Shown: piece by piece, positions 1 through 64,000 of the stretch
Layout of the letters: each line of letters starts with the position of its first letter
Position numbering within the stretch: position 1 is the stretch's first letter
Assembly (NCBI GenBank): GCA_963666735.1
Contig: OY762926.1
Coordinates: 406,734 to 470,733, forward strand
Source of the DNA: Gemmatimonadota bacterium
GTDB taxonomy: Bacteria; Gemmatimonadota; Gemmatimonadetes; Palauibacterales; Palauibacteraceae
Direction of reading: 5' to 3'
Length of the DNA stretch: 64,000 bases
The notes under the pieces: generated by a model
What the model was told of the DNA's origin: nothing
Seen by the model: only the letters and a program-made list of their open reading frames with translations
Databases searched by the model: none
Position numbers and translations under genes: made by a program

Positions 1-918
1 CGCGTCGTTTCCGAGAACCTGACCGTGAGGAACAAACCCATCTATACGAGTCACCCGCCGGCACCTGATCCTGTAGCGAAACAAGATGACGAGACAAACT
101 TCCTGCTGCGTATGGCCAAGACCGGCGATCAGAGGAAATACGGGCACCGCGTGATGGTGAGACCGGATCAGCCCGCGCTCACACAGATTCGAGAACACAA
201 GAAGGTGGTGCGGCCGCACAAGGATTATGCGCAGCAGGTCATCGAGACGTTGGCGAACATGCGGTTCCTCGATCTCCTCCCCGATAGAATGCGTCGACCG
301 GCATTCCCTGGGCAGAGCACCTTAGGGGACAGAGGCGAGAACCTGCCCACGGTGCTCAAGGAGATCTGTGAGGACCCTTCTCGCCGCAGTGCCCTGGTGT
401 CATGGATCCGAGAACTGACCCCAATGGATGTAGAGGATCTCAAATTCGTCAGCGACCCGACGACGGGATTGATCCAACTCGTATTCCGTGAGACGGATGG
501 AAGCGATATCTCAGCCTATTCCGCTTCTGATGGGACGCTCCGGTTCCTCGCTGTACTGGCGGCTCTTCTGGCGAAGAATCCTGTGGGTCTGCATGTATTC
601 GAAGAGATCGATAACGGCATTCACCCGTCGCGCCTGCGGTTGCTACTCGATCTGATCGAAAGTCAGACCAAGAAGGGGCGGACGCAGGTTGTAACCACAA
701 CTCACTCCCCAGGCCTCCTCTCGATGGTTGGCGACGAGACCTTCGACAGCACGGGTGTGGTCGTCCGGCGACCGCATGCGAACGATAGTGTCATTGCCTC
801 GGTGGCAAACCTTCCCGACGCCAAAAACCTGAGAGGATCCACGGGCCTCGGCAGCCTGCTCGAGTCGAACTGGCTGGAGGATGCCGTGATCTTTATGCTC
901 CCGGACGACGGCACTTGA
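1..918 (+). CDS. AAA_21/ABC-type ATPase, C-terminal part (5' end lies outside window); OLD/Gabija-family-like ATPase component
   Basis: Reading frame is open back to window position 1 (first in-window start GTG at 25). Walker B/D-loop-like 'LHVFEEIDNGIHP' and H-loop-like 'VVTTTHSPGLL' present; no Walker A in window, so the N-terminus is upstream. A TOPRIM-like gene follows 10 bp downstream. Confidence 0.7.
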   Translation, partial: RVVSENLTVRNKPIYTSHPPAPDPVAKQDDETNFLLRMAKTGDQRKYGHRVMVRPDQPALTQIREHKKVVRPHKDYAQQVIETLANMRFLDLLPDRMRRPAFPGQSTLGDRGENLPTVLKEICEDPSRRSALVSWIRELTPMDVEDLKFVSDPTTGLIQLVFRETDGSDISAYSASDGTLRFLAVLAALLAKNPVGLHVFEEIDNGIHPSRLRLLLDLIESQTKKGRTQVVTTTHSPGLLSMVGDETFDSTGVVVRRPHANDSVIASVANLPDAKNLRGSTGLGSLLESNWLEDAVIFMLPDDGT

Positions 919-928
919 GGATCCTGAA

Positions 929-1510
929 TTGAACGTGCTCATCATCCCGGAGGACTTTCGCAACGATCAGTACATCCTGCGGCCGCTCTTCCAACGGCTC
1001 TTTCGGCGTCTCGGAAAGCCAACTGCGAGGATCCGAGTTTGTCAGAATCCGCGATTGGGAGGAGTCGATCAGGCTCTGAGAGTCGAGCGCCTTGCCGCGA
1101 TCGTCGAGCAGTATCGCGGGATGACCGACCTATTCATTCTCTGCGTTGATCGCGATGGGCAGGTTGGCCGACGGAGTCGACTCGACAGCATCGAACGGCA
1201 GTTGGCCGGTCCGCCCGTATTCCTGGCCGAGAATGCCTGGGAGGAGCTGGAGACCTGGCTTCTGGCCGGCGTGCAGCTTCCAGCCGGTTGGCATTGGTCG
1301 CAGGTCCGAGCCGAAGTACACGTCAAGGAGGCGTACTTCGAAAGGCTCGCACGGCGCCGGGGTCTGGAGGACCATCCGGGAGGAGGACGCAAGCCACTCG
1401 GGGAGGAAGCGGCGCGGAGCGTGGAAGGTATTCGGACGAAGTGCCAGGAGGACTTCGACGCGTTGGCCCGACGGATTGAGGACTGGCTGGCTCTACCAAT
1501 AGGGACGTGA
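929..1510 (+). CDS. DUF4276-like / TOPRIM-like small protein, partner of the upstream ATPase
   Basis: TTG start 8 nt after a GAGGA. 'NVLIIPEDFRND' (conserved Glu) and 'FILCVDRDGQ' (DxD) fit the TOPRIM acidic signature; tightly linked to the AAA_21 ATPase (10-bp gap), and its stop overlaps the next gene start. Confidence 0.55.
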   Translation: MNVLIIPEDFRNDQYILRPLFQRLFRRLGKPTARIRVCQNPRLGGVDQALRVERLAAIVEQYRGMTDLFILCVDRDGQVGRRSRLDSIERQLAGPPVFLAENAWEELETWLLAGVQLPAGWHWSQVRAEVHVKEAYFERLARRRGLEDHPGGGRKPLGEEAARSVEGIRTKCQEDFDALARRIEDWLALPIGT

Positions 1511-2787
1511 CTGACATCCATCTTAGGGACCGCGACCTCGCCCTACTGCAAGGAGATGCGGGGGAGGGCACGCGGCTCGCGATGTCGATCCTCGCGCGCA
1601 TGGCCGATGTGGCCGGGGCGCGGGAACTGCTCGACATCACGGCGGCGCACATCGATTCGTCGCTCTACCAGGGACCGGCGACGCTCGAATTCGCGGAGCG
1701 TCTGGCCGAGGGCGGCGCACGGGTCCGGGTCCCGACGACGCTCAACGTGTCGGGCGTGGACGAACACGGATGGCGCGAGTGGGACGTATCCGAATCCTGG
1801 GCGGAACCGGCGCGCCGCCAGATGGAGGCGTACGAGGCGATGGGTTGCGAGCCCACCTGGACGTGCGCGCCGTATCAGACACAGCCGCGCCCGGGGGTCG
1901 GGGAGCAGGTGGCGTGGGGCGAGTCGAGCGCGATCGTGTTCGCGAACTCGGTGCTGGGCGCGCGCACCGAGCGCTACCCGGACCTGCTGGACATCTGTTG
2001 CGCGGTCACGGGCCGGGCCCCGGCCGCGGGGCTCCACCTGACCGGGAATCGAGCGGGGCAGGTGCTCGTCGATCTATCGGGCGTCCCGCGGCGGCTCGCC
2101 GAGGAGCCGGCGCTGTACCCGGTGCTGGGACACTGGACCGGGTTGCGCGTGGAGGGGCGGATCCCGGTGCTCGACGGACTTCGGGCCCGGCCGGGAGAGG
2201 ACGACCTGAAGGCGCTGGGCGCCGCCATGGCCTCCTCCGGCGCCGTAGGCCTGTTCCACTGGGTCAGCCTCACGCCGGAGGCGCCGGACCTGGACGCGGC
2301 GTTTCAGGGGAGGGGACCGGCGACTCGGCTGCGTCCGGGGCCCGCGGCGCTGCGAGCGGCGCGGGATGAACTCGGCTCGGGGCTGTCCGACGCGGACGGG
2401 CTCGACCTCGTCGTGCTGGGGAGCCCGCACTTCTCACTGTCGGAATTCGCGGGTCTAGCCCGGCTCGTGGAAGGGCGGCGGCGTCACCCGGGCGTTCGCG
2501 TGCTCATCACGACGGGCCGCGCGGTACGCGCGCTGGCGCGGGAGGCCGGGTACCTCGACGCGATTGAACGGTTCGGAGGCGAACTGACCGTGGACACCTG
2601 CATCCTGACGACGCCCATGCTGCCCGAGAGCATCCGGCGACTCATGACCAACTCCGCCAAGTACGCCTGGTACACCCCCGGCTTGCTCGATCGCGCCGTC
2701 GCCTTCGGGAGCCTGGCAGACTGTGTGGATTCTGCCGTCGCCGGGCGCGTCACGCGGGACGACGGCGCATGGACCGCCGAACCGTGA
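1507..2787 (+). CDS. Aconitase X (AcnX) large/catalytic subunit, DUF521 family (cis-3-hydroxy-L-proline dehydratase-like, type IIa)
   Basis: 426 aa; GTG start overlapping the upstream stop; family-typical segments 'HIDSSLYQGPATLEFAERLAEGGARVRVPTTLNVSG' and 'CAPYQ'. Followed by a DUF126 small subunit. Confidence 0.7.
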   Translation: MTDIHLRDRDLALLQGDAGEGTRLAMSILARMADVAGARELLDITAAHIDSSLYQGPATLEFAERLAEGGARVRVPTTLNVSGVDEHGWREWDVSESWAEPARRQMEAYEAMGCEPTWTCAPYQTQPRPGVGEQVAWGESSAIVFANSVLGARTERYPDLLDICCAVTGRAPAAGLHLTGNRAGQVLVDLSGVPRRLAEEPALYPVLGHWTGLRVEGRIPVLDGLRARPGEDDLKALGAAMASSGAVGLFHWVSLTPEAPDLDAAFQGRGPATRLRPGPAALRAARDELGSGLSDADGLDLVVLGSPHFSLSEFAGLARLVEGRRRHPGVRVLITTGRAVRALAREAGYLDAIERFGGELTVDTCILTTPMLPESIRRLMTNSAKYAWYTPGLLDRAVAFGSLADCVDSAVAGRVTRDDGAWTAEP

Positions 2788-3224
2788 GTGATCGACGGGC
2801 CGCATCGGGTTCCGGTCCGCTGGCCGGCCGAGCGCTCGTCCCGGGTGCCGCGGAAGGCGCCGTCCTCTACTCCTCCGAGCCGCTCAGCTTCTGGGGCGGC
2901 TACGACGCCGAGACCGGGGAGATCATCGACCGGCGCCATCCGCTGGTCGGCCGGATCGGGGCCGGCCGCATCCTGGCCATCCCGGCGACCCGCGGGTCCA
3001 GCACGACGACCGCCGTCCTCCTCGAAGCCATCCGCCGCGGCACGGCCCCGGCGGCGTTTCTGACCCGCGGCCCCGACACCTTCCTCGCGCTCGCCGCCAT
3101 AGTCGCCGCCCAGCTCTACGCCCGGTCTCCGCCGGTCGTCGCACTCTCCTCTGCAGACTTCGAGAAGGTAGAGGAGATCCATCGCGCCCGCGTCGACTCC
3201 GCAGGCGCGATTATACCCATCTAA
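2769..3224 (+). CDS. Aconitase X small/swivel subunit, DUF126 family
   Basis: 151 aa; 'GRALVPGAAEGAVLYSSEPLSFWGGYDAETGEIID', typical of the AcnX small subunit. Alternative GTG start at 2784 overlaps the large-subunit stop (GTGA). Confidence 0.7.
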   Translation: MDRRTVSDRRAASGSGPLAGRALVPGAAEGAVLYSSEPLSFWGGYDAETGEIIDRRHPLVGRIGAGRILAIPATRGSSTTTAVLLEAIRRGTAPAAFLTRGPDTFLALAAIVAAQLYARSPPVVALSSADFEKVEEIHRARVDSAGAIIPI

Positions 3225-3238
3225 ATCTAAACCGGAAT

Positions 3239-4711
3239 TCAGCGCCGGTAGTCGAGCGGCGGCGGGCGGTCGCCCAGCAGCGCCTCGTATGCGAAGTTCA
3301 AGCCGCGCCGCTCCGTCAGTTCCTCCCACGCCGAGGCGATCACGTTCGGCGACTGGAAGAGTTCGATCGTGGTCAGCGCAAGCGTCTTGGCCGCGACCAT
3401 CATCCCCTTCGTGCCGATGTCCGTGCCGCCGGCCGCGACCGCCTGCCAGCTGTGCGCGGAAGTGCCCGGCACCCACGTGGCCGTCCCGAGACCTGCGGTC
3501 GGCACGACCCAGCTGATGTCGCCCACGTCGGTCGACCCGCCGCCGACGCCCTCGACGCCGAACTCGACGATCTCGCTCTCTGATCCCAGCGGCCGCGAAG
3601 GGCCGCCCTCGAAGGTGGCCTGGATCTGCCGGGCGAAGGCGCGTTCCGCCTCCGTGTACTCCACGCCGCCCACCTTGCGCAGATTCGCGTCCATCACCTT
3701 GCCGAGGGCGACGTTGGGCACGAGGTCGTACAGCCCGTGGATGACCTCGTACTCCATCTCCGTCCCCGTCCCGAGCGCCGCACCCTCGGCCGCCCGCGCC
3801 ACGCGTTCGAACAGCTCCAGCACCGTCGGGGCGTAGGGGTGCCGTACGTAGTAATAGACCTCGGCGAAGTCCGGCACGACGTTGGGGGCGAACCCGCCCT
3901 GCGTGATGACGTAGTGGATGCGCGTCTCCTGCGGGACGTGTTCGCGCATGAGGTTCACCATGTGGTTCATCGCCTCCACCCCGTCGAGGGCGCTACGCCC
4001 CCGGTCCGGCGCCCCCGCGGCGTGCGCGGAGTAGCCGCTGAAGCGGAACTTCGCCGACTTGTTGGCGAGCGAGCGTCCGGCCTGTGCGCTGTTCCGCGAA
4101 CTCGGGTGCCAGTGCAGCGCCACGTCCACATCGTCGAACAGGCCGTCGCGCACCATGTACACCTTGCCCGCGCCGCCCTCCTCGGCCGGCGTGCCGTAGA
4201 GCCGGATCGTCCCCTCATGGCCCGACTCGTCGAGCCACTCCTTGACCGCGATGGCCGCCGCCACGGAGCCGGTGCCGAACAGGTGGTGGCCGCACGCGTG
4301 ACCCGCGCCCCCCTCGATGATGGGCGAGCGCTCCGGCACCGCATCCTGCGAGATGCCCGGCAGGGCGTCGTATTCCGCCAGGATCCCGATGATCGGCCCT
4401 CCGGAACCGTAGCTCGCCACGAAGGCGGTGGGCATCCCCGCAACCCCGGATTCGACGGAGAACCCGGCCGCCTCGAGTTCGCCCTTCAGCAACTCGGAAC
4501 TCTGCTCCTCCTGGTAGCCGACCTCGGCCCACTCCCAGATCTGCCGCGCGACGCCCGCGTAGTGGTCGCGACGCGCCTCAATGCCCGCGATCTGCGCGTC
4601 CTGAGCCGCCGCCACGAGGGGCAGCGGGAATACGGCCACGAAGGCGCCGACGAGGAGCCGGCGGCCGAGGAGCTTCCTGTTCGCGACGGGACTTCCGGCT
4701 GACATGGACAT
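3239..4711 (-). CDS. M20D-family amidohydrolase (AbgB / hippurate hydrolase-like), secreted
   Basis: Start trimmed to M136 of the 625-aa track ORF ('MSMSAGSPVANRKLLGRRLLVGAFVAVFPLPLVAAAQ' signal peptide). 'GHACGHH' metal-binding motif; 'GTPAEEGGAGK'. The upstream 135 codons are Arg/Pro-rich GC artefact. Confidence 0.75.
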   Translation of the reverse strand: MSMSAGSPVANRKLLGRRLLVGAFVAVFPLPLVAAAQDAQIAGIEARRDHYAGVARQIWEWAEVGYQEEQSSELLKGELEAAGFSVESGVAGMPTAFVASYGSGGPIIGILAEYDALPGISQDAVPERSPIIEGGAGHACGHHLFGTGSVAAAIAVKEWLDESGHEGTIRLYGTPAEEGGAGKVYMVRDGLFDDVDVALHWHPSSRNSAQAGRSLANKSAKFRFSGYSAHAAGAPDRGRSALDGVEAMNHMVNLMREHVPQETRIHYVITQGGFAPNVVPDFAEVYYYVRHPYAPTVLELFERVARAAEGAALGTGTEMEYEVIHGLYDLVPNVALGKVMDANLRKVGGVEYTEAERAFARQIQATFEGGPSRPLGSESEIVEFGVEGVGGGSTDVGDISWVVPTAGLGTATWVPGTSAHSWQAVAAGGTDIGTKGMMVAAKTLALTTIELFQSPNVIASAWEELTERRGLNFAYEALLGDRPPPLDYRR

Positions 4712-4826
4712 GCTTCTGGAACTCCTCGAAGGGGGACGGATAGAACGGTCTGGAGAAGCTGGCCCGGCGAAGCGCGTCTGGCTAGCCTTGCTCGCCATTT
4801 CTCGTACCGGTCGCGGAGGGTTGGGG

Positions 4827-5699
4827 GTGGAGAAAACGAAGTTTCCGGGGGTTCTGTGCGTACTGGCCGCGGCCCTCACGGCCGTGCCCGCGGAATCCTT
4901 GCAGGAAGCACGGGAAGAAACGGACCCGAGTTGGGAGTACAACGCCGAGTTGAGCCTGCTCTTCACGTCGGGCAACTCGACCGTTCGCACCTTCGGAATC
5001 GGCGGAGGAGCCCGGCGTGAGTGGGCAGGCGGTGAGCTGTCCCTGCGCGCGGGCGGCCTTCGGACCGAGTCCGGCACGACCCGGCGCATCGCCGTCGGCA
5101 CGGCGGAAGACTTCACGGTGAGGAGCGAGTCCGATCCCGAGCCGACGGCCGAGAACTACTTCGCGCGGGGCGAGTTCGAGCGTTCGTTCTCGGACCATGT
5201 CCACCTTACGATGGGCGCCGGCTGGGAGCGGAACACCTTCGCGGGGTACGAGAGCAAGCTCTCCCTGGTCGGCGGCATCGGAAACGTGTGGATCGACAAC
5301 GAGAGGACCCGGCTCAAGAGCGACTACGGGTTGACCCTCACCGCCCAGAACGACGTCATCGAGGATCCCGGCAAGAGCTCGACGTTCGGCGGAGTCCGCG
5401 TCTCCACCAGCTTTCGGCGCCAATTGACGGAGACGGCCAACCTCGAGAGCACGCTGACGCTGGACGAGAACCTCACGGATGCCGCGGACCTCCGCGCCGA
5501 TCTCGCCAACTCCCTGGCGGTCGACATCAACAGCTCCCTGGCCGTGAAGACGGGCCTCCGCCTCGTGTGGGACAACGCGCCGGCCCTCACGCGGGCGCCG
5601 CTGGAGGAGCCCGGAGGGATCTCGGCCGGTGAGACGGTTCTCGTCCCGCGCCACAAGCTGGACTCCACGCTGACGATCGCGCTCGTCGCCAACTTCTGA
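4827..5699 (+). CDS. DUF481-family outer-membrane beta-barrel protein (YdiY-like)
   Basis: GTG start after a GGAGG; signal peptide 'KFPGVLCVLAAALTAVPAES'; alternating amphipathic beta-strand pattern ending '...LTIALVANF' (C-terminal aromatic residue). Confidence 0.55.
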   Translation: MEKTKFPGVLCVLAAALTAVPAESLQEAREETDPSWEYNAELSLLFTSGNSTVRTFGIGGGARREWAGGELSLRAGGLRTESGTTRRIAVGTAEDFTVRSESDPEPTAENYFARGEFERSFSDHVHLTMGAGWERNTFAGYESKLSLVGGIGNVWIDNERTRLKSDYGLTLTAQNDVIEDPGKSSTFGGVRVSTSFRRQLTETANLESTLTLDENLTDAADLRADLANSLAVDINSSLAVKTGLRLVWDNAPALTRAPLEEPGGISAGETVLVPRHKLDSTLTIALVANF

Positions 5700-6302
5700 C
5701 CCCGCGAGCGGCCCGTCCCGCGCCCGGAACCGGGGCGCTCCAGCCCGGGACGGGAAGCTCCGCGAGCCCCTCGGTGACTCGCTGGCCTGCGGTCATGCCT
5801 CCGACGATGAAGGCTCGGTCGCCCGCCAGTGCGATGCCGCGGTGGTCCATCGTGGACGTGCCCGGCGCCTCGGCCGCGATCCAGCTCTCGGTCGCGACAC
5901 CGAAGGCGAACGCACCCGCCCAGGGCTCGGCCGTCCGTCCGTCGTATCCGATCCCGTCTCCCGCGATGCCTCCCGCGTATCCGAAGACGGGCGGACCCGG
6001 GATCGGCGTCGCCTGCTCCCAGGCGTTCCGCTCCGGATCGTAGATCTGGACGGCGGCCACGTTGTCCGAGTCGTGCCAGCCCGAGACGAGGTAGATCAGC
6101 GAGTCGCGCCACACGCCCGAGACGGCGTCGTCCACGGGTAGGGGCATGGGAGCGGCGGCGGGGCATCCGGGCCGGAATCCCCGCTGTTCCCGGGCGTCCC
6201 GCACCCGGTGCCCGCGAGCGCCGCCCCCAGGCTGAAGGCGCGAAGCCCGGCACGCACGGGGATCGGCGCCCCGTGCGGCAGGACCGGCCTCACGGCCTGC
6301 AT
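5587..6302 (-). pseudogene. Kelch-repeat (galactose-oxidase-like beta-propeller) lipoprotein remnant, frameshifted/truncated
   Basis: Frame ending at 6096 encodes a lipoprotein-like signal 'LAGTGCGT'. The overlapping frame 6204..5587 encodes about 2-3 Kelch blades ('LIYLVSGWHD...VQIYDPERNAWEQATPIPGP', 'DRAFIVGGM') and then Arg/Ala-rich nonsense. Too short for a full propeller. Confidence 0.3.
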
Positions 6303-6314
6303 GTCATCCGCATG

Positions 6315-7055
6315 TCAGAAGAACCCGAGCTGGTCCGGGGGCGTGTCGCCGGCAGCGGGGCGCTCCCGCCAGCCCGCTGCCTCCCGGATCGGGGCGCTCC
6401 GCGGCTTCGCGCAGGCCGCATCGTCCGCGGCCACGCGGTTGACCCGGCGGCTGACCGCGAACACCTCCAGCGTCTCCGCGTCGAACGGCTGCAGCGGCGC
6501 CATGGTGCGCTCCGAGATGTCGAGATCGAGCCACATCTGCGCGCCCTCGCCCTCGAGGATGACCGGCATGCGGCCGTGCAGCGGTTCGAGCAACTCGTTC
6601 GCGTCCGTCGTGACGATCGTGCAGGAGGGGATCGGGCCGTTCGGTCCCGGCCACACGTCCCACAGGCCCGCGAGCGCCATCGGCTCCCGGTCCCGCCGCC
6701 GGATGAGGTACGGCTGCCTCAGGCCGCCCTCCTTCCGCCACTCGTAGAAGCCGTCGGAAAGGACAGCGCAGCGCCGGTCGATGAGGAGGTCGCGAAATGC
6801 CCGCCGGGTCTCGAGCGACTCGGAGCGGGCGTTGATCATGAGCGGGAGCGAAGCGGGGTCCTCCGCCCAGTGCGGGATCAGTCCCCAGCGCAGCAAGACG
6901 AGTTCGCGCCCCGCCTCTCCTCGCCGCAGCGCGATGACATCGTCGGTGGGCGCCACGTTGAACCGAGCCCCCCGGTCGCCGAGTCGCGACGGGTCGGCCT
7001 CGAAGAGTTCGGCCAGGTCCGGAACCGGGGTCCGAAGGCTGAATCGTCCGCACAT
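6315..7055 (-). CDS. yedK: SOS-response-associated peptidase (SRAP/YedK/HMCES family, DUF159); abasic-site DNA-protein crosslink protein
   Basis: Start trimmed to 'MCGRFSL' (catalytic Cys2 directly after Met1). Family-typical 'FNVAPTD', 'RWGLIP.W'. Confidence 0.8.
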   Translation of the reverse strand: MCGRFSLRTPVPDLAELFEADPSRLGDRGARFNVAPTDDVIALRRGEAGRELVLLRWGLIPHWAEDPASLPLMINARSESLETRRAFRDLLIDRRCAVLSDGFYEWRKEGGLRQPYLIRRRDREPMALAGLWDVWPGPNGPIPSCTIVTTDANELLEPLHGRMPVILEGEGAQMWLDLDISERTMAPLQPFDAETLEVFAVSRRVNRVAADDAACAKPRSAPIREAAGWRERPAAGDTPPDQLGFF

Positions 7056-7184
7056 GCCGCCAAGGTAACGCGCGGCACAGCCGGCGGCCCCGTTGCGGGT
7101 CCCGGCGCGCGCGCCGACAATCCTCCGGCCCGGTGACCGAGCCGGGCCTTGTTCCCCGAACCGCAAACCAGCCACTCGAAGGGC

Positions 7185-8048
7185 ATGGATCAGATGAAGA
7201 TCGCACTCGTCCAGCAGTCAGCCGGACCCGACCGCACCCACAACCTCGAGCGGGCGCTCGACGCGATGGGGCGCGCCGCGTCGGAGGGTGCCGGTCTCGT
7301 CGCGTTCCCCGAACTTGCGATCGACCGCTTCTTCCCGCAGCGGCCGGACGACCCCGGCGCCGCGGAGATCGCGGAGCCGATCCCCGGCCCCACCTGCGAC
7401 CGAATCGCCGCCCGCGCCGGCGAACTCGGACTCGTCACCGTGTTCAACCAGTACGAACTCGGGCCCGACGGGGGATGCTACGACAGCACACCCGTCTTCG
7501 ACGCGAACGGCTCGCTGCTCGGCGTGACGCGCATGATGCACATCACCGAGTACGCGTGCTTCCACGAGCAGCACTACTACGCGAAGGGCGACACGGACGC
7601 GCTCGTCTACGACACCGCCGTGGGACGGGTGGGCGTCGCGATCTGCTACGACCGCCACTATCCGGAGTACATGCGGCGGCTGGGGGAACAGGGGGCGCAG
7701 CTCGTCGTCATCCCGCAGGCCGGGGCGGTCGGAGAGTGGCCCGAAGGGTTGTTCGAAGCCGAGTTGCGCGTGGCGGCCTTCCAGAACGGCTACTTCGCCG
7801 CGCTGGCCAACCGGGTCGGCGCGGAGCCCCGCCTCACGTTTGCCGGAGAGTCCTTCGCCGTCGATCCCGAGGGCGTCGTCCTTGCACGGGCGCCGGAAGG
7901 GGAAGAGACGATTCTCTACGCCGACGTGGACCTCTCGCGGTGCGCGGCCTCCACCGCGCGGCGGCTGTTCTGGCGCGACCGGCGCCCGGACGTGTATGCA
8001 CGGTGGACAGAGCGCCTCGCCACGGCGTCGGCCGTGCCCGGCCGCTGA
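7185..8048 (+). CDS. Carbon-nitrogen hydrolase (nitrilase superfamily) protein
   Basis: 'MDQMKIALVQQ' start; 'AFPEL' (catalytic Glu), 'VAICYD' (catalytic Cys) motifs. Confidence 0.75.
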   Translation: MDQMKIALVQQSAGPDRTHNLERALDAMGRAASEGAGLVAFPELAIDRFFPQRPDDPGAAEIAEPIPGPTCDRIAARAGELGLVTVFNQYELGPDGGCYDSTPVFDANGSLLGVTRMMHITEYACFHEQHYYAKGDTDALVYDTAVGRVGVAICYDRHYPEYMRRLGEQGAQLVVIPQAGAVGEWPEGLFEAELRVAAFQNGYFAALANRVGAEPRLTFAGESFAVDPEGVVLARAPEGEETILYADVDLSRCAASTARRLFWRDRRPDVYARWTERLATASAVPGR

Positions 8049-8077
8049 CTCAGGCCGTCCGCCGCCGGCTCCCGCTC

Positions 8078-8941
8078 GTGGAACTCCTCATCATCGTGGC
8101 CGTCCTCGTCGGCCTCATGGCCGTCGTTCGGCTCTTCATGCCCCGGATCGTCCCCTTCTTCGTCTTCTATCCGGAAACGCTCGAACCGCACGAGACCCAC
8201 CCGCGGTACTGGGGATTCCCGCAGGCCACCGAGGTGCGCATCCCGACGGAGGACGCCGTCGAACTGCACGCGTGGTGGTTTCCCGCGAACCCGCCGGAAT
8301 CCAGGCGCGGGACCGCGATCTACTTCCACGGAAACGCCGGGCACCTGGGAGATCGCGGGGCGGTGGCCGCGGCGCTCTCGAACCTCGGACTCGACATCCT
8401 CCTGCCCGACTATCGAGGCTACGGAGCGAGCGGGGGGAAGCCCTCGGAGGAGGGACTCTACGCGGACGCGAGAGCCGCATACCGCTGGCTGGTGGACCGG
8501 CGGGGCGCCGATCCGGAGCGGCTCCTTCCCCTGGGGAACTCTCTCGGAAGCTCCGTGGCGGCGGAACTGGCGGTCACCCGCCCGGTGGCCGGCGTCGTTC
8601 TTCTCGGGCCGTTCACGGATACCCCGGCGATCGCCCGGCACCGCCTGTCCTGGCTCCCCGACTGGTACCTGGACTGGCTGCACAACCGCTTCGACACGCT
8701 GGACCGGGCGCCCCGCATCGAGGTGCCGACGTTCGTCGCCGCCGGCGAGGAGGACCAGGTCATTCCACCCGGACAGAGCCGCGAGGTCTTCGAGGCGCTG
8801 CGGGGACCGCGCCGCTGGCTCGAGATTCCGGGGGCGGGGCACAACGACATCTTCTCGCACGAGTTGCTGTGGCGAGAATTGCACCGCTTCACCCGGGACA
8901 TACTGGTTGGTGAGCCGCCCGAACGGCGACCGGAGCCCTGA
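8078..8941 (+). CDS. Alpha/beta hydrolase (S9/BAAT-like) with N-terminal TM anchor
   Basis: GTG start; TM 'LLIIVAVLVGLMAVV'; nucleophile elbow 'GNSLGS'; His in 'GAGHND'. Its stop (8939-8941) lies immediately next to the IS1182 left end. Confidence 0.7.
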   Translation: MELLIIVAVLVGLMAVVRLFMPRIVPFFVFYPETLEPHETHPRYWGFPQATEVRIPTEDAVELHAWWFPANPPESRRGTAIYFHGNAGHLGDRGAVAAALSNLGLDILLPDYRGYGASGGKPSEEGLYADARAAYRWLVDRRGADPERLLPLGNSLGSSVAAELAVTRPVAGVVLLGPFTDTPAIARHRLSWLPDWYLDWLHNRFDTLDRAPRIEVPTFVAAGEEDQVIPPGQSREVFEALRGPRRWLEIPGAGHNDIFSHELLWRELHRFTRDILVGEPPERRPEP

Positions 8942-8947
8942 ACCGTC

Positions 8948-10604
8948 CGCTAGGAGCCTGCGCCGTAGAAACCGATGGTGCGGCGCGTTTCGGGTGGTTA
9001 TGGTGATGGCGTGCTGTGACGGGTTCAAGTTCGGCGCGGGGAGTTGGCGATGAGTGCGAGGTCTCTACCGTACGATCCGGAGAGGATGCGGACGAGGTTC
9101 CGCCCGTACGATCCGGACCAGCGGTTGCTGCTGCCGCAGGATCTTCGCGAGTGGGTGCCGGCGGGGCATCTGGCGCACCACGTGAGCGATCTGGTGGACG
9201 CGCTGGACCTGTCGGCGTTCTACGCGCGGTACGAGGGGGACGGACGCCGTCGGAGCCCGTACGATCCGCGGATGATGGTGAAGGTTCTGCTGTACGGTTA
9301 CGCGACGGGGGTGTTCTCGTCTCGGAAGCTGGCGCGGAAGCTGGAGGAGGACGTGCCGCTCAGGATGCTGGCGGCGGGGAACTTTCCGGCGCACCGGACG
9401 CTGTGCGAGTTCCGGAAGAAGAACCTGAGGGCGTTCGGTGCGTTGTTCGCCGAGGCGGTGCTTCTGGCGCGGGAGCTGGGTCTGGCGGGGCTGGGCCGGG
9501 TGGCGGTGGACGGGACGAAGGTTCGGGCGAACGCGAGCAAGCGGAAGGCGATGAGCTACGGGCGGATGGGTCCGGAGGAGGCGCGCCTGGAGGCGGAGAT
9601 CGCGGAGTTGCTGGCGCGTGCGGAGGCGGCCGACGCGGAGGAGGACGAGCGGCACGGGGAGGACGTTCGGGGCGACGAGCTGCCGGAGGAGCTGAAGCGG
9701 CGGGAGGACCGGCTGGCGGCGATCCGGGCGGCGCGGGCTCGTCTGGAGGCGGAGGCGCGGGAGCGCGACGACGCGCGGGGCCGGGAGCCGGAGTGGGACC
9801 GCAACCCGAAGGGGGGGTCGCCGTACAAGCTGGCCTACGGGGAGCCGGAGGCGGACTCGCAGACGAACTTCACGGATCCGGAGAGCCGGATCATGCGGAC
9901 GAGCACGGAGGGCTACCAGCAGTGCTACAACGCGCAGGCGGTGGTCGACGGCGAGAGCCAGCTGGTGCTGGGGGCGGAGGTGACCGACAACGCGAGCGAC
10001 CAGGGGCAGCTGGTGGAGCGGGTGGACGAGGTGTCCGGGCGGTTGGGGGAGACGCCGGGCGAGGTGCTGGCCGACGCGGGCTACTCGAACGAGGAGGATC
10101 TGGCGGCTCTGGATGCGCGGGGGATCGACGGCTACGTGGCGCTGGGCCGGGAGGGCAAGGGGGCCGGCAAGCCCGACCCGAAGAAGCTCCCGGCGACGGC
10201 GCGCATGGCGAAGAAGCTGGAGACTCCCCAAGGCCGGGCGGTGTATGCCAAGCGCAAGTGGATCGCCGAAGCGCCCATCGGGTGGGTCAAGGAGGCGATG
10301 GGGTTCAGGAGGTTCAGCCTCAGGGGCTTGGAGAACGTGCGCGGCGAGTGGGATCTGGTGTGTCTGGCGCTCAACGCGCGGCGCCTCCACGTCCTTCGGG
10401 CCGCGTGAGGGGCGAAATCTTCGCGCCGGAGGGCCTCCGGGGCCCGAAACGCGGCCGGATCCACCCGGAAACGGCGCCGGCGCGGCGGCTTCGCCCGCGC
10501 GACGGCGGCTCCCGCCGACAACCGGCGCCCCTCAGCCTCCGGGCGGCCGCGCTTCCCGGGATCCGCCGCCCTTCGCGACCGTTCTACCGCGCAAGCTCCT
10601 AGGG
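8948..10604 (+). mobile_element. IS1182-family insertion sequence (~1.66 kb) with 16-bp imperfect terminal inverted repeats
   Basis: IR-L 8948-8963 'cgctaggagcctgcgc' versus the reverse complement of IR-R 10589-10604 'ccctaggagcttgcgc' (14/16 match), bracketing a single DDE transposase ORF. Confidence 0.65.
9050..10408 (+). CDS. IS1182-family (IS4/IS5 superfamily) DDE transposase
   Basis: 'MSARSLPYDPERMRTRFRPYDPDQRLLLPQDLREWVP...' N-terminus typical of IS1182 transposases; 'VDGTKVRANAS', 'DAGYSNEEDL', 'NARRL' DDE-region motifs. Confidence 0.85.
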   Translation: MSARSLPYDPERMRTRFRPYDPDQRLLLPQDLREWVPAGHLAHHVSDLVDALDLSAFYARYEGDGRRRSPYDPRMMVKVLLYGYATGVFSSRKLARKLEEDVPLRMLAAGNFPAHRTLCEFRKKNLRAFGALFAEAVLLARELGLAGLGRVAVDGTKVRANASKRKAMSYGRMGPEEARLEAEIAELLARAEAADAEEDERHGEDVRGDELPEELKRREDRLAAIRAARARLEAEARERDDARGREPEWDRNPKGGSPYKLAYGEPEADSQTNFTDPESRIMRTSTEGYQQCYNAQAVVDGESQLVLGAEVTDNASDQGQLVERVDEVSGRLGETPGEVLADAGYSNEEDLAALDARGIDGYVALGREGKGAGKPDPKKLPATARMAKKLETPQGRAVYAKRKWIAEAPIGWVKEAMGFRRFSLRGLENVRGEWDLVCLALNARRLHVLRAA

Positions 10605-10919
10605 TCGAACGAGCGCCGCGCCGCTCGCCTCGGCCGCCTCGCGGAGTCGGCGGTCAAGAGAGGCGAGGGGCAGCGAGCGGCGCAGGGAGGTTTCGACGTA
10701 GGCGGCGTCGTACACGGACAGCCGGTGCCTTCTGGCAAGGTCGAGGATGAGGCGGTCGTCGTGAGCCTCGTAGGCCCGCGTGCGCTCATTCTCTTCCACG
10801 GGCACCAATCGGGCGATGGGACGGCCGTGCCTCGTGATCGTCACGCTCTCTCCCTCCATCACGCGTCGCAACAACCGGGGCAGGTGGGTCTTGGCTTCGT
10901 AAGCACCGACGCTGTCCAT
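10599..10919 (-). CDS. Chimeric toxin-antitoxin remnant: Phd/YefM antitoxin N-terminus fused in-frame to the C-terminal third of a PIN (VapC) toxin
   Basis: aa 1-50 'MDSVGAYEAKTHLPRLLRRVMEGESVTITRHGRPIARLVPVEE' is Phd-like. aa ~55-105 'YDAAYVETSLRRSLPLASLDRRLREAAEASGAAL' matches a VapC C-terminus. No PIN N-terminal acidic residues. The stop codon and last codons lie in the IS1182 IR-R. Confidence 0.5.
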   Translation of the reverse strand: MDSVGAYEAKTHLPRLLRRVMEGESVTITRHGRPIARLVPVEENERTRAYEAHDDRLILDLARRHRLSVYDAAYVETSLRRSLPLASLDRRLREAAEASGAALVRP

Positions 10920-11018
10920 CGAACTCTCTCGCAGCAAATCATTCAGACCAGATGATACAACCAGTCTAATTCTAAGCTGGGGATCACCTGTTGCAAAGCG
11001 CGCAATGCCGTCTCGACC

Positions 11019-11711
11019 TCAGGCCGGGGACAGGAGCCACGCTGCTGCTGCTGCGAGGTCGGGCGCGACGTGCACCGGGTCGGCATCGTCCGGCCGGGGT
11101 TCGCCCTTGCGGTTGACCCACAGCACGGGAACCCTGAGCGATGTCGCGGGCGCCACGTCGTGGAAGAGGCTCTGCGCCACGTGCAGCCAGCGGTCGAAGC
11201 CGGCGGCCCACTCCCGCCCCCGCTCGAAGTGCGGGGCGGCCGGCTTGTAGCTGCGAAGCCTCTGCGCGGTGCCGAGACGGCCGAACTCGACCTCGAAGTG
11301 CTTCAGCGTCGCCGCGAGCAGGTCATCGTCGATGTTCGAGAGGATGCCGAGCGTGACGCCCGCCGCGGCGAGGCGTGAGAGCGCCGGATTCGTGTCGGGA
11401 AAGGGCTGCCAGGAAGGGATGCTGGCGGGGACGCCGGCCGCAGCCTCCTCCGACGTATCCCACCCGTTCGTGCGCGCGACTTCCACCGAGGTCTCGGTAA
11501 GCAACTGCCGGTAGGGGCGGTACTCGCTCGTCTTCAGGCGGTTCTGTGCCGCGTGGAATTCGCCCAGAAGCGCCTCGTCCTCGACCGCGGCCGCCTCGGT
11601 ATACGCGGCCCGGAGCGCCGCGAGAATCTCGCCCTCCCAGTCGATCAGCGTGCCGTAACAGTCGAACGTGAGAAGGGTGCCCCGGCCCGCCGTCCCCTCG
11701 AAACTCTGCAT
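11019..11711 (-). CDS. HAD-superfamily hydrolase (haloacid dehalogenase type II-like)
   Basis: Start trimmed to 'MQSFEGTAGRGTLLTFDCYGTLIDWE' (DxYGTL motif I). 'LSNID' and 'KP' (motif III) present. The upstream 92 codons are a GC-rich extension. Confidence 0.7.
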   Translation of the reverse strand: MQSFEGTAGRGTLLTFDCYGTLIDWEGEILAALRAAYTEAAAVEDEALLGEFHAAQNRLKTSEYRPYRQLLTETSVEVARTNGWDTSEEAAAGVPASIPSWQPFPDTNPALSRLAAAGVTLGILSNIDDDLLAATLKHFEVEFGRLGTAQRLRSYKPAAPHFERGREWAAGFDRWLHVAQSLFHDVAPATSLRVPVLWVNRKGEPRPDDADPVHVAPDLAAAAAWLLSPA

Positions 11712-11730
11712 GTTCTCCCTCGAAACTGCT

Positions 11731-12768
11731 ATGTTCCCGCTTATGTCGGCCGGCGAGATCTTATCGGGCGTGGCGGGGGGTGGCCACCGGAGACCCAGCG
11801 GGGCTTCGCCGCGTCCCGCCAACCCCTTCGCGGGAGGTGGTCTCGACCGCGCGACCCACCTGCGCGCCGATTCCCGGTGGATCTCCGGCCGGGTGTCCGA
11901 TCCGTCCTCCCGCGTCGTCCCCGTGTGGCGCTCGCGCAGCCTCGTATGCCAAAGGGCGGGGGAAATCGGGGCGGAAGCGGACGGCATGTGCTACGACCCC
12001 GTACTCCTCCCGCCCGCAGCGGCGGCCTCCGTTTCGGAATCGCCGAAGGATTGGATCTTTCTCGGGCTCGACAGCGGGCCGGACGCGGGTCGCGCACTGT
12101 TCGCCGCAGACGTATTCGGAGAACGGGCGGAGGGGAATCCCCCTTCCGGCGGCCCGTTCGACGGGGCGGGGGAGTTCCTCGATCTACGCGGCGTGGGAGC
12201 CATGCTGGGGCAGCGCGAGGGCTCCCTCCTGGCGTACGCTCGCGCGCTCCTCACCTGGAGTCGCGGGCACCGCTTCTGCGGAGCCTGCGGATCCCCGGCC
12301 CGGCCCGGCCAGGGAGGTCATGTGCGGCGGTGCTCGAGCGAAGCGTGCGGAACCGAGAATTTCCCCCGCACGGACCCGGCCATCATCGTCCTCGTGACCG
12401 ATGGCGATCGCTGCCTGCTCGGGCGGAAGGACATCTGGCCGGAGGGTGTCTACTCCACGCTGGCCGGATTCGTGGAGCCGGGAGAGAGCCTCTCCGAAGC
12501 GGTGGTGCGCGAGGTGCGCGAGGAATCCGGGATCGAGGTGGGCGCCGTGCGCTATCGATCGTCGCAGCCCTGGCCCTTCCCGGCGTCGCTGATGCTCGGC
12601 TTTCGAGCCGAGCGTACGGGGGGCGAACTCAGCGTGGCGCGGCAGGAACTCGCCGACGCGCGCTGGTTCGAGCGTACCGATTTCGCTCGCCGCCGCGAGA
12701 CCGGCCTCCGGCTCCCGGGCCGCGTCTCGATTTCGCGCCGCCTGATCGAGGACTGGCTCGCCGGATAG
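11731..12768 (+). CDS. nudC: NAD+ diphosphatase NudC (Nudix hydrolase with zinc ribbon)
   Basis: 'CGACGSPARP...RRCSSEACGTENFPR' zinc ribbon; Nudix box 'GFVEPGESLSEAVVREVREESGI'; divergent from the HAD gene. Confidence 0.75.
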   Translation: MFPLMSAGEILSGVAGGGHRRPSGASPRPANPFAGGGLDRATHLRADSRWISGRVSDPSSRVVPVWRSRSLVCQRAGEIGAEADGMCYDPVLLPPAAAASVSESPKDWIFLGLDSGPDAGRALFAADVFGERAEGNPPSGGPFDGAGEFLDLRGVGAMLGQREGSLLAYARALLTWSRGHRFCGACGSPARPGQGGHVRRCSSEACGTENFPRTDPAIIVLVTDGDRCLLGRKDIWPEGVYSTLAGFVEPGESLSEAVVREVREESGIEVGAVRYRSSQPWPFPASLMLGFRAERTGGELSVARQELADARWFERTDFARRRETGLRLPGRVSISRRLIEDWLAG

Positions 12769-12796
12769 CGGCTGAACCGACGCGGTAGGAGGTTGG

Positions 12797-14068
12797 ATGC
12801 GACAGAGCGCGGGATGCCTCATCCTCTCGGCCCTGGTCCTCGCAGGGTTCGGGTGCCGGGACGCAGTTCGGGAGCGGGACGGCCTTGATTCCGGGGCGGA
12901 TACCCCGGCCACTTCGACGCTCGATTCCGCAGGGGCGGCGATCGTCCGGATCGCCGGCCTTCAAGAGTTGGCTCTGCCGGGACTGAGCAGACGGCCGCTC
13001 TACTCCACCTTGGAAGAGGTCGATCTCCACCAGGTGGCGGGCGCTGTGTTCCTTCCGGATTCGTCGCTCGCCATCGCGAACAGGGGGTCGTCTCAGGTCC
13101 TTCTCCTCGATCCACTGGGAAGCATTCTGGAACGGGCAGGCCGCGAGGGAGAGGGGCCGGGAGAGTATGTCGACATCGCGTGGATCGGAGTCGGCGCGGA
13201 CGGCATGCTTGCCGTGTTCGACCGTCGCCTGCGGCGCTTCACCTTCCTGGACGCGCGGGGAAGCGTGACCGGAATCCGGCGTATCGACGTGACCGAGGCT
13301 CTTGTCCCGCTGGCCGGCCTCGCGAGCGGAGAGTTTCTCGCGGTGGTCGAGACGCGCCCTTTCCGTCCCTTGGGGTTCCAGCGAGGCCCACTCTTTCTTG
13401 TCGTCGTTGACCAGGCGGGCGCGGTAGTGGACACGCTGGGGCGGTGGGCCGGCAAGGAGCGCTACGTAACGCCCGACCGGATGATCGGGGTCGGGTTCGC
13501 CGCCACGGCGCTCTATGCGGGACGCGGCCCCTATTCGGTACTCGCCACGACGGACTCGCTCGACGTTGCCCTGTACGAAGCAGCGACACCGCTGACGCGG
13601 ATCCGCGGCAGCCATTCGCCCCGCCCGGTCACGTCCCGGGAAAAGGAGGCCTGGACCGAACTCGTTCTCGACCTCTACCCGGAATCGGTGCGCCCGGCTC
13701 AGCGACGAACGCTGGAGCAGTCGAGGGTGCGGGACACCTATCCAGCCTTCGGCGCGCTGAGGGTGTCCGCCGATGGGGCGATTTGGCTCGGAGCCTACAC
13801 CGGACTCGACGATGCGGAGCGCAGCTGGACGGTCCTTCGGCGCGATGGGGTCCCGCTCGGTCGCCTCGGGCTTCCCGTTTACCGTCCGGAGCTACTGAAG
13901 GTCCGAGAGAGCGGCATCACCGGCTGGGCTCCGGTCGAGCTTGAGACGACGATCCCCAGCGCCAGCCACGAGCTGCTCGACGTGGCCGCGGACCGCATCG
14001 CCGTCCTCCGCACGAGCGAGCTCGGTGAAGAGTTCATCGAGGTGTACGAGGTCGAGTTGCCGCGATAG
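12797..14068 (+). CDS. Hypothetical lipoprotein (beta-propeller-like?)
   Basis: AGGAGG RBS; lipobox 'LVLAGFGC'. 423 aa with no recognisable motifs. Confidence 0.55.
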   Translation: MRQSAGCLILSALVLAGFGCRDAVRERDGLDSGADTPATSTLDSAGAAIVRIAGLQELALPGLSRRPLYSTLEEVDLHQVAGAVFLPDSSLAIANRGSSQVLLLDPLGSILERAGREGEGPGEYVDIAWIGVGADGMLAVFDRRLRRFTFLDARGSVTGIRRIDVTEALVPLAGLASGEFLAVVETRPFRPLGFQRGPLFLVVVDQAGAVVDTLGRWAGKERYVTPDRMIGVGFAATALYAGRGPYSVLATTDSLDVALYEAATPLTRIRGSHSPRPVTSREKEAWTELVLDLYPESVRPAQRRTLEQSRVRDTYPAFGALRVSADGAIWLGAYTGLDDAERSWTVLRRDGVPLGRLGLPVYRPELLKVRESGITGWAPVELETTIPSASHELLDVAADRIAVLRTSELGEEFIEVYEVELPR

Positions 14069-14183
14069 CGGGGGCGCGGGCCGGACGCGCTACCGGACCG
14101 TGGGGCCGGGTCTTCAACGTGCCCGCCGGAACGTTCCGGATCTCAAGTTTTTCGAATCATCCGAATCAGGAGCTCCACGCCGC

Positions 14184-14609
14184 ATGACGAACGACTCGAC
14201 CTTGCCCGCCCCGATCGAACGGACGATCGAACTCGACGCCTCGCCCGCCCGCGTGTGGGTGGCGCTCGCCGACCCCGATGGGCTGGCCTCGTGGTTCCCG
14301 GACCGGGTGGAGGGACTCGCGCCGGAAGAGGGGGCGACGGGCTGGCTGGTGTGGGACCAACACGGGCGGTACGCGATCGCCGTCGAGTGGATGGAGGCGG
14401 GGCGGCGACTCGTGTGGCGCTGGGCCCGGAAGCCGGAGACCCCGCTCGAGGGCGGCTACAACACGACGGTGGAGTGGACGCTCAGCGAACGCGCGGGCGG
14501 CGGGACGATCCTGCGCCTGGTCGAGAGCGGCTTCCGGACCGAGAGCGACCGCCAGGACAACGTCGGCGGCTGGGAGCACGAACTCGGCGAACTCGCCGAC
14601 CACCTATGA
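14184..14609 (+). CDS. SRPBCC-family protein (AHSA1 / polyketide-cyclase-like fold)
   Basis: AGGAG RBS, start 'MTNDSTLPAPIERTIELDASPARVWVALADPDGLASWF' (typical SRPBCC N-terminus). The upstream 81 codons are an artefact. Confidence 0.65.
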   Translation: MTNDSTLPAPIERTIELDASPARVWVALADPDGLASWFPDRVEGLAPEEGATGWLVWDQHGRYAIAVEWMEAGRRLVWRWARKPETPLEGGYNTTVEWTLSERAGGGTILRLVESGFRTESDRQDNVGGWEHELGELADHL

Positions 14610-15752
14610 CTTCGGGATGTCCTTGCCGGGATCCACGAAGGGCCGGGGCACGACCGTCGCATCGCGTTCTCCGTCGGGCGTCGTCACGCTGAGGCGCGTG
14701 CCCATCTCGCCGGAGGCGGCGGGCACGAGGGCGTAGCCGATGTTCCGCCCGAGACGCGGCGAGTGGACGGCGGAAGTGACGAAGCCGATCTCCTCTCCGT
14801 CCCGGCGCACCGGCCAGCGGTCCATGTTCAGATCGAGCGGGGCGCCCGATATCTCGATTCCGGCCAGGAGCCGCCGCGGCCCCTCCTCGGCGATCCGGGC
14901 CAGCGCGTCGCGGCCGATGAAGTCGCCCGCCTGGTCGAAATCGACCTGCCAGCCGAGCCCGACCTCCCAGGGGTTCGTGTCCAGCGTCATGTCGATGCCG
15001 TAGTTGAGGATGCCGGCTTCGATGCGGCGGATGTCCGACGGACCGGTGGGTGAGATGCCCAGGTCGTGTCCCGCCTCCATCACCCGGTCCCAGAGTTCGA
15101 CCCCCCGGCTCCCGTCCCTGAGGTAGATCTCGTAGCCGACCTCGCCGCTCCACCCCGTGCGGGTCACGACCACGGGGATGCCGTCCACGTCCGTTTCGAG
15201 GAACCAGTAGTAGCGGAGCCTGAGGACGTCCTCCCCGAACAGCCGGCGCACGACCTCCTTCGACTTCGGGCCCTGCACCTGAATCGGCGACACATCCGGC
15301 TCGCAGATCTCGACATCGAGGCCGGCGTTGAGCGCGATGCCCTTCGCGTACAGCAGCACGTCGCTGTCCGCGAGCGCGAGCCAGAAATGGTTCTCGGCCA
15401 GGCGCAGCAGCACGGGGTCGTTCACGATGCCGCCGTCCTCGGCGCCGATGATCACGTATTTGCCCTGCCCGACGGCGCACTTCGACAGGTCCCTGGGCGT
15501 GAGCAGGTTCGTGAACTCGAAGGCGTCCGGCCCCGTGATCTCCACCTGCCGCTCGACGCTCACGTCCCACACCGTGACGCCGGTAAGGAGCTTCTCGTAC
15601 TCCGCGTGCAGGTCGTCGTAGCGGGTGGGGAGAAACATGTGGTTGTAGACCGTGTAGCTCCGGCATCCGTCGCGGAGGGTGGCCTCGAAGTAGGGCGAGC
15701 GGCGGAGCCGGGCCCCGCGCTGGATCAAGGCCATGTCGAAGGTCTCGGTCAT
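14604..15752 (-). CDS. Aminomethyltransferase (GcvT) family protein, DmdA-like (candidate dimethylsulfoniopropionate demethylase)
   Basis: 382 aa; 'RRSPYFEAT', 'VYNHMFLP', 'VWDVSVERQVEITG', 'NDPVLLRL...FWLALADSDVLLYAKG' resemble the DmdA clade more than canonical GcvT (from memory; unverified). Confidence 0.6.
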   Translation of the reverse strand: MTETFDMALIQRGARLRRSPYFEATLRDGCRSYTVYNHMFLPTRYDDLHAEYEKLLTGVTVWDVSVERQVEITGPDAFEFTNLLTPRDLSKCAVGQGKYVIIGAEDGGIVNDPVLLRLAENHFWLALADSDVLLYAKGIALNAGLDVEICEPDVSPIQVQGPKSKEVVRRLFGEDVLRLRYYWFLETDVDGIPVVVTRTGWSGEVGYEIYLRDGSRGVELWDRVMEAGHDLGISPTGPSDIRRIEAGILNYGIDMTLDTNPWEVGLGWQVDFDQAGDFIGRDALARIAEEGPRRLLAGIEISGAPLDLNMDRWPVRRDGEEIGFVTSAVHSPRLGRNIGYALVPAASGEMGTRLSVTTPDGERDATVVPRPFVDPGKDIPKS

Positions 15753-15957
15753 GAGGTTCCTCTCCGGTCTACAGGTTGGGTGTCACGGGACGGAATCGGT
15801 CCCGGCGAATGCCGCAGCGTAACGCCGCAGCGCAAGGTGCGCGGATCATATGCGCCGACCCGAACGGACGGCCAGTCCATGGGCTCTTGCTCGCGAACGA
15901 CGCAGCCTGTACCCGGAAGTGATGGGTAGGCCAGCTCTTGCCGTCGGGACACAAGAA

Positions 15958-16815
15958 ATGAATCCTCGCACGAACAACCTTGCCGGCGTGGACAACGTCA
16001 TCCCCCGTCCGGGGATGCTGGCCACCGTGCGGAAACGACGCGGCACAGTGACGTCGGTATCTCCGTTCGACGGCGAGACGGGACGGCTACACCTCGTTCA
16101 TCTCGAATACCGCGACGGCGGCTCACCGTCCGACGAGCGTCTGCTGTGGGAACTCGAGCCACGCAAGACCCTCCTTGAGCCGACCGCATTGCCGGACGCT
16201 TCCCGCTCCGATCCCATGCCTCCGGCCGATTTCGACGCTCTGCTACGGGCCGCGCGATGGACCGCGCTGTCGCCGTACCTGGGCCTTGACGGCAACGGTC
16301 GCGAGGAGGGCAAAGGGATAGGAGCTTTCCTTGCCCAGAACGGCGGCGAAGGCTGGTTGCTTCCCGAAACCCTTCGCTTGGCCGATTACGGACTGGGCCA
16401 TGACGACCGCGCTCAGCACCATCAGCCCGTCGCCAGCCGTCTCGGTCCACGATTCTGCGATTGGCAGCTCGCCCAGAGCGCCGAGGAGGATCGACGAGAG
16501 TGCCACCTGCATGCGCGCAACCTTCTGGGCCGGGTCGAGTACGTTCAGCTTCTCGGCCGGTTGGTCGGGCACCGCAGACGGCACGGACAGGGGCACCACG
16601 ATCTCCTCTTCAACGGGTTTACGCACGACTTGATCGGCGACACTTCGTCGATCGATGGCAAGGAGTTCGGCTACTCCGAGGCGGACCAGATTTTCGAGGA
16701 AGAAGGAGCGGCTCGGCGCGTCGCCGAAGCGGGTCCGGGCTACTCGACCGCGCCCTTCCGCAGGCCGGGTCAGACCGAGATGTTCCCAAGGTCTCAGACC
16801 GAGCCTCCCCTGTAG
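15958..16815 (+). CDS. Hypothetical protein (beta-rich N-terminal segment 'ATVRKRRGTVTSVSPFDGETGRLHLVHLEYRDG' faintly reminiscent of Tudor-like N-termini of RapA/SNF2-type proteins)
   Basis: Start 'MNPRTNN'; codon third-position GC is high throughout. Its stop is 11 nt upstream of the AlbA_2 gene (16827), which has its own RBS: an operon-like arrangement. Competing antisense ORF 16243-16626 not excluded. Confidence 0.4.
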   Translation: MNPRTNNLAGVDNVIPRPGMLATVRKRRGTVTSVSPFDGETGRLHLVHLEYRDGGSPSDERLLWELEPRKTLLEPTALPDASRSDPMPPADFDALLRAARWTALSPYLGLDGNGREEGKGIGAFLAQNGGEGWLLPETLRLADYGLGHDDRAQHHQPVASRLGPRFCDWQLAQSAEEDRRECHLHARNLLGRVEYVQLLGRLVGHRRRHGQGHHDLLFNGFTHDLIGDTSSIDGKEFGYSEADQIFEEEGAARRVAEAGPGYSTAPFRRPGQTEMFPRSQTEPPL

Positions 16816-16826
16816 AAGGCAGGACC

Positions 16827-18032
16827 ATGTTCGACACGCCCGACCAGATTTTGCGTCAGCTGAGAGCCGGAGAGGACAGCCGCGCCGAGTTCAAAGAACT
16901 CCGTTTCGGCGAACGAGGTGTGATCTCCCCGAACACGGAGGATTTGGCCGGGGAGATGGTGTCGTTCGCCAACGCGGAGGGCGGGACGATCTTCCTTGGC
17001 GTGGATGACGACGGGGACATCGTCGGCGTGCCTCGGGAGAAGTCGCAGCTCGTGGAGCAATGGGTGCTCAACGTCGCAACCCAGAACTGCGATCCGCCCC
17101 TCCGGCCGGAAGTCAGGCGGGAGGCCCTTCCGGTGCCGGGGGAGAACGGCCTGTCCATCATCCTAGTGACCGTTCCGCAGGGACTGTTTGCCCACTGTAC
17201 TGCCGGCGGCCGCTACTACGTCCGCCTCGGGTCGACCAAACGCCGTCTCACTCCCCCGGAGCTGGCCCGCCTGTTTCAGGAACGGGGCCGGGGGTATGTC
17301 TTCGACGAGCAGCAGGTCTTCTCCGGCGCGGTGGAGAATCTGGACTGGAACCGGTTGGAGGCGTTCTTCGGCCGCTCGCCGAGGATCCCATGGCTCGACC
17401 TCCTCCGGAATACGCGGGTGACCATCTGCGACCAAGGCGGCGTGGATCGGCCTACCGTTGCCGGGTTGCTCGCATTCTCGTCGGATCCGGCCGGTCTGTT
17501 GCCATCCGCGTACGTCGAGGCGGCCTGCTACGGCGGAACCCGCCTCTCATCGGATGATCTGGTGCATGCCGAGCGTCTCGCCGGTCCGGTCTCCGACCAG
17601 ATCGACGCAGGTATCGCCTTCGTCATGCACTTCATGAGCGCCGGACGTACGGCCGAGGGCATGGACGTGTACGACATCGATGTGGTAGACGAGGCCATCG
17701 TCAACGCCGTGGCCCACCGGGACTACTCCGTTTCGGGCTCGAAGATCCGCCTGTTCCTGTACGCCGACCGCTTGGAACTGTACAGCCCCGGCAAGCTGCC
17801 CAACGGACTGACGATCGAGGAGATGCCTTACCGCACCTTCACGCGCAACCAGCTTCTGGTCAGCTTTCTATCGAAGATGCGCAGCAAGCGCACCGGCCAG
17901 GTCTTCCTTGAGTCCCGAGGGGAAGGCGTGCGGAAGATCTTGGAGGACGGCGAGGCCCACGCAGGCCGCCGCCCGGAATACGAGCTGTTCGGAAACGAGC
18001 TCCGCCTGACCATTTGGGCGCTGAGGCGGTAG
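16827..18032 (+). CDS. Schlafen-like AlbA_2 (divergent AAA / AAA_4) + HATPase_c_4 (RecG-C-terminal-like) domain protein
   Basis: Trimmed to 'MFDTPDQILRQL' after RBS GAAGGCAGGA. 'AEFKELRFGE...VSFANAEGGTIFLGVDDDGDIVGV' (AlbA_2); 'DEAIVNAVAHRDYS...YADRLELYSPGKLPNGLTIEEM...RNQLLVSFLSKM' (HATPase_c_4). Confidence 0.7.
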   Translation: MFDTPDQILRQLRAGEDSRAEFKELRFGERGVISPNTEDLAGEMVSFANAEGGTIFLGVDDDGDIVGVPREKSQLVEQWVLNVATQNCDPPLRPEVRREALPVPGENGLSIILVTVPQGLFAHCTAGGRYYVRLGSTKRRLTPPELARLFQERGRGYVFDEQQVFSGAVENLDWNRLEAFFGRSPRIPWLDLLRNTRVTICDQGGVDRPTVAGLLAFSSDPAGLLPSAYVEAACYGGTRLSSDDLVHAERLAGPVSDQIDAGIAFVMHFMSAGRTAEGMDVYDIDVVDEAIVNAVAHRDYSVSGSKIRLFLYADRLELYSPGKLPNGLTIEEMPYRTFTRNQLLVSFLSKMRSKRTGQVFLESRGEGVRKILEDGEAHAGRRPEYELFGNELRLTIWALRR

Positions 18033-18192
18033 CCGTGGGCACGGCCGCCGTCAAGGCGAGAACGGTCACCGTTTGCGAAGGTCGACGCCGCAGCCGAGGC
18101 AGGGTCGGGGAAACGGGGTTTCGCGTGACGCTGAGATGTGGACGGGACGATTCCAGATCACCGGTTAGTATGATATGACAATCGGAGGCACG

Positions 18193-18645
18193 ATGGCGTT
18201 ACCGCAAATCAGCAAAGCCATCCGCAACGAGTTTCGAGAGGTTCTTAGCGGCCATTTTGTTCTGCGAGATATCAGCGACATCGTCACGGCTGCCGGTTTC
18301 TCGGATGACGTCACTTGGGAGGCGTGGGGCAATCGTCGCAAACTCGCTGAAGATTATTTCGCAACCCTGAACCTGGCGAGGCAACGCGATATCGCCATGC
18401 TATTGGCGGCCGTCAATAAAACAGCCGTTCGGTTAACGGCAGACGGTATCCCTGAGGGCATTAGCGATCTCATCCGACTGATGAGGGAGAATGGCTACAG
18501 CTACGAGGATGGTACCTTCACGGCAGTGCAGCAGCAGAAGGCGGTAACGGAGGAGCTAATGATGTGGTCATTGTCTACCTACAATTTCATTTGCTACGGT
18601 AGTCCCGATGCTCTCGTGTTTCGAGATGGAGTTGCCCCGCTTTGA
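18193..18645 (+). CDS. Hypothetical small protein in ~50% GC segment (probably horizontally acquired)
   Basis: GGAGGC RBS; 150 aa, no recognisable motifs. GC is about 20 points below the flanks. Its TGA stop coincides with the putative left end of the IS3 element. Confidence 0.5.
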   Translation: MALPQISKAIRNEFREVLSGHFVLRDISDIVTAAGFSDDVTWEAWGNRRKLAEDYFATLNLARQRDIAMLLAAVNKTAVRLTADGIPEGISDLIRLMRENGYSYEDGTFTAVQQQKAVTEELMMWSLSTYNFICYGSPDALVFRDGVAPL

Positions 18646-18684
18646 CGGACACCTATCCATTGGGGTCAAGCAAGGAGGTGTTCC

Positions 18685-18999
18685 ATGGCGGGCCGGAAGG
18701 GGCGGTATCCATCCGAGTACAGGGAGCGGCTGGTGGAACTGGTGAGGGGCGGGCGTAGTGCCGCGTCACTCGCCCGGAAGTTCGAGCCGTCGGAGCAGAC
18801 GATCCGGAACTGGGTCCGGCAGGCGGATGTGGACGAGGGGTTCCGTAGCGACGGGCTGACAACGGAGGCGCGCAGCGAGCTGCGGCGCCTGGAGCGGGAG
18901 AACAAGCGGCTCAGGATGGAGCGCGACATCCTAAAAAAAGCCGCGGCCTGGTTCGCGAGGGAGAGCGGATCGATCCCCGGCGGGGGTATGCGTTCATGA
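18685..18999 (+). CDS. IS3-family transposase OrfA (HTH/leucine zipper)
   Basis: 'GRYPSEYRERLVELVRGGRSAASLARKFEPSEQTIRNWVRQ' HTH; 'LRRLERENKRLRMERDILKKAAAWF' zipper plus frameshift window. Confidence 0.85.
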   Translation: MAGRKGRYPSEYRERLVELVRGGRSAASLARKFEPSEQTIRNWVRQADVDEGFRSDGLTTEARSELRRLERENKRLRMERDILKKAAAWFARESGSIPGGGMRS

Positions 19000-19844
19000 G
19001 GGCGCACCGGGCCGAGTTCCCGCTTCGGGCCATGTGCCGGGTGCTGGGTCTCTCCCCCAGCGGCTACTACGACTGGTTGAGGCGTCCTCCCTCGGACCGC
19101 GCGCGTCGGGACGCGGAACTGGAGGCGCGGATCGCGAAGATATGGACCGGCAGCGGCGAGACGTACGGCCGTCCGCGGATCCACGCGGCGCTCAGGGCCG
19201 AGGGCGAGCGGGTGGGGCAGAAGCGCGTGGGGCGGCTGATGAGGGGGCTGGAGATCGAGGGCGCGACCAGGCGGCGCTTCAAGACGGCGACGACGAAGAG
19301 GGATGCCGAGGCCCGCCCCGCGCCGGACCTGGTGGACCGTGACTTCTCGGCCTCGGGGCCCGACGAGCTGTGGGTGGCCGACATCACCTACGTCCCCACG
19401 TGGGCTGGCTGGCTGTATCTGGCCGTCGTGCTCGACGTCTGGAGCCGCCGCGTCGTCGGCTGGGCCATGGCGACGCACATGCGGACCGAGCTCGTCGAGA
19501 CCGCGCTGGCGATGGCTCTCGCAAGGCGTCGTCCCGAGGGTCGTGTCGTGCATCATTCCGACAGGGGCTCGCAGTACACCTCGCTCGCCTTCGGGGAGCG
19601 CTGCCGCGAGTCGGGCATCGCCCAGTCCATGGGCTCGGCGGGCGATGCGTACGACAACGCCATGTGCGAGAGCTTCTTCGCCACCCTCGAGTGCGAGCTG
19701 ATCTGGAAGCGCTCGTTCCGCACGGCGGACGAGGCGCGACGGGAGGTCTTCGGCTTCATCGAGGGCTTCTACAACACCCGGCGGCTGCACTCGGCACTCG
19801 GCTACGAGTCGCCGGCCGACTACGAGAGCAACCATGCGGCCTGA
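18996..19844 (+). CDS. IS3-family transposase OrfB (integrase-core DDE), translated via -1 frameshift from orfA
   Basis: 'LWVADITYVPTWAGWLYLAVVLDVWSRRVVGW' (D), 'HSDRGSQYTS' (D), 'GDAYDNAMCESFFATLECE' (E) rve-domain motifs. Confidence 0.85.
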   Translation: MRAHRAEFPLRAMCRVLGLSPSGYYDWLRRPPSDRARRDAELEARIAKIWTGSGETYGRPRIHAALRAEGERVGQKRVGRLMRGLEIEGATRRRFKTATTKRDAEARPAPDLVDRDFSASGPDELWVADITYVPTWAGWLYLAVVLDVWSRRVVGWAMATHMRTELVETALAMALARRRPEGRVVHHSDRGSQYTSLAFGERCRESGIAQSMGSAGDAYDNAMCESFFATLECELIWKRSFRTADEARREVFGFIEGFYNTRRLHSALGYESPADYESNHAA

Positions 19845-19942
19845 GGCGCACCCGCGGCGCACACCGACATCCTCTCCCGAGCGCCTGAGGGAGGCTGAAA
19901 GGAGAAGAACCGGAGGCGATCAACCACAGAAACTAACCGTCC

Positions 19943-20791
19943 GTGAAAGCGGGACAGCTCCAAGATCATACGGGTTCCAGTACATTCTCGAGGGGTCGGT
20001 TGTTCGAGTACACGAGTGAGGTGCTGAAGCTCCGGTATGAGACGGACGTGTCTTCGCTCGCCAAGCTGCCTGCTCTTATTGTCGCGGAGGCTATGCCTGA
20101 CGGGAAACCCGAGACACCCGCTTTCCTTGCACAGATTGGCGATGTCCACATTGGCGGTGACGATGTCCGGTTCCGGTTTCGACGGATCGAGACGGAGCAG
20201 TTCAGTTCTGAGGAGATATTTGAATCACGACGGTTCGACACAGGACGCTGGGAGCACTCACGGACGCACTGGGCGGTCAAGGAAGGCGATGTGCTTGAGG
20301 GGCTCTTCCTTTTTTTCGCTGATCGCGCGAGCGCGCAAGAAGCGCTGTTCCCGAGTATTGCAAAACCACGATTTGTTCGCCTCGACGATTGGCCTGCACC
20401 GGTCTTGGGACACGTCGCCGTCATGATGCCGTTCGATCGTGAGTATGACGTCGTCTATGACCGGATTCGGAAGGCTTGCGACATCCACAAACTTGACGCC
20501 GTACGAGTTGACGACATCTATGGGCCCAGTAGCATCATCGACGATGTTTTCAAACTCATTGTGCAAAGCAGATTTGTGATCAGTGATCTGACTAACAAGA
20601 ACCCAAATGTCTTATACGAAACTGGTATCGCCCACGCACGCAACAGCGAAGTCATAATGATCGTGCAGAGTGATGCGGATATACCGTTTGATCTCCGGCA
20701 TATTAGGTATATCAAATATCTCCCCAATGATGAAGGATATAGTCAACTCGAAACGGATCTGGTGAAAGCGATCGCTGCGATTGTTGAATGA
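19943..20791 (+). CDS. Hypothetical protein with C-terminal SLOG/TIR-like Rossmann domain (nucleoside 2-deoxyribosyltransferase-like); possible defence effector, N-terminus possibly truncated by IS3
   Basis: ~50% GC. C-terminal 'VAVMMPFDREYDVVYDRIRKACDIHKLDAVRVDD...IVQSRFVISDLTNKNPNVLYETGIAHARNSEVIMIV' fits the Nuc_deoxyrib_tr/SLOG pattern (D..GTafE.GyA.a.gK.vi). GTG start lies inside the putative IS3 right end. Confidence 0.5.
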   Translation: MKAGQLQDHTGSSTFSRGRLFEYTSEVLKLRYETDVSSLAKLPALIVAEAMPDGKPETPAFLAQIGDVHIGGDDVRFRFRRIETEQFSSEEIFESRRFDTGRWEHSRTHWAVKEGDVLEGLFLFFADRASAQEALFPSIAKPRFVRLDDWPAPVLGHVAVMMPFDREYDVVYDRIRKACDIHKLDAVRVDDIYGPSSIIDDVFKLIVQSRFVISDLTNKNPNVLYETGIAHARNSEVIMIVQSDADIPFDLRHIRYIKYLPNDEGYSQLETDLVKAIAAIVE

Positions 20792-20883
20792 TTGCAGTGG
20801 AGGCATCGCAGAACCGGAGGTGGCGCGGGGATACTGTGGCGGTCGAGGAGGACCGGAAGACGAGGCGGTCGTTGTGGGTGGAG

Positions 20884-22401
20884 TTACGATATGGATGGCG
20901 AGGGTTGAGTCGTGCCGCCAGGCATGCGCAGCCGCTTGCCCTCGCTTTCGGCCTCGTCGGGATCCAGGAAGGCATGGCACGCTTCCAGCTCCCGTTCCGT
21001 CTCTCGAAGCGAGGTCCAGGCGACGGCAAGGGTCCACCGCTGGGCGTAGCTGAGCATGTCGATCAAAGGCTGGGGCCGGCGGTCGGTTCGGGACAGCGCA
21101 GGGAGTGCGGCGAGGTAGTTGTTTCGGTACGCGGTCGGGATGATGATTCGCTCCTCACCGGCTGCCACGAGCTCCGCATTCATCATCACGCGCGCGACGC
21201 GTCCGTTTCCGTCCGCGAAGGGATGCACCTCGGCCACGAGGAACATCATGTAGACCGCCCGGGCAAGAGGCGACTCGAGGCTGCGATACAGAGAGAAGCC
21301 TCGCTCCAGCGTCCCTGATACCAGATCGGGGAGGACGAAGTGGGTGCCGCCGGCCTTGTTCGCAGCGTCCTTGAACTCGCCGGGGCGCATTTCGGGACGC
21401 CCTGCCATGATACGCCGGTGGCGGCTTCGCAGGAGACTCGTAAGCTCCGCTGGATCCCTCGGTGTGCGCGTCATCTCCTGTGGATCGGAGACCAAACGCC
21501 ACGTTCCGATCACATCGCGAGCATCTGCGGGTCTGCGCTGTGGAATCTCGCCGTCGAAAACGATTCGCACGGCCTCGTCGACCAGGAACTCGGTGCCCTC
21601 GACGAAGTTCGAGAAGTATGCCTCGAAGAACGCCAGCGTGGCGCGGCCCTGCCCATCCCGGTGCGGTGCGGATCGTACGGTCGGAGGATGGTCGCGGAGC
21701 GCCCGATGCAGCTTGTGAAACAATTCCATGCGGTCGGGATCGTAGGCGTTCGCCCGGCTGCGGGCCCGCGCAAGCGGTGAATCGAGTTCACTGCGGCGGG
21801 TGCCGAGGAGAGTGCCGATGAGAGCGTCGAGGCGGGCCGCCTCCGTCTCCAGACCGAGTTCGGCGGCCACGGCGCGGGCCTCGTCCCGCAGCTGCTTGAC
21901 GGCCGGTTCGCCGGAGTGACGGATAAGGCGATCGAGTGCTTCCTCAATCTGAGCCTGGGGGAGCGTGCGTGGCACCCGGCCGCCCCGGGTCCGAGACGGG
22001 CGCAGGTTCTGCAGGTAGGCCCGGGTCCTCGAGCTGAGGTATAGTCCTTCGGCGAAGGGCATATCGGATGTGATCGGTCCGGAACCGCGTCTCGGACGGA
22101 GTACGATGCCCGGCAACTCGATGGTCCTGCCGCGCTCGCTGACGAGGCATACGGAGCCATCGGACGCGGGGGCCGCCTCGAAGGCCGTGCGGTCGGCGAC
22201 CAGGGCACCTGGAAAATACCCGGCGACGATCATCCACAGGTTGCGTTTCACGATCTCCCTGGGCGCATCCTCCAGGTTCTTCGTGTAGAGGCGGGACGCG
22301 AGCTTGCGCAGCGTCCCGGCCTTCACGGCCCGCGACACTTCACCGCTGATCGCCGTATGCGACACGAAGGCTTCGGGCAGTTCGTCCAGCGTGCGGTTCA
22401 T
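20884..22401 (-). CDS. Fic/Doc-family protein (Fido domain), long form
   Basis: Start trimmed to 'MNRTLDELPEAF'. Canonical Fic motif 'HPFADGNGRVARV'. About 505 aa with a long N-terminal region. Confidence 0.8.
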   Translation of the reverse strand: MNRTLDELPEAFVSHTAISGEVSRAVKAGTLRKLASRLYTKNLEDAPREIVKRNLWMIVAGYFPGALVADRTAFEAAPASDGSVCLVSERGRTIELPGIVLRPRRGSGPITSDMPFAEGLYLSSRTRAYLQNLRPSRTRGGRVPRTLPQAQIEEALDRLIRHSGEPAVKQLRDEARAVAAELGLETEAARLDALIGTLLGTRRSELDSPLARARSRANAYDPDRMELFHKLHRALRDHPPTVRSAPHRDGQGRATLAFFEAYFSNFVEGTEFLVDEAVRIVFDGEIPQRRPADARDVIGTWRLVSDPQEMTRTPRDPAELTSLLRSRHRRIMAGRPEMRPGEFKDAANKAGGTHFVLPDLVSGTLERGFSLYRSLESPLARAVYMMFLVAEVHPFADGNGRVARVMMNAELVAAGEERIIIPTAYRNNYLAALPALSRTDRRPQPLIDMLSYAQRWTLAVAWTSLRETERELEACHAFLDPDEAESEGKRLRMPGGTTQPSPSIS

Positions 22402-22445
22402 CGAATTTTTCCGAGGATAACGATAAGAGAATCGCGCAAAACGCA

Positions 22446-22484
22446 AATTATCTTAACATAAGGAGCCCGAAATGCGAAAAAAGT
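22446..22484 (+). repeat. 39-bp low-GC direct repeat copy 1 (left flank of the 22629-24650 cassette; Fic promoter region)
   Basis: 'AATTATCTTAACATAAGGAGCCCGAAATGCGAAAAAAGT' versus copy 2 at 24711-24749, 35/39 identical. Sits in a ~40% GC stretch within a ~70% GC genome. Confidence 0.75.
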
Positions 22485-22628
22485 GCACTTATCGTTTTCC
22501 GGGAAGCTGATCCTGCGTCGCCCCTCGACCGAACACCGCACCCGAGCGAGCCCGGCCGGCGACGGTTTCACACGCCGGGAAGCGTTTCGTAGGCTGCGGG
22601 CAATCGACAACTCAACCGTCTGGCTTCC

Positions 22629-24650
22629 ATGGCCCTGAATCCCGTCGCCTACATCGAGAAGGTTGCGAAGAGTTTCCTCCGCTACCAGCTCACGGCCTAC
22701 CCCTTCTCCGACCCTCACCTCCTGGAGCAGATGCGGGAACTGCTGTCGCTGGACCACACCCGTGCCTCCCCGCTTCTCAGGGAGACCTCTGTCGGCGCGT
22801 CATCGTCGCTTGCGGGTGAGACGCTTCAAGCCATGGCGGTGTGCGATGTCGACCTAAGCCACACATCCCATATCTCCGACGACGAGGAACTGCACTTCCA
22901 GCTGGGTGTTGCGGTGTACGGCCTCGAACTCGGACAGCACAGTGGCGGGCGGGCGTACGGCTGGGGGGAGAGGTCGCTCCTCATGCGGCGAGGCGTACGC
23001 ATGCGCCTCGTCAACGTCGGTGCTTCGGAGCCGATCAGGGCAAGAGACAGCTTCGGCTATCCCGTCTGTACGATCTGCGGCCAGAGCGTGTCGCCGCTGT
23101 CATCTCAACGGCAACGTCAGAGCTTCCGCGAATCGCACCGTGATCGTTGCGGACGTGAGCCGAGGCGGGTCGGGTTCTACGCCGATATCGCGGCCGACGC
23201 GTTGTCGCTGCGCGAGTGCGTCAATGCTACCCAGGCCTACAGCGTTCTCGAGGCGTTGCGGATCGGCGCGACCCGTATCCTCGACATGCACATGGAGGAT
23301 CTGCAGATCCTCGTCATTGGCGAGATCGGACGCGACGAGGTGTTGGGTCTCCTATGGGATCCGATGCCCGGAGGGTCCGGGCTGCTCGACCGCCTGTGCG
23401 AGCGCTTCGCGGAGATCGTAGCTGTCGCCCGCGAGGTCGTAGAGGGGTGCCCGAGCGTCTGCGGGTCGTCGTGTATCGATTGTCTGCAGACCTTCCGCAA
23501 CGCGTACTACCACTCCAGCCTGGATCGGAGGGCCGCTCTGGACGCGCTCGGGGAGTGGGGAGAGCAACTCGCGTTCCGGCACGATGTCCCGCCGCGGCAA
23601 CCTGCATCCACGCCCGCCGATGATGCGGTGCCCGTCAATCTGGCCGAGAGGAAGCTGCGCCATCTCCTCCTCCGGGCGGGATTCGGGGAGGGCACGCGCG
23701 GAGAACAGATCCGGCTCGACAGCGCCCTTGGCACGACTACGCCCGACGTCATCTACCGCGACGATGATGACGATTTCTGCAAGGGCGTATGCATCTACCT
23801 CGACGGAATGAGCGCGCATCTGCACGGCAGCCCCGAGACCGCCGCGAGGGATCGGGAAATTCGCCACTGGCTACGGGGCAGCGGCTACGAAGTCCTGGAG
23901 ATTCCAGCCAACGAACTCGACGACGAGGGCGCCATGACGGGCCATTTCCGTCGCCTCGCGAACTATCTGGGCCAACCCAATCGCGGGCGAGATCTTTCCG
24001 ACGACCGGAGTTGGTTCGCGGATCCCGATCCAGCGGGGAAAACAGACGATCCAGCGGACAGCCCGCGCTTGCGCCTGGTTACCCCCACTCCCGAGAGTCG
24101 CTACCAAACATGCGTCCCGCTGGTGCCGCTGCGGGCGGCGGCGGGAGCCTTCGGCGATCCGAACGAGACACTTGACGAGTGGGACCGGGACTGGGTAGCC
24201 GCCGACACGGTTCGTCGGCTCCGGGACGGAATGTTCGTGGCTCGCGTGACCGGCCGCTCGATGGAGCCGCGTATTCCCGATGGTTCGTATTGCCTCTTCG
24301 CAAGTCCTGTAACCGGCTCGCGCCAAGGGCGCACGGTGCTGGTGATCATGCGGGACGATGTGGACCCGGAGACGGGCGCCCGGTTCACCATGAAGCGATA
24401 CCGAAGCAAGAAGATGGAAGATGAGCATGGCTGGCGACACGCCAAGATCAGCCTGGAGCCAACCAACCCGGATTTCGACCCCATCATCCTCAGAGTGGAT
24501 GACGAGGCGGCGGTGGGTGTCGTGGCGGAACTCGTTGAAGTCCTCGGTCGCGACCCCCCCGAGCCGCGATTGGGTACGGCCCCGGAGCTGATCCGACGGA
24601 TGGGGGATGACTTCGACGAGCCGCTCCCGGATTTCTCGGAGCATCAGTGA
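22629..24650 (+). CDS. Multidomain protein: DUF1998-like (DrmB/MrfB-type) N-terminal zinc module + Vsr/DUF559-like endonuclease fold + C-terminal LexA-type S24 autopeptidase
   Basis: 673 aa. N-terminus 'NPVAYIEKVAKSFLRYQLTAYPF'. Cys cluster C147/C150 ('YPVCTICGQ') and 'CPSVCGSSCIDC' (aa 274-285). aa 373-445 'DVIYRDDDDDF...VCIYLDGMSAHLHG...DREIRHWLRGSGYEVLEI'. aa 495-640 aligns to LexA/UmuD/CI: 'PLVPLRAAAGAFGDP' (Ala505-Gly506), 'GRSMEP' (Ser544), 'MKRY' (Lys589). No helicase or ATPase motifs. Confidence 0.65.
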   Translation: MALNPVAYIEKVAKSFLRYQLTAYPFSDPHLLEQMRELLSLDHTRASPLLRETSVGASSSLAGETLQAMAVCDVDLSHTSHISDDEELHFQLGVAVYGLELGQHSGGRAYGWGERSLLMRRGVRMRLVNVGASEPIRARDSFGYPVCTICGQSVSPLSSQRQRQSFRESHRDRCGREPRRVGFYADIAADALSLRECVNATQAYSVLEALRIGATRILDMHMEDLQILVIGEIGRDEVLGLLWDPMPGGSGLLDRLCERFAEIVAVAREVVEGCPSVCGSSCIDCLQTFRNAYYHSSLDRRAALDALGEWGEQLAFRHDVPPRQPASTPADDAVPVNLAERKLRHLLLRAGFGEGTRGEQIRLDSALGTTTPDVIYRDDDDDFCKGVCIYLDGMSAHLHGSPETAARDREIRHWLRGSGYEVLEIPANELDDEGAMTGHFRRLANYLGQPNRGRDLSDDRSWFADPDPAGKTDDPADSPRLRLVTPTPESRYQTCVPLVPLRAAAGAFGDPNETLDEWDRDWVAADTVRRLRDGMFVARVTGRSMEPRIPDGSYCLFASPVTGSRQGRTVLVIMRDDVDPETGARFTMKRYRSKKMEDEHGWRHAKISLEPTNPDFDPIILRVDDEAAVGVVAELVEVLGRDPPEPRLGTAPELIRRMGDDFDEPLPDFSEHQ

Positions 24651-24710
24651 GCGAACATCAAGAACCGAGATTATTCGAACGGTAAGGGTTCCGCAGGACT
24701 CGAAAATGAG

Positions 24711-24749
24711 AATTATCTCAACATAAGAAGCCCTAAACGCGAAAAAAGT
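24711..24749 (+). repeat. 39-bp low-GC direct repeat copy 2 (right flank of cassette)
   Basis: 'AATTATCTCAACATAAGAAGCCCTAAACGCGAAAAAAGT'; lies between the converging 3' ends of genes 22629-24650 and 24799-25407. Confidence 0.75.
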
Positions 24750-24798
24750 AGCTTTAGCCTGTGGCGTGACGTCAACTCCGGATTGGAATCAGGGGCTT

Positions 24799-25407
24799 CT
24801 ACCCGCCGTCCATGACTTGGGCCCACTGGCCGGGGATGCTGTTCCACTTCTCGGGCGCCGTAGCCTTGACGATCGGGGAGGGGTGAGGGGATTCCACCAG
24901 ACGCAGATCCCCTGCTTGGTCCGCCACCTTCGCCTTCGCCTTGGCGGCATTCCGGCCGACGAACACGACTGAGTCGAGCCGCGGCAAGAGTCGGATAAGC
25001 TGTGCGACGCGCTCGATCCCCGCGTTGAGTTCCATATTGGTAACCTTCAGGGTGCCGTTCCACCACGGGATCACATTCCAGAGTACGGCCTCGTAACGCG
25101 GCACCCCCGCGTCGCGCATGAACCGGAAGGTCGCCTCCGCCGTGGGGTCGTTGTTGTCCCGGCTAATGAAGCCGGATCCGCCTTCGTCGGGGCTCGTCTT
25201 GGGTCCGGGCTTCTCGAACAGGAAGAGAACCCGTGCGGCAGTGCCTCCGTCCAACGGGTCGAAGCAGGGGACAAACGTCGCCGGCTTCTCGGCCCGCAAC
25301 TCCCTTGTGAAGTCGGTCAGCGGCCGAACGTGCGGCAGGTCGAGAAGGCCTTGCCGGCGCTTACACTCCTCGGGGTTGCCGAGCGTCCGCGGCGTCGTCG
25401 GGTGCAA
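24799..25407 (-). CDS. Uracil-DNA glycosylase superfamily protein (UDG-like, unclassified family)
   Basis: 'LFLFEKPGPKTSPDEGGSGF' (motif-A-like E.PG) and C-terminal 'ESPHPSPIV' (HPSP motif-B-like). TTG start 18 nt after the aminotransferase stop, suggesting co-transcription. Confidence 0.5.
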   Translation of the reverse strand: MHPTTPRTLGNPEECKRRQGLLDLPHVRPLTDFTRELRAEKPATFVPCFDPLDGGTAARVLFLFEKPGPKTSPDEGGSGFISRDNNDPTAEATFRFMRDAGVPRYEAVLWNVIPWWNGTLKVTNMELNAGIERVAQLIRLLPRLDSVVFVGRNAAKAKAKVADQAGDLRLVESPHPSPIVKATAPEKWNSIPGQWAQVMDGG

Positions 25408-25425
25408 GCTCGCCTGTCCGATCGT

Positions 25426-26730
25426 TCAGGCGGGAATGCCGTGCTTCACCGCGTGGGTCATCGCGTCCACGAAGCGGTCCAGTTCCTCGATCGTCGTGTA
25501 GGTGGATGGGGAGATGCGAAGCCCCGTGAACTCGGCGTGGTTGATGCCGACCGTGAAGATCCGGTGCTTGTTCCACAGCCAGTTGCGGAGCGCGCTCGTG
25601 TCGATGCCCTCGACCTGGACGTTCGCGATCCCGCACGCGAAGCCCGGCTTGAGGCTCGTGTTGAGCCGCACGCGGTCGTACTCCAGGAGCTGGTCCGCCC
25701 AGTAGTTCCGGAGGTGGACGAGGCGGGCTTCCTTGCGCTCGCCGCCGACCAGCTGGTGGAAGGTGAGCGCCTCGCCGATGGCGAGGAAGTTGGCCTCGGG
25801 GTGCGTGCCGATCGCCTCGAACTTCCGGATGTCGTCGTCGCTGCTCTCGGCGGCGGCCTGCAGCGGCCAGACCTCCGGGATCTTCTCCCGCCTCACGTAG
25901 AGGAGGCCCGTACCGACTGGGGCGTGAAGCCACTTGTGCAGGCTCACCGCGTAGTTGTCACAGTTGAGATCGGAGAAGGTAAAGTCATGGTGCGCCATGG
26001 AATGTGCGCCATCGACGATGACCGGGATGTCGTAGCCGCGCGCCATCTCCACGACTTCGCGCACGGGGAGGATCTGCCCTGTGATGTTGATCATGTGGCA
26101 CATGAGGATGAGCCGCGTGCGGTCGGTGATCTGCTCCTCGAACAGGCGCACGATCTCGGCCGGATCCTCGGCGGGAATCGGGATCTTGAACTGCTTGAGG
26201 ACGATCCCCTCGCGCCGCTCGCGCTGCTTGAAGGTCGTGATCATGCGCCCGTAATCCTGCGTCGTCGTCACCACTTCGTCGCCGCGCTCGAGGTCGTATC
26301 CGTTCTGGAGGATCTGGAGACCCTCCGACGCGTTGCGCGTGATCGCGACCTCCTCCGGGTCCACGTCCCACTGGCGGGCGAGCCGGGCGCGGACGCCCTC
26401 CCGCTGCGGCTCCAGGATCTGCCACCCGTTGTAGACCGGGATCTGGTTCGCGAAGTCGAGATCCCGCTTCATTGCCTCGAGCACGTGGGCGGGCGTCGGG
26501 CTCACGCCCCCGTTGTTGAGGTTGACGAGGGAACGGTCGGTGGTGAACGCCTTCTGTATCTCGAGCCAGAATTCCTCGTCGCGCGCGATCTCCCCGGGGG
26601 AGCCGGGGGTGCGGGACAAGTCACGGGCCGCCGCCATGGCGGTGTTCCACTTCGTGGGCACGGCGGTCATGACTCCGGCTGCTGCGGCGGAGCCCCCGAG
26701 GCGGGCGAGGAATCGTCGTCGGGTGGGCAT
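25426..26730 (-). CDS. Class V aminotransferase-fold PLP enzyme (isopenicillin-N-epimerase / cysteine-desulfurase-like) with twin-arginine (TAT) signal
   Basis: Start trimmed to 'MPTRRRFLARLGGSAAAAGVMTAV' (RRxFL TAT motif). 'VIVDGAHSMAHHD...SLHKWL' PLP-lysine region typical of class V. Confidence 0.7.
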   Translation of the reverse strand: MPTRRRFLARLGGSAAAAGVMTAVPTKWNTAMAAARDLSRTPGSPGEIARDEEFWLEIQKAFTTDRSLVNLNNGGVSPTPAHVLEAMKRDLDFANQIPVYNGWQILEPQREGVRARLARQWDVDPEEVAITRNASEGLQILQNGYDLERGDEVVTTTQDYGRMITTFKQRERREGIVLKQFKIPIPAEDPAEIVRLFEEQITDRTRLILMCHMINITGQILPVREVVEMARGYDIPVIVDGAHSMAHHDFTFSDLNCDNYAVSLHKWLHAPVGTGLLYVRREKIPEVWPLQAAAESSDDDIRKFEAIGTHPEANFLAIGEALTFHQLVGGERKEARLVHLRNYWADQLLEYDRVRLNTSLKPGFACGIANVQVEGIDTSALRNWLWNKHRIFTVGINHAEFTGLRISPSTYTTIEELDRFVDAMTHAVKHGIPA

Positions 26731-26832
26731 GCGGCCTCCTGGCTGGTTCGATACCGGTCCGTCTACTGCCAAATAGACCGTTTTCGAAGCCGCGAGCAAG
26801 TCTGGCGCCCGCTGCCTCCTGGGTGCGACAGG

Positions 26833-27414
26833 TCAGCCCGTTGCCGTGATCATGGCCAGGATCGGTTCGATCGCGGCCTCCGCCAGTTCCTCGAGTTCGC
26901 GGGCCGTGCGGTTCTGGATCGGGTGCGGGATCCAGACGATGGCGGGCTCGAAGCCGAGCGAGCGCGACTGGCTGCGCGCGGCCTGCTCGAACTCGGTCGT
27001 GACGACGAAGCAGCCGGGGATCCCACGTTCATCGAGGTCTCTGAGGTCGTGCAGACCGCACGACGTGCAGGACCCTCAATCGGCTAATGCCTGCACCACC
27101 ACGTCGGCTTCCGTGGCGATCCTCTGCAGCAACTCGGTCGGCGCCCGCCGCGCGTTGGTCGGCTTGTCGGTGCGGATCGTCTCGACGCCGAGCGCGTCCA
27201 GGCGCGTCTTCACGTGGTCGAGGAACTCGTCGCTGCGCAGCTTGCCAATCCCCTGCAGCGCCACCACTCGACCCTCCAGCGACGGGGGCGGCGCACGCCG
27301 CGGACGCATCTCCGGGGCGAGTTCGGAGGTGGGATCGTGAAGGATCGTCGTTGGGGTGGCGGGGGTCGCCGGAGTCGCGGGGGCCGCCGGAGTCGCCGGG
27401 GTCGGAGCCGTCAT
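26833..27414 (-). CDS. UGSC-family selenoprotein (in-frame UGA = Sec at 27078..27076), 193 aa
   Basis: ATG (27414..27412) overlaps the upstream stop (ATGA). Translation reads '...EADVVVQALAD-U-GSCTSCGLHDLRDLDERGIPGCFVVTTEFEQ...ILAMITATG*'. The TGA sits in a 'U-G-S-C' motif; a further 80 sense codons follow before the stop at 26835..26833; SECIS-like hairpin 11 nt downstream. The track ORF 27076-28578 is an artefact stopping at the Sec codon. Confidence 0.7.
27046..27064 (-). other. SECIS-like hairpin (bacterial selenocysteine insertion element) downstream of in-frame UGA
   Basis: mRNA 5'-GUCGUGC-GGUCU-GCACGAC-3': perfect 7-bp stem, GGUCU apical loop (resembles the fdhF SECIS loop, from memory), begins 11 nt after the UGA. 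Confidence 0.6.
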
Positions 27415-28862
27415 GTCTCGATCTCTCTGGTGATGGGGTGTGAGTGCCGCCAGGCGCGGCCGCCGGGCCAGCCGGCCAGGATCGCGGAGTACAGCCCGGC
27501 CGCGCCGCCGGCCCGGGCGAGGAGCAGTCCGCCGGGCGGGAACTTGGGCACCTGGCGGCGCGTCTCCGAGTCCGGCACGCCTTCGGCCAGGCCTCCCGCG
27601 CCGCGCGCGACCTTGCTCAACGGCCGCGTCGTCGCCTCCAGCAGCGCTTCGGTGATCCGCGCCCGGCACCAGCCGGCTTCCCGGTAGATGGCGTGGTGCT
27701 CGGGCGAGAGGAGCAGCACGGCGTGCGCCCACTCGCAGATCTTCGGGTGGCAGACGGCCAGCAGGCACGCGGCGAGCGACGCGGTCAGTTCTTCGGGCGT
27801 TCGGGAGCGCTGGTCCATGATCCCCTGCACGCCCTCGCCCTGGAAGAGGGTGACGGCGCTGGCCCCGCGCGGGATGCCGCGTGACACGGAGAGCGGCTCC
27901 CACTCCTCGTCCGATTCGTCCTCCGCGAAACAGAACGTGTACTTGCTGGGCGCCCCGAAGGTCGAGCGGTCGATCTCGCCCGGGCGTCCGCCGCCGACGT
28001 TGCGCACGATGAGGTTGAGCGCCCGTCCGATGGTCGCGTTGGCACGGTTCCCCTGCCCGAGGACGTTGAGCCCCGAGTTCATCCCGATGCGGCGCGCGAT
28101 GGGACCGTTCACGATGGCGAGGGGCGCCGTGAAGCAGGTGCTGCACAGGATCCCGTGCAGCGTGAAGTCGGGGTCGAGCGCCGCCTCGAGCGCCGCGAGC
28201 ACGACCGGCATGTACTCCGGCTTGCACCCCGCGAGCACGGCGTTGATCGCCACTTTCTCCACGGTGCACTCGGCGTAGTCCGGCGGTACCGCGCCCACGA
28301 CATCGTCGGGAGCCCGGGACGTGCCCGTGAGCATGCGCAGAGTCCGCTCCGGCGTCGGCGGGACGACGGGCAGCCCGTCCGTCCACCCGCGCTCGAAGCA
28401 CGCTTCCGCGGCGTCCGCGTGCGGATCCAGAGCCACCTGCCTCGCCGCGAGGCCCGTTTCGCCGAAACGCGCGCGCAGTCGCTCCGCGGCGCCGGGTTCG
28501 ACGGACCGGGAGCCGCAGCCCGGCTGGAACTCGGGCAGTTCCGCGCCCAGATCCGGAGTTGACGTCAGGTCGCGCCATTTCGCCCGGTTCCAGCCCACCG
28601 CGCGCCCCGTCTCATTTCCACCATCGAAGCGCACGAGCGTGGGGACCGTCTCGATCCCGAGCCGGAACGAGTGCTCGAGTTGCGTGTCGTCGACGACGCC
28701 GGAAAGCGCGGCGGGGAAGTCCGGGTCGTCCTGGCTCAAGATGGCGAGACCGTCGCGGCCATCGGCGAGCCGCCCCAGTACGGGTTCGACGAGTTGGCAG
28801 GTGGGGCAGTCCCGCTTGACGACGACCACGAGACCGTCCGCCGGGAGCGGAGCGTGTTCCAT
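27411..28862 (-). CDS. Thioredoxin-like (CPTC) N-terminal domain protein with large uncharacterised C-terminal domain; first gene of the UGSC-selenoprotein operon
   Basis: 483 aa; N-terminal 'VVVVKRDCPTCQLVEPVL' thioredoxin-fold CxxC; its stop overlaps the selenoprotein start. Confidence 0.6.
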   Translation of the reverse strand: MEHAPLPADGLVVVVKRDCPTCQLVEPVLGRLADGRDGLAILSQDDPDFPAALSGVVDDTQLEHSFRLGIETVPTLVRFDGGNETGRAVGWNRAKWRDLTSTPDLGAELPEFQPGCGSRSVEPGAAERLRARFGETGLAARQVALDPHADAAEACFERGWTDGLPVVPPTPERTLRMLTGTSRAPDDVVGAVPPDYAECTVEKVAINAVLAGCKPEYMPVVLAALEAALDPDFTLHGILCSTCFTAPLAIVNGPIARRIGMNSGLNVLGQGNRANATIGRALNLIVRNVGGGRPGEIDRSTFGAPSKYTFCFAEDESDEEWEPLSVSRGIPRGASAVTLFQGEGVQGIMDQRSRTPEELTASLAACLLAVCHPKICEWAHAVLLLSPEHHAIYREAGWCRARITEALLEATTRPLSKVARGAGGLAEGVPDSETRRQVPKFPPGGLLLARAGGAAGLYSAILAGWPGGRAWRHSHPITREIET

Positions 28863-28991
28863 GTCCCAACCGTAACCCGCCCGTCCCGTCCGTCCAAGCC
28901 GGCCCCCGCGCTCCGATGGATGGCGGGGGGCGCGCGTTCATGCGAATCGTGACGCTTGACAATTCAGTGACCAGTCATCAAATCTGGTCAT

Positions 28992-29231
28992 ATGGAGACG
29001 ATCAACGCTTCCGATTTCAAGGCCAGGTGTCTCGCGATCCTTGACCGGGTGCGCGATACGGGTGAACGGGTCGTCATCCTGAAACGCGGCCGGCCGGTCG
29101 CGGAACTCGTGCCGCCGAGCCATTCCGTCTCCGAGTTCCCGCAGGAGGAGTTGAAGGGGACCGTTACCGTCCACGCCGACATCGTCGGACCGGCGATTCC
29201 CGAGGAGCACTGGGAGAGCCTCCGGAAGTGA
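28992..29231 (+). CDS. Phd/YefM-family type II antitoxin
   Basis: 79 aa; 'METINASDFKARCLAILDRVRDTGERVVILKRGRPVAELVP'. Confidence 0.8.
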   Translation: METINASDFKARCLAILDRVRDTGERVVILKRGRPVAELVPPSHSVSEFPQEELKGTVTVHADIVGPAIPEEHWESLRK

Positions 29232-29626
29232 CGCCGATGCTCGACACGCACATTCTGATCTGGTGGTTCGAGCAGGCGGGTCGCCTCTCCGCGGCCCAAC
29301 GGGAGATCATCGAAGCGGCGGACGGCAACCCTCCCCTGATCCTCTCCGACATCTCGCTCCTGGAAATCGCGACGCTGTGCGGTCTCGGCCGGATCCGGCT
29401 GTCGATCCCGCTGCGCGACTGGCTGGAGAAGGCCGTGGCCCCTCCGCTGGTGCGGCGACAGGGGATCTCTCCGGCCATCGCTTCGGAGATCGCGGCCCTG
29501 CCGGATTCGTTCCACCGGGATCCCGCGGACCGGACGATCGTCGCGACGGCCAGGGCCCTGGGCGCAACCCTTCTGACTCAGGATCGCCGCATCATCGAGT
29601 CCGGATTGGTCCAAGCCATCGGATAG
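29228..29626 (+). CDS. vapC: PIN-domain toxin VapC
   Basis: GTG start overlapping the antitoxin stop (GTGA); 'LDTHILIW', 'DISLLEIA', 'DPADRTIVATARALGATLLTQDRRI' PIN acidic-residue pattern. Confidence 0.8.
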   Translation: MTPMLDTHILIWWFEQAGRLSAAQREIIEAADGNPPLILSDISLLEIATLCGLGRIRLSIPLRDWLEKAVAPPLVRRQGISPAIASEIAALPDSFHRDPADRTIVATARALGATLLTQDRRIIESGLVQAIG

Positions 29627-29723
29627 CGTCCGCCGGTCCGCGCAGCCGTTGACCGCGCGCGGGACTGAACGGACATTCACGGCTGCGTGTTGTGAAGGGG
29701 TGCGCGGGGACATGTTCCCCCGC

Positions 29724-29768
29724 GATGGACCCAATGATGGACCCACGATGGACCAATGATGGACCCAC
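29724..29768 (+). repeat. 4x tandem 11-12-bp repeat (GATGGACC(C)A(A/C)(T)) preceded by a GGGGA-N5-TCCCC palindrome; putative operator array upstream of the amidohydrolase operon
   Basis: Units at 29724-35, 29736-46, 29747-57, 29758-68; the palindrome 'gcggggacatgttcccccgc' lies at about 29704-29723. Located 20-85 bp upstream of ATG 29788. Confidence 0.6.
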
Positions 29769-29787
29769 TCGGAAGGATGTACCTCTC

Positions 29788-31509
29788 ATGAACCGAACCG
29801 CACTCGCGCGCCGGCTGGCGGGCGGGGTGGTCCCGGGCCTGCTCCTCGCGTCGCTGTCCGGCCTCGCCGCTCCCGCGGCCGCCGACGCGCAGTACATGCC
29901 GAGCCAGACCCCGGTGCCTCCCCCGTTCTTCGCGCTCCGGAACGCGCGCATCGTGACCGGCACGGGAGCCGTGATCGAGAACGGCACCGTCGTCATCGCC
30001 AACGGCCTCATCGAAGCCGTCGGGGCCGACGTCGACATCCCCGGCGAGGCCTGGGTCATCGACGTTACGGATCTCACCGTTTACCCCGGCCTCTTCGACG
30101 GCCTGTCGCAGGTGGGACTGGAGACGGAGGGCGGGGATGGGCCCGGCGCCGGTGGAGGCGCGGGCGGGAATCCCTTCGCCTTCCTCGTGGCGCAGGGGAA
30201 CCAGCCTCGCACGGTGAGTCCCGAGGATCGCCCGGCGACGAACTCCTGGTTTAACGCCGCGGACATGTTGAACTCCGATGCGGACGCGATCGAGACATGG
30301 CGCAGCGGCGGGTTCACGAACGCGCTCGTGGCGCCCGACGACGGGATCGTCACGGGACAGGGCGTCGTGGTAAACCTCGCGGGCGACGAGCAGGAGATGG
30401 TCGTGAAGGCGCCCGCCGCTCTTCGGGTAACGATGAGTGGCGCCGGCGGATTCAGGAGCTTCCCGGGTTCGCTCATGGGCGTCATCTCCTACATCCGGCA
30501 GCTCTATCTCGACGCGGAGCATGCCCGGCAGTACGAGGCGAGCTACATGGCGAACCCGAGCGGGCAGCCGCGTCCGGCCTATGACCGCGCGCTCGGCCCG
30601 GTTCAGGATGCGATCGCGGGCGGCTGGCCCACGGTCATGCCGGCGAACGAGGTGCGGCAGATCCGGCGGGCGATCAAGCTCGGGCGCGACACCGGCGCGC
30701 GGCCGGTCCTGCAGGGCGCGCACGAGGCGTATGAGCTGGCCGGCGAGATCGCGGCCGCGGGCGTCCCGGTGCTCGTCAACGTGGACTGGCCCGAGCGAAA
30801 CCGCGATGCGGACCCGGAAGCCGAGGAGTCGCTTTCGTCGCTGAAGCGCCGCGCCTACGCGCCGACGACGCCGGCCCGGCTCGAGGAGGCCGGGGCGGAA
30901 TGGGCCTTCTACAGCGGCTCGGCGAACAGCCCCCGCGCCATGATGGACAACGTGCGGACGGCGATCGAGAACGGGCTCTCGGAGGAGGCGGCGCTGGAAG
31001 CGCTCACCGCCGCCCCGGCGCGGATCTACGGCGTGGACGCGATGCTGGGCTCCGTCGAGGCGGGGAAGATCGCGAACCTCGTCGTCGCGGACGGCCCGCT
31101 GTTCGACGAGGACACCGACATTCGGATGGTGTTCGTCGATGGCCACAAGTTCGAGGAGGAGGCGCTCGAGCCGAGGCCGACCGAACCGCCGGCCGTCGAC
31201 ATGAACGGCACCTGGCTCCTCTCCCTGAACAACGATTCGCAGGAGGCGACGGCTGAACTCGAGGTGTCGGAGGACGGCACGATCTCCGGAACGATCCAGG
31301 GCGAGCGCGGCGAGCAGCAGATCACGGACGGCTGGGTGAGCGGCAACGAGTTCAGCATCACGGCCTCCGCCACGATGGGACCGGGCATGGAAGTGGAGAT
31401 CGTCTATACCGGCACGGTCGAGGGCGATTCGATCGAGGGGAACGCTTCCTTCGGCGGCATGCGCAACATGGACTTCACGGGCGCGAGGCCCGGGGGAGGT
31501 GTCCGATGA
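29788..31509 (+). CDS. Amidohydrolase-family metallohydrolase (COG1228-like), secreted, with extra C-terminal beta domain
   Basis: Signal peptide 'MNRTALARRLAGGVVPGLLLASLSGLAAPAAADA'; 'VYPGLFDG' metal-binding region; C-terminal 'NGTWLLSLNNDSQEATAELEVSEDGTISGTIQ'. Confidence 0.7.
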   Translation: MNRTALARRLAGGVVPGLLLASLSGLAAPAAADAQYMPSQTPVPPPFFALRNARIVTGTGAVIENGTVVIANGLIEAVGADVDIPGEAWVIDVTDLTVYPGLFDGLSQVGLETEGGDGPGAGGGAGGNPFAFLVAQGNQPRTVSPEDRPATNSWFNAADMLNSDADAIETWRSGGFTNALVAPDDGIVTGQGVVVNLAGDEQEMVVKAPAALRVTMSGAGGFRSFPGSLMGVISYIRQLYLDAEHARQYEASYMANPSGQPRPAYDRALGPVQDAIAGGWPTVMPANEVRQIRRAIKLGRDTGARPVLQGAHEAYELAGEIAAAGVPVLVNVDWPERNRDADPEAEESLSSLKRRAYAPTTPARLEEAGAEWAFYSGSANSPRAMMDNVRTAIENGLSEEAALEALTAAPARIYGVDAMLGSVEAGKIANLVVADGPLFDEDTDIRMVFVDGHKFEEEALEPRPTEPPAVDMNGTWLLSLNNDSQEATAELEVSEDGTISGTIQGERGEQQITDGWVSGNEFSITASATMGPGMEVEIVYTGTVEGDSIEGNASFGGMRNMDFTGARPGGGVR

Positions 31510-32930
31510 GACAGGCCATGCGACAGGCCATGAGACACGGTACGAGGCGGGTGGGGGCTGGCTGGCTGGCGCTCGCGGTCGCGCTCGGGATTCCGGGCGG
31601 GGTCGCCGCGCAGGACCAGCCGATCCTGATCCGCGGCGCGACGATCCTCACCGCGGCGGAAGCCGGCCGGATCGAGGACGGCGCCGTCCTGTTCCAGAAC
31701 GGGCGTATCGTCGCGGTCGGCCCGGCCTCCGAAGTCGAGGCCCCCGCCGATGCGCTGGTGATCGACGGCACGGGCAAGTTCGTCACGCCCGGAATCGTCG
31801 ACGCGCACTCCCACATCGCGGCGGACGCGATCAACGAGGGGGCGGTCTCCGTCTCCTCCATGGTCTCGATCCACGACGTGATCGACCCGACGGACATCGC
31901 GATCTACCGCGAGGTGGCGGGCGGCACGACGACGTCGCACGTGATGCACGGGAGCGCGAACCCGATCGGCGGCAACAACGCCGTCATCAAGCACCGCTGG
32001 GGCGCGGACGCGCAGGGGCTCCTGTTCCAGGGCGCGCCGCCGACGATCAAGTTCGCGCTCGGTGAGAACCCGAAGCGGGCCGGCAGTCCCACCCTCCCGG
32101 GCCAGGAGGCGCGCTATCCCGCCTCCCGCATGGGAGTGATGGACGTCATCCGGCAGGCCTTCATCGAGGCCACCGGGTACAAGGCCGAGTGGGACGCCTA
32201 TCGTACCCGGGTGGCGGACGGCGACAGGAACGCGATTCCGCCGCGCCGCAACCTGACCATGGATCCGCTGGTCGAGGTCCTCGAAGGCACGCGCTACGTG
32301 CACGCGCACAGCTACCGCGCGGACGAGATCCTGCAACTCATGAGGGCGGCCGAGGAGTTCGACTTCCGCATCCACGTGTTCCAGCATGTGCTGGAGGGCT
32401 ACCGGGTCGCCGACGAGATGGCGGAGCACGGAGCCCACGCCTCCACCTTCTCGGACTGGTGGGCCTACAAGATGGAGGCCTACGAGGCGATCCCCTACAA
32501 CGCGGCCATCATGACCCGGCGCGGCGTCAACGTCTCCATCAACTCCGACAGCGGAGAAGAAGGACGGCACCTCAATCAGGAAGCCGCCAAGACGATGAAG
32601 TGGGGCGGCCTGAGCGAGGCCGAGGCACTTGCCACCGTCACGATCAACCCGGCGATCCAGCTTATGATCGACGACCGGGTGGGGTCGCTGGAAGCGGGGA
32701 AGGACGCGGACATCGTCCTGTGGGAGAACTATCCGCTCTCCTCCTACGCGAAGGTTCGGACGACGTATATCGAAGGCGAGGTCATGTTCGATATCGACGC
32801 CGACATGGCGATGCGAGCCGAAATCGAGGCGGAGAAGGCGGAACTTAGAGAGATGCTCGGCGAGGCGGACGATTCCGAGGATTCAGAGGACGAGCGGGAT
32901 CCGGGCAGGCGGTCGGGAGGTGGACGATGA
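31506..32930 (+). CDS. Amidohydrolase-family metallohydrolase (paralogue 2), secreted
   Basis: ATGA overlap with the upstream gene; signal peptide; 'TPGIVDAHSHIA' (HxH), 'HAHSYRADE', 'VNVSINSDSG' motifs. Confidence 0.75.
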   Translation: MRQAMRQAMRHGTRRVGAGWLALAVALGIPGGVAAQDQPILIRGATILTAAEAGRIEDGAVLFQNGRIVAVGPASEVEAPADALVIDGTGKFVTPGIVDAHSHIAADAINEGAVSVSSMVSIHDVIDPTDIAIYREVAGGTTTSHVMHGSANPIGGNNAVIKHRWGADAQGLLFQGAPPTIKFALGENPKRAGSPTLPGQEARYPASRMGVMDVIRQAFIEATGYKAEWDAYRTRVADGDRNAIPPRRNLTMDPLVEVLEGTRYVHAHSYRADEILQLMRAAEEFDFRIHVFQHVLEGYRVADEMAEHGAHASTFSDWWAYKMEAYEAIPYNAAIMTRRGVNVSINSDSGEEGRHLNQEAAKTMKWGGLSEAEALATVTINPAIQLMIDDRVGSLEAGKDADIVLWENYPLSSYAKVRTTYIEGEVMFDIDADMAMRAEIEAEKAELREMLGEADDSEDSEDERDPGRRSGGGR

Positions 32931-32995
32931 TGCGCGGGTCCGGGAACATCCTCGGGAACACCCTTCGTAACACTACGAACGACAGGATCGACACC

Positions 32996-34351
32996 ATGGT
33001 GAAGTCGATAGCCGCGATAGCGGCAGTCTTCGGGACGGCCGGATTCGCCGTGCCCGCTCAGGCCGCCGCGCAGGAGGGCGGGACGTTCGCGGTGCAGGGG
33101 GCCACGATCCACACGGTGGCCGACGGCGTCATCGAGAACGGGACGATCGTGCTCAGGGACGGCCGCATCATCGCGGTCGGAAGCGATGTCGAGATCCCGG
33201 CGGACGCCGAGATCATCGACGGGGAAGGGAAGCACGTCTTTCCCGGCATGATCGACGCCTTCAGCTCTTTGGGCCTCACGGAGGTCGGCGCCGTCGCGGT
33301 GACGAACGACGCGAGCGAACTGGGCCGCTGGAACCCGCATCTCAACGCCCACACGGCGATCCACCCCGCCAGCGAACACATTCCCGTCGCGCGCGCGAAC
33401 GGGATCACGCATACGATGGCCGCGCCCGGCGGAGGCGGCCGTTTCGGCGGCGGCGGAGGCTCGGGCATTCAGGGCCAGGCCACGCTCATCCATCTCGACG
33501 GCTGGACCGTGGAGGAGATGGAGATCGAGAAGACGGCGGCGATGGTCCTCGGCTGGCCCACGCTTTCCGCCGGCGGAGGCCGCTTCGGCGGCTTCGGCGG
33601 CGGCGGAGGCGGTCGGTCGTTCCGTCAGGCGCAGGAGCGTTTCGACGAGCAGGTCGCGGAGATGGACGAGTGGTTCGTCGCCGCGCAGCACTACAGGCAG
33701 GCGGTGGAGTCCGGTTCGAACCGCGTGCCGCGCAACATCCAGCTCGAGCACCTGTCGCGCGTCCTCGACCGGGGGATGAAGGTCATCGTGCGGGCGAACG
33801 GCTGGCGCGAGATCGAGTCGGCGATCGAGTTCGCGGAGAAGTGGAACCTGGACCTCGTCATCGCGGGCGGGACCGGCGCGCGCGAGATCGCGGGCACGCT
33901 GGCCGAGAAGAACATCCCGGTCATCCTGGGCCCGGTGCAGCGGCTGCCGCAGGGCGAGGACACCGCGTACGACGATCCGAACACGCTGCCCGGCGTGCTG
34001 CACGACGCGGGGGTCGAGATCGCCTTCGCGACCTTCAACTCCGCCGACTCGCGGACGCTGCCCTACGAGGCGGCGAACTCCGTGTCGTGGGGGCTCACGA
34101 AGGATGCGGCACTGGAGGCGGTGACGCTGGCGCCCGCGCGGGTGCTGGGGGTCGACGACCGGCTGGGGTCGCTCGAGGTTGGCAAGGTCGGCAACCTGAT
34201 CGTGACCGATGGCGATCCGCTCGAGATCACGACCGAGATCGAGTGGGTGTTCATCAAGGGCGTGCCGTCCGACCTGGACAACAAGCACCGCAGTCTGTGG
34301 GAGAAGTACGACAACCGCCCCGCGCGGCGGGTGACCACGACGACGACCTGA
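32996..34351 (+). CDS. Amidohydrolase-family protein (paralogue 3), secreted, Gly-rich loops
   Basis: 'MVKSIAAIAAVFGTAGFAVPAQA' signal; 'FPGMIDAFSS'; 'GGGGRFGGGGGSG' loops. Alternative start 32927. Confidence 0.65.
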   Translation: MVKSIAAIAAVFGTAGFAVPAQAAAQEGGTFAVQGATIHTVADGVIENGTIVLRDGRIIAVGSDVEIPADAEIIDGEGKHVFPGMIDAFSSLGLTEVGAVAVTNDASELGRWNPHLNAHTAIHPASEHIPVARANGITHTMAAPGGGGRFGGGGGSGIQGQATLIHLDGWTVEEMEIEKTAAMVLGWPTLSAGGGRFGGFGGGGGGRSFRQAQERFDEQVAEMDEWFVAAQHYRQAVESGSNRVPRNIQLEHLSRVLDRGMKVIVRANGWREIESAIEFAEKWNLDLVIAGGTGAREIAGTLAEKNIPVILGPVQRLPQGEDTAYDDPNTLPGVLHDAGVEIAFATFNSADSRTLPYEAANSVSWGLTKDAALEAVTLAPARVLGVDDRLGSLEVGKVGNLIVTDGDPLEITTEIEWVFIKGVPSDLDNKHRSLWEKYDNRPARRVTTTTT

Positions 34352-34387
34352 CGGCCGGAGCCGGACTGCGGGCGCGACGCCGCGCGG

Positions 34388-34738
34388 TTAGTCGTCGGTC
34401 TCGGGGCGGCGCCGCTTCTTCTTCGTGAGGGAGCGGCGCCGTTTCTGTTCCAGCCGCTTCTCGCGGGCGGCCCGCGTCGGCTTCGTCGCGCGGCGCGGCG
34501 GGGGGGTGTAGTCGCGCTCCCTGAGGGCCGCCCGCAGACGCTCGAGCGCGCGGGCCCGGTTGCGGTGCTGGCTCCGGGATTCGCGCGCGGTCGCCACGAT
34601 GCCCGTGGGACGGTGCGTGAGCCGGACGGCCGACTCGGTCTTGTTCTGGTGCTGGCCGCCCGGACCGCCGGCCCTGAACGTCTCGACGGAACACTCGGCG
34701 AGCAGTTCCTCGTCGCTGCGTGACTCCGCGCTACTCAC
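34388..34738 (-). CDS. arfB: Alternative ribosome-rescue factor ArfB (peptidyl-tRNA hydrolase, GGQ)
   Basis: GTG start 5 nt after GGGAGG; '[22 protein letters not shown]' GGQ motif; basic C-terminal tail '[19 protein letters not shown]'. N-terminal spacing matches E. coli ArfB. Confidence 0.75.
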
Positions 34739-34823
34739 GGTTTCCTCCCATCGGATCGCAGGCCGGTCCCCGCCGTCCCGGGGTACCGACACGAAGACCG
34801 GTCCATCACCGTAACTTGTCCAC

Positions 34824-35405
34824 ATGAACGAGTCGACGCACAACTTCGAGACACAGCGGGAGACACGGCGGGACCTGGAGCGGGAGACGGCGGATCCGGC
34901 GGCCGTCGCCATTGCGGACGGAGTCCGTCACGGCCTGGACCCGCGGTCGATCCCGCTGAAGCGGGTCGTCGGCCGCATCGTCACGGCGTGCGTCTCCCTC
35001 CCGCTGGCGGCGGGCGTCGCCGTGGCGTGGGCTGCGGGCGGGCCGCCACCGGGCGTCGTGGCGGCCATCGTGAGCGGCTGGGTCGTCATCACCGGCGGGC
35101 TCGGCTGGTGGCTGCACCGCTGGGCGGTCCTCCATTACCGCTACGCCTCGTACACCGTCAACGAGGAGGACATCGAAATCCGGAGCGGGGTCGTGTGGCG
35201 GAAGGCGATCAGCGTACCGCGCTCCCGTGTCCAGCACACCGACGTGTCGCAGGGACCGCTCGAGCGTCGCTACGGCCTCGGCACGCTGGGCATCTATACC
35301 GCGGGAACCGACTACGCCAAGGTCTCCATCGACGGACTCGAGCATGAAACGGCGCTCCGAATCCGGGATCATCTCCTGCCGCCCGCGGGGGCCGATGCCG
35401 TCTGA
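34824..35405 (+). CDS. bPH_2 (YdbS-like) membrane protein
   Basis: Two TM helices then a PH-like '[57 protein letters not shown]'. Confidence 0.65.
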
Positions 35406-37032
35406 GCCGACCGGGCTCGATCGGGCCACCGAGCCTTCGGAGGCGTCCGATTCCTCCCGGGCGACCGAGCACCGGCTTCACCCGCTGTCGATCGGTTTCT
35501 CGCTCGCGGGCCAGGTCCGGCGTGCGATCCTCCCTCTGATCGTCGGGGGCGCGTCGGCCAACTTCCTCGGCGGCGTGGAGATGCGTTTCGTCCTCCTCAT
35601 CGGACTCATCCCGCTCGTCGTGGGGTCCGTCGTTCGCTACCTGACCTTCCGGTATCGGTACGAGGAGGCGGAACTCGTGATTCGGAGCGGGCTTCTGTTT
35701 CGGCGCGAGCGGCACGTCCCCTACACCCGGATCCAGAACCTCGACGCGGTGCGGGGCGTCTTCCATCGCGTGCTGGGGGTCGTCGAGGTCCGGCTGCAAA
35801 CCGGCGGGGGGCAGGAACCCGAGGCGACGCTGACCGTACTGCCGCTGCCGGCCCTGGAAGCGTTGCGACAGCGAGTCCGCGAGGGAAAGCGGGAGGCGGC
35901 CGGGGAGATGACGGCCGCCGAGGAGGGGACGGCTGAGGAAGCGGCCACCGCCAGATCCCACGAGCCGCCGGTGGACCGCACCTCGGCCAGAGCGGCGGGG
36001 GGTCGCACCCTGCTGCATCTTCCCGCGCGCGAACTCCTGCTCCACGGCCTGCTCCAGAACCGCGGCATGGTGCTGATCGCGGCCGCCTTCGGCATTGCGT
36101 GGGAAACCGGGCTCTTCGAACGGGCCTCCGACTGGGTCGCCGGGGAGCAGTCGTGGATCGGCCCCGCGGTCGAGGGCGCGGCCGCGGACGTGGTGGCAGC
36201 CGGCATTCTGGCCACCGTGGCCGCCGTGGGAGCGCTGGTCGCCGCCTTCGTGATCCTTGCGCGGGTGCTTTCCATCGCCTGGACGCTCGTACGCCTCCAC
36301 GACTACCGCGTCGTGCGGTCCGAGGAGGGGCTGCGCGCCACATTCGGCATGCTGACGCAGGTCGCCGCCACCATCCCGCTGCGCCGCGTTCAGACGGTGA
36401 CGATCCACGAGGGACTGCTCCAGCGCTGGGCGGGCCGCGTCGCGGTCGGCGTCCAGACCGCCGGAGGCAGCGGCGGGCAGCCAGGCAACGCGGATCCGCA
36501 CCGGCACCGACTCGCGCCGATCCTGCGGCGGGAACGCCTGCGCGACTTCCTCCGGGAAGTGATCCCCGAACTGGACGCCCCCGAGGTCCGTTGGGAGCCC
36601 GTGTCTCCGCTCGCGTTCCGGCGCGTGGTGCGGGGAACGTGCTTCGTCGCCACGCTCGCGTCGGTTCCGCTCTACCTCACCCTCGGCGCCTGGGGCGTGG
36701 CCTTCCACGCCGCCTTTCTGGCCTGGGCCGTGTTCTACGCGCGGCGGTACGTTGACAGTCTCGGGTGGGCACTGAAGGACGACATGATCTGGTTCCGAAG
36801 CGGCTGGCTGTGGCGCCGCACGACGATCGCCCGCTACACCCGCATCCAGGTCGTGGCGCTGCGCGCGTCGCCGCTCGACCGCTGGCGCGACCTGGCGCGG
36901 CTCCGCGTGGACACCGCGGGCGCGGGCGCCGCCACCCACAAGGTAGACATCCCCTACCTGCCCGTGGCCACCGCCCGGGATCTGCGGAGGCACCTCGCCG
37001 CCGAAGCCGCTCGCACCGCCTTCCGCTGGTGA
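35395..37032 (+). CDS. YdbT-like membrane protein with repeated bPH_2 domains
   Basis: Start overlaps the ydbS-like stop; three repeats of the 'Y.Y..a.L...sG...R.e..VPy.RIQ' pattern. Confidence 0.65.
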   Translation: MPSEPTGLDRATEPSEASDSSRATEHRLHPLSIGFSLAGQVRRAILPLIVGGASANFLGGVEMRFVLLIGLIPLVVGSVVRYLTFRYRYEEAELVIRSGLLFRRERHVPYTRIQNLDAVRGVFHRVLGVVEVRLQTGGGQEPEATLTVLPLPALEALRQRVREGKREAAGEMTAAEEGTAEEAATARSHEPPVDRTSARAAGGRTLLHLPARELLLHGLLQNRGMVLIAAAFGIAWETGLFERASDWVAGEQSWIGPAVEGAAADVVAAGILATVAAVGALVAAFVILARVLSIAWTLVRLHDYRVVRSEEGLRATFGMLTQVAATIPLRRVQTVTIHEGLLQRWAGRVAVGVQTAGGSGGQPGNADPHRHRLAPILRRERLRDFLREVIPELDAPEVRWEPVSPLAFRRVVRGTCFVATLASVPLYLTLGAWGVAFHAAFLAWAVFYARRYVDSLGWALKDDMIWFRSGWLWRRTTIARYTRIQVVALRASPLDRWRDLARLRVDTAGAGAATHKVDIPYLPVATARDLRRHLAAEAARTAFRW

Positions 37033-37195
37033 GCATCTCGCTCAGGCGCCGGCCAACGTTGTCCGCAGATCCGTGGTGGCGTACGGTGCGCATCCGAATC
37101 ATGGAGGGCTTGTGGCGAGTAGAGACACGCATGAGCAGACGCTTGGGGGTGCCGGGGTGTGGAAGGAACCGCTCCGCGCGCAGCGTGCGAGTGGC

Positions 37196-37621
37196 ATGAA
37201 CGCAGTCGGCGAACCCCCCAGGTGGCGGTACAGGTATCGCAACTTCACGGGCGCGTTCACCCTGTTTCGCGAGGCGGCGGGCAGGGAACCGGGGTCGTTG
37301 AACGACCTGGAGCGCGAAGGGTTGGTCCAGCGCTTCGAGTACACGTTCGAGTTGGCGTGGAAGACCCTGAAGGATCTGCTCGAACACGACGGCGTCCAGT
37401 TGGCGACCGTCACGCCGCGCCATGTGATTCGCGAGGCGTTCGCGGCCGGGATGATCGATGACGGCCAGGGCTGGCTCGACATGCTGACGGATCGAAACGC
37501 GATGGCGCACGAATACGATCGCGCCGCCTTCGAGACCGTCGCGGCCCGAATCCACGGGCAGTATCTGCACCTCATCGAGACGGTGTGGATGCAACTGGGG
37601 GAGCGGGAGACGGACTCGTGA
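37196..37621 (+). CDS. HepT-like / HI0074-family nucleotidyltransferase substrate-binding protein (HEPN toxin of a type VII TA pair)
   Basis: Trimmed to 'MNAVGEPPRW'; R-x4-H-x-Y HEPN motif in 'TDRNAMAHEY'. Confidence 0.65.
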   Translation: MNAVGEPPRWRYRYRNFTGAFTLFREAAGREPGSLNDLEREGLVQRFEYTFELAWKTLKDLLEHDGVQLATVTPRHVIREAFAAGMIDDGQGWLDMLTDRNAMAHEYDRAAFETVAARIHGQYLHLIETVWMQLGERETDS

Positions 37622-37950
37622 TGGCTCCGCCGCCGATCTCGGCTCGCGCCGTCCTCGACGACGGCTTGCTGGGGAAGCTGACACGGGTCTTCGCGACCTA
37701 TCCCGATCTTGAGTCCGTCACGCTCTTCGGCTCGCGCGCCACGGGAACGGCCACTCCCCGGTCGGACATCGACCTCGCCACGAGGGGCATCCGCGATCGC
37801 CGCACCCTGGGCCGGCTCATTCTCGACCTCGAGGATCTCGACGTGCCGCAGAAAGTCGACGCAAAGGCCCTCGAGAACATCCGATACGCCCCCCTTGTCC
37901 GGCACATCGAGACGGTGGGCGTCGTGATCTACCGACGCCCGACCCCCTGA
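37621..37950 (+). CDS. Minimal nucleotidyltransferase (MNT/MntA-like antitoxin)
   Basis: Start overlaps the upstream stop by 1 nt (TGATG); 'LFGSRATGTATPRSDIDL' (GS...DxD NTase motif). Confidence 0.7.
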   Translation: MAPPPISARAVLDDGLLGKLTRVFATYPDLESVTLFGSRATGTATPRSDIDLATRGIRDRRTLGRLILDLEDLDVPQKVDAKALENIRYAPLVRHIETVGVVIYRRPTP

Positions 37951-37978
37951 GCCGAGTCCCGCCAGGGCGGCGGCCCGG

Positions 37979-39925
37979 TCAGGGGCTGCTGATCTCCTCG
38001 CGGAGGGCCTCGACGCGCCAGGAGAACTCCTCGTCCAGCTTCAGCGCGGTGCCGATCTTCACGAACTGGATGTAGCCCTCCCGGTCGACGAACCACGTGG
38101 TCGGCCAGGCGCTCACGCCGGCGCGCTCCACGTAGTTGTCGTCCACCAGCACCGTGAAGTCGAAGTCGTTCTTCGCCAGGTACTCCTCGATCCCCTCGCG
38201 GCTCCCGTTACGGTTCTCATAGAGTGCTTCGAGCGCCGTCTCGTTGGGGTTCTCGCCCCGGCTCGCGCCGAATCCCGCGATGTAGGAGTCCTCGGCCCGG
38301 TCCAGCCACGCCGTAGCCGCCTCCACGTCTCCTCCTTCCTCCGCTTCGGCGGCCAACTGCTCGTATACCTGACCCGCGTGGTACCTCGCGTCGCGGTTGC
38401 GATCGGCGAGCGCCAGCGCCCGCTCGAGCACATGTCGTCCGTCCTCCGCGCGGCCGGCCTTGAAGTAAGCCCACCCGATCACGTCGTAGACGCCGCTCAG
38501 GTAGGATCGAAGGGCCTGGTCGAACTCGCCTTCCGTGTCGTAGAAACGGCGGGTCTCCATCACGCGCTCCAGCATGATCGGCATGCCATTGCGGACCATA
38601 TCCGCCGCTTCGAGCGCGTATGGCGTGTGGTCGATCATCGCGAGCGGAGCGTCCCCGTAGGTGATGTGGGGATTGAGGCGTTCGTACTTCACGAGCCCCC
38701 GGATCGCCTCGGCCAACTCTTCCGCCGGGACGGGGTCCATCGCCTGGAGCGCCGAGTAGAGATCGAGATAGATGCCGCCATTGAAACGGTCGCTGTAGAG
38801 CGGTCGCTCCAGGTAGCGGTACGCCGCATCGCGAACCACAGGGAGTTCAGCGCGATACTCCGGCGAGTCGTCGCCGTGCGCTTCCCACATCTCCTGTCGC
38901 TGCCTGCTTGCTCTCCGGGTCTCCTCCAGGTAGACGAGCATCGCGTGATAGCCGCCCGGATCGTTCTGGACGATTCGGGCCTCGAGTTCGGCGGCGCGCT
39001 CCTCGTTTTCCATCTGCCGGTACATGGAAGCCATGGTCTGCAGGCCTTCGACGGTCTCGGGGCTCGCTGCGCGGTATGCCGCCATGCTCGCTTCGACCGC
39101 CGCCTGCCGCTCCTCCCCGGGAAGGAGGTCGGACATCCACAGACCGCGCCAGTGCTGGCTCCGCACTTCCCCCGACCCCGGCGCGAGTTCGAGGGCCGCT
39201 TCCATGAGCGGCGTCCACTCGTCCATGCGGCGGGCCTGATAGGCCTCGTTGGCGAGCCTCGTGTACCCCAGAACGTGGTCCGGGAACTTCTCGTTGAGCA
39301 CGGCCCATGTCGCCCGGCTGGAATCCGCCCACGCGGGGTCGTCCATTTCATAGCGGGCCTGGGACTCCAGTTCGGCCCGCATGCGGAGCATCTCCGGCCA
39401 GCCGCGGGTCTCCTCGTCCAGCCCTCCGAGGAACTTCCACGCCGCCTGGAAATCGTCGCGCCGCAGCGCGTTCAGGTAGAGGAACGCGAACTCGGGCTGC
39501 GACGACGCCTCCCACGCCTCGAGGGCCATCTCGTGGGCGGGTCCGGCCTCGTTGTCGACGAGGTGCGCGTACGCCCTGGCGTAGATGCCCCACGGATTCC
39601 CGGGGTCGTCCGCCAGAACCGCGTCGGCTTGCTCGTGGATCTCCTTCGACAGCCCCCAGCCCACGAGCTGGTAGGCGTAAAGGCCTCGGAGTTCCGCGTC
39701 GTCCGGAGCGCGGACGACCCACGCTTCCCCGAACAGTTTTCCGGCCTCGAAGGTGCGCAGCCGCGCGTGGTCCCGAAGTTGGGCCTTCGCGGCTTCCAGT
39801 TCCTCCGCGATGTAGTCGGGCGGCGTGGCGCCGTCCCCGCAGGCTCCAAGCAACGCGCTCGCGGACACAACCAGCGGAAGAATAGGTCCGACCTTCGAGC
39901 CGGGACGGCGGGAACGCGTCGACAT
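37979..39925 (-). CDS. TPR-like helical-repeat lipoprotein with C-terminal redox-inactive thioredoxin-like (TlpA-like) fold
   Basis: Trimmed to 'MSTRSRRPGSKVGPILPLVVSASALLGACGDG' (lipobox). C-terminal 'FDFTVLVDDNYVERAGVSAWPTTWFVDREGYIQF' is TlpA/ResA-like, but there is no CxxC upstream. Confidence 0.55.
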   Translation of the reverse strand: MSTRSRRPGSKVGPILPLVVSASALLGACGDGATPPDYIAEELEAAKAQLRDHARLRTFEAGKLFGEAWVVRAPDDAELRGLYAYQLVGWGLSKEIHEQADAVLADDPGNPWGIYARAYAHLVDNEAGPAHEMALEAWEASSQPEFAFLYLNALRRDDFQAAWKFLGGLDEETRGWPEMLRMRAELESQARYEMDDPAWADSSRATWAVLNEKFPDHVLGYTRLANEAYQARRMDEWTPLMEAALELAPGSGEVRSQHWRGLWMSDLLPGEERQAAVEASMAAYRAASPETVEGLQTMASMYRQMENEERAAELEARIVQNDPGGYHAMLVYLEETRRASRQRQEMWEAHGDDSPEYRAELPVVRDAAYRYLERPLYSDRFNGGIYLDLYSALQAMDPVPAEELAEAIRGLVKYERLNPHITYGDAPLAMIDHTPYALEAADMVRNGMPIMLERVMETRRFYDTEGEFDQALRSYLSGVYDVIGWAYFKAGRAEDGRHVLERALALADRNRDARYHAGQVYEQLAAEAEEGGDVEAATAWLDRAEDSYIAGFGASRGENPNETALEALYENRNGSREGIEEYLAKNDFDFTVLVDDNYVERAGVSAWPTTWFVDREGYIQFVKIGTALKLDEEFSWRVEALREEISSP

Positions 39926-40097
39926 CGCACACCTCCGGGGCGGGGACAGCCCGAGCCTCGCGCGGCCCGGCCTCTCAACCTGTACAGACGTCGACATCAC
40001 CAAAAGGGTTTTCCGCACACCGGCGCCCGATCCGATATCACGTGAACCCGCGGCCCGCCGTTGAGATCCCGTTGAGCCGGAGCCGGACATCCATCGT

Positions 40098-41666
40098 ATG
40101 TTGCCTGCGATGATCGAGCCCCGCGCCCCCGACCCCGGATCCGTCCTGCGCGACGTCTTCGGCTACGACGAGTTCCGGCCGGGACAGGCGCACATCATCG
40201 ATTCCGTCCTGGCGGGACGCGACTGCATCGGCGTCATGCCCACCGGCGCGGGGAAGTCCCTCACGTTCCAGATCCCCGCGCGCCTCATGCCGGGAACCGT
40301 GCTCGTCCTCTCCCCGCTCATCAGCCTGATGAAGGATCAGGTCGATGCGCTCCGCGACGTCGGATTCCGGGCCACGGCGATCAACTCCTCGCTCGCCCCC
40401 GACGAGCGCCGGCGCCGGCTGCGGGGATTCGAGCGCGGGGACTACGAACTCGTCTACCTGGCTCCGGAAGCCCTGGGCCCGCACATGCGGGAACGCCTGC
40501 GTTACGCGCCGCTCTCCTTGATCGTCGTCGATGAGGCGCACTGCATTTCGCAATGGGGACACGACTTTCGTCCTTCCTACCGGGCGCTTCAGGGACTGCG
40601 CGACGAGATTCGCGACGAAGGCGCGGGAGGGAACGGACTGCCGATTCTCGCGCTCACCGCGACCGCCACGCGAAGGGTCGCTGCCGACATCGTTCGACAG
40701 TTGGGCATGACGAAGCCCGAGGGATACAAGGGTTCCTTCTTTCGCTCGAACCTCCGTGTCGTCTGCCGAAAGAAGGGGGAGGGGAATACGCGGGCCGAGA
40801 TTCTCGGGCTCATCCGCCGCCACCGGGGCGAGAGCGGGATCGTCTACTGTCTGTCGCGAAAGTCCGTGGAGCAGATGGCCGAGTTCCTGCGGCGGGAGGG
40901 CGTCGATGCCGTCCCGTACCACGCGGGACTCGACGACGACGCGCGGGCCGAGCATCAGGACGCGTTCGCCCGCGACGAGGTCGACGTGGTCGTGGCGACG
41001 ATCGCGTTCGGGATGGGGATCGACAAATCGAACGTGCGCTTCGTCATCCACCGGGACATGCCGTCGGACATCGAATCGTGGTACCAGGAGATCGGACGGG
41101 CGGGGCGGGACGGGCTCCCCAGCGACTGCGTGCTCTTCTACTCGTGGGCGGACGTAAAGGTGCGCGAGCGATTCCTCGCCGAAATCGACGATCCGACCGT
41201 GCGCGAGGCGAAACGCCGGGCGGCCGTCGACCTCTTCCGGCTCGCGGATCGGGACGCGTGCCGCCATCGCGGGCTGCTCGCCTACTTCGGGGAGGACTTC
41301 GAGGGGTGCGGCGAATCGTGCGACGTGTGCACGGGACTCGGCGTGACGGACCTCGTGGACGTGCTTCCCGTCCTCAGGCGGAAGGCGCGCGCGGCGGGCT
41401 CCCGGCGGCGGATCGAGGCGGCCGGGATCGACCGGTCGCCGTCGGACCCCACCTTCCAGCACCTCCGCACCCTGCGGAAGCAACTGGCGGACGCGCGCGG
41501 AGTCCCCGCCTACATCGTGTTCAGCGACCAGGTGCTGTGGGATCTGATCGACATGCGCCCCGCCTCGCCCGAGGAGATGCTGCGGGTGCCCGGCATCGGC
41601 CCCGCCAAGCTCCAGCAATACGGCGAGATCTTCCTGGACGCGCTGCGCGAAGCGCGCGACGGCTGA
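40098..41666 (+). CDS. recQ: ATP-dependent DNA helicase RecQ
   Basis: 'GVMPTGAGKSLTFQIPA' (motif I), 'DEAHCISQWGHDFRPSY' (motif II), 'TATAT', Zn-binding Cys cluster 'CRHRGLLAYFGEDFEGCGESCDVC', C-terminal HRDC-like. Confidence 0.9.
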   Translation: MLPAMIEPRAPDPGSVLRDVFGYDEFRPGQAHIIDSVLAGRDCIGVMPTGAGKSLTFQIPARLMPGTVLVLSPLISLMKDQVDALRDVGFRATAINSSLAPDERRRRLRGFERGDYELVYLAPEALGPHMRERLRYAPLSLIVVDEAHCISQWGHDFRPSYRALQGLRDEIRDEGAGGNGLPILALTATATRRVAADIVRQLGMTKPEGYKGSFFRSNLRVVCRKKGEGNTRAEILGLIRRHRGESGIVYCLSRKSVEQMAEFLRREGVDAVPYHAGLDDDARAEHQDAFARDEVDVVVATIAFGMGIDKSNVRFVIHRDMPSDIESWYQEIGRAGRDGLPSDCVLFYSWADVKVRERFLAEIDDPTVREAKRRAAVDLFRLADRDACRHRGLLAYFGEDFEGCGESCDVCTGLGVTDLVDVLPVLRRKARAAGSRRRIEAAGIDRSPSDPTFQHLRTLRKQLADARGVPAYIVFSDQVLWDLIDMRPASPEEMLRVPGIGPAKLQQYGEIFLDALREARDG

Positions 41667-41759
41667 ATTCACGATTTCGTCCAGATGACGCCGCCGCCGC
41701 AGCGCGACTCCGATCCGGCGAACTCGGCCGGCAACTGGGAGAGGCCTCGATACACCTCG

Positions 41760-42068
41760 ATGCTTCTGAAGACTGCGCTCTCCGCGGTCGTTCTGCACGG
41801 GGTCTTCACGGTCGGAATTCCGGCGCTAATCCTTCGGCACACGGGCGCAATCTCGCTGCTCGCCGTAGATGTCGGGCGGTTCCGCTGGCTCGGTGCGCCA
41901 CCGGGAGCCTTCGGTGTTTACCTCTATCTCTGGTCGGTCGTGCGTTTGCTGCGGAAGCGTACATTGGCGGTCCCCTGCAAGGCTCCAAGCGTGCTCATGA
42001 CGGACGGTCGGTACGCGCATGCCCGCCCGCGAGTGCGGCGGGACTCGCGATCCGGCCGCTCCGGGTAG
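41760..42068 (+). CDS. Small membrane protein, ICMT/PEMT-like fragment (possibly truncated)
   Basis: TM helices; 'LMTDGRYAHAR' resembles the 'L.T.G.Y...RHP' motif, but the family C-terminal motif is absent. Confidence 0.3.
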   Translation: MLLKTALSAVVLHGVFTVGIPALILRHTGAISLLAVDVGRFRWLGAPPGAFGVYLYLWSVVRLLRKRTLAVPCKAPSVLMTDGRYAHARPRVRRDSRSGRSG

Positions 42069-42076
42069 CGCCGCCG

Positions 42077-42910
42077 ATGCCGAAGGTCTTTTTTCACGTG
42101 GGGGCGGGACGGGCGGCCTCGCGCTGGCTGCAGGAACGCGTGTTTCCGCGTTTCCGAGGCGTGCGTTACATCCCGCGCACCCGGTTTCGGCAGAGCGCGA
42201 AGGTCGTGCGGCGGGGCGGAGATCTTCCCGTTCTCGTGTCCCGACAACTCGGATACCGCGAGTTGACGCCCGCCGTGCAGTGGTTCGCGCGCGTGGCGCC
42301 GGCGGCTCGGCCGATCCTGATCCTGCGCCGTCACGATGAGTGGCTTCGGTCGGTGTATCTCCGGGAGATCAAGGAATTGCGGTACGTCCCGTTCGAGGCC
42401 TTCATCGACTTCGAGCGCGACGAAGGCGTCCGGCCCCGGTCCTCGGCCCTCTTCCGCGAGCGCATACGGGTGCTCGAGGCTCATTTCGAGCATCGGCCCC
42501 TCGTCCTCTTCTTCGACCGGCTCGTCGAGGATCCGCGGGGGTTCGTTCGCACCATCGCGGACTATGTGGGCGCGGGCTACGAGGAGGCGGAGATCTCGTT
42601 CCGCCCGTCGAACCGTTCGTATCGCGAGCGGCAGTACCGGTTCCTGCGAGAAGTGGGTCGACGCTGGCCCGTGAAGCCGCGGGAAGAGCCCGCGGCCGCA
42701 GCCCTCCGCTGGCTCCGCGTGCGGTCTCGCCGTCTCGCCTGGCACGCCGGCGTCGCGCTCGGCCGCGTCGCACCGGAGCGGATCCTGAGTTCCGACCCGC
42801 TTCTCACGGAGGAACAACTCGCGCGCCCGCGTGCCTTCTACGAAGCGGACTGGCAGGCCTGCGTGGACTACGCCCGCCGACACAACCCGGGACTCGTGGC
42901 GGCGGATTGA
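42077..42910 (+). CDS. Sulfotransferase-family protein (putative)
   Basis: Real start 'MPKVFFHVGAGRAAS' inside the long artefactual 785-aa frame; 'LRRHDEWLRSVY' resembles the 3'-PAPS-binding R.P.d...S motif. Confidence 0.45.
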   Translation: MPKVFFHVGAGRAASRWLQERVFPRFRGVRYIPRTRFRQSAKVVRRGGDLPVLVSRQLGYRELTPAVQWFARVAPAARPILILRRHDEWLRSVYLREIKELRYVPFEAFIDFERDEGVRPRSSALFRERIRVLEAHFEHRPLVLFFDRLVEDPRGFVRTIADYVGAGYEEAEISFRPSNRSYRERQYRFLREVGRRWPVKPREEPAAAALRWLRVRSRRLAWHAGVALGRVAPERILSSDPLLTEEQLARPRAFYEADWQACVDYARRHNPGLVAAD

Positions 42911-43027
42911 CCGGACGCCGAAGACGGCGGCGGACTCGCCGCATCCGAGCGCGCCCCACAGATTTCCGCCCCTGTGATCCGTTGCTGACGACTTTCCGGA
43001 GGACGCATGCCCCGACCACGGTTCGTT

Positions 43028-43456
43028 ATGCCCCGCGTTGCCCCAGCCCTGCTGGCCCTCGGGTGGCTGGCGACCGGCCCGATACCCGCCGCCGCGCAGG
43101 AGCGCTTTCCCGACCCTCCTCCGGAACACGGTCTGTATTCGGATGCGGTGCGGGTGGGGGATCTCGTCTTTCTCGCGGGCGTCGTGAACCGCGATCCCGA
43201 TCCCGCCACCCAGTTCCGCAACACCTTCCGCCGGATCGGCCAGATTCTCGAGGATGCCGGGTCGAGCCTCGAGCGAGTGATCGACATCACGACCTATCAC
43301 CTCGACATGCACGTCCACATCGATGCCTTCATCGAGGTCAAGGACGAGTTCCTGCCCGAGCTCCCGTCATGGACGGCCGTGGGGGTGGCGGAACTGTACA
43401 GCCCCGGCGTGCTGATAGAGGTCAAGGTGATTGCCGCGGTGGATGACGATGGCTGA
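43028..43456 (+). CDS. RidA/YjgF/L-PSP family protein, secreted
   Basis: Signal 'MPRVAPALLALGWLATGPIPAAAQ'; 'TTYHLDM...AVGVAEL..PGVLIEV' family C-terminus. Confidence 0.7.
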   Translation: MPRVAPALLALGWLATGPIPAAAQERFPDPPPEHGLYSDAVRVGDLVFLAGVVNRDPDPATQFRNTFRRIGQILEDAGSSLERVIDITTYHLDMHVHIDAFIEVKDEFLPELPSWTAVGVAELYSPGVLIEVKVIAAVDDDG

Positions 43457-45455
43457 CCGCCGGCCCGTGGTTGCGCCTCGCGTCCGCTGGCTCGTGCTCT
43501 GCCTGGGGCTTGGCCTCGGGTCCACGCTCCCGGGCTGCGGCAGAGATGAAGCCGACAGCCGTGCCGCCGAGGGGGCGGAACCGGCAGCCGTGTACGCGGG
43601 CGACGACTGGCCGGTGTACGGCGGCGATCCGGGGGGTCTCAAGTATTCCTCCCTCACGGATATCGACCGCTCGAACGTGGCCGAACTCGAGGCAGCCTGG
43701 GTCTGGGAGACGGGAGAAGAGCCGATTCCCGACGCGGCGAGCCCCATCCAGGGCGAGCGCGTGGCGCCGGGAGCCTTCGAGGCGACACCGATCGTCATCA
43801 ACGACACCATGTGGCTCTCGACTCCCTACAGCCGCGTCGTCGCCCTGGACGCGGAGACGGGAGAGGAGTTCTGGAGCTACGACCCCAAGGCGTGGGAGTG
43901 GGGGAACCTCCACCGCGGCTGCCGCTTCTGTCACCGCGGCATCGCGCAGTGGAGCAACGGAAACGAGCGGCGGATATTTCTCAACTCGCGCTGGCGGCTG
44001 ATTGCGCTCGACGCCGGCACCGGGGCACCGATTCCCCAGTTCGGGGATGGAGGCGAGGTCGACCTGACGGAAGGACTCGCTTGGGATGCGAACCGGCTGC
44101 ACATCTCCAACACGTCGCCCGCCGTCGTGTACGACGACATCGTGATCGTGGGCAGCGGCGTTCCGGACAACCGGATCTACCGCAACAACCCGCCCGGCGA
44201 CGTGCAGGCGTTCGACGCGCGCACCGGCGAACTGCTCTGGACCTTCCACACTATCCCCAAGGAGGGCGAGTTCGGGGTCGAGACGTGGGAGGACGAGTCG
44301 TGGTCCTACACCGGCTCGGCGAACGTGTGGGCGCCGTTCTCGCTCGACCCCGAGCGGGGACTCCTCTACCTGCCCGTCTCCACGCCGAACAACGATTTCT
44401 ACGGCGGGCACCGGCGGGGGCAGAACCTGTTCGCGGAGTCGCTCGTGTGCCTCGATGCGCGGACGGGCGAGCGCGTGTGGCACTTCCAGACCGTACACCA
44501 CGGGCTGTGGGACTATGACCTGCCCGCGCCGCCCGGTCTTGTGACGATCGAGGTCGGCGGGCGCGAGATCGACGCGGTCGTGGCGGTGGGGAAGACGGCC
44601 TTCACGTACGTGCTGGACCGCGAGACCGGCGAGCCGGTGTGGCCCGTCGAGGAGCGCGCGGTGCCGGAGAGCACGGTTCCCGGCGAGGTGCCGTGGCCGA
44701 CCCAGCCGTTCCCGACGCGGCCCGCCCCGTTCTCCCGGCAGGGGATCACGGAAGATGACCTCATCGACTTCACGCCCGAACTGAGGGCGGAGGCGCTGGA
44801 AGTCTTCCACCGTCACCGGACCGGGCCGATCTTCACCCCACCCTCCGTCGACGGGACGATCATGATGCCGGGCCTCATCGGCGGGGCGGGGTGGGGCGGC
44901 GCGGCCATCGACCCCGAAAGCGGCCATATGTTCGTGAAGGCGTACGACGATCCCTTCCTCGCGCGCGTCGCCGAGGTGGAGCCGGGGTCCGGGGACGCCG
45001 ATTATCTGCCGAACTTCGCGAGCAGCCTCTCGGTGGCCGGCAGTCTTCCGATCCTCAAGCCGCCGTACGGAACGATCACGGCGATCGATCTCAACACGGG
45101 AGACCACCTGTGGCAGCGTCCGTTCGGGGATGACTCCGCGATCCGGGCCCATCCGGCGTTGGCGGGACTCGACCTCCCGCCCATGGGGGGCACGCCGCAG
45201 AGCCACGGCACGACATCGGGGCCGCTGGCGACGGCGGGCGGTGTCGTGTTCCTCGCGGGTGGAACGCCGTGGCTGGAGGCGATGGACGTGAGCGACGGCG
45301 AGACGTTGTGGCGAGGGGGCCTGGCCGGGGGGTTGGGGCGCGGCAATCCGATGACCTATCGCACCCGGTCCGGGCGGCAGTTCGTTGTCGTCGCCACCTC
45401 CGCCGACGGACAAGTCGACTCGAAGCTGCAGGCGTTCGCCCTGCCGACCCGATGA
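43443..45455 (+). CDS. PQQ-dependent dehydrogenase (quinoprotein, 8-bladed propeller) lipoprotein
   Basis: Lipobox 'LPGCG'; 'DWPVYGGDPGGLKYSSL', repeated W-motifs, 'VVALDAETGEEFW'. Confidence 0.75.
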   Translation: MTMADRRPVVAPRVRWLVLCLGLGLGSTLPGCGRDEADSRAAEGAEPAAVYAGDDWPVYGGDPGGLKYSSLTDIDRSNVAELEAAWVWETGEEPIPDAASPIQGERVAPGAFEATPIVINDTMWLSTPYSRVVALDAETGEEFWSYDPKAWEWGNLHRGCRFCHRGIAQWSNGNERRIFLNSRWRLIALDAGTGAPIPQFGDGGEVDLTEGLAWDANRLHISNTSPAVVYDDIVIVGSGVPDNRIYRNNPPGDVQAFDARTGELLWTFHTIPKEGEFGVETWEDESWSYTGSANVWAPFSLDPERGLLYLPVSTPNNDFYGGHRRGQNLFAESLVCLDARTGERVWHFQTVHHGLWDYDLPAPPGLVTIEVGGREIDAVVAVGKTAFTYVLDRETGEPVWPVEERAVPESTVPGEVPWPTQPFPTRPAPFSRQGITEDDLIDFTPELRAEALEVFHRHRTGPIFTPPSVDGTIMMPGLIGGAGWGGAAIDPESGHMFVKAYDDPFLARVAEVEPGSGDADYLPNFASSLSVAGSLPILKPPYGTITAIDLNTGDHLWQRPFGDDSAIRAHPALAGLDLPPMGGTPQSHGTTSGPLATAGGVVFLAGGTPWLEAMDVSDGETLWRGGLAGGLGRGNPMTYRTRSGRQFVVVATSADGQVDSKLQAFALPTR

Positions 45456-46612
45456 GCGCGCACCCGTGGGGCGGAGCCGCCCGCGCCGCGGTGCTGGCCA
45501 TCGCCGTTGCTCCTCTGGTCGCGACCTTGGCGCCCGCCCGCGGTTTGAGCGGGTCGCAGGAGCGAACATTCCGGCCGCTCCGACCCCTCGGCGCCGCAAC
45601 GCACCTCACGGCGTCCGTCCACTTGGGCGATGTGGACGGCGACGGCGCGCTCGACATCGTGGTGGCCAACGGACGGCACTGGCCCGAGCAGAACCGGATC
45701 TTCCTCAACGACGGGCGTGGCGGCTTCGCGCTGGCCCGGCCACTGGGGGACGAGGAGGACGGTACCTACGCGGCCCCGCTGGCGGATTTCGACGGGGACG
45801 GCGACCTCGACATCGCCACGGGGAACGACCGGACCCGGAACCTCATCTTCTTCAACGACGGCGCCGGCCACTTCGAGCGGGGCCCGATCTTCGGCGCTCC
45901 GAGCTCGACGCGCAGCCTCACGCTCGCGGACCTGGACGGGGACGGGCACACGGACATCCTCGTGGTCAATCGAGGTCGCCGGAACTTCATCTTCCGGGGA
46001 GATGGGAAGGGTGCGTTCGACGAGGGAACGCCGTTCGGGGCAGGGGACGATTCCACGATCGATGTCGCCGCGGCGGACCTGGACGGGGACGGAGACCTCG
46101 ATCTCGTGCTCGCGAACCGCGACGGAGGGGCGAACGCGATCCACTGGAACGACGGGGGAGCGTTAGACCGGCAAACGCCGTACGGCACAGGCGCCGACGA
46201 GACGCGAGGCGTGGCCGTGGGGGATGTGAGCGGCGATGGCCTGCCCGACATCGTCGTGGCCAACATCGGCGAGGCGAACGCCGTGTACCCCGGCGCCGGG
46301 GGCGGCTCCTTCGCTCGAGGGCATCCGTTCGGGCGCGAAGGCGACCAGAGCTTCGCGGTTCGCCTCGCCGATCTGGACCTCGATGGAGATCTCGACATCG
46401 TCGTCGCCAACGCCGGCGCGCAGAACGCCGTCTACTTCAACCGGGGCGGGGAACTCGAGGAGTTCCGCTTCGGCTGCGGCGACTGCGCCACCTACGGGAT
46501 CGCGGTCGGCGACCTGAACGGCGACGGCTTCCCGGACATCGTCACGGCGAACTCCGGAGCGCCGAACGGGGTCTTCGCCAACGTCCCCGCCGGAACAGGC
46601 GGTCCCCGCTAG
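45452..46612 (+). CDS. FG-GAP/VCBS-repeat beta-propeller protein, secreted
   Basis: ATGA overlap with upstream; 7 repeats of 'GDVDGDGALDIVVAN...N.IF.NDG.G.F'. Confidence 0.75.
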   Translation: MSAHPWGGAARAAVLAIAVAPLVATLAPARGLSGSQERTFRPLRPLGAATHLTASVHLGDVDGDGALDIVVANGRHWPEQNRIFLNDGRGGFALARPLGDEEDGTYAAPLADFDGDGDLDIATGNDRTRNLIFFNDGAGHFERGPIFGAPSSTRSLTLADLDGDGHTDILVVNRGRRNFIFRGDGKGAFDEGTPFGAGDDSTIDVAAADLDGDGDLDLVLANRDGGANAIHWNDGGALDRQTPYGTGADETRGVAVGDVSGDGLPDIVVANIGEANAVYPGAGGGSFARGHPFGREGDQSFAVRLADLDLDGDLDIVVANAGAQNAVYFNRGGELEEFRFGCGDCATYGIAVGDLNGDGFPDIVTANSGAPNGVFANVPAGTGGPR

Positions 46613-46678
46613 CTGCCGGTCGCGTTACAGCTTGCCATCCCTCTTCCCGCCGGGCATTTTGATCTGACATTCTCGAAT

Positions 46679-46697
46679 GAGAATGATTCTCATTATC
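46679..46697 (+). promoter_or_regulatory. Fur-box-like 19-bp palindrome (putative metalloregulator operator)
   Basis: 'GAGAATGATTCTCATTATC' matches the Fur consensus GATAATGATAATCATTATC at 16/19 positions. Embedded in overlapping palindromes ATTCTC-GAAT-GAGAAT-G-ATTCTC (46669-46697), 27 bp upstream of ATG 46724. Confidence 0.55.
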
Positions 46698-46723
46698 ACT
46701 CTCGATGGACAAGATGGAGACCG

Positions 46724-47705
46724 ATGCCGAACGGATCACGGGCGCCCCTCGCCGCCCTGGGATTGCTCTGGATGTTGAGCGGGTGTGCGTCCGCACGTGG
46801 ACCGCAGTCCGCCGTCGAACCGGCCTCCCGCCCGGGGCGCGCCGGAGTTGCGCCCGAATCGGGGCTTCGGCCCGGGATCCTCGTCATGGCGCACGGGGGT
46901 GGGGCGGAGTGGAACGGACGGGTCGAGGACGCCCTGCGGCCGCTCCGCGACCGGGTCCCCGTATCCCTGGCGCTGGGGATGGCCGACGATGCAGTCCGCG
47001 CTCGACGCCCTGGCGGACCGGGGCGTGAGCACGGTGGCGGTCGTGAGGCTGTTCGTTTCCGGGGCGTCGTTCCTGCATCCGGCGGAGTTCCTGCTCGGCC
47101 TTCGCTCCGACCCGCCGGAGCGCGCGATGGTGGGGCATCGGATGGTGAGCGGGGCGGAACTCGATCCACTCGCGAGTAGCGGCCGGATCCTGTTGGAGCG
47201 GGATGGACTGGGAGGATCCGGCCAGGCGGCTCGCATCCTGGTCGACAGGGCCGCGACCGCCGGAGTACCCGCCGCCGAGAGCGGCGTGCTGCTGCTCGCC
47301 CATGGCATGGGGGATGAAGGCGAGGATCGACAGGTGCTCCGCTCCATGGAGGATGCGGCGCGGGCCCTGCGGGCCGGCGGCTACGCGGAAGTCCACGTCG
47401 GCACGCTGAGAGAAGACTGGGCCGGCGCGAGGGAAGCGGCGGAGGAGCGGATCAGGTCGCTGGTCGCCGGCATGGGAGGGCGTCACCGGCACGTCCTCGT
47501 GATCCCGTACCGCCTGTCCGGTTTCGACCCCTGCGCCGACGTGCTGGAAGGTCTCGAGTACGTCCCCACGGAAGGCTTCCTGCCGCATCCCCTGATCACC
47601 GACTGGATCGCGGAACGGGCGACGGCGCGTTTCTGCGCCACCGGTCTCGTCTCACCGCTCGGATCCTGTGCGGTCTCCGCGGGCGGCCCCGGTCAGCCGC
47701 AGTAG
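46724..47705 (+). pseudogene. CbiX/SirB-like chelatase-family lipoprotein, interrupted by a 1-nt frameshift near 46985 (or sequencing error)
   Basis: Frame A '...LLWMLSGCASA...GILVMAHGGGAEWNGRVEDALRPLRDRVPVSLALGMAD' switches to frame B 'PTMQSALDALADRGVSTVAVVRLFVSGASFLHPAEF...VLLLAHGMGDEGEDR...' (second chelatase half). Both halves fit the CbiX pattern; neither frame alone makes a full-length protein. Confidence 0.45.
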
Positions 47706-48865
47706 TCGGCCGCCGCCTCGGCGAGGATCTCGGCCAGTCTCGCGCACGACTCGAGGTCCACCCACTCCACGTCGGCGTGCGCGCCCGCGCCATGCGGGCC
47801 GAAAACGACGCTGTCGACGCCTGCGGCCTGTGTCAGTGCGGAGTCCATCCAGGGGGCATCTCCGATGACCTCCGGGTTCCGGCCGAGGACGGCGCGGGCG
47901 GCGCGCGATACGCAGGCCGCGATAGGTGCCTCCGGCGTCGTCTCGAAGGGCTCGCGGTGGAAGAAGGTCGACCAGGCGACCTCGAGCGACGGGTCCTCCG
48001 CCCGGAGATCCTCGAGCATGGCCGCGATCTCGTCTTCAATGGACTCGCGGGTCTCGGGCGGCACGGTGCGCCGCTCGACCCGAAGCGTACAGCGCGCGGA
48101 GTAGGTGCTGATCCCGCTTCCGCCCCCCAGCAGCGCTGCGTGCATCGAGGGGGGACCGAGGAGGGGGTGGCCCGGCCGGGACCGGAGGTCCTCGATCAAC
48201 GTCTCCAGCCGGTGCAGGACGCGTCCCATTCTCAGGTTCGCGTCCACGCCTTCCCGGTACCGGCTCCCGTGGGCCGCCCGACCGCGGGTCGTGATCTCGA
48301 TCCACGTGAACCCGCGATGGGCCACGCACAGATCCAGCGACGTGGGCTCGGTGACGATCGCGGCGTCGAAGGCGAGGTCCCCGCGTGCGCGCCGTTCGAG
48401 CAGATCCGCGGTGCCCAGGCTCGCGTATTCCTCGTCGGCGACCGCGGCCACGAGGACATCCCCGGCCAGGCGCGTGCCCGATCCGCCGAGGAGCCGGGCG
48501 GCCTCGATGCAGGCGGCGAGCGCCCCCTTCATGTCGTAGGCCCCCCGTCCGTAGAGCCGCCCGTCCCGGATGCTCGGCGAAAACGGCGCCTCCATGCCCT
48601 CCACGCCCACCGTGTCATAGTGGGCGTTCAGCATCAGCGCCGGCCCGTCCCCCGCGCCCGCGAGGCGCCCGACGACGCTCGGCCGGCCCGCCTCGGGCTC
48701 GTACCGCGCCACGTCCAGGCCCGCCTCGCGCATGTGCCTCGACGTCAGGCGGGCAATCTCCGTTTCACCCGGCGCCCCTTCCACGAGGGTCGGGTTCACC
48801 GAGTCGATGGCGACGAGATCCGCGAGGATGGTCGCGAGGCGCAGAGGATCGGCGGAGAAGCTCAT
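47693..48865 (-). CDS. M20A-family deacylase (ArgE/DapE-like)
   Basis: Trimmed to 'MSFSADPLRLATILADLVAIDS'; 'LMLNAHYDTVGV', 'GRGAYDMKGALAA' motifs. Confidence 0.75.
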   Translation of the reverse strand: MSFSADPLRLATILADLVAIDSVNPTLVEGAPGETEIARLTSRHMREAGLDVARYEPEAGRPSVVGRLAGAGDGPALMLNAHYDTVGVEGMEAPFSPSIRDGRLYGRGAYDMKGALAACIEAARLLGGSGTRLAGDVLVAAVADEEYASLGTADLLERRARGDLAFDAAIVTEPTSLDLCVAHRGFTWIEITTRGRAAHGSRYREGVDANLRMGRVLHRLETLIEDLRSRPGHPLLGPPSMHAALLGGGSGISTYSARCTLRVERRTVPPETRESIEDEIAAMLEDLRAEDPSLEVAWSTFFHREPFETTPEAPIAACVSRAARAVLGRNPEVIGDAPWMDSALTQAAGVDSVVFGPHGAGAHADVEWVDLESCARLAEILAEAAADYCG

Positions 48866-48927
48866 CCCGCAAAATGTCCTGCCGAGAGGTCGGGACAAGT
48901 GCCAGGACACGTGCAGCGCGCCTCGCC

Positions 48928-49212
48928 TCAGGGGCTCGGGAGGCGCTTGATCTCCCTTCGGCCGGCCGCCACGCCGGTACCGACCCCGATCCCGAACAGA
49001 ACGGCCGTCAGGGGAGTCACGAATGGCAGGATCGCGGCCAGCAATCCAACACCCCAGCCCGCGAGCCCGGCCACGAGCGGGACACCGCGCCGGTGAACGC
49101 CGTCCACGAAGCGCAGCCTTCCGCGCACGAACCGCTTCATCGTTATGTAGCCGCCGACCGAACCGGCGCCGGCGATGGCGACCCAGAGAAAATTCCCGAT
49201 GAACTCGAGCAT
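48928..49212 (-). CDS. Small hypothetical membrane protein
   Basis: Trimmed to 'MLEFIGNFLWVAIAGAGSVGGY...' with 3 predicted TM segments; the upstream part of the track ORF is an artefact. Confidence 0.4.
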   Translation of the reverse strand: MLEFIGNFLWVAIAGAGSVGGYITMKRFVRGRLRFVDGVHRRGVPLVAGLAGWGVGLLAAILPFVTPLTAVLFGIGVGTGVAAGRREIKRLPSP

Positions 49213-49330
49213 GTAACACCTCCCGCACAGCCTGTACGCCCTCCATCCCGGGGCGGTTTCAGCAGCCTGGCCGCCTTGTACTATGTTGCCGACGTTCGAA
49301 CCCAGCCACGGAGATGGAGATGAACGCAAA

Positions 49331-49753
49331 ATGAACACGGACGGAATCCAGGTCCGGTGGGACGGCGGGCTCAAGTTCAGCGCCGGCCGAGCCGGCCACG
49401 AGACGCGAATCGACGGAGACGAGGGCGTCGCCCCCAGCCCGGTCGCCCTGATGGTGGAATCCGTCGCCGCCTGTGCCGCGATCGACGTCGTCGTCATCCT
49501 GCAGAAGGGACGCCAGGCACTCACCGGGCTCTCGGTCCGGGCGAGAGCCCGCAGGGCGGAGGCCGCGCCGCGCTACGTGAAGGGTCTCCGGTTCGACTTT
49601 CATGTTTCCGGCAACGTGGACGAAGCCAAGGCTCGGCGGGCCGTCATGCTCTCGTTCGAGCGCTACTGCTCGGTCTACCATTCGCTCCGGCAGGACATGG
49701 AGCTCGAATGGACGCTGACCCTCGACGGCGAGTCCGACGGCGGGCAGGATTGA
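49331..49753 (+). CDS. OsmC/Ohr-family peroxiredoxin-like protein
   Basis: 'MNTDGIQVRW...'; paired Cys 'SVAACAAIDVV' and 'ERYCSVYHSL', typical of OsmC. Confidence 0.65.
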   Translation: MNTDGIQVRWDGGLKFSAGRAGHETRIDGDEGVAPSPVALMVESVAACAAIDVVVILQKGRQALTGLSVRARARRAEAAPRYVKGLRFDFHVSGNVDEAKARRAVMLSFERYCSVYHSLRQDMELEWTLTLDGESDGGQD

Positions 49754-50587
49754 CTATTCGAAGGGGTCGGGAAGTTCCCCGGCCCAGTCCAGGAAGCCCG
49801 GCCCGTCCGGCGTCCAGACCACGATCGCGCCGCAGGTCGAACCCGTACGCATGAACTCCATCGGCGTCTCGACGTCCCGCCTGTAGACTTCGACCGCGCC
49901 GAGAACGTCCCTCTCGAGATCGTCGAACTGCATCCCCGCCTGGTACATCCCGTCCAGGTAGAGCGCCGGTGGACACCGGAGCCGAGCGCCCTCGCCGAGG
50001 AAGATCTCCGCTCTCCCGTACTCGATGCGGCCCACGGAGACGTTCGGCAGGCCGCGCAGGAGGTCGCTGGGAAGACGCGGGTTCCGGTTGATGATGTCCC
50101 GCGGAGTGAAGAAGGTCCCGAACCCCTTTTCCAGGCGCTCCACGAAGCCGGCCAGGTTCCGCGCGCGCCGGGTCTGCCGCACCTCGACCGTGAGATCCGC
50201 AATGCGAATGACCGTGCGCGACAGGGTGAGCGTGACGCGGGTCGTCTGGTCCGGCGCGAGGTCGATGAGCGTGTGGCCGGCCTCATAGCCGATGAACCGC
50301 ACCTCGATCGAGTCCCTGCCGGCCCACGTCCGAGGGATGCGGAAGTTGCCTTCGGCGTCCGTGGTCGCCCCGTACCCGGATCCCATGAGGATGACGATGG
50401 CGCCCTCGACCGGGAGTCCGGTCGAAGCGCTGGCGACATGGCCGACCAGTTCCGCCGTGCGGCGGTCCTCCGTCTCCTGCTCCTCCTGCGCCAGAGTCGA
50501 ACCCGGCGAACCCGCCAGCACGGCTCCCGCGAGGAGGGTCAGCGCCGCCAAGCGGGCGCATCGACTTCCCGACTCCAATGCACTCAT
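49754..50587 (-). CDS. Carboxypeptidase-regulatory-like domain protein (CarbopepD_reg_2), secreted
   Basis: Signal 'LAALTLLAGAVLAGSPGSTLAQ'; 'GHVASASTGLPVEGAIVILMGSGYGATTDAEGNFRIP' domain. Confidence 0.6.
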   Translation of the reverse strand: MSALESGSRCARLAALTLLAGAVLAGSPGSTLAQEEQETEDRRTAELVGHVASASTGLPVEGAIVILMGSGYGATTDAEGNFRIPRTWAGRDSIEVRFIGYEAGHTLIDLAPDQTTRVTLTLSRTVIRIADLTVEVRQTRRARNLAGFVERLEKGFGTFFTPRDIINRNPRLPSDLLRGLPNVSVGRIEYGRAEIFLGEGARLRCPPALYLDGMYQAGMQFDDLERDVLGAVEVYRRDVETPMEFMRTGSTCGAIVVWTPDGPGFLDWAGELPDPFE

Positions 50588-50653
50588 GTGGCCCCCTGGC
50601 CGAGTCCGGCTCTCCCTTGGATTAACGCTTTCTGCCGCCCGAAAGATACGGCT

Positions 50654-51205
50654 TCATCGCCTCGTCATCGACAGGACGGTCGGGTCCCCGCCTCCGCTGC
50701 CATGAATGGTGACGAGCAATTCGTCGCCTGCGGGGCTTTCGTACGTGAACCACCAGGGCGCGTTCGGCGGCGGCGCCTCCGCCGTGCTCCGGAAGGTGGC
50801 CTGCCGGCCTTCCAGGGCCGTGAGACGGTATTCGAGTCGCGTCTCCTCCCAGGGCACCCACCCTCGCGAGACGTGCTTGAACCGATAGTAAATTTCGCCA
50901 TCGTCGTCCTGCTCGAGGAGCAGAAGTTCGTACATGACCGCGAGATCGTCGCGGACGAGGCGGAAGGAGCCGGACATCGAGCGCCCCGCGGGGCTGAACC
51001 ACGCCTCCTCGATCTGTCCTCCGAAGGCGTCCCCGCCCCAGTGGCCGGCGATCCATGCCAGATCGGCGAGATCGATGGCCCGCGTGGGCGCGGCCGTCAC
51101 CGCCCCGCCCGCCGGATCCGCGTCCTGACCCATCGCGCCCCCGGCGCCCGCCAGGTGGGTGACGGCGGAGAGTGCGATGGCGATCGCGGCCGCGCGGCCG
51201 CGCAT
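50654..51205 (-). CDS. Hypothetical secreted protein (DUF6265-like?)
   Basis: Trimmed to 'MRGRAAAIAIALSAVTHLAGAGGAMG'; 'AWIAGHWGGDAFGGQIEEAWF...EIYYRFKHV'. Start uncertain (alternative 51262). Confidence 0.45.
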   Translation of the reverse strand: MRGRAAAIAIALSAVTHLAGAGGAMGQDADPAGGAVTAAPTRAIDLADLAWIAGHWGGDAFGGQIEEAWFSPAGRSMSGSFRLVRDDLAVMYELLLLEQDDDGEIYYRFKHVSRGWVPWEETRLEYRLTALEGRQATFRSTAEAPPPNAPWWFTYESPAGDELLVTIHGSGGGDPTVLSMTRR

Positions 51206-51260
51206 GGCCGGCGCCCGGGAGGTTTGAGAAACCGCGGATCGCGCCGCATCTTCGCACGCC

Positions 51261-51617
51261 ATGAAAGCGGTCCTGAAGGTCCTCGTCTCGATCATCGTCT
51301 GCCTCCTCGCCGGCCTTGCGGGGCTGGCGCTCGTGTTCAGAGACCTGTCTGTCGGGCCCGGTCCCGGGCTCATCGCGCTCGGGGGTCTCCTGTATTTCTC
51401 CGCAGGCTTCGGCCTCGGGCGGTGGCACCGCGGCGCGCGTCCCCTCCTCTGGGGCCTGGCGCCGGGCTGGAGTCTCGCCCTGCTGGGCGTCATCGGCATC
51501 TGGGTGACCGTGACGGATCCTCCGTCCGGCCACTGGGGCCTGGCGCTTCTCTTCCTGCTCGGCCCGGCCGTCGCGGGCTCGGCGGGCGCCGTGCTCGCCG
51601 CGAGGATTGATACCTGA
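51261..51617 (+). CDS. Hypothetical small membrane protein
   Basis: 4 hydrophobic segments; divergent from 50654-51205; no homolog recognised. Confidence 0.35.
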   Translation: MKAVLKVLVSIIVCLLAGLAGLALVFRDLSVGPGPGLIALGGLLYFSAGFGLGRWHRGARPLLWGLAPGWSLALLGVIGIWVTVTDPPSGHWGLALLFLLGPAVAGSAGAVLAARIDT

Positions 51618-51680
51618 GAGCTGAGCAACCGCCCATTTCCCTTCACCGACCATTACGGGAACCACAGACGCTCGGCATCG

Positions 51681-53930
51681 TTACATCAGGCCGTCGGAGT
51701 ATAGGTGGAGCCGCCAGAGGCTGCCGCCGCGGACGGCGCGTGCGATGTCGATGCGAAACAGGCCGTCCATGAGCGACACGCCGACCCCCACGCTCGACCG
51801 CCACCCCTCGGTACCGAAGGCGTCCACCGGTCCCGCCCAGCCCGCGTCCCAGAACCCCGTGATTCGGATCGGGCTGCCCCCGACATCGTACGCCGGATCG
51901 CCGATCCGGAATCCGCGCCCCAGTTCGAGCCGGCCGAACCAGAAGCTCCCGCCTCCGGTCGACACCGGATCGAAGGCACGCAACGTGTACGATCCGCCGA
52001 GGTGGAAGTGGCGCTGCGGAGGCGGTTTCCCGAACACCCTCCCGACCCCGCCCTCCAACGCCAGGGACCACCGGCTCACGGGGAGTTGCAGCGCCGCCGA
52101 GACCGCGGCGCGCCCGTAGAGATCGAAGTCGCCCGCCGCAGCCTCCCCCCAAACGGACCCGCTCAGGACCGGCGTGCCCGGATCCACCGAGGAAAAGGCG
52201 CGCAGGCGGCCCGAGATGCCCGCGATGTCGCCGCGCGCGGCCACGATGTTGTCGGAGAAAACCGCGTCGCCGAAGAGGTTCGGGAGCGAGGCATCGCTCT
52301 GCTTCGGTGCGTTCCGGTGGCGCTCCGCGAAGAGCGTACCCTCCACCCGGGTCCTCCTCCCCTGGCGGCTCGCCGCGATCTCGAAGCCGGTCTCACGGAA
52401 GTAGAGGCCTTCGTCATACCCCGCGATCAGGCTGTTGAAGGAGTTGCCGAAGGAGAGCGGGCGGCCCCAGTCCCCGAGGTCCGCGAGGCGCCGGTAGGCC
52501 GTGACCCCGAAACCGCCTCTGGCCGTCTGGCGCCGCCACCCGGCCTCGATGCCCGGCTCCCACTCCGGGATGCCGACCCGCGGCGTGACCGAGAACTCCG
52601 ATGTGACCCCCGTGGGCACGGCGAACCGGGCGCTGACCGAGATCCCTTCGACCCGATTGTAGCGGAGCCGGCGCAGGCCCGGAGCGATGTCCAGTCGGGG
52701 ACCCAGGCCCGCTGCGGCGGGGATGCGCAACGAGGACAGCCGATCCTTCAGGTCGTCGAGTTCCGCGGCCGCGAAGGCGTCGACCGTGGCGGAGAAGAGC
52801 GGTTCGGGCAGCTCCGGGGATGAGGGGAGCTCCTCGACGGGCGGTACGATAACCATGATGCGGCGAGCTTCGGCGGGGAGCGAGTCCGCCTCCGCCGTCA
52901 GCGGGTCGTCGCGGATGCCCTCGATCCGCCCCTCCTCTCCCTCGCTCGCCTCGGTCCCACCCGCCTCGGTGTCGACCGTCTCGTCGACCCACCGCGTCCA
53001 TCCGTCCGGCACGTCCTCTCCGGGATCGAGCGTTGGTTCCCGATCCACCAGGTAGTCCTCGAATGTCCATTCATAGCGCACGGGCATGCTCGCGAGATCC
53101 GCCATCGAGGCGACCGCATCGAAGGCCATGCGATTGGGGAGCCACCAGCGCAGTTCCTGGAGTCCGTAGTCGATCGTGATGAAGTCGACCCTCGCGCGGA
53201 TCGGCTTCACGAATTCGGGCACTTCGTCCGCATCCTCCGGTTCTTCGCGTTCGAAGTCGTATTCGATCGCGGGACGGTAGGCGGCGCGCGTGAGGACGCC
53301 TTCGTCGGCGTCGAACCAGAACGAGCCCGCGATGCGGTCGAAACGGGCCTCCCGCGGCTCGACGATCGCCTCGATCAGCGTCACTTCCCGGTTGTCCCCC
53401 TGGAAGCGAAGGCGCAGCGTATCGCCGGAGCGGTAGCGGTAGTGATACGCTGCGGTATCCGCCAAAGGGTGCAGGGCCCAGTCCTCGCCGATCGCCACAT
53501 GCTCGCTGGCCGGATCGATGATGTCGAAGTCGAAGTCGAACGCATCGTCGTCGCGCAGGTCGTCTTCGAACTCGACTCCCAGGCCGACGATGGGCACCCC
53601 GCGGCGGACTCCCAGCCAGCGGACGATGTGTTCGCCCTCCGCGGTCCAGCGCAGGCGCGCGGCGCGTTCCTGGTGGAACATCGCCCGCTCGCGTCGCAGG
53701 ACGGCGCCGCCCAGTCCGGCGTAGATGCGTTCGCGGAAGGTGGCCTCGAAGCTCGTCAGCCCCTCGGCCCGAGCCCTGCGCTGCTCCAGGGCGCGCTCGA
53801 TCAGCCCCGCGATCCCGTCATCCGCGTAGGCGTCGGCCGGAATCGGCCGCGAGACGGCGTCGGGCGGATCCTGGAGGGCGCGCGCGTCGAATGCGGCGCC
53901 CGCGACGGCCCCCATCCACGCGGCCAGCAT
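51681..53930 (-). CDS. Large secreted hypothetical protein (~750 aa) with probable C-terminal outer-membrane beta-barrel region
   Basis: Trimmed to 'MLAAWMGAVAGAAFDARALQ' signal. Acidic central region; C-terminal alternating-hydrophobic strands. The upstream 458 codons of the 1207-aa track ORF are antisense to real genes and spurious. Confidence 0.45.
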   Translation of the reverse strand: MLAAWMGAVAGAAFDARALQDPPDAVSRPIPADAYADDGIAGLIERALEQRRARAEGLTSFEATFRERIYAGLGGAVLRRERAMFHQERAARLRWTAEGEHIVRWLGVRRGVPIVGLGVEFEDDLRDDDAFDFDFDIIDPASEHVAIGEDWALHPLADTAAYHYRYRSGDTLRLRFQGDNREVTLIEAIVEPREARFDRIAGSFWFDADEGVLTRAAYRPAIEYDFEREEPEDADEVPEFVKPIRARVDFITIDYGLQELRWWLPNRMAFDAVASMADLASMPVRYEWTFEDYLVDREPTLDPGEDVPDGWTRWVDETVDTEAGGTEASEGEEGRIEGIRDDPLTAEADSLPAEARRIMVIVPPVEELPSSPELPEPLFSATVDAFAAAELDDLKDRLSSLRIPAAAGLGPRLDIAPGLRRLRYNRVEGISVSARFAVPTGVTSEFSVTPRVGIPEWEPGIEAGWRRQTARGGFGVTAYRRLADLGDWGRPLSFGNSFNSLIAGYDEGLYFRETGFEIAASRQGRRTRVEGTLFAERHRNAPKQSDASLPNLFGDAVFSDNIVAARGDIAGISGRLRAFSSVDPGTPVLSGSVWGEAAAGDFDLYGRAAVSAALQLPVSRWSLALEGGVGRVFGKPPPQRHFHLGGSYTLRAFDPVSTGGGSFWFGRLELGRGFRIGDPAYDVGGSPIRITGFWDAGWAGPVDAFGTEGWRSSVGVGVSLMDGLFRIDIARAVRGGSLWRLHLYSDGLM

Positions 53931-54077
53931 GAGGGCGCGCGCGGCAGCAAGCGTTCGGTCCAAAAGTACTCTCCGGTCTGGAGCTGACTCCCCGGCGTCG
54001 ACGCGCGGGGCCTGCAGCCGATGGCGAGACGCGGCCGCCCGGGCGGGTGACACATCCCGACAGGAGCCGCTACGTCT

Positions 54078-54767
54078 ATGTTCGGTAGACGTTTCAACCT
54101 TCGTCCGCGTCACCCGGGAGGAAAGCGAGTGGGGCTGTACTCCGAACACATCTTCCCGCGCCTCATGGAGAGCGGGCTCGGGGGCGGCGTGCATCGCAGG
54201 TACCGGCGCCGGGTGCTCTCCCGCGCACGGGGGAACGTACTCGAGGTCGGCTTCGGCACCGGCCTCAATCTCGAATGCTACCCGACATCGGTTCACCGCG
54301 TCACCGGAATCGACCCCGCAGCCGTGCTCGAACGCCGCGTGCGCGCTCGCGTCGCCCGGGCTCCCTTCCCCGTCGAGCGCGTGATCCACGATGCCGCCGA
54401 CCGACTCCCTTTTCCGGACGCGCATTTCGACACGGCGACGAGCACCTGGACGCTGTGTTCGATCGCACGGGTCCGGGAGGCCCTCCTGGAACTGAGGCGT
54501 GCGCTGAAGCCTTCCGGCGAACTCCTCTTCCTCGAGCACGGACGGAACGAGAAAGGCTGGGTTTCGCGCCTGCAGGACACCTTGAACCCGCTCCAGAACT
54601 TCGTGGCCTGCGGCTGCAACGTTAACCGGAAGATCGACGCCGAGATCGAGCGCGGCGGATTCCGGATCATCGAACTCGACCGCTTCACGATGCCCGGGGT
54701 GCCCCGGGTGCTGGGCTCCGTCTACCTTGGCGTGGCCAGGCCGCACAACGGTAGACGACTCGCGTGA
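54078..54767 (+). CDS. Class I SAM-dependent methyltransferase (Methyltransf_11-like)
   Basis: 'VLEVGFGTGLN' motif I; 'LKPSGELLFLEH' motif post-II. Confidence 0.7.
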   Translation: MFGRRFNLRPRHPGGKRVGLYSEHIFPRLMESGLGGGVHRRYRRRVLSRARGNVLEVGFGTGLNLECYPTSVHRVTGIDPAAVLERRVRARVARAPFPVERVIHDAADRLPFPDAHFDTATSTWTLCSIARVREALLELRRALKPSGELLFLEHGRNEKGWVSRLQDTLNPLQNFVACGCNVNRKIDAEIERGGFRIIELDRFTMPGVPRVLGSVYLGVARPHNGRRLA

Positions 54768-54912
54768 GGCTCGCGGCGCTGGCCGGGCCCGCCCGCCGGC
54801 CGCCGGACGTTTGCGCGGCGGCTGACTTGGCCACAGAGTAGCGTCCGCCGCAACCGACGATGACGCCCGGCGCCCGGCGCGCCGGCGATCCCCATAACAG
54901 GCGTCCCGATAC

Positions 54913-55686
54913 ATGGCACGAGGTCGCAAGGCAAGAGACAGCAAGGAAGAGGCGGACGAAGCCGCGGGAAGCAAGCGGGAACGTTCCCCATCTCCACCGG
55001 CGTTCAGCGCCGCGTGGTTCCGCGACTGGATGCGTACTCTTGCCGTCGCGGCCCTCATCTTCGTTTTCTTCCGGACGTTTCTACTCGCGACGTTCGTGAT
55101 CACCTCGGGGTCGATGGAGGAGACCCTCCTCGTCGGCGATTTCCTGCTCGTGAACAAGACGTCGCTCGGTGCGCCGATCCCGTTTACGAATGCCCGCGTG
55201 CCGGGATACGCCGAGCCGGAGTACGGGGACATCATCGTGTTCAGGGCGGACCATTCTCCGGGGCTGGATATCGTCAAGCGTACCGTGGGCCTGCCCGGCG
55301 ACACCCTCCGAATGGAGGGAGGCGTCCTCTACCGAAACGGCGCCGCGGTCGACGAACCCTACATCCGGCGCAATCCGCGCCAGCCGGATGACGGGGACCC
55401 CCGGATGCGGTGGCAACTGGAGCACCTGGTTCCCGATCCGGAGCGAGGCGAGTACGAACCCACGCGGGACAGCTGGGGGCCCCTCGCGATTCCGCCGGAA
55501 CGCTACTTCATGCTGGGGGACAACCGGGACGAGAGCCTCGATTCACGGTTCTGGGGCTTCGTCGAGCGCGGGAAGATGCGGGGCAGACCCTTATTCATCT
55601 ACTTCTCGTACGATCGGGAGGCGCTAAAGCCGGTAAAGTTCCTCACGGCGATGAGGCCGGGAAGGATCGGACCCTCGCCGGACTAG
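54913..55686 (+). CDS. lepB: Signal peptidase I
   Basis: TM anchor; 'SGSMEETL' (catalytic Ser), 'IVKRTVGLPGD' (Lys), 'GDNRDESLDSRFWGFV'. Confidence 0.85.
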   Translation: MARGRKARDSKEEADEAAGSKRERSPSPPAFSAAWFRDWMRTLAVAALIFVFFRTFLLATFVITSGSMEETLLVGDFLLVNKTSLGAPIPFTNARVPGYAEPEYGDIIVFRADHSPGLDIVKRTVGLPGDTLRMEGGVLYRNGAAVDEPYIRRNPRQPDDGDPRMRWQLEHLVPDPERGEYEPTRDSWGPLAIPPERYFMLGDNRDESLDSRFWGFVERGKMRGRPLFIYFSYDREALKPVKFLTAMRPGRIGPSPD

Positions 55687-55954
55687 CGCGGTGTCGCGGA
55701 GATCCGCGAGTCACGGAGGGTGACGTCGTCAGAGCTTCTTGAGCAGCTTCCGAATGACGATCACGGCGACGGCGATGGCGATCTTTTTCATGAGGTTTCC
55801 TCTCCCGCGCATGGCATACGCTGCAAGGTGGCGCGTCCACGCTCCGTCGAACAGTACGGGCCGCTCCCGGGTCGAGGTTTCGGGCGCTCTGGCCCGCGAC
55901 CGACCGTCGGGCAACGTTGAACGGATGATTCAGGTTCGCAGTCCAGGAGGTGTC

Positions 55955-57460
55955 ATGCGCGTGACCCGGGCGGTCGCCTTGGCGGCGATTCTCTCCTGTG
56001 CGGCGTGTGATGCGCCGTCCACCGGCGAGGCGGTGGCGGCCGATCATTCCCATGCCGGCGGCGGCGTCGTGACGCACTGGACCGAGTCGCTCGAACTCTT
56101 CGTCGAGTACCCTCCGCACGTCCGGGGGGTCGCGAGCGATCCGTGGGCCATCCACCTCACCTGGCTGGCGGACTGGAAACCGGTGCGGGAGGGGCGCCTC
56201 GTGCTCCTGCTGCGCGGACCCGGCGGCGCCCGCGAAGAGATCGTACTGCCGGCCCCGGCGAGCCCGGGGGTCTACGGCGCGAGCCCGACCCTCACGGAAA
56301 CCGGGACCTGGCGGGCGGACCTGACTCTCACGGCCCGCGGCGCGGACCATGCGATTCCGGTGGGACAGTTGCGGGTGTACGAAAGCGAGGATGCGCTGCC
56401 ACACGACGTGGAGCAGCCGCTTCCGGGGTTGATCGCGCTCCCGAAGGAAGAGCAGTGGGCGATGCCGTTCGAGGTGACGGTCGCGGAGATGCGCCGGATT
56501 CCGAACTCGATCCCGGTGACCGGGGAACTCGCGGCCCCCGCGCGCGGCCTCGCCTACGTCTCGACACCGGTGGAAGGCCTCGTGCTCGTCCAAGGGCCAT
56601 CGCCCGCACCCGGCGAGGTCGTGCGGGAGGGAGAGACATTGGCCTTGATCGCCCCGACGAGCCTCGACGATTCGTACGCACGCATGCGCGCGGACGTGGA
56701 GGAGGCCGGGCGCGAGGCGGACCGGATGGAGCGCCTATTCGCAGCCGGGGCTATTGCGGAGAGCCGCCTCGAGGGGGCGCGGCATGACCTCGACGTGGCA
56801 CGGGCGGCCTTCGAGGTGGTGGGCGGCGTTCAACCCGGCGAGGAGGGCGCCGGTCCCGACCCGCACGTCTACCGGCTTCGGAGTCCGATCGGGGGAGTGA
56901 TCGCCGACCGCCGGGTGGCCCCCGGCGAGCACGTCGCCACCGGGACGCATGCGTTCACGGTCGTGCGCCCCGATACGCTGTGGTTCGTCGCGCGGGTTCC
57001 GGCGCGCTACGCGGAAGCGGCGAGCGAAGTGCGTGGCACATGGTTCACCGTTGAAGGCACGACCCACACGCACGCCGCCGATCGCGTGGTATCGGTGGGG
57101 AGCATCATCGATGCCGGGAGCCGTACGCTGCCGGTCCGGTTCGCGGTCGCGAACGCGGGCGGAGAACTCAAGGTGGGGATGCTGGCCGAGGGACATCTGC
57201 TGCTCGGTGAACCACTGGAAGGCGTGGCCGTCCCGGCGCCGGCGATCCTGGACGAGGACGGGCTCTCCGTCGTCTACGTCAAGGTTGGCGGCGAAGCGTT
57301 TCAACGGCGAGTCGTGGAGACCGGCCCCTCCGACGGGTTGTGGACCATCGTTCACTCCGGCGTGGCGAGCGGGGAACAGGTGGTCGCCGTCGGCGCCTAT
57401 CAGGTGAGGCTGGCCTCCCTCGGCGACGTGGAGGTCTCGGACCACGGGCACCCGCACTGA
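55955..57460 (+). CDS. Efflux RND periplasmic adaptor (membrane fusion protein), CusB/CzcB-like
   Basis: AGGAGG RBS 5 nt upstream; lipobox 'LSCAAC'; beta-barrel/lipoyl motifs; directly precedes the HME-RND pump gene. Confidence 0.75.
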   Translation: MRVTRAVALAAILSCAACDAPSTGEAVAADHSHAGGGVVTHWTESLELFVEYPPHVRGVASDPWAIHLTWLADWKPVREGRLVLLLRGPGGAREEIVLPAPASPGVYGASPTLTETGTWRADLTLTARGADHAIPVGQLRVYESEDALPHDVEQPLPGLIALPKEEQWAMPFEVTVAEMRRIPNSIPVTGELAAPARGLAYVSTPVEGLVLVQGPSPAPGEVVREGETLALIAPTSLDDSYARMRADVEEAGREADRMERLFAAGAIAESRLEGARHDLDVARAAFEVVGGVQPGEEGAGPDPHVYRLRSPIGGVIADRRVAPGEHVATGTHAFTVVRPDTLWFVARVPARYAEAASEVRGTWFTVEGTTHTHAADRVVSVGSIIDAGSRTLPVRFAVANAGGELKVGMLAEGHLLLGEPLEGVAVPAPAILDEDGLSVVYVKVGGEAFQRRVVETGPSDGLWTIVHSGVASGEQVVAVGAYQVRLASLGDVEVSDHGHPH

Positions 57461-57470
57461 GGACCCCGGG

Positions 57471-60400
57471 ATGAGCGTTCCCGGACCCTCAGGAGACCGG
57501 CCGGGCCTCCTGCACGGACTGTTGGACCGGCTCGTCCATGCCTCGCTGGAGAACCGCTTTCTCGCCGTGGCCGCCGGGATCCTTCTCCTGGGGGGCGGGG
57601 GATGGGTGGGGGCCACGCTGCCCGTCGACGTCTTTCCCGACCTCACCGCTCCCACGGTGACGGTGCTCAGCGACGCTCACGGGTTGGCCCCGGAAGAGGT
57701 CGAGAGTCTCGTCACCTTCCCGATCGAAACAGCGGTGAACGGCGCGGCCGGCGTGCGCCGGGTCCGGTCGAGTTCGGCTCAGGGGATCAGCATCGTCTGG
57801 GTGGATTTCGACTGGGGGACGGACATCCTCCGCGCCCGGCAGGTCGTGAACGAGCGGCTTCAACTCGCCGCGGCCCAACTGCCCGACGACGTGAGCGCGC
57901 CTGTCCTCGCGCCCGTGAGTTCGATCATGGGGGAGATCCTGCTCGTCGGCATGACCGCGCCCGCCCCGCGACTCATGGAGGCGCGGACGGCCGCCGACTG
58001 GACCGTCCGGCGAAGATTGCTTGCCGTGCCCGGGGTGTCGCAGGTGGTCTCGATCGGCGGTCAGGTGCGCCAGTACCAGATCCTGATCCACCCCGAGCGC
58101 CTGCTCGCATACGGCGTCGGGCTCGACCAGGTGCTGGAGGCGGCGGCGGGGTCGAACCGGAACGCGTCCGGAGGCGTCTATCGTTCGGGCGGGCGCGAGA
58201 TCCTGATCCGCGGCATCGGCCGCGCGCGCGACCTCGAGGAGATCGGCCTGACCGTCGTCGCCGTCAGGGAGGAAGTACCGGTCCTCATCGAGGACCTGGC
58301 CGAAGTACGAATCGGTCCGCGCGTCCGGCTCGGGACCGCTTCCGTGAACGCGGAGCCCGCGGTCGTCCTATCGATCCAGAAACAGCCCGGTGCCAACACG
58401 CTGGAGCTGACGGAGCGGATCGACGCCGAACTGAACGAGATCGAGGCGGAACTTCCGACGGGCGTGGCCTTCGAGAGGGCCGTGTTCCGACAGGCCGATT
58501 TCATATCGCTCGCCGTGGAAAACGTGATCGACGCCCTGCGCGACGGCGCGTTGCTCGTCATCGCGGTGCTCCTGCTTTTTCTGTGGAACCTCAGGACGAC
58601 GGCGATTTCCGTGCTCGCGATCCCGCTCTCGCTGGCCCTGGCCGTCATCGTGCTGCGGCTCCTCGGGGGCACGATCAACACGATGACGCTAGGCGGCATG
58701 GCCATCGCGATCGGCGCGCTGGTCGATGACGCGATCATCGTGGTCGAGAACGTGCACCGCCGCCTGCGCGAAGACCGCCGCCGCCCGCCGGAGCGCCGGC
58801 GACGGCCGCTGACGCTCGTCCGGGATGCGGCCCGGGAGATCCGGAACCCGATCCTGAGCGCGACCCTCATCATCTCCATCGTCTTCGTCCCGCTCTTCTT
58901 CCTGTCCGGCGTGGAAGGGCGCATGCTCCGGCCGCTGGGACTGGCCTACATCGTGAGCATCCTCTCATCACTGCTCGTCGCCGTCACGGTCACGCCGGCC
59001 CTCTGCCACATGCTCATGCCGGGAGATCGCGCGATCTCCCGCCCGCGCGAGCCGTGGCTGATGCGTGGGCTCGAACGGGCGTACGGGCGCGTCCTCGACG
59101 GGGCGCTTCGGCGTTCCGGGGCCGTGCTTGGCGGAGCGGCGCTCCTGCTTCTCGGCACTCTGGCTCTCGTGCCCTCGCTGGGACGCGGATTCCTGCCCGA
59201 GTTCCAGGAGGGGACGCTGACCATCTCCGTCGTGAGTCTGCCCGGGACGTCGTTGGTGGAGTCCGACGCGATCGGGGCCCGCGTGGAGCGCCAACTCCTG
59301 GCCCACCCCGCCGTCGTCTCCACCTCGCGGCGGACCGGCCGGGCCGAACTGGACGAGCACGCCCAGGGCGCGAACGCCTCCGAGGTCGACGCGCGGCTGG
59401 ACCTTTCGGAGCACGGCATCGAGGAGGTCATGGCCGCGCTCCGCGACGACCTGGCGGGGCTCCCCGGGACGAACGTCACGATCGGGCAGCCGATCGGCCA
59501 CCGGATCGATCACATGCTCTCGGGCACGCGGGCGGCCATCGCGGCCAACCTGTTCGGGCCCGATCTCCGGCAACTGCGGGACATCGCCGCGGAGATCGAG
59601 ACCGTGGCGGGGACGGTGGAGGGTCTGGTGGATGTATCCGTAGAGAGGCAGGCGGACATCCCCCAGCTTCAGATCCGCGCCGACCGCCGCGCGATGGCCC
59701 GTCACGGCGTCACGCCGGCGGCGATGGCGGTGGCCGTGGATGTCGCGTTTCAGGGGGAGGAGGTGTCGCTCATCCGGGAAGGGGACCGCGCCTTCGACCT
59801 CGTGGTTCGCTACGCCGACGAACACCGAACGGATCCCGAGGCGATCGGCGGCACGCTGATGACGACGCCGGCGGGCGCTACCGTGCCGCTGTCGCAACTC
59901 GCTTCGATCGTGCCGTCTTTGGGCCCGAACGCGATCAGCCGCGAGAACGTGCAACGGAAGATCGTCGTGAGCGCGAACGTTGCGGGGCGCGACGTGGGCG
60001 GAGCCGCGGAGGAGCTAGAGGAGCGGGTCGCCGCGGAGGTCCAACTGCCGCCGGGCTACTACGTCCGGTACGGGGGGCAGTTCGAGAGCGGGCGGGAGGC
60101 GACGCGGCGCATCACGCTGCTCTCGCTGTTCTCGATCGCCGCCATCTTCCTCATCATGTTCCGAGCTTTCGGGAGCGCCCGGATCGCGGCCCTTCTCATG
60201 GTGAACCTGCCCCTGGCGCTGGCGGGAGGCGTGCTCGCGGTGCTGCTCATCGGCGGCACCGTGAACATCGCGACGCTGGTCGGGTTCATCACGCTGTTCG
60301 GCATCGCGGTGCGCAACGGGATCCTTCTCGTGAGCCGCTATCAGGATCTGCGGGCGGCGGGCGCCGAGCTCGGCCCGAGCATCCGGCGCGGCTCCCTGGA

Positions 60401-60650
60401 ACGTCTCAGCCCCATCCTGATGACGGCGCTCACGGCGGGCCTCGCGCTCGTCCCGCTCGCGCTCGGCATCGGGGAACCGGGCAAGGAGATTCAGGCCCCG
60501 CTCGCCGTCGTCGTGCTCGGAGGGCTCCTGACGTCCACCGCGCTCAACATGGTCGTCGTTCCGGCTCTCTTCCTGCGCTTCGCCGGGCCCCTCAGCGGAA
60601 GCGGCCGAGGGAGAACGGGGACAGGTCCCGGGACGGCGGCTCGTCCGTGA
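57471..60650 (+). CDS. Heavy-metal efflux RND permease, CusA/CzcA family
   Basis: 1059 aa; 'LENRFLAVAAGILLLGGGGWVGATLPVDVFPDLTAPTVTVLSDAHGLAPEEVESLVTFPIE' HME-family N-terminus; 12-TM topology. Confidence 0.85.
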   Translation: MSVPGPSGDRPGLLHGLLDRLVHASLENRFLAVAAGILLLGGGGWVGATLPVDVFPDLTAPTVTVLSDAHGLAPEEVESLVTFPIETAVNGAAGVRRVRSSSAQGISIVWVDFDWGTDILRARQVVNERLQLAAAQLPDDVSAPVLAPVSSIMGEILLVGMTAPAPRLMEARTAADWTVRRRLLAVPGVSQVVSIGGQVRQYQILIHPERLLAYGVGLDQVLEAAAGSNRNASGGVYRSGGREILIRGIGRARDLEEIGLTVVAVREEVPVLIEDLAEVRIGPRVRLGTASVNAEPAVVLSIQKQPGANTLELTERIDAELNEIEAELPTGVAFERAVFRQADFISLAVENVIDALRDGALLVIAVLLLFLWNLRTTAISVLAIPLSLALAVIVLRLLGGTINTMTLGGMAIAIGALVDDAIIVVENVHRRLREDRRRPPERRRRPLTLVRDAAREIRNPILSATLIISIVFVPLFFLSGVEGRMLRPLGLAYIVSILSSLLVAVTVTPALCHMLMPGDRAISRPREPWLMRGLERAYGRVLDGALRRSGAVLGGAALLLLGTLALVPSLGRGFLPEFQEGTLTISVVSLPGTSLVESDAIGARVERQLLAHPAVVSTSRRTGRAELDEHAQGANASEVDARLDLSEHGIEEVMAALRDDLAGLPGTNVTIGQPIGHRIDHMLSGTRAAIAANLFGPDLRQLRDIAAEIETVAGTVEGLVDVSVERQADIPQLQIRADRRAMARHGVTPAAMAVAVDVAFQGEEVSLIREGDRAFDLVVRYADEHRTDPEAIGGTLMTTPAGATVPLSQLASIVPSLGPNAISRENVQRKIVVSANVAGRDVGGAAEELEERVAAEVQLPPGYYVRYGGQFESGREATRRITLLSLFSIAAIFLIMFRAFGSARIAALLMVNLPLALAGGVLAVLLIGGTVNIATLVGFITLFGIAVRNGILLVSRYQDLRAAGAELGPSIRRGSLERLSPILMTALTAGLALVPLALGIGEPGKEIQAPLAVVVLGGLLTSTALNMVVVPALFLRFAGPLSGSGRGRTGTGPGTAARP

Positions 60651-61710
60651 GAAGGTCCGCCATGAGTCCGCCGAGGACCGGCAGAAACTTGAACGCGTGA
60701 CCCGAGCCCCCCGCGAAGATGGCGATGCGGGAATGGTCGGGGTGGCGGTCCAGAATGAAGTCCTCGTCGGGCGTGTTCGTGTAGAGGCAGACGGACGCGT
60801 GGGTGAGGGGGCCCGCCACGCCCGGCGCGTGCCGCGCGAACAGCCTCCGCAGTGCCTCCGCCCCGGCGTCGCCCGCCTCGCGGTCGACCCGCTCGATATC
60901 GGTTCCGCGTCCCGCCTGGAAGTGCATCCCCGCCTTGAGGCCTCGCGCCGTCGGGGGGAAGCCGTACCAGGTGCCCTCCCGTTCGAGTTCCCACACCCAG
61001 GCGGGACCCTCCGCCAGCGCGCCCGCATGCTCCCCGGCAGGTTCGAACCAGTACTGCACCGTGCGCTCCACTTCGAGCGGGAGGGCCAGCCCGGGAAGCA
61101 ATTGCGGCGTCCAGGCTCCCGCCGCGATTGCTAGCCGCCGCGCCGCGTATTCCCCTCGTTCGGTCCGGATCCGGACGCCCGAGGCCGACGCGGACCACTC
61201 GATCGCGGGCTCGTCGAAGCGCAGGTCCGCGCCCTCCGCCGCCTCCAGCGTCGCTTCGAGACAGGCCTCCAGCGAGAGAATCGCGGCGCCCGGTTCGTAG
61301 ATGGCGACGGTCCCCGGATCCGGCCGAAGCCAGGGGAAGCGCTCGGCGACCTCCTCCGCGGAGAGAAAGAGGTCGTCGGTGTCCGGCTGCGCGACGCCGC
61401 GCAGCGGGCTCCCCGCGAACACGCGGCCATCCGGCGGCCCCATCATGAGGGCGCCCGCAGTCCGCACCAGGCTCCTGCCGGACGTGCGTTCGAGGTGCGC
61501 CCAGCTCCGGTGGGCATCGCGAACCAGCGGCACGTAGGGAGAACCCCGATACCAGGCCTCGCGGATCATCCGCGTGTCGCTGTGGGCCGATCCCATCGTG
61601 TGCGGGGGCGCGTAGCGGTCGAATCCCACCACCGCATGTCCGCGCCGGACCAATTCGGCCGCAGTCGCGCTTCCGATGGCTCCGAGCCCGATGACGGCGA
61701 AGTCGTGCAT
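60592..61710 (-). CDS. FAD-dependent amine oxidase, monomeric sarcosine oxidase / N-methyltryptophan oxidase-like
   Basis: Trimmed to 'MHDFAVIGLGAIGSATAAELVRRGHAVVGFDRY' (GxGxxG); C-terminal 'GGSGHAFKF'. The 3' end overlaps the convergent RND gene by ~59 bp. Confidence 0.7.
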   Translation of the reverse strand: MHDFAVIGLGAIGSATAAELVRRGHAVVGFDRYAPPHTMGSAHSDTRMIREAWYRGSPYVPLVRDAHRSWAHLERTSGRSLVRTAGALMMGPPDGRVFAGSPLRGVAQPDTDDLFLSAEEVAERFPWLRPDPGTVAIYEPGAAILSLEACLEATLEAAEGADLRFDEPAIEWSASASGVRIRTERGEYAARRLAIAAGAWTPQLLPGLALPLEVERTVQYWFEPAGEHAGALAEGPAWVWELEREGTWYGFPPTARGLKAGMHFQAGRGTDIERVDREAGDAGAEALRRLFARHAPGVAGPLTHASVCLYTNTPDEDFILDRHPDHSRIAIFAGGSGHAFKFLPVLGGLMADLLTDEPPSRDLSPFSLGRFR

Positions 61711-61726
61711 GGCGAGGCGGACCGGC

Positions 61727-63520
61727 TCAGTTTCCGATTCTGGGGAAAACGAGCTGCTGATCCGCCTCCACCACCGACACGGCCCCCGCGATGCCCTCCG
61801 CGATTTCGAACACGAGCTGCACGGCCGAACCGTGCAGCAGGAAAGTCGTCGGGGACTGGGGGAGCAGCGGAAACGCGTCCTCGCCCGTGCGGGCGGCCAT
61901 GAGAACGCCATCCTCGAGCGTGACGGTCAGGGTCGTGGCCGGGTCGACCCGGTACTCGCCCGCCAGAGAGGACAGATCCCCGGGCTCCACGCGCACGACG
62001 GGGAGCCGCAGCGCCGGATCGGGTTCGACGCCCAGATCGGACAGGCGCTCAAGAAGGCGGGGCATGCCGGGGTTGTATGTCAGCGCGTCCCGGATGTGGG
62101 CGGACGCCGCTTCCGGGGCCCCGACTTCCTCGTGAAGTTCGGACAGCGCGAAGCGGACGAGAGGGGTCTCGGGCGTTCCGGCCGCGTAGGCCTCGAGGAT
62201 CGCAATGGCCGTATCCGGGTCGTCCTCCCGGAAATGGCCCGCGAACCGCAGGATCTGGCCGGAGGAGTAGTCGTATTCCTCCGGTCGCGTCCGCCGCCAG
62301 TTGTCGTACCTCGACATCGCCGCCTCGACCCCGCCCGCCTGGACGATCGGCAGCAGCCGCTCCGCGATCGACGGTTTCGGCCGCACGGCTTCGGCGCCCC
62401 ACAGCACATTCGTCAGACCCTGCACGAGCGGTCCCAGGTCGGAGGATGTGTTGTCCAGCAGCACGATGAGGCGTCCGTGGTCCGGGAAGACGCGCAGGTG
62501 GGAGGAGAAGCCGAAGATCCCTCCCGAGTGTTCGATCGCGCGCACGCCGAGGTCGCGCTCGATATCCCGCCTCCGCACGCCCACGCCGTACCCGTACGAC
62601 CCGGATTCGAGGCCCGGGGTCGTCATCCGCGCCAGCGTCTCCGTATCCCGGAACAGGTTCCCTTCAACGAAGAGGCCCGTGGCCCAGCGAGCGAGGTCGC
62701 CGACGGTGGAGTACAGCATGCCGGCGGAGTAGGGCACGGACGGGTCGATGAGACGCGCCGGCCGATAGCCGACGAGATCGCGGGTGTGTCCGCGTGCGTG
62801 GCCCTCCGGCGGCCAAAGCCCGTAATCGTATCCGGTATCGCGCAGTTCCAGCGGGTCGAGCACGTACGTGCGGAGCGCTTCGTCGTAGCTCAAGCCGGTG
62901 ACCCGTTCCGCGATCCAGCCGAGGAGCACGTAGCCCGAGTTCGAATACTCGAAGTCGGTCCCCGGTTCGAACGAAGGCGGATCTTCCCACGTGAGGGCGA
63001 TGATCTCGTCCGGCGAGAACGGGGTCGCGGCCTCCCACTCCATGAACCCCGGCATGTTCGTGTAGCTCGGCAGCCCCGATGTGTGGGTGAGCAGGTGGTG
63101 GAGCGTGATTCGTTCCGCGTATTCCGGCGGATATTCCTCGATATGGCGGCCCACGGGATCCTCGACCCGCAGCAGTCCCTCCTCCTCGAGTCTGAGGATC
63201 AGCGCGGCCGTGAACTGCTTCGTCAGCGAGGCGATGCGGAACCGCGTGCTCAGGGCATTGGCGCCCCCTGCCGTGAAGTCGGATTGGCCGAACGCTCCCT
63301 CGAACAGGACCTCGCCGTCATCGACGATCAGGGCCGCGCCGTTGAAGAGTCCCAGATCATGGAAGGACCGGAGGTAGCCTTCCGCGCGGCCGGCACGCGA
63401 CTGCGCCTCGACGGCGGACGCGAGCCCGAAGGCGAGCACCGCGGCAAGACCGTACTTCCAGGCGGATTTTCTGTGCCGATACAAGCGGGATCCTTCCGTA
63501 GAGCGGCAAGGAGCCGGCAA
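61727..63520 (-). CDS. Serine hydrolase, beta-lactamase/PBP-like (class C fold) with C-terminal extension
   Basis: Signal peptide; 'IASLTKQF' (SxxK), 'YSNSGY' (YxN), 'HSGG'. Confidence 0.75.
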   Translation of the reverse strand: MPAPCRSTEGSRLYRHRKSAWKYGLAAVLAFGLASAVEAQSRAGRAEGYLRSFHDLGLFNGAALIVDDGEVLFEGAFGQSDFTAGGANALSTRFRIASLTKQFTAALILRLEEEGLLRVEDPVGRHIEEYPPEYAERITLHHLLTHTSGLPSYTNMPGFMEWEAATPFSPDEIIALTWEDPPSFEPGTDFEYSNSGYVLLGWIAERVTGLSYDEALRTYVLDPLELRDTGYDYGLWPPEGHARGHTRDLVGYRPARLIDPSVPYSAGMLYSTVGDLARWATGLFVEGNLFRDTETLARMTTPGLESGSYGYGVGVRRRDIERDLGVRAIEHSGGIFGFSSHLRVFPDHGRLIVLLDNTSSDLGPLVQGLTNVLWGAEAVRPKPSIAERLLPIVQAGGVEAAMSRYDNWRRTRPEEYDYSSGQILRFAGHFREDDPDTAIAILEAYAAGTPETPLVRFALSELHEEVGAPEAASAHIRDALTYNPGMPRLLERLSDLGVEPDPALRLPVVRVEPGDLSSLAGEYRVDPATTLTVTLEDGVLMAARTGEDAFPLLPQSPTTFLLHGSAVQLVFEIAEGIAGAVSVVEADQQLVFPRIGN

Positions 63521-63568
63521 GGAGCCGGAAAGCTCGCGTCCCCCGAACGAAAGAGATAGGATCGCATC

Positions 63569-64000
63569 ATGCGCTCGAACTCAAGTCGGCAGCGGTCCCG
63601 GATCCTGGAACTGGAGGAGGCTGCGCGGCCGCTCGACCCCGACGCGGGCGAGCGCGACCGCCTCATGGCCGAAGTACACGCCTACGCGCAGGGGTTCCTG
63701 AGCGGGCTTCCCGAACGACCCGCCTACCGGCAGGACAAGTCGGCCGTCGCGAAGATCCGGGAACTCGGCGTCGGGAGCGACGCGCGGTCCGTGGAGCGGT
63801 CCATCGAGCGGCTCATCGAGCGGATCGATGAATCCGTCGTGGGGGCGGGACTCGTGCCCTCCCACGGCGGGCACCTCGGGTACATCCCCGGCGGCGGCAT
63901 CTACGCCTCTTCGCTCGCCGACTACCTCGCGGCCGTCACGAACGAATACGCCGGCGTGCGCTTTACGGGCCCCGGCGCCGTCGAGATGGAGAACGTCGTG
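63569..64000 (+). CDS. PLP-dependent decarboxylase-family protein (group II-like), 3' end outside window
   Basis: Not in ORF track (no stop in window). 'HGGHLGYIPGGGIYASSLADYLAAVTNEYAGV...GPGAVEME' resembles the N-terminal region of group II decarboxylases. Confidence 0.45.
   Translation, partial: MRSNSSRQRSRILELEEAARPLDPDAGERDRLMAEVHAYAQGFLSGLPERPAYRQDKSAVAKIRELGVGSDARSVERSIERLIERIDESVVGAGLVPSHGGHLGYIPGGGIYASSLADYLAAVTNEYAGVRFTGPGAVEMENVV

Follow-up and report, generated by a model that had tools for sequence, protein, structure and literature searches.

The window, by which the whole 64-kb stretch of Gemmatimonadota DNA analysed here is meant, contains a minus-strand gene with an in-frame TGA that very probably encodes a selenoprotein of the UGSC family. 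This gene lies between an upstream partner gene and a downstream gene for a class V aminotransferase-fold protein (Table 1). A sequence-only reading had placed the TGA within the motif A-L-A-D-U-G-S-C at 27078..27076 of the minus strand, and these coordinates were verified. The frame past the TGA is open for exactly 80 sense codons up to a TGA stop at 26835..26833, which gives a total of 193 residues counting U. The start codon (ATG, 27414..27412) shares the tetranucleotide ATGA with the stop (TGA, 27413..27411) of the 483-aa open reading frame upstream (27411..28862), as that reading had also described, and is common to homologues P0001-P0009. The 500-aa open reading frame called at 27076..28578 proved to be the artefact that it had been taken for, as its first ~388 residues read the real 483-aa gene out of frame. 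The recoded TGA stands in the context ...V-V-V-Q-A-L-A-D-TGA-G-S-C-T-S-C. The Ala/Pro/Thr-rich N-terminal extension of the protein varies in length among close relatives. A scan of the window for other in-frame TGAs with coding-like flanks found no second selenoprotein candidate; the one other site with a hairpin (59512) is antisense to an AcrB gene.

Table 1. Features of the UGSC locus (positions in the window)
Feature	Position	Strand	Evidence
Complete gene of the probable UGSC-family selenoprotein, 193 residues including U113, plus stop codon	26833..27414	-	translation, Pfam PF24696, NCBIfam NF041046
In-frame UGA, codon 113, motif U-G-S-C, probably read as selenocysteine	27076..27078	-	TGA/Cys codons in orthologues
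80 sense codons 3' of the UGA, encoding the C-terminal half of the UGSC domain with the invariant H-P (PHP motif)	26836..27075	-	dN/dS, invariant columns
Low-complexity Ala/Pro/Thr-rich N-terminal extension, outside the Pfam domain	27340..27414	-	
ATGA overlap of UGSC gene start and partner gene stop (probable translational coupling)	27411..27414	-	
Partner gene, 483 aa; N-terminal thioredoxin domain (about 28563..28835) with C19-P-T-C22; large C-terminal domain (about 27414..28535)	27411..28862	-	
Downstream class V (PLP) aminotransferase-fold gene, twin-arginine-like N-terminus	25426..26730	-	Pfam PF00266, E 1.7e-39
Upper stem-loop of the candidate SECIS, 7-bp stem GUCGUGC/GCACGAC, apical loop GGUCU (27053..27057), encodes T-S-C-G-L-H-D	27046..27064	-	
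Extended, weaker lower stem, including the UGA itself	27033..27078	-	MFE and centroid fold

After substitution of C for U, the sequence matches the Pfam family UGSC (PF24696) with 115.7 bits against a gathering cut-off of 25, and residues 26-190 align with model positions 3-171 of 172 continuously across the TGA. The NCBIfam model NF041046, 'UGSC family (seleno)protein', aligns its positions 2-146 of 147 with residues 48-189 and scores 119.7 bits (E 1e-34), 5 bits below its curated equivalog cut-off of 125 bits. The family assignment of the sequence-only reading therefore stands by the Pfam model and falls just short by the NCBIfam model, a miss that may help to explain why NCBI leaves these proteins unnamed. 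The residues D112-U113-G114-S115-C116, D123, T139, F142, G154 and H164-P165 fall in columns that are invariant, or nearly so, among diverse Cys forms, and the residue pattern by which the family was judged (U/C-G-S-C in place, D before U/C, HD, T, F, G and PHP) is present. As descriptions of the UGSC family date back to about 2005-2008, the gene is an additional example of a known family, a fresh and mis-annotated member from Palauibacterales. It shares with the family the same domain and the U-G-S-C motif at the same position, and differs from it in the lower NF041046 score, in the lineage-specific N-terminal extension and in its public records, which for Palauibacterales (Gemmatimonadota) hold only truncated 'hypothetical proteins'.

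Codon 113 was compared with the orthologous codon in 80 GTDB species loci (L012-L091), a biased sample of related genomes spanning about six phyla. The codon is TGA in 71 of them and TGC or TGT in the other nine. The excess of Sec over Cys forms in this sample agrees with the GOS data, where 255 Sec forms stand against 21 Cys forms (PMC2398784). TGA forms were found in Gemmatimonadota, Alpha- and Betaproteobacteria, Acidobacteriota, Acidimicrobiales and Chthoniobacterales, and TGA occupies codon 113 in all independent Palauibacterales assemblies examined. Complete Palauibacter chromosomes with the TGA form include NZ_OZ253465.1, NZ_OZ244907.1, NZ_OZ250143.1 and NZ_CBDBNY010000004.1. The alignment with Cys homologues that had been proposed as a check gave the expected result: besides the nine genomic orthologues, the protein library holds full-length homologues (P0136, with ...LSD-C-GSCTSC..., and others) that carry Cys opposite U and bear the NCBI name 'UGSC family (seleno)protein'. 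One base change would suffice to convert a Cys codon (TGC/TGT) into TGA, by mutation in a pseudogene or by a miscall in an assembly. The recurrence of TGA in 71/80 species-level genomes and in every Palauibacterales assembly, together with coding sequence that is intact and under selection on both sides, effectively refutes this explanation on comparative grounds, and its probability is negligible.

Purifying selection acts on the codons that follow the TGA. The dN/dS ratio within Palauibacterales is 0.076 before the TGA and 0.21 after it, and rises to about 1.1 beyond the true stop; none of the 82 TGA-bearing loci has an in-frame stop within 76 codons after the TGA. The sequence-only reading had named a lack of downstream conservation as one of the results that would overturn it, and conservation was found. 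Alternation of TGA with Cys codons among orthologues and coding-type conservation 3' of the TGA, the general marks of a selenoprotein gene, are both present. These data also bear on the possibility that the TGA is a genuine stop, with a 112-residue N-terminal fragment as the product and the downstream 80 codons either untranslated or a separate small gene. Such a stop would fit the public gene calls for Gemmatimonadota homologues, all of which end at ...ALAD, and the second open reading frame called after the TGA in other genomes; open frames past stops are also common in GC-rich DNA, since 41% of the stops after a long open reading frame in this window are followed by at least 80 more open codons. 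The bare features, an open frame and a hairpin, are weak alone, and the case goes beyond chance through the Pfam domain match running across the TGA and the comparative evidence. A genuine stop would divide a single Pfam domain that in Cys homologues is part of one uninterrupted protein, and would sever a catalytic-looking motif exactly at its first residue. It would also leave unexplained the same-frame purifying selection in the stop-free downstream codons, and the 'second open reading frames' begin at arbitrary internal codons (query positions 8-25). A genuine stop is accordingly considered very improbable.

The perfect hairpin GUCGUGC-GGUCU-GCACGAC reported from the sequence alone was located at 27064..27046, exactly 11 nt past the UGA. 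The hairpin alone has a folding energy of -10.5 kcal/mol, the z-score of the 66-nt fold is a modest -1.65, and a perfect 7-bp hairpin 8-14 nt after a TGA triplet occurs at 8 of 1187 TGAs. Every TGA form keeps the hairpin (alignment of 66 distinct 54-nt rows), and G23 and U24 of the loop are invariant in the 66 sequences, with the lower-stem pairs conserved only partly. Paired stem cells number 450/455 in TGA forms versus 48/63 (76%) in Cys forms. The 7-bp stem shows two double-sided compensatory changes, each in a single sequence; the evidence for the stem is thus mostly conservation, and covariation is sparse. The synonymous entropy of codons +4 to +10 is 0-0.73 bit, whereas codons on either side of them in the same sequences have 1-2.4 bits. 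In TGA forms, Asp+10 is encoded by GAC in 73/73 sequences, whereas Asp-1 is encoded by GAC in 36 and by GAT in 37 (Fisher 3e-14); among Cys forms, five use GAC for Asp+10 and four GAT. TGA forms encode T-S-C-(G/S)-L-H-D, whereas Cys forms carry T-S-C-S-T-H-D and have no hairpin. This pattern indicates an RNA-level constraint beyond the protein sequence, confined to the hairpin and to the TGA forms. Alternatively, the hairpin could follow from conservation of the peptide T-S-C-G-L-H-D alone or serve some general regulatory purpose, in either case with no SECIS function, as might be suggested by the high conservation of the peptide, the 76% of stem cells still paired in Cys forms by coding chance, the sparse covariation and the weak z-score. 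This explanation appears extremely improbable, because the synonymous sites are nearly frozen only in TGA forms and neighbouring ones vary freely, because Cys forms swap Leu for Thr and lose the hairpin, and because the spacing and loop sequence match those of fdhF.

A bacterial SECIS is a stem-loop directly 3' of the UGA, at a suitable distance within the limits used by bSECISearch and with G and U in the apical loop. The spacing and apical G/U of SelB-dependent bacterial elements are found here, with a spacer of 11 nt and a loop (GGUCU) starting 18 nt after the UGA. The resemblance to the E. coli fdhF SECIS, which the sequence-only reading had pointed out, was borne out when the sequence was read from E. 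coli K-12: in both genes the 9-mer GGUCUGCAC fills nt 19-27 after the UGA, and thereby places G23 and U24 in the apical loop of both. The fdhF element (Rfam RF01988, SECIS_2) is the prototype SelB-binding element; in both genes the stem-loop begins 11 nt after the UGA and lies inside the coding sequence. The two differ in that the UGSC stem is a perfect 7 bp without the bulged U17 of the E. coli-type upper stem, and in that its loop has 5 nt rather than 4 nt. Recognition by SECIS models, which the sequence-only reading had proposed as a check, was not obtained. Rfam SECIS families have no match in the window at gathering thresholds, and in a scan of 26800-27450 at E<=10 neither SECIS_2/3 nor any other Rfam family matches the hairpin. 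The E. coli fdhF control matches SECIS_2 at 87 bits, which shows that the Rfam models function and that their specificity is for FDH-type elements. When the 66 UGSC SECIS sequences were themselves made into a covariance model, it gave no further element in the window and missed fdhF. By analogy, the UGSC hairpin would be fdhF-like in its working and outside that Rfam family. The locus illustrates cleanly how a SECIS can shape the encoded protein, with Leu in Sec forms and Thr in Cys forms.

None of the genes selA, selB, selD and tRNA-Sec was found within the 64-kb window by ARAGORN or by tblastn with the Xanthobacter SelA, SelB and SelD proteins. Support for the Sec-decoding trait in this lineage is indirect: one SelA, one SelB and one SelD have been listed for each of two sponge Gemmatimonadetes bins (PMC5649159, Table S4). 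The Palauibacterales genome paper leaves selenium genes unmentioned. The lack of sel genes and tRNA-Sec in the window and of an Rfam SECIS match would be compatible with a UGA that is read through without selenocysteine, for example by a near-cognate tRNA for Trp or Cys with stimulation by the hairpin, in a genome without SelA and SelB. The codon alternates only with Cys codons, however, as expected for Sec, and the apical G-U stands in the same register as in a proven SelB-binding SECIS. In Xanthobacter sp. 126 the two-gene UGSC module adjoins selD-selB-selA. Ordinary genes in the window, including the UGSC gene and its neighbour, terminate at TGA, and TGA is therefore not generally reassigned. 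Read-through with another amino acid is rated as very improbable.

Taken as a whole, the region is read, with a probability of about 90%, as one UGSC-family selenoprotein gene that gene finders cut in two because codon 113 is UGA. The claim that the gene is unannotated was confirmed in public collections, where the Gemmatimonadota homologues are 93-121-aa proteins ending in ...ALAD and named 'hypothetical protein'. A translation start at ATG 27414, coupled through the ATGA overlap to the upstream gene, is well supported. At UGA 27078..27076 the hairpin 11 nt downstream in the mRNA would act as a bacterial SECIS, and, following the established SelB mechanism, SelB-GTP with Sec-tRNA(Sec) would bind the apical G-U and selenocysteine would be inserted. 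The ribosome would then continue for 80 codons to the TGA at 26835..26833.

The tightly conserved partner gene is the part of interest at this locus, the UGSC gene itself being ordinary. A homologue of about 480 aa lies immediately upstream of the UGSC gene in most related loci, a pairing that holds across phyla. The 4-nt ATGA overlap also recurs across phyla in the gene calls of loci L001-L007, L011, L093 and L094, and translational coupling of the UGSC gene to its partner is well supported by these sequences, which suggest that it operates here. The C-terminal domain of the partner has more than 8000 homologues, with about 60% identity across phyla, but it belongs to no Pfam family and has no fold in the PDB that matches with confidence; the 483-aa protein itself, looked up as an exact sequence, returned no database record. 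The UGSC domain is joined to the partner's C-terminal domain (41% identity, E 5e-62) in the natural fusion P0210, and P0187 is a fusion in the reverse order. 'UGSC/Unknown_1' fusion proteins are given in Fig. S1A of the GOS selenoproteome paper (PMC2398784); they resemble P0210 in that UGSC is fused to a conserved domain. The aminotransferase gene belongs to the cassette only in Palauibacterales, and the neighbourhood is conserved only in Gemmatimonadota loci.

The UGSC protein is predicted to fold as one alpha/beta domain of flavodoxin/Rossmann-like type, in which U113-G-S-C116 lies where strand 3 ends and helix 3 begins. This prediction is drawn from the AF2 model of the Cys homologue P0136 (pLDDT 87.6, five beta-alpha units). 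A PDB sequence search with the UGSC profile gave nothing meaningful. A thioredoxin fold, the guess made for UGSC proteins in the literature, was not borne out by structural similarity, the predicted fold being flavodoxin/Rossmann-like.

The near-obligatory coupled pairing, the natural fusions and the predicted non-thioredoxin fold lead to a testable two-subunit selenoenzyme hypothesis. The UGSC protein and the upstream 483-aa protein may make up a two-gene module with the former as redox subunit. U113 and C116 would cycle via a selenenylsulfide, electrons would pass between this U-x-x-C centre and the partner's thioredoxin domain (C19-x-x-C22), and the substrate would bind to the partner's C-terminal domain. 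This arrangement loosely recalls selenoprotein B of glycine and proline reductases. Like GrdB, GrdF, GrdH and PrdB of the glycine, sarcosine, betaine and D-proline reductases, the UGSC protein has a U-x-x-C motif (PMC2398784, Table 2); a second protein is required in both systems, and both are linked to thioredoxin-type reduction, as proposed here for the UGSC side. The UGSC protein is unlike them in its size (about 190 aa versus about 430 aa), and the 483-aa partner has no GrdE/PrdA-type match in Pfam. Three UGSC Sec forms give weak, consistent matches to four related NCBIfam models at model positions of about 320-405 (E 2e-4 to 0.1), with scores far under the thresholds (TIGR01917, 17.5 versus 602 bits; TIGR01918, 11.3 versus 65). 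Pfam GRDB (PF07355) was not matched, and a profile search for a bridge to GrdB/PrdB returned only PF24696 proteins and no GRDB protein. The relation to GrdB may thus serve as a lead, short of demonstrated homology. The UGSC selenoprotein and the upstream 'thioredoxin family protein' of about 480 aa could tentatively, at somewhat less than even odds, form a widespread two-component selenoenzyme, with a GrdB-like U-x-x-C on a flavodoxin-like subunit that is recycled by the thioredoxin domain, and a C-terminal domain that performs a probably reductive reaction.

Palauibacterales is a cosmopolitan marine and sponge-associated order, and UGSC proteins rank among the most abundant selenoproteins of aquatic metagenomes. 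The UGSC gene is mis-called in the Palauibacterales assemblies examined, and its product scores just under the NCBI cut-off; counts of selenoproteins in this order are too low as a result. It would follow from the gene that UGA is decoded as selenocysteine in Palauibacterales. If the two-component selenoenzyme is real, it would be present in Gemmatimonadota, Alpha- and Betaproteobacteria, Acidobacteriota, Actinobacteriota, Verrucomicrobiota and Bacteroidota-like genomes.

The UGSC gene lies on the minus strand exactly as the sequence-only reading had placed it, and all of the proposed coordinates were borne out. The start codon (ATG 27414..27412) shares an ATGA with the stop codon (27413..27411) of the upstream 483-codon open reading frame. 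Codon 113 is TGA (27078..27076) in the context V-V-V-Q-A-L-A-D-TGA-G-S-C-T-S-C, and exactly 80 sense codons remain open after it, followed by the stop TGA 26835..26833. The product comprises 193 residues, including the recoded position. A "500-aa ORF" (27076..28578) is indeed a six-frame artefact: the N-terminal half of the UGSC gene supplies its last 112 residues, and the first ~388 come from an Arg/Ala/Gly-rich out-of-frame read over the real upstream gene. Residues 1-25 of the UGSC product (27340-27414, minus strand), MTAPTPATPAAPATPATPATPTT, form a low-complexity Ala/Pro/Thr tract that short GC-rich repeats encode. The length of this tract differs among close relatives (truncated calls of 106-121 aa), and the window has one PATPAT unit more than the database protein P0001.

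Profile searches were carried out using the 193-residue product with U replaced by C. Membership in the UGSC family was confirmed by a match to Pfam PF24696 "UGSC family" (115.7 bits; cut-off 25), which is a single alignment over residues 26-190 and therefore spans the TGA. The NCBIfam model NF041046 "UGSC family (seleno)protein" matched with an E-value of 1e-34 and 119.7 bits, 5 below its curated cut-off of 125. UGSC-containing proteins have figured among the selenoprotein families of unknown function ever since the analyses of the Sargasso Sea, an Olavius symbiont and GOS, and are among the most abundant selenoproteins of aquatic metagenomes (PMC2398784, PMC1976440), with 255 Sec and 21 Cys forms in GOS (PMC2398784). 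A 2016 survey recorded them in 26 genomes (PMC5029168), and reviews of 2022 and 2026 still call them uncharacterised (PMC9312934, PMC13188914). Because this family has long been listed, and models of it are present in both Pfam and NCBIfam, the gene is a mis-annotated addition to a known family and no novel element type.

The closest database proteins, all from Gemmatimonadota (84-94% identity), have the Met start in common and end in ...ALAD at 106-121 residues; those that are named are "hypothetical protein". Automated gene callers thus cut them short at the TGA, and the gene is unannotated in public calls, as had been suggested. At the DNA level, nine such loci share the TGA and the 80-codon extension after it, whose protein sequence is near-identical. 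The nearest named relatives of the window are Candidatus Palauibacter species, and the contig L001 (4.13 Mb) shows 94-97% DNA identity to it.

The bare features, an open frame and a hairpin, are unconvincing by themselves. In this GC-rich window, at least 80 further open codons follow 41% of the stops ending long ORFs, a perfect 7-bp hairpin lies 8-14 nt downstream of 8 of the 1187 TGA triplets, and the 66-nt fold has a z-score of only -1.65. No further selenoprotein candidates were found in the window by a scan of in-frame TGAs. The only other TGA with open GC3-rich flanks and a perfect 7-bp hairpin (59510-59512, minus strand; hairpin 13 nt downstream) was rejected as a shadow-frame false positive because it is antisense to an AcrB-family gene.

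Eighty loci (L012-L091) were obtained from a scan of one genome per GTDB species. The codon orthologous to codon 113 is TGA in 71 and TGC/TGT in 9 of them, a ratio that is a biased estimate since the loci were retrieved with peptide patterns. The TGA forms occur in Gemmatimonadota, Alpha- and Betaproteobacteria, Acidobacteriota, Acidimicrobiales and Chthoniobacterales, and the Cys forms in, for example, Sphingosinicella, Cyclobacteriaceae and Ekhidna. When the C-terminal 80 residues were used as the query of an exhaustive HMMER search, full-length Cys-containing homologues, such as P0136 (...LSD-C-GSCTSCSTHDL...), were recovered. This search also returned many "second-half" ORFs of 60-110 residues, which are the remaining debris of mis-called Sec forms. 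Homologues ending at ALAD with no conservation beyond it had been named as evidence against a selenoprotein; the result favours read-through, with stops within the 76 codons after the TGA in 0/82 TGA-bearing loci tested and a dN/dS of 0.21 downstream of the TGA, compared with 0.076 upstream and about 1.1 in the same frame past the real stop (18 Palauibacterales sequences). These values indicate that the region downstream of the TGA is translated.

The perfect hairpin GUCGUGC-GGUCU-GCACGAC begins 11 nt past the TGA, as the sequence-only reading had reported, and has a folding energy of -10.5 kcal/mol on its own. The sequence ACG-UCG-UGC-(G/A)GU-(C/U)UG-CA(C/U)-GAC is kept by all TGA forms. The alignment of these forms comprised 66 distinct 54-nt rows. 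The seven stem pairs are formed in 450/455 cells of the TGA forms, whereas only 48/63 are formed in the nine Cys forms. The lower stem, UGA included, is conserved in part only, and true covariation is sparse (two double-sided changes, G-C to A-U and C-G to U-A, in one sequence each). The decisive signal for the predicted SECIS comes from synonymous sites. The synonymous entropy of the TGA forms is 0-0.73 bit at codons +4 to +10, whereas the flanking codons in these sequences have 1-2.4 bits. Asp+10 is GAC in 73/73 TGA forms, whereas Asp-1 is GAC in 36 and GAT in 37 (Fisher 3e-14); in the Cys forms, Asp+10 is GAC in 5 and GAT in 4. The peptide reads T-S-C-S-T-H-D in Cys forms and T-S-C-(G/S)-L-H-D in Sec forms. 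Since position +8 after the U/C codon is always Leu (CUG/UUG) in Sec forms and Thr in Cys forms (L012-L091), the SECIS loop and 3' stem appear to fix one amino acid of the Sec-form protein. Among the same loci, loss of Sec goes with loss of the hairpin and the peptide change.

In E. coli K-12 fdhF, the TGA is followed by 11 nt and then by GGUUGCA-GGUC-UGCACC. The proposed resemblance to this SECIS holds: both genes have the 9-mer GGUCUGCAC at nt 19-27 after the UGA. Because the register is the same, G23 and U24 (U of UGA = 1), the bases contacted by SelB, lie within the apical loop of both. The bulged U17 of fdhF is absent from the window element. The latter matched no Rfam family at E<=10; the fdhF control matched RF01988 SECIS_2 with 87 bits. 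With a covariance model built from UGSC elements, this was the sole site detected in the window, and E. coli fdhF was not detected. The UGSC element is predicted to work like the fdhF SECIS, outside that Rfam family. Overall, the selenoprotein interpretation is supported by the Pfam match and the comparative data, and the probability that this is a true Sec-encoding UGSC gene whose SECIS functions is put at about 0.9.

The selenocysteine machinery is the weakest point of this case and accounts for most of the remaining doubt. No tRNA genes and no SelA, SelB or SelD homologues were found in the 64-kb window. Support for its presence is indirect. According to a published COG table, two sponge-associated Gemmatimonadetes bins each contain one SelA, one SelB and one SelD (PMC5649159 Table S4); no link between these bins and Palauibacterales was found. 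In Xanthobacter sp. 126, and likewise at locus L033, the two-gene UGSC module directly adjoins selD-selB-selA. At these loci (L010 1164-6182; L033), selD, selB, selA and a small CMD (AhpD-like) gene are divergent beside the partner-UGSC pair and form a selenium "island" with it. AhpD-like proteins are a known selenoprotein family. TGA is evidently not generally reassigned in this genome, because the UGSC gene and its neighbour both end at TGA.

Several other features surround the operon. The class V aminotransferase-fold gene 3' of the UGSC gene joins the pair only in Palauibacterales, where its identity is 93-98%. Its product begins MPTRRRFLARLGGSAAAAG..., a twin-arginine export signal look-alike that is unusual among class V PLP enzymes, and shows a weak SepSecS match (E 0.008); a role in Se/S amino-acid chemistry would be pure speculation. 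A toxin-antitoxin pair occupies the promoter region of the selenoprotein operon, flanked by the partner gene on one side and the divergent amidohydrolase genes on the other, and a counterpart of about 0.5 kb of this region (28968-29479) is absent from the closest relative, L001. The amidohydrolase trio is conserved in L001 and not in the Palauibacterales loci L002-L007. Compared with L001 12990-18890, the 673-aa ORF corresponds to the C-terminal third of a 1966-aa DEAD/Helicase_C-MZB-S24 protein, and the window lacks about 4 kb that code for the helicase part in L001. Beside this deletion lies a mobile-element or defence-like patch (16461-19844).

Positions of the UGSC operon and neighbouring features in the window
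Feature	Position	Strand	Match
Schlafen/AlbA_2 + HATPase_c_4 protein	16461-18032	+	
IS3-type transposase, HTH_21 + rve domains	18996-19844	+	
Fic gene, directly adjoining 673-aa remnant	20884-22446	-	
MrfA-Zn-binding + Peptidase_S24 ORF, 673 aa	22629-24650	+	
Class V aminotransferase-fold gene	25426-26730	-	
UGSC gene	26833-27414	-	
Hairpin	27046-27064	-	
Partner gene	27411-28862	-	
Phd/YefM antitoxin + PIN-domain toxin pair (type II)	28992-29626	+	
Phd/YefM antitoxin, 79 aa			PF02604, E 2.5e-12
PIN-domain toxin, 132 aa			PF01850, E 9e-14
Three consecutive overlapping amidohydrolase-family genes, 605/474/474 aa	29692-34351	+	
AcrB-family gene, 1059 aa	57471-60650	+	PF00873, 880 bits

The family of the partner gene is very large and shows strong conservation; all 8000 scored candidates had E<=0.001. 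The 483-aa protein shows about 64% identity to Xanthobacter and Burkholderiales proteins; its homologues all lack precomputed Pfam domains and, where named, are "thioredoxin family protein". The AF2 model (pLDDT 86.2) consists of two parts. The C-terminal domain (residues about 110-483) is covered by no Pfam or NCBIfam model, and the PDB gave no confident match. This ~370-residue domain contains many invariant Cys, Gly, Pro and Arg residues (partner homologues P0010-P0129). A partner homologue is located immediately 5' of the UGSC gene in most related loci, Sec and Cys forms alike, and Gemmatimonadota, Burkholderiales and Bacteroidota-like contigs share the 4-nt ATGA overlap. Some genomes carry the pair on its own, amid unrelated genes. 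A natural fusion, P0210, joins a UGSC domain (C-G-N-C) to the partner C-domain (41% identity over about 300 residues, E 5e-62), and in another, P0187, the domain order is opposite. Fusions of this type are probably the "UGSC/Unknown_1 fusion" of PMC2398784.

Three Sec forms match four NCBIfam models of selenoprotein B of the glycine/sarcosine/betaine/proline reductases weakly and consistently (E 2e-4 to 0.1; model positions about 320-405), and selenoprotein B carries U-x-x-C too (PMC2398784 Table 2). Pfam GRDB did not match the UGSC proteins, and a profile search for this link returned only UGSC proteins. The putative likeness to selenoprotein B is a lead.

Beyond the published descriptions consulted, the family gains a near-obligatory translationally coupled partner, a predicted fold for the UGSC protein, and a putative SECIS that is frozen across about six phyla and appears to impose Leu on the protein. 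We infer a mechanism in which U113 and C116 would cycle via a selenenylsulfide, the thioredoxin domain of the partner would trade electrons with this centre, and the partner C-domain would provide the substrate site of a probably reductive reaction. The UGSC protein and its partner may, as a tentative proposal, constitute a two-component selenoenzyme.
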